A stretch of 5,819 nt of DNA from a virus (taxonomy: Duplodnaviria; Heunggongvirae; Uroviricota; Caudoviricetes), in the IMG/VR virus record IMGVR_UViG_2541047123_000027. One strand, given 5' to 3'. Positions 1-5,819 of the stretch are shown here, one piece after another; within the stretch, counting starts at the first letter, position 1, and every line of letters starts with the position of its first letter. Position numbers and translations under genes: made by a program. Under the pieces are notes generated by a model that did not search any database, was not told where the DNA came from, and saw only the letters and a list, made by a program, of their open reading frames with translations.

Positions 1-422
1 AGCTGAATCAGCAGGCGGACGGATGCCGGGTTACGGTCACCCTGTGAGGTGGTCTGCAACAGTGACTGCACCCCGAAGGTGACCCGCAGGCGGTCAATGT
101 TCGCGGACGTAATGGTGCGCGTCACCGGCTTTGCTTTCGTCACTTCCACGCCCAGTGCGGTTTCCGCCCCGGAGGACTCAAAGCCTTCAGGTGGTGTCTG
201 CTCCTGCTCCCCGGCGCGCCAGACCGCTGTCACACCATGTATCACAGGATTACCGTCCGTGTCCGTCAGCGGGGTTTTGTTCACCAGGATACTCTGCAGC
301 CCCTTCACCGGACCTTCAATCGGCCCTTCACCAATGGCGTCAATCACGCTCATCATCTGCGTGGACTTAAGATTGTCCTTTGCCTCTACCGGCGTGTGCG
401 CCTTGCCGCCCCCTTTACCCAC
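1..422 (-). CDS. J: Host-specificity / central tail fibre protein J (lambda gpJ-like), N-terminal ~140 codons; gene runs off the window start
   Basis: Minus-strand translation from GTG at 422..420 gives (M)GKGGGKAHTPVEAKDNLKSTQMMSVIDAIGEGPIEGPVKGLQSILVNKTPLTDTDGNPV...EQEQTPPEGFESSG...TRTITSANIDRLRVTFGVQSLLQTTSQGDRNP..., open to position 1. This matches the lambda gpJ N-terminus (MGKGSSKGHTPREAKDNLKSTQLLSVIDAISEGPIEGPV...) as I recall it. G-rich Shine-Dalgarno GGAGAGGGGG sits 5 nt upstream. Missing from the ORF track because it has a GTG start and no stop inside the window. Confidence 0.9.
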   Translation of the reverse strand, partial: MGKGGGKAHTPVEAKDNLKSTQMMSVIDAIGEGPIEGPVKGLQSILVNKTPLTDTDGNPVIHGVTAVWRAGEQEQTPPEGFESSGAETALGVEVTKAKPVTRTITSANIDRLRVTFGVQSLLQTTSQGDRNPASVRLLIQ

Positions 423-427
423 TGTGT

Positions 428-437
428 CCCCCTCTCC
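428..437 (-). promoter_or_regulatory. Shine-Dalgarno sequence for J
   Basis: Minus-strand GGAGAGGGGG followed by a 5-nt spacer (ACACA) and GTG at 422. Confidence 0.55.
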
Positions 438-464
438 TGTCTGATGTCTGAATCTGTTTATGCC

Positions 465-495
465 AGAAAACAACAGGCACCCCGGAGGGTGCCTG
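465..495 (-). terminator. Rho-independent terminator-like hairpin, minus-strand orientation, between the small ORF and J
   Basis: Minus strand reads CAGGCACCC-TCCG-GGGTGCCTG (perfect 9-bp GC-rich stem at 474..482/487..495, 4-nt loop) followed directly by TTGTTTTCT. It begins right after the TGA of the 39-codon ORF. Confidence 0.6.
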
Positions 496-497
496 TG

Positions 498-617
498 TCA
501 TGACGGAATAAAATTTCTGAAACTCTTCACATTTCCGGCAATTGCCTGTAGCCGCAATAATGACGCTGCATTACTTTTTTGATGCCTGAAAAATAACTCC
601 ATAACGTTAATCTTCAT
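498..617 (-). CDS. Hypothetical small protein (39 aa) in the I–J spacer; candidate moron ORF, coding status unproven
   Basis: ATG 617..615 to TGA 500..498 on the minus strand: MKINVMELFFRHQKSNAASLLRLQAIAGNVKSFRNFIPS. GGGAGA lies 5 nt upstream of the ATG, and the stop is followed at once by the 465..495 hairpin with U-tract. Local GC is clearly lower than the flanking tail genes. I recognise no homolog; too short for the supplied ORF track. Confidence 0.25.
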   Translation of the reverse strand: MKINVMELFFRHQKSNAASLLRLQAIAGNVKSFRNFIPS

Positions 618-625
618 CGTTCTCT

Positions 626-658
626 CCCGCAGCTCCGCTAACTCTGCGGGATTTTTTT
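626..658 (+). terminator. Terminator-like hairpin with T7 tract on the plus strand (A-tract upstream on the minus strand); orientation opposite to the tail operon
   Basis: Plus strand CCCGCAG (626..632), 11-nt loop, CTGCGGG (644..650), then A TTTTTTT (652..658). It lies immediately downstream of the gpI-homologous reading frame stop (665..663, minus strand). Confidence 0.4.
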
Positions 659-753
659 ATTTTCATCCCCGCCCGATAACCACCACTTTCCCGTCTCCGC
701 CCTCATCACGGGTGCTGATGTCCTGGGATATCCGTCGTGAACCAACCAGCATT

Positions 754-1341
754 TCACCATAAGGCACCGGCACTCGGGTTCCCCTGGGCAATCATGTTAT
801 CCAGTGACGAAAAATACGTGTTCTGTTTACCGTTATCCGTCGCCCTGTACTCCGGTGTTTTTGCCTTCGGTGCCAGCATCTGGGCCACACCGCCCAGTAT
901 CATGCTGGCACCCAGTGAGAACAGCATCGTGGTGGCAGTCAGCCCTCCGGCACTCAGGGCTGCGCCCCACAACGCCATCGTTGCGCCGGCGGTGAAGAAA
1001 GAGCCCACGATGGCTGCTGCCCCCAGCACAATCTGCAGTCCGCCCTTTCCGGCTCCGGCCAGTCGCGGCACAATATGGATGACCGCCCCCTCACCCAGAG
1101 GTTCGTGAAGACGGGCGTACACCGCCTCCGGTGCCGTGTCCTCACCGCGAATACGTATCTGGTACCAGCCTTCGTTCATCTGACGGCGGAATCCCGGCAT
1201 CTGCATCGACAGGGCACGGATGGCTTCCGCTGCCGTGTTCACGTACAGGCTGAGGCGGCGGCCAAATCGTTGCAAATCCCCGTGAAGGCAGATGCGTGCC
1301 AGTGGCGGTGACGCCAGACAGAATGCGTTCGTCGTTGCCAT
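754..1341 (-). CDS. I: Tail assembly protein I (lambda gpI-like), 195-aa frame; C-terminus displaced by a +1 frameshift, with the homologous reading frame continuing to 663
   Basis: ORF-track protein MATTNAFCLASPPLARICLHGDLQRFGRRL...GAVIHIVPRLAGA...QIVLGAAAIVGSFFTAGATMALWGAA...FSLGASMILGGVAQMLAPKAKTP...DNGKQNTYFSSLDNMIAQGN matches lambda gpI (223 aa) and then ends abnormally as PSAGALW*. The frame one position over continues RVPVPYGEMLVGSRRISQDISTRDEGGDGKVVVIGRG* to a TGA at 665..663, matching the gpI C-terminus (…VLPVLYGEM…VVVIGR). Confidence 0.85.
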   Translation of the reverse strand: MATTNAFCLASPPLARICLHGDLQRFGRRLSLYVNTAAEAIRALSMQMPGFRRQMNEGWYQIRIRGEDTAPEAVYARLHEPLGEGAVIHIVPRLAGAGKGGLQIVLGAAAIVGSFFTAGATMALWGAALSAGGLTATTMLFSLGASMILGGVAQMLAPKAKTPEYRATDNGKQNTYFSSLDNMIAQGNPSAGALW

Positions 1342-1982
1342 TTTTCGGAATACCTCTCCCGTTTACTCAGTTGTTCAGGCAGATGGTGAAGCAGTTCACC
1401 GTTGCCGCAGTATATGGCGGCATGATTGGCCACCGATGCGCCAAAGCAGCACAGCAGGATATCGCCCGCCTGTGCAGAGGACAGGGGCACCCGGTAAAAA
1501 CCAGTCGCCGCCATATTGTCCAGGTAAAGGTTCTGACCGTTGCGCCACCAGTCATCCTCACGCACAAAATCCGGCAGCGTTATCCCCGCCAGATGGTATG
1601 CATCCCGGAACAGGGTGTAACAGTCCGTCACCCCGTGCTCAAAACGACGCCCGGTCAGGTGCGGCACACAGCGGAATTTGTGAATTTCCCCCCGGCAGAC
1701 CAGCCACCAGGGCAGGGCACTCTTTATCTGCAGCCGCCGGTCGGCCTCGCTCAGCCAGGGCAGACCACCAGGGTGGCTGTGAACCAGCGCCACAATCTCC
1801 CCCTGCATCTCTGCCTGCAGCCAGTCTTCCGGCGCAATACGAAAATACGCCTCCGGCTCTGCGGAGATATTCACGCAGGGCTGGTACCGTTCGCCCTCCG
1901 GGGTGCCTATCACGAAGCCGCACGACTCCGCAGGCGCACACCGCCGGGCATGCACCAGAATCGCTGATTCAGTCTGTGTCAT
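1239..1982 (-). CDS. K: Tail tip assembly protein K (lambda gpK-like), 247 aa, with JAMM/MPN and NlpC/P60 motifs
   Basis: Start placed at ATG 1982..1980 (MTQTESAILVHARRCAPAESCGFVIGTPEGERY...) by homology to the gpK N-terminus; the ORF-track frame 1239..2243 extends further upstream as an artefact. Contains HSHPGGLPWLSEAD (H-x-H-x7-S-x2-D JAMM motif) and a downstream Cys/His pair (GVTDCYTLF ... NHAAIY) typical of NlpC/P60. Begins 10 nt after the L stop; its 3' end overlaps I by 103 nt in another frame. Confidence 0.9.
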   Translation of the reverse strand: MTQTESAILVHARRCAPAESCGFVIGTPEGERYQPCVNISAEPEAYFRIAPEDWLQAEMQGEIVALVHSHPGGLPWLSEADRRLQIKSALPWWLVCRGEIHKFRCVPHLTGRRFEHGVTDCYTLFRDAYHLAGITLPDFVREDDWWRNGQNLYLDNMAATGFYRVPLSSAQAGDILLCCFGASVANHAAIYCGNGELLHHLPEQLSKRERYSEKWQRRTHSVWRHRHWHASAFTGICNDLAAASACT

Positions 1983-1992
1983 AAAACAGGAT

Positions 1993-2693
1993 TTACTGCG
2001 AAAGTTTATTGATGGAAAGGAAACCGCCAAAATTAGCCACCATGCCGCGCATCTCACACCCGCGCATGCACTTGCTGCATCTGTCCTTACGGATATCCGT
2101 GGTGGGGTTGTCGAACTCATCCGCCACCGCAGGACCGTTATACCCGCATTCATCTCCCCGGTAATCCCACATACAGGTATTCGCCAGCATGATGCGACCG
2201 GGAAACAGCGCTCCGTCCGTCTCCGTCGGTGTTGCCAGCACAAACGAGGCTGTCATGGCCGTCAGCTCTGACATCTGCTCCACCACCCAGCGGTCGCTCA
2301 AGCTCCTGCTCAGGGTCCGCCTCAGGATTGCCTGCCACAAAATTCACCGCATCCAAGAAAACGGGCATACACCCGGCGGCGGACCACCGTGGCCCCCACC
2401 AGGCTCTGCAGGTCCTCCGCCATTCCGGTGACCAGACCAAACAGATTCGACACCGTCAGCGACGGTCTGGCACTGCTGCCCTTCCCGTTCATCTCAAAGC
2501 CACTGCCGTCAATCGGGTATGCCTGATATTCACGCCCCTGCCAGGTCACCGGCACCCCTTTTTCATTCAGCTCATTGCAGAAAAAATACCGCTCACCGCC
2601 CTGCGCCGTCAGGTCGATTTCCCAGAGTACCACCCGCGGTGACTGCTCTGATTTAACCGACTCGTTCAGACTTTCTTCGTGAATATCCTGCAT
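1993..2693 (-). pseudogene. L: Minor tail protein L (lambda gpL-like) split across three reading frames by two +1 frameshifts about 60 nt apart
   Basis: Frame 1 (2693..2322): MQDIHEESLNESVKSEQSPRVVLWEIDLTAQGGERYFFCNE...VVRRRVYARFL then GCGEFCGRQS*. Frame 2 (part of 2440..2150) carries the next homologous block FLDAVNFVAGNPEADPEQE. Frame 3 (2340..1993) carries the remainder SDRWVVEQMSELTAMTASFVLATPTETDGALFPGRIMLANTCMWDYRGDECGY...CSKCMRGC...FGGFLSINKLSQ*. Concatenated, the three blocks reconstruct a ~232-aa gpL including the C-terminal Cys cluster. Shift points are near 2355..2362 (TTTT run) and 2296..2306. Confidence 0.8.
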
Positions 2694-3022
2694 CAGTTCA
2701 CCACCTGCTTAAACTCCGCGCTGAACTCAACGCGCAACATCCCGACCCGCGCAGACCACCCGGCACAGGTCACCTTTATCTGCCGGTATGCATAGGGTGG
2801 CTTCCACAAAAATGCCTTCCAGCCTCCGTGCTCTGCCAGGAATGCCTCCAGATGTCGGGCCTCCTCCCGGGTCACGGAAAGCGTCACACGGTATGTTTTC
2901 AGGTCAGCATTCAGCCCCGCCGCCATACGCTGCGAATACCCGTCACCAAAACGCACTTCACGCACCGATGGCTGCGAGTTCACCTCCATATCCGGCTTCA
3001 CTTTCCAGCGAAAGGTTTTCAT
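2693..3022 (-). CDS. M: Minor tail protein M (lambda gpM-like), 109 aa
   Basis: ORF-track protein MKTFRWKVKPDMEVNSQPSVREVRFGDGYSQRMAAGLNADLKTYRVTLSVTREEARHLEAFLAEHGGWKAFLWKPPYAYRQIKVTCAGWSARVGMLRVEFSAEFKQVVN has the same length and near-collinear identity to lambda gpM. Start overlaps the H stop (ATGA); stop overlaps the L start (TGATG). Confidence 0.93.
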   Translation of the reverse strand: MKTFRWKVKPDMEVNSQPSVREVRFGDGYSQRMAAGLNADLKTYRVTLSVTREEARHLEAFLAEHGGWKAFLWKPPYAYRQIKVTCAGWSARVGMLRVEFSAEFKQVVN

Positions 3023-5664
3023 CGCCTGCCTCCGGAAAAGACGCCGCCATCACGCATCTGCGCCTGAATCTCATCCTGCGCCCCCTTGCGGGCCATGTCA
3101 TACACCGCCTTCATCAGCTGCGGCCCCGCCTGTCCGTTGGAGCCGTCGTTCTGAATCACCACGTGATTGTTCTGATTAAAATTAATGCCTTCCGTCCGCC
3201 GCATCTGCGCCGGACTTCCGGCACCACCCACATAACCACCTTCCGCATAGCCGCGCATCAGACGGTAAAGATTCCCCACACCTATCCGGCTGGTTGCCTC
3301 TTTCGTGAAAACAAACTCCCCGCGGTGAACTATCCCCGCAGGCTCATATTTGCCGCCCGTCCCCGTAAATCCTCCGGTCGCGAAATGGAAGTTCGCCGCC
3401 GCAGCCTCAATGGCCGTCCCCGAGGAAGCAGATGCACCACCACCGAAAGCACCGCCAATGGCGCTGCCGATACTCCCGACTATCCCCACCATCGCCTGCT
3501 TCAGAAAAATCTCTGTCAGCATGGAGAGCACAGAACGGGTGAAACCACGCCAGTTCTGTTCGCTGCCGGTCAGCATCGCTGCCATATTCTGTGCAATACC
3601 GTCAAAGGTCTGCGTGGCCACGCTTTTAACCTGCGAAAAACTGTCCGTCGCACTTTCTGCCCACTCGCCCCAGCCGGACTTCAGACCGGCCATCCAGCTT
3701 CCACGAAGCTGCTCCTCCGCAGACCAGGTGTTCTTCAGTGCCGATGTGGCCTTCGCCAGCGCATCCGGATTATCACCGTACACGTCACGAAGGCGCTGCT
3801 CTTCCGACTCCCGCTGCGCCTGACGGTCGGTGAGGCCCCGCGCCTGGGCACTGATTGCCGCCTGCTTCGCGCCCTGCTGCTGCTCAAACCGCGCAGCCTG
3901 CTGTGCCAGCTCATTCAGCCGTTTCTGGTGTTCAACCTTGTCGCCCAGGTCAGCCAGCTGGCGTTTGTACTCCAGCGTCTCTTTCTCATGGGCCAGCAGG
4001 GATTTTTCCTGCCAGGATAACTGCCGTTTCGTGGCAGCCTCTTTCAGGACCGCATACTGACTTTCCGCCTTCCATAAATCACGGCGCTGCCGGCTAATTT
4101 TCTCATTCGCACCGCTGTGTTTTTCCAGCGTCCTGAGCTCAGCTTCAAGGGCAAGCAGAGCCTCTCTTGCCTGCTCCTCTTCCCTCTCCCCGGCAGAGCG
4201 CGTTTTCGGTGATGTATGCTTTTTACCTGTCAGCTCTTCAGCCAGACGGCTGACGGCTTCCTGCTGCCCTGGACCTTTGCTGACGCCTGTTGCACGCGAG
4301 CGGTTGATGTACCCCATTTCCCCCTGGCGTATACGCGCATCCCGTTCCGCAATGGATTTTCTCAGCGCCAGTTCATCGCGTTTTGTTTTCTCAATAAATA
4401 CGCGGTTCTCTTCTGCCAGTTCACCAAACAACGCACCAACGCCGGGCACATTCTTTGTCGTTTCCCAGGCTGACTGAATAAATTCAGCCAGCGCCAGATC
4501 CCCCTGCACAAGCAGCAGCTTCACCTGTTCAACGGTTCCTGCCACCACGTCAGTGATCAGACTGAGTGCCCCCAGTGTATGATCACCTATCCATGCCCAT
4601 GCGTCAGAAGTCCAGGTTTTAACATCGTCCCAGATTTTTTCCACCGGCGTGGCCGCTTTATCAAGTTGCTCCAGACGTGCATTCATGACATCCGCAAACA
4701 GGGACATCGCCTCCGTCACCGCAGCCTGTTTACCTTTCGTGCGCTCAAGCTCATCAATATGGCGTAACTGGGAAACGCTCAGGAAGTTATACTGCTGATT
4801 CAGGGAGGCCAGCGCCTTCACCGGATCTGCTGCAATCCCTTCAAAGGCTTTTTCCACCTTCCCGGCATCGTCCCCCACCGTCTGCAGCCATCTCTGAGAG
4901 GTTTCCCCCATGATCCGTAGCTGCCCGGCGGTATATTTCCCGCTTTCTGCCAGACGGGCCAGATTTTCTGCCGCCTGTCTGATACCACCACCGGCTTCAT
5001 CGCTGATCACCCCGGCCATTTTCCACAATTCTGCCGTTGTGGTGGCAGCCGCCCCTCCGGTCAGGGTCAGTGAACGCAATAAGGCCCGATCAGCCTGCTC
5101 TGCCTGCCAGGCGGCGGCAGCAAGCGCGGCCAGTACGGCAACCCCGCCACCTGCCGCCACACGGGCCACCGACATAAATCGTCCCAGCTCACCGGCATTC
5201 CGGGCATTTTCAGCCAGTGCATTTGCCGTATCTGACAGCGACTCCTCTGATGATTCAGAGGCATCCCTGATCCCGAGAAGTTCCTCCTTCAGCAGGGTAA
5301 GCAGGCTGAGCGGTCCACCGAATGAATCGCTGATCTGCCCCCCCTGCTGCAGCATGATAAGGAAGGGATTCTGACCACCGGCAAGCTGAGTGACAATATC
5401 CGTGAACTGTGCGGGCAGTGTGCGCATGGCAGCCTTATACTGTCCGACTGATATCCCGGCTTTTTGTGCAGCCAGCGCCTGTCGGCTCAGACTCTGCTCA
5501 GCAGCATCAGCCTGTTTTCTGAAAGACTGACTGACTTTCCCGGACATCAAATCAGCAAGCGCACTGGTTTCACCCAGCTCTTTTTTTACCCGCGCTGCCT
5601 CTTCAGAAAAACGGGCAGAATCCAGTGTCAGCACGGCTGTCAGATCGGCAAAATTACCTGCCAT
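3019..5664 (-). CDS. H: Tail tape measure protein H (lambda gpH-like), ~881 aa
   Basis: C-terminal ~400 aa are nearly collinear with lambda gpH (…ALLALEAELRTLEKHSGANEKISRQRRDLWKAESQYAVLKEAA…, …GIVGSIGSAIGGAFGGGASAS…FHFATGGFTGTGGKYEPAGIVHRGEFVFTKEATSRIGVGNLYRLMRGYA…MRDGGVFSGG). The N-terminus (…SLSRQALAAQKAGISVGQYKAAMRTLPAQFTD…LQQGGQ) is also lambda-like; the middle is divergent. Start set at ATG 5664..5662, which has AGGAGG 8 nt upstream; the track's 5673 start is a GTG that abuts that Shine-Dalgarno and is unlikely to be used. Confidence 0.95.
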   Translation of the reverse strand: MAGNFADLTAVLTLDSARFSEEAARVKKELGETSALADLMSGKVSQSFRKQADAAEQSLSRQALAAQKAGISVGQYKAAMRTLPAQFTDIVTQLAGGQNPFLIMLQQGGQISDSFGGPLSLLTLLKEELLGIRDASESSEESLSDTANALAENARNAGELGRFMSVARVAAGGGVAVLAALAAAAWQAEQADRALLRSLTLTGGAAATTTAELWKMAGVISDEAGGGIRQAAENLARLAESGKYTAGQLRIMGETSQRWLQTVGDDAGKVEKAFEGIAADPVKALASLNQQYNFLSVSQLRHIDELERTKGKQAAVTEAMSLFADVMNARLEQLDKAATPVEKIWDDVKTWTSDAWAWIGDHTLGALSLITDVVAGTVEQVKLLLVQGDLALAEFIQSAWETTKNVPGVGALFGELAEENRVFIEKTKRDELALRKSIAERDARIRQGEMGYINRSRATGVSKGPGQQEAVSRLAEELTGKKHTSPKTRSAGEREEEQAREALLALEAELRTLEKHSGANEKISRQRRDLWKAESQYAVLKEAATKRQLSWQEKSLLAHEKETLEYKRQLADLGDKVEHQKRLNELAQQAARFEQQQGAKQAAISAQARGLTDRQAQRESEEQRLRDVYGDNPDALAKATSALKNTWSAEEQLRGSWMAGLKSGWGEWAESATDSFSQVKSVATQTFDGIAQNMAAMLTGSEQNWRGFTRSVLSMLTEIFLKQAMVGIVGSIGSAIGGAFGGGASASSGTAIEAAAANFHFATGGFTGTGGKYEPAGIVHRGEFVFTKEATSRIGVGNLYRLMRGYAEGGYVGGAGSPAQMRRTEGINFNQNNHVVIQNDGSNGQAGPQLMKAVYDMARKGAQDEIQAQMRDGGVFSGGRR

Positions 5665-5672
5665 CGTGGTCA

Positions 5673-5678
5673 CCTCCT
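5673..5678 (-). promoter_or_regulatory. Shine-Dalgarno sequence for H
   Basis: Minus-strand AGGAGG followed by an 8-nt spacer and ATG at 5664. Confidence 0.6.
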
Positions 5679-5707
5679 GAAATGTCCTCTGATACCATCA
5701 ATAACTG

Positions 5708-5819
5708 TCACAACCTCCTTCCCTCCTCCCCGAAACGGACTCCACCGGCGAGGCCCGCCGCCTTCTGCATCAGTACATCATTTTCGTCCGGCGTCTCCGC
5801 CTGTCCTTCCTCTGCCTCC
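5708..5819 (-). CDS. T: 3' end of the gene upstream of H, probably tail assembly chaperone T (C-terminal part of the G/GT product); gene start lies beyond the window end
   Basis: The only minus-strand frame open from the window edge gives …EAEEGQAETPDENDVLMQKAAGLAGGVRFGEEGRRL* with TGA at 5710..5708, 43 nt before the H start. Assigned mainly from position immediately upstream of the tape measure gene, as in lambda; 36 residues are too few for a firm sequence call. Confidence 0.5.
   Translation of the reverse strand, partial: EAEEGQAETPDENDVLMQKAAGLAGGVRFGEEGRRL

Follow-up and report, generated by a model that had tools for sequence, protein, structure and literature searches.

We found that the spacer between tail genes I and J in this stretch of phage DNA carries the gene for a published small RNA (sRNA), EcOnc22, of which EcOnc23 and EcOnc24 are identical copies. 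We consider it very likely that this cassette is an autonomous Hfq-dependent sRNA gene that lies antisense to the late tail operon, is expressed from the prophage, and probably acts in trans through a conserved core. The original prediction had read the same DNA on the operon strand, as a moron-like cassette encoding a 39-codon protein between two terminator-like hairpins.

The window (the whole 5,819-nt stretch analyzed, from IMG/VR record IMGVR_UViG_2541047123_000027) contains, on its minus strand, a lambdoid tail operon in the order H', M, L, K, I, spacer, J'. Alignment with phage VT1-Sakai and with prophage Sp15 of E. coli O157:H7 Sakai gave 97-99% identity, and the J translation matches the J proteins of both. 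By this identity, the tail operon is of the Sp15/VT1-Sakai type, from a Shiga-toxin-type prophage. The features discussed below are as follows:

1-422, minus strand: 5' part of J (host-specificity/tail-tip gene), with a GTG start at 422..420 and a translation opening MGKGGGKAHTPVEAK.
428-437, minus strand: J ribosome-binding site GGAGAGGGGG, read from the sequence.
466-496, minus strand: J-proximal hairpin (hairpin 2), ACAGGCACCC-TCCG-GGGTGCCTGT followed by TGTTTTC (stem-loop 496..473), from the terminator scan.
498-617, minus strand: 39-codon open reading frame (ORF) encoding exactly the peptide originally given; a non-conserved frame opposite the sRNA and its promoter.
516-531, plus strand: CRP-like box TCTGA-AACTCT-TCACA, a putative regulatory site upstream of the sRNA promoter.
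556-561, plus strand: predicted -10 box, AATAAT in the window and TATAAT in most relatives.
568 or 575, plus strand: candidate sRNA 5' ends, from the -10 rule and by transfer from PasB, respectively, uncertain by roughly 7-15 nt.
568-658, plus strand: sRNA gene of the EcOnc22/23/24 = PasB family, assigned from spacer identity, probe polarity and synteny with PasB.
596-615, plus strand: conserved single-stranded core ACUCCAUAACGUUAAUCUUC, a candidate seed on the basis of its conservation.
625-658, plus strand: sRNA intrinsic terminator (stem CCCGCAG/CTGCGGG, 11-nt loop, U7), from the terminator scan and folding.
652-658, plus strand: U-run of the terminator, giving the sRNA 3' end.
663-1341, minus strand: tail assembly gene I, with the stop of its reading frame at 665..663.

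The spacer runs from the I stop to the J GTG (423-662) and is 240 nt long, compared to 60 nt in lambda (15445-15504) and 71 nt in Gifsy-2, and its GC content drops to 0.39-0.46 across 451-650 versus 0.56-0.68 in the flanking tail genes. These values bear out the observation from which the original prediction started, that the gap is about 240 nt and low in GC where lambda has a few tens of nucleotides. Alignment of the junction with lambda and Gifsy-2 likewise revealed about 180 nt of additional DNA between the I stop and the J-proximal hairpin, as had been anticipated; this DNA is missing in lambda and Gifsy-2, where I and J adjoin closely. The window spacer agrees with the I–J spacers of the Sakai prophages Sp15, Sp14 and Sp11, which are identical to one another, at 239 of 240 positions. 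It is also 100% identical over 238 nt to VT1-Sakai, and 100% identical to the spacer of a representative phage (NC_049945).

The window differs from the Sakai chromosome in one spacer position and in frameshifts within genes I and L. At position 424, 2 nt before the GTG of J, lies the sole spacer difference from all Sakai copies, which read TCTG where the window reads TGTG. Gene I is split by a 1-bp insertion near position 773 into ORFs at 754..1341 and 663..791; the inserted base is an extra G (GAACCCGAGTGCC here, GAACCCGA-TGCC in Sakai Sp15 and VT1-Sakai), reflecting decay of the prophage or an error in the sequence. Gene L (~1993-2693, minus strand) carries two single-T insertions relative to VT1-Sakai, at ~2301 and ~2356 (55 nt apart), and appears as two ORFs (1993..2340 and 2322..2693). 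The insertions in I and L are the only indels in 3.6 kb, besides which there are 110 substitutions clustered at both ends of the region. Given the frameshifts in I and L, the prophage in the window may be decaying.

The identification of the sRNA rests on published mapping of Hfq-binding sites. Among the orphan Hfq-binding sites of E. coli O157:H7 Sakai, Tree et al (2014; Mol Cell, PMC4104026) reported EcOnc22 in Sp15, EcOnc23 in Sp14 and EcOnc24 in Sp11, which are mutual homologues on the strand opposite the tail genes (their Table S2) and give a northern band of ~85 nt that is destabilized in Δhfq cells (PMC4104026). The evidence in 2014 consisted of an Hfq peak (Hfq-CRAC) and the northern blot, without ends, promoter or targets (PMC4104026), and a 2021 review listed the targets of EcOnc22/23/24 as unknown. 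We found that in NC_002695.2 all three sites are I–J gaps. The 2014 coordinates refer to an earlier version of the genome, and their mapping onto NC_002695.2 needs correction; calibration on AgvB1, whose sequence is published and which lies at 1.94 Mb, gave an offset of ~+141 nt. After this correction, the EcOnc22 Hfq peak falls at approximately 584-652 of the window. Uncorrected, the coordinates would put the peak on the J-proximal hairpin, a placement ruled out by the AgvB1 offset together with the probe sequence.

The northern probe for EcOnc22/23/24 (GGGAGAGAACGATGAAGATTAAC...) settles the strand. Its first 23 nt match the minus strand of the window exactly at 628..606, thereby covering the sequence originally read as a Shine-Dalgarno motif plus ATG. 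Since a probe hybridizes to its complement, the RNA seen on the blot comes from the plus strand and is antisense to the operon. The EcOnc22/23/24 RNAs and the window cassette thus agree in locus, in spacer sequence (239/240) and in encoding an Hfq-bound RNA of ~85 nt, and the Hfq binding and Hfq-dependent stability published for the near-identical Sakai sequence would be expected to hold for the window RNA.

A second published sRNA maps to the same site. PasB, from prophage PP6 of EPEC E2348/69, is an 83-nt RNA encoded on the minus strand of NC_011601 (1466343->1466261; Pearl Mizrahi et al, 2021; Sci Adv, PMC8550237, Table S6) and is Hfq-dependent, with log2 fold changes of -6.8 and -2.4 in Δhfq cells (PMC8550237). 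The PasB locus is a 240-nt gap between I (end 1466255) and J (start 1466496), with PasB antisense to both, and its coordinates transferred onto the window correspond to 575-657 on the plus strand. PasB and the window RNA are identical at 62 of 85 aligned positions, and share the CCCGCAG/CTGCGGG-U7 terminator and a core of the form ACUCC..UU(A/G)AUCUUC; the PasB probe spans the homologous terminator hairpin. The two RNAs are therefore alike in their antisense position within a 240-nt I–J gap, a 3' end 5-6 nt from the I stop, terminator stem, core, approximate length and Hfq dependence, and differ in their 5' halves and terminator loops. On this sequence and synteny evidence, the window sRNA is a diverged member of the PasB family, and EcOnc22/23/24 in EHEC and PasB in EPEC form one family at one syntenic site. 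The PasB row of Table S6 has no EHEC homologue, whereas the PasA and PasD1 rows have one (PMC8550237), and we found no statement in the literature that links EcOnc22 to PasB explicitly; the link is a minor new point of this analysis.

We next describe the anatomy of the cassette as read from the plus strand. A terminator scan identified two terminator-like sites in 300-900, compared to 0.4 expected from shuffled sequences: hairpin 1 on the plus strand and hairpin 2 on the minus. Hairpin 1, next to gene I, has stems at 626-632 and 644-650 followed by seven T residues (652-658) on the plus strand, which form an A-tract in the operon sense. The hairpin preceded by an A-tract that had been described on the operon strand is thus present, but it is the plus-strand sRNA terminator read backwards rather than a terminator of the operon. 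From 568 to 658, the predicted RNA consists of a U-rich stretch, an A-rich stretch, the core ACUCC...UUAAUCUUC (596-615) and the terminator (625-658), and this RNA, hairpin 1 included, has a folding z-score of -4.1. Among 36 unique sRNA bodies, the core ACUCCAUAACGUUAAUCUUC is the most conserved block outside the terminator. The terminator itself combines an invariant stem with a variable loop in homologues obtained by BLAST; in the IMG/VR set, the invariance of the stem is in part a product of the search pattern, in which the stem was fixed. An RNAalifold analysis of the 36 unique bodies revealed no conserved 5' stem and no covariation, with the invariant terminator stem as the only conserved structure.

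The length predicted for the RNA, 91 nt in the window and 90-99 nt in the family as a whole, compares with measured lengths of ~85 nt (northern blot) and 83 nt (PasB); this gap may reflect the uncertain 5' end, or alternatively trimming of the RNA after transcription. The predicted start near 568 coincides with a conserved GCGUUA motif (GCAUUA in the window). Upstream of it, a -10 box is found at a fixed offset, as TATAAT in 23 variants, AATAAT in 11 and TATCAT in 7. A sigma-70 scan returned no passing site on either strand and no good -35 element, in agreement with the earlier failure to identify a convincing sigma-70 promoter; the plus strand nonetheless carries the conserved -10 box, and the predicted promoter had been missed because it lies on the other strand. 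We rejected TTCACA as a -35 element, as it would be separated from the -10 box by a 24-nt spacer.

The CRP-like box is the only match in the window to TGTGA-N6-TCACA with at most one mismatch, although 16% of shuffled sequences also contain such a match. In 45 of 54 unique variants, its half-sites do not change whereas the 6 nt between them do, and its center lies a fixed 32.5 nt from the -10 box. If transcription starts 7 nt past the -10 box, the center would be near -44.5; the usual class II CRP position is -41.5, i.e. 2-3 bp nearer the start. We propose CRP control of the sRNA tentatively, as an idea somewhat more likely to fail than to hold. As circumstantial support, PasB is higher in the non-activating condition, in which the CRP-repressed sRNA Spot 42 (Spf) is ~5-fold lower (PMC8550237).

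These elements suggest how the cassette would operate. The sRNA would be transcribed antisense to the late tail operon, starting near 568 from a weak sigma-70 promoter (-10 box AATAAT at 556-561, no good -35) and ending at the 625-658 terminator. The promoter would probably be aided by an activator bound at TCTGA-N6-TCACA (516-531), for which CRP is the most likely candidate. The RNA is made in uninduced lysogens, where it is abundant on Hfq while late genes are silent (PMC4104026, PMC8550237). It probably acts in trans on host and accessory mRNAs through the core at 596-615, as the chimeras of PasB in RIL-seq data suggest: PasB ranks 15th by number of RIL-seq interactions, which include a chimera with the pasA-E2348C_0689 intergenic RNA of prophage PP2, and all Pas sRNAs contact both core and accessory targets (PMC8550237). 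The seed of PasB has been proposed to immediately precede the terminator (Zhu, Shabalina & Storz, 2026 preprint).

The cassette is widespread and variable. We found the spacer in 147 phage records, almost all of them Stx-converting phages, and in 802 of 5426 complete E. coli genomes, at a median of three and a maximum of nine places per genome. An I-like C-terminus lies upstream of the cassette in 91 of 94 viral-contig copies. Spacer lengths fall at 233-251, ~342 and ~426 nt and extend up to 914 nt, and the J ribosome-binding site GGAGAGGGGG is kept in most spacers of ~240 nt.

Several variants depart from the window arrangement. In IMGVR_UViG_2728369607_000007 (1-1230), a 914-nt I–J gap accommodates 3-4 diverged PasB-like cassettes as an array, each with its own TGTGA-N6-TCAGA box, -10 box and terminator; the last cassette of the array is nearly identical to that of the window. 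Two further loci (L062 and L067) carry two copies of the cassette ~220 nt apart. In the Stx2a-converting phage Stx2_EH2201 (LC567829; 541-1391), the gap holds sodC (Cu/Zn superoxide dismutase) antisense to the tail operon. There, a PasB-like body and terminator still adjoin I, and the sodC cassette takes the place of the predicted promoter of the sRNA, its CRP-like box and the J-proximal hairpin. Phage vB_EcoS-569R3 (541-882) represents the common ~342-nt spacer class (28 IMG/VR copies), which retains the sRNA and CRP-like box and then diverges; ahead of J it has an operon-sense hairpin unlike that of the window (AAAACCCCGGTATCTGCTGATACCGGGGTTT) and a 77-aa ORF annotated as 'tail fiber protein'. 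The conserved predicted promoter architecture with its CRP-like box, the tandem cassette arrays and the sodC variant are minor new findings of this analysis.

The position of the cassette raises the alternative that the RNA acts mainly in cis, through RNase III processing of, or transcriptional interference with, the late I–J transcript, with trans targets being secondary. The RNA is fully complementary to ~90 nt of that transcript, its antisense position directly past the I stop is the one kept in the 91 of 94 copies, the cassette sits between two otherwise tightly linked genes, and convergence with the Q-antiterminated late operon is unavoidable. We nevertheless judge a mainly cis-acting role unlikely. 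In uninduced cultures, in which its cis target would be silent, the RNA is found in abundance on Hfq, and both the RIL-seq rank of PasB and the core and accessory contacts of the Pas sRNAs point to partners elsewhere. Further, the cassette has been multiplied or partly replaced by sodC, which suggests that it is cargo rather than a regulator of the operon. Such action in cis would tune expression of J (the tail tip) or silence leaky tail transcription in lysogens, and is not exclusive of action in trans.

All but excluded, in our view, is the peptide-encoding moron first proposed, in which a 39-aa protein would be translated from GGGAGA-ATG (629-615) on the operon strand, between two operon-sense terminators and by late readthrough. 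The elements on which this reading was built do exist: the ORF and its peptide, the Shine-Dalgarno-like GGGAGA, and a downstream hairpin with a U-tract are all present, and a 'hypothetical protein' has been assigned to the gap in two phage records, with differing coordinates and frames. The ORF does not stand out from chance, however, as the first 1200 nt of the window hold 17 ORFs of 25 aa or more. The upstream hairpin is a plus-strand terminator, and GGGAGA is the complement of the sRNA terminator stem (its G-run) rather than a true Shine-Dalgarno sequence. The RNA that was detected is plus-strand. The E. coli RefSeq records, among the matches listed, carry no annotation under the spacer match.

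Comparison of homologues also argues against a protein. Of 63 unique copies assembled from BLAST hits and 80 IMG/VR loci, ~25 have ACG in place of the homologous ATG or lack it through deletion; in copies that keep the ATG, the ORF spans 12, 17, 18, 22, 30-32, 39, 41 or 54 codons. Unrelated C-termini arise by frameshifts past about codon 10, and only MKINV.ELF persists, in the first ~9 codons, as the complement of the conserved sRNA core. Close ungapped variants show 3 synonymous and 17 nonsynonymous changes, one of them nonsense, and the distribution of changes over codon positions (4/10/6) reveals no third-position bias. Searches of Pfam and PHROGs with the 39-aa peptide, and with a 40-aa ORF on the opposite strand (460..582, plus), returned nothing meaningful. 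Indels and stops in homologues had been named in the original prediction as evidence that would refute it, and these were observed, together with lost starts. The ORF ends with a TGA 75 nt upstream of the J GTG, in the J frame; this had been treated as coincidence, and we agree, since spacer lengths vary among copies. From these sequence comparisons and the strand evidence, the 39-codon ORF is a chance frame, a by-product of the sRNA and not a gene. What stands of the moron proposal is its broad sense, an autonomous extra cassette with its own terminator; a protein gene on the operon strand does not.

The strong hairpin with a U-tract reported just after the ORF stop was confirmed as a minus-strand, terminator-like element: hairpin 2 folds with -23.1 kcal/mol (z = -5.6). 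In lambda, a hairpin before the J ribosome-binding site (AACCGCC-TGCG-GGCGGTT-TTGTCATTT) aligns with hairpin 2, as does a hairpin with a T-run in Gifsy-2 (junction alignment of lambda, Gifsy-2 and E2348/69). In both phages this GC-rich hairpin and T-run lie ~15-20 nt upstream of the J start. Because lambda and Gifsy-2 each carry one, hairpin 2 is ancestral to the I–J junction and lies outside the insert. It could serve as a terminator that Q-modified polymerase reads through, or as an mRNA-stabilizing element. That these shared hairpins mean the spacer holds no gene at all, with both hairpins serving the late operon structurally or in termination and the added DNA being neutral filler, is scarcely credible given the published northern and Hfq-CRAC signals, the RIL-seq data for the E2348/69 homologue, and block-wise conservation in which the core, the -10 box and the palindromic box persist amid variable neighboring bases.

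We also compared the preferred reading, an antisense Hfq-dependent sRNA gene, with other phage-encoded RNAs and morons. A search of Rfam 15 with the whole window (E <= 1) returned no match, which excludes AgvB, AsxR, STnc100, DicF and similar RNAs. The anti-sRNAs AgvB and AsxR (RF02702/RF02703) have a conserved ~42-nt 3' domain that is absent from the window, a terminator (GCCCGAACCCAYTCGGGC) that differs in sequence from that of the window sRNA, and a location at the PR' moron site rather than in the I–J gap. AgvB/AsxR and HnrS (EcOnc10-12) nonetheless resemble the window sRNA in being short, Hfq-binding and prophage-encoded, in having their own terminators, and in occurring as several copies per genome by way of several prophages. 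HnrS itself, a plausible candidate at first because its up to nine copies recall the maximum of nine places per genome seen for the spacer, was rejected as the identity of the window RNA as it maps to other late-region sites of Sp9/10/12, and svsR was rejected as it is located at the 3' end of cI. Classical lambdoid morons (bor and lom of lambda; sodC of Gifsy-2 and Stx phages) share with the window cassette the extra, lower-GC DNA between conserved late genes, expression from the prophage and their own transcription signals, which in the window cassette are a clear terminator and a predicted promoter; they make a protein, whereas the product of the window cassette is a non-coding RNA.

The main value of these findings is a correction: the "small protein moron" is the mirror image of a published sRNA gene, whose terminator and pairing core, read on the wrong strand, mimic an A-tract hairpin, a Shine-Dalgarno sequence, an ATG and a short ORF. 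The CRP-like box offers a possible and testable reason for the higher level of PasB in the non-activating medium, and mutagenesis of this sRNA, which is abundant and multi-copy in Shiga-toxin phages, can start from the parts mapped here. A broader reading, which we regard as a long shot, is that the I–J gap of Stx-type lambdoid phages is a landing pad for antisense, CRP-dependent cargo that responds to carbon status, with the sRNA playing a dual role. If this were true, the sRNA would retune host mRNAs in trans in lysogens when cAMP-CRP is active, and after induction would pair with the late I–J transcript and modulate production of the receptor-binding protein J, while tandem arrays of diverged cassettes (up to 3-4 per contig) would diversify its seeds.

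Follow-up and report, generated by a model that had tools for sequence, protein, structure and literature searches.

The homologue of the lambda minor tail protein L encoded in the 5,819-bp stretch of DNA analyzed here (the window) is interrupted by two single-base insertions, and a third insertion interrupts tail assembly gene I. The frameshifts in L are real in the deposited record, but they are probably (roughly four chances in five) not in the DNA of the bacterium and would represent indel errors in a low-quality repeat contig. The extra bases occupy defined positions, they are unique to the record of contig AVQR01000040.1, and their removal restores a known intact protein. Their origin would lie in sequencing or assembly: the tail-module repeat contig may have been assembled from mixed or thin read support and would have kept single-base insertion errors at three sites, of which two are in L and the third is in I. 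On this reading, L would itself be an ordinary intact gene of 232 codons, with a product that enters the tail-tip complex as in lambda.

Source contig and gene layout

By exact-protein look-up, the window was found to be the whole of contig AVQR01000040.1 from the draft assembly GCA_000461935.2 (2013) of E. coli 09BKT076207. The assembly record is version 2, and the insertions are still in it. The contig contains a lambdoid tail module, T'-H-M-L-K-I-J', with all genes on the minus strand and in the lambda order: the end of T (about 5711-5819), the tape measure gene H (3019-5664/5673), M (2693-3022), L (1993-2693), K (1239-1982), I (663-1341), a 218-nt I-J spacer (445-662), and the first 141 to 148 codons of J (1-444). 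An identical copy of the K protein is found on about 1,000 contigs.

The contig begins within J and finishes within T and is thus a repeat-bounded piece of a multi-copy lambdoid tail module. In a collection of 15 billion proteins, the 881-aa tape measure protein H (3019-5664) was found on AVQR01000040.1 alone; its closest variant, at 96% identity, occurs on 55 contigs, and the differences are mostly in the C-terminal third. The I-J spacer contains a 39-aa ORF (498-617, minus strand) that is called as a gene in the deposited annotation and has terminator-like hairpins on either side (496-473 on the minus strand and 634-650 on the plus strand). The counterpart of this spacer in RM19259 carries no annotation, and an Rfam scan of the whole 5,819-nt window, spacer included, gave no matches. 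The spacer could hold a small moron or a regulatory RNA.

A search of the literature and of database records for strain 09BKT076207 yielded no publication and no sequencing platform. Strain 09BKT002497, which has a sibling name, is among the O157:H7 genomes listed in PMC7216683. This listing agrees with the best BLAST hits and does not prove the serotype of 09BKT076207.

Two extra bases in the L gene

The assignment of the gene at 1993..2693 (minus strand) to the gpL family, which had been proposed in the first-pass annotation, was borne out by a match to PF05100 (Phage_tail_L) and by the lambda order H-M-L-K-I-J. The gene is located between M and K, as in a lambda-type tail module, on the basis of the Pfam families of the called genes and the annotation of RM19259, strain 9000, and VT1-Sakai, in all of which the orthologous CDS is labeled "phage minor tail protein L." PF05100 matched the annotated N-terminal fragment over profile positions 1-90 (126 bits), the C-terminal fragment over positions 104-206 (131 bits), and the repaired protein over positions 1-206 in a single stretch (307 bits; E = 8e-92), the curated cut-off of the family being 25 bits. 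Every intact L relative retrieved is 699 nt long, whereas the window L is 701 nt.

Three-frame translation of the minus strand confirmed that the three conserved blocks of L lie in three different frames (codon starts equal to 2, 1, and 0 mod 3), as previously noted from the sequence, and this layout is far beyond chance. The blocks are distributed in this way because of two +1 insertions. Block A, comprising codons 1-113 (M1...VYARFL; 2355..2693, minus strand), is read in the frame equal to 2 mod 3 and covers PF05100 positions 1-90. Its frame is closed by a TGA at 2322..2324 (minus strand) after 10 out-of-frame codons (GCGEFCGRQS), which yields the annotated 123-aa N-terminal fragment ERB75646.1. 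Block B, comprising D114-E130 (DAVNFVAGNPEADPEQE), occupies 2302..2354 (minus strand), a span that reaches one base into each of the adjoining codons, 113 and Leu131, and it lies in the frame equal to 1 mod 3, which carries ...FLDAVNFVAGNPEADPEQE... in translation. This middle block had been described as 20 aa long; its homologous part is 17 aa, and the leading "FL" comes from shifted codons. Block C, comprising S132-Q232 and the stop (1993..2298, minus strand), covers PF05100 positions 104-206 in the frame equal to 0 mod 3, which carries ...SDRWVVEQMSEL... and includes the Cys cluster before ending at the stop codon (1993-1995). The cluster has five Cys residues in ...NTCMWDYRGDECGY...KDRCSKCMRGCEM... 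at the C-terminal end of the protein. The C-terminal Cys cluster of gpL-like proteins has been reported to bind an Fe-S cluster, which is a putative function here.

Alignment with intact L genes, which the first-pass annotation had proposed for placing the inserted bases, located them at 2355/2356 and 2300/2301. In comparison with the L genes of RM19259, strain 9000, and VT1-Sakai, the window has exactly two 1-nt insertions. Both are events of one type, T to TT within a Leu CTG codon that becomes CTTG, and all relatives have a single T at these positions. Insertion 1 (2355..2356, minus strand) affects Leu113 and changes TTTTC-TGGAT to TTTTCTTGGAT, with TT at window positions 2356/2355, either of which may be the extra base. 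Insertion 2 (2300..2301, minus strand) affects Leu131 and changes GAGC-TGAGC to GAGCTTGAGC, with TT at 2301/2300. The two shifts, previously estimated to be about 60 nt apart, are separated by 55 nt. The first of them had also been placed inside the TTTT run, but the extra T doubles the T of the next CTG codon, one C beyond the run. Insertion 2 generates a TTG with which the annotated C-terminal fragment of 102 aa (ERB75645.1/WP_021497230.1) starts; this TTG is located 1 nt past an AGGAG sequence that is found in all intact L genes too.

It is true of the deposited sequence that the two +1 shifts do not compensate for each other and that no single frame encodes full-length L. A continuous ORF of ~232 codons is present only once one T each is removed at 2355/2356 and 2300/2301, and the resulting ORF has 232 codons and is free of stops. 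Two other E. coli assemblies encode an intact L that matches the repaired protein residue for residue. But for the two extra bases, the gene is therefore a standard functional allele. The first-pass annotation had stated that its reading would fall if resequencing removed one base at each site and gave a continuous L frame of ~232 codons; such a frame was obtained here in silico, not by resequencing.

We also considered that the extra bases are real and that a functional L is still made, either through two programmed +1 frameshifts at CUU-G or from two separately translated pieces that assemble in the tail tip. The incoming frame indeed presents CUU followed by G at both sites, a Shine-Dalgarno-like AGGAG lies directly before site 2, and insertion 2 supplies a TTG start for the C-terminal fragment. 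However, a programmed site should be conserved, and the extra bases were found in none of more than 6,000 homologous copies: every other homologue lacks them and is read in a single frame. The features of a prfB-type site are also lacking. Site 1 (UUU CUU GGA) has no Shine-Dalgarno-like element, and at site 2 (CAG GAG CUU GAG) the AGGAG is at 0-nt spacing and is no dedicated stimulator, since every intact L gene has it equally. At neither site does the A site hold an in-frame stop or a strongly limiting codon (GGA and GAG, respectively), and the re-pairing from CUU to UUG would be poor. As for two separate pieces, the 1-nt spacing between AGGAG and TTG is known to be too short for efficient initiation, and a split L would miss residues 114-131. 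Lambda tail operons use one programmed frameshift (G-T, -1), which is located outside the window, and we know of no phage in which L is recoded. Programmed recoding of L was rejected on the basis of the lack of conservation and of defining site features, and we give almost no credence to a functional L being made from the gene as deposited.

Third insertion and distribution of the extra bases

Whole-window alignment revealed a third +1 insertion at 773..773 (minus strand) in tail assembly gene I, where the coding sequence CCGATG has become CCGAGTG. With this insertion, I (663-1341) is split into an ORF of 195 aa and a C-terminal one of 42 aa, and removal of the base at 773 gives an I protein of 226 aa. 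Relative to RM19259, the closest complete genome (98.7%), the window has 76 substitutions and only three indels over 5.8 kb, and all three are +1 in the window (at 773, about 2300, and about 2355).

None of the three changes was seen in any related genome or assembly examined. Both L insertions were absent from 83 of 83 IMG/VR L loci, and the I insertion was absent from 69 of 69 IMG/VR loci covering that part of I. Among complete E. coli genomes, for which the comparison covered the L sites only, the 133 nt spanning both sites were matched at about 6,340 places in 1,857 genomes, none of which had an L insertion; the subject span was always 131 of the 133 nt, and the top identity was 96.2%. Exact-pattern scans of IMG/VR, the GTDB species genomes, and the JGI metagenomes gave no match to insertion 1, a scan of IMG/VR gave none to the I insertion, and scans of IMG/VR and the GTDB species genomes gave no true match to insertion 2. 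Two GTDB matches to the insertion 2 pattern, in Atopobium and Nitriliruptor MAGs, were not L genes according to tblastn, and by our own estimate about two chance matches to this pattern were expected. The 123-aa N-terminal fragment was found on AVQR01000040.1 only, among 153 billion indexed gene positions.

Compared with a panel of 92 loci, the private changes of the window amount to three insertions and no substitutions in 5,193 positions. The natural L alleles of the panel show the opposite: they contain 185 polymorphic columns and no internal stops, and 89 of the 90 are 699 nt long. The 90th (L064; IMGVR_UViG_2534681940_000014, a 6,662-bp contig) lacks one nucleotide of a TTT run that lies 10 nt short of the L stop; this deletion alters only the last three residues and is the sole other indel among the 90 alleles.

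These counts also bear on whether the insertions could be real, in which case three independent +1 frameshifts would very recently have inactivated L (twice) and I in one lambdoid prophage of 09BKT076207, which would now be tail-defective and decaying. In the deposited sequence, L is indeed encoded only as fragments of 123 and 102 aa and I only as 162/195 aa, and the insertions persist in the second version of the assembly. Frameshifted genes are genuinely common in STEC prophages, which weighs against an error, and O157-type STEC are well known to carry defective prophages whose structural genes are frameshifted. Real insertions are also favored by the sequence at the three sites: 454 and Ion Torrent errors are commonest in long homopolymers, and no such run is present there. 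However, mutation-accumulation studies of E. coli have found roughly ten times as many substitutions as indels, and three private indels with zero private substitutions are the reverse of the spontaneous mutation spectrum. Moreover, the prophage would have been dead after the first hit and the later hits would have been neutral, so neutral substitutions should have built up alongside them, and three indels without a new substitution would make an unlikely history. Lesions due to decay might be common to related strains or copies, but those in L were shared with none of the IMG/VR loci and none of the places in complete genomes. In addition, L once repaired has no stops in its frame and encodes the very protein of an intact natural L, and all three changes are insertions within a short repeat contig. 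This pattern of lesions fits sequence error better than decay, and we regard recent inactivation of the prophage as unlikely.

With indel errors in the contig as the preferred explanation, the three events, all of them insertions, are what might be expected of an insertion-prone consensus. The location of the second shift outside a homopolymer had been taken to argue somewhat against sequencing error; this argument is not supported, and the evidence of a short, 5.8-kb repeat contig with private insertions only and with an intact protein recovered on repair points the other way. The conclusion that the prophage is tail-defective is correct insofar as it would lack L if the sequence were accurate, but that accuracy is doubtful. 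Overall, the observation made in the first-pass annotation is confirmed, and its interpretation is partly supported.

Repeat context and comparison with known systems

The anomalies form a local cluster. Of the L segments tested, only the 133 nt that include the two insertions, with their top match of 96.2%, had no near-identical match, whereas each of the 133-nt control segments flanking the middle block was matched at 99% identity or more, one in 353 records and the other in 309 (top identities, 99.2% to 100%). In a greedy exact-match tiling of the window, the 55-nt middle block took three tiles and formed the densest cluster of breakpoints. Mosaic tiling was set aside as decisive evidence, natural mosaicism being too common in this tail-module family. 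The Block B (2302-2354) haplotype CCT GAG GCG GAC CCT has no exact counterpart in the 92-locus panel or in complete genomes, and no complete E. coli genome came within 3 mismatches (plus two gaps) of the 133 nt over Block B. Column by column, the Block B haplotype looks like a mixture of two common ones.

Complete genomes hold a median of 2 copies of the tail module, with up to 12 to 14 places per genome, and STEC genomes have up to 12 near-identical copies each. As a multi-copy element, the module is a classic assembly repeat. Dozens of E. coli drafts have contig ends in the same L region, where partial L proteins end with ...FVAGNPEA (29 contigs) or start with DPEQEL... (69 contigs). Such contig ends within L probably mark a recurrent branch point in the assembly graph between prophage paralogs.

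One way in which a repeat of this kind could give rise to extra bases is a collapsed-paralog consensus in which both alleles of a SNP are written side by side (CTG/CTT, CTG/TTG, and ATG/GTG). This idea fits all three sites but was rejected as an account of them for being unspecific. The alternative alleles do exist: CTT is found at Leu113 in 4 loci, TTG at Leu131 in 9 loci, and GTG in place of the I Met codon (ATG) in 6 loci, as counted in a panel that was partly enlarged after the fact. In a specificity control, however, 18.5% to 19% of all possible single-base insertions in L fitted the idea equally well. The CTT haplotype was present at an identity of at least 99% in 28 records, those listed including non-O157 STEC, and the TTG haplotype was present at the same level in 116 records, those listed being mostly single-copy. 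The two haplotypes thus belong to different strain types, and their co-residence in one genome is hypothetical. Given this background fit and the distribution of the haplotypes among strain types, the side-by-side writing of alleles is retained as no more than a possibility.

Should the insertions be real, the contig would represent one more defective lambdoid prophage in a STEC-type strain, which is a well-described situation. In practice, the case serves as a warning that indel errors can occur in the short repeat contigs of draft assemblies; they spawn spurious fragment proteins in databases (here, ERB75645/ERB75646 and WP_021497230/WP_021497231) and invite false conclusions about prophage competence.

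With respect to lambda gpL and its STEC orthologs (e.g., VT1-Sakai L, BAB19566.1), the window has the same H-M-L-K-I-J order, a protein of 232 aa (when repaired), and the Cys cluster, and its L shares 96% to 98% nucleotide identity with annotated L genes. Unlike members of the lambda gpL family, the deposited L has two extra T residues and no full-length frame and is annotated as two fragments. The window resembles the CUU-UGA site of prfB (RF2) in having CUU at both shift points and AGGAG upstream of site 2, but it differs in its unconserved extra bases, in the lack of an in-frame stop where the shift would occur, and in the wrong spacing of the Shine-Dalgarno-like element. A single-base frameshift in a lambdoid tail gene of a STEC-like strain is also reminiscent of the "defective prophage pool" of O157:H7 Sakai. 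In contrast to decay of the Sakai type, the lesions are private to one draft contig, comprise three insertions with no private substitutions, and can be repaired in silico to a known intact allele. Finally, the window can be compared with indel and collapsed-repeat errors in drafts of multi-prophage genomes. Although its sites are not the long homopolymers typical of such errors, it shares with them the short, repeat-edged contig, the multi-copy module, the clustered anomalies, the restriction of private differences to indels, and the breakage of other drafts at the same place.
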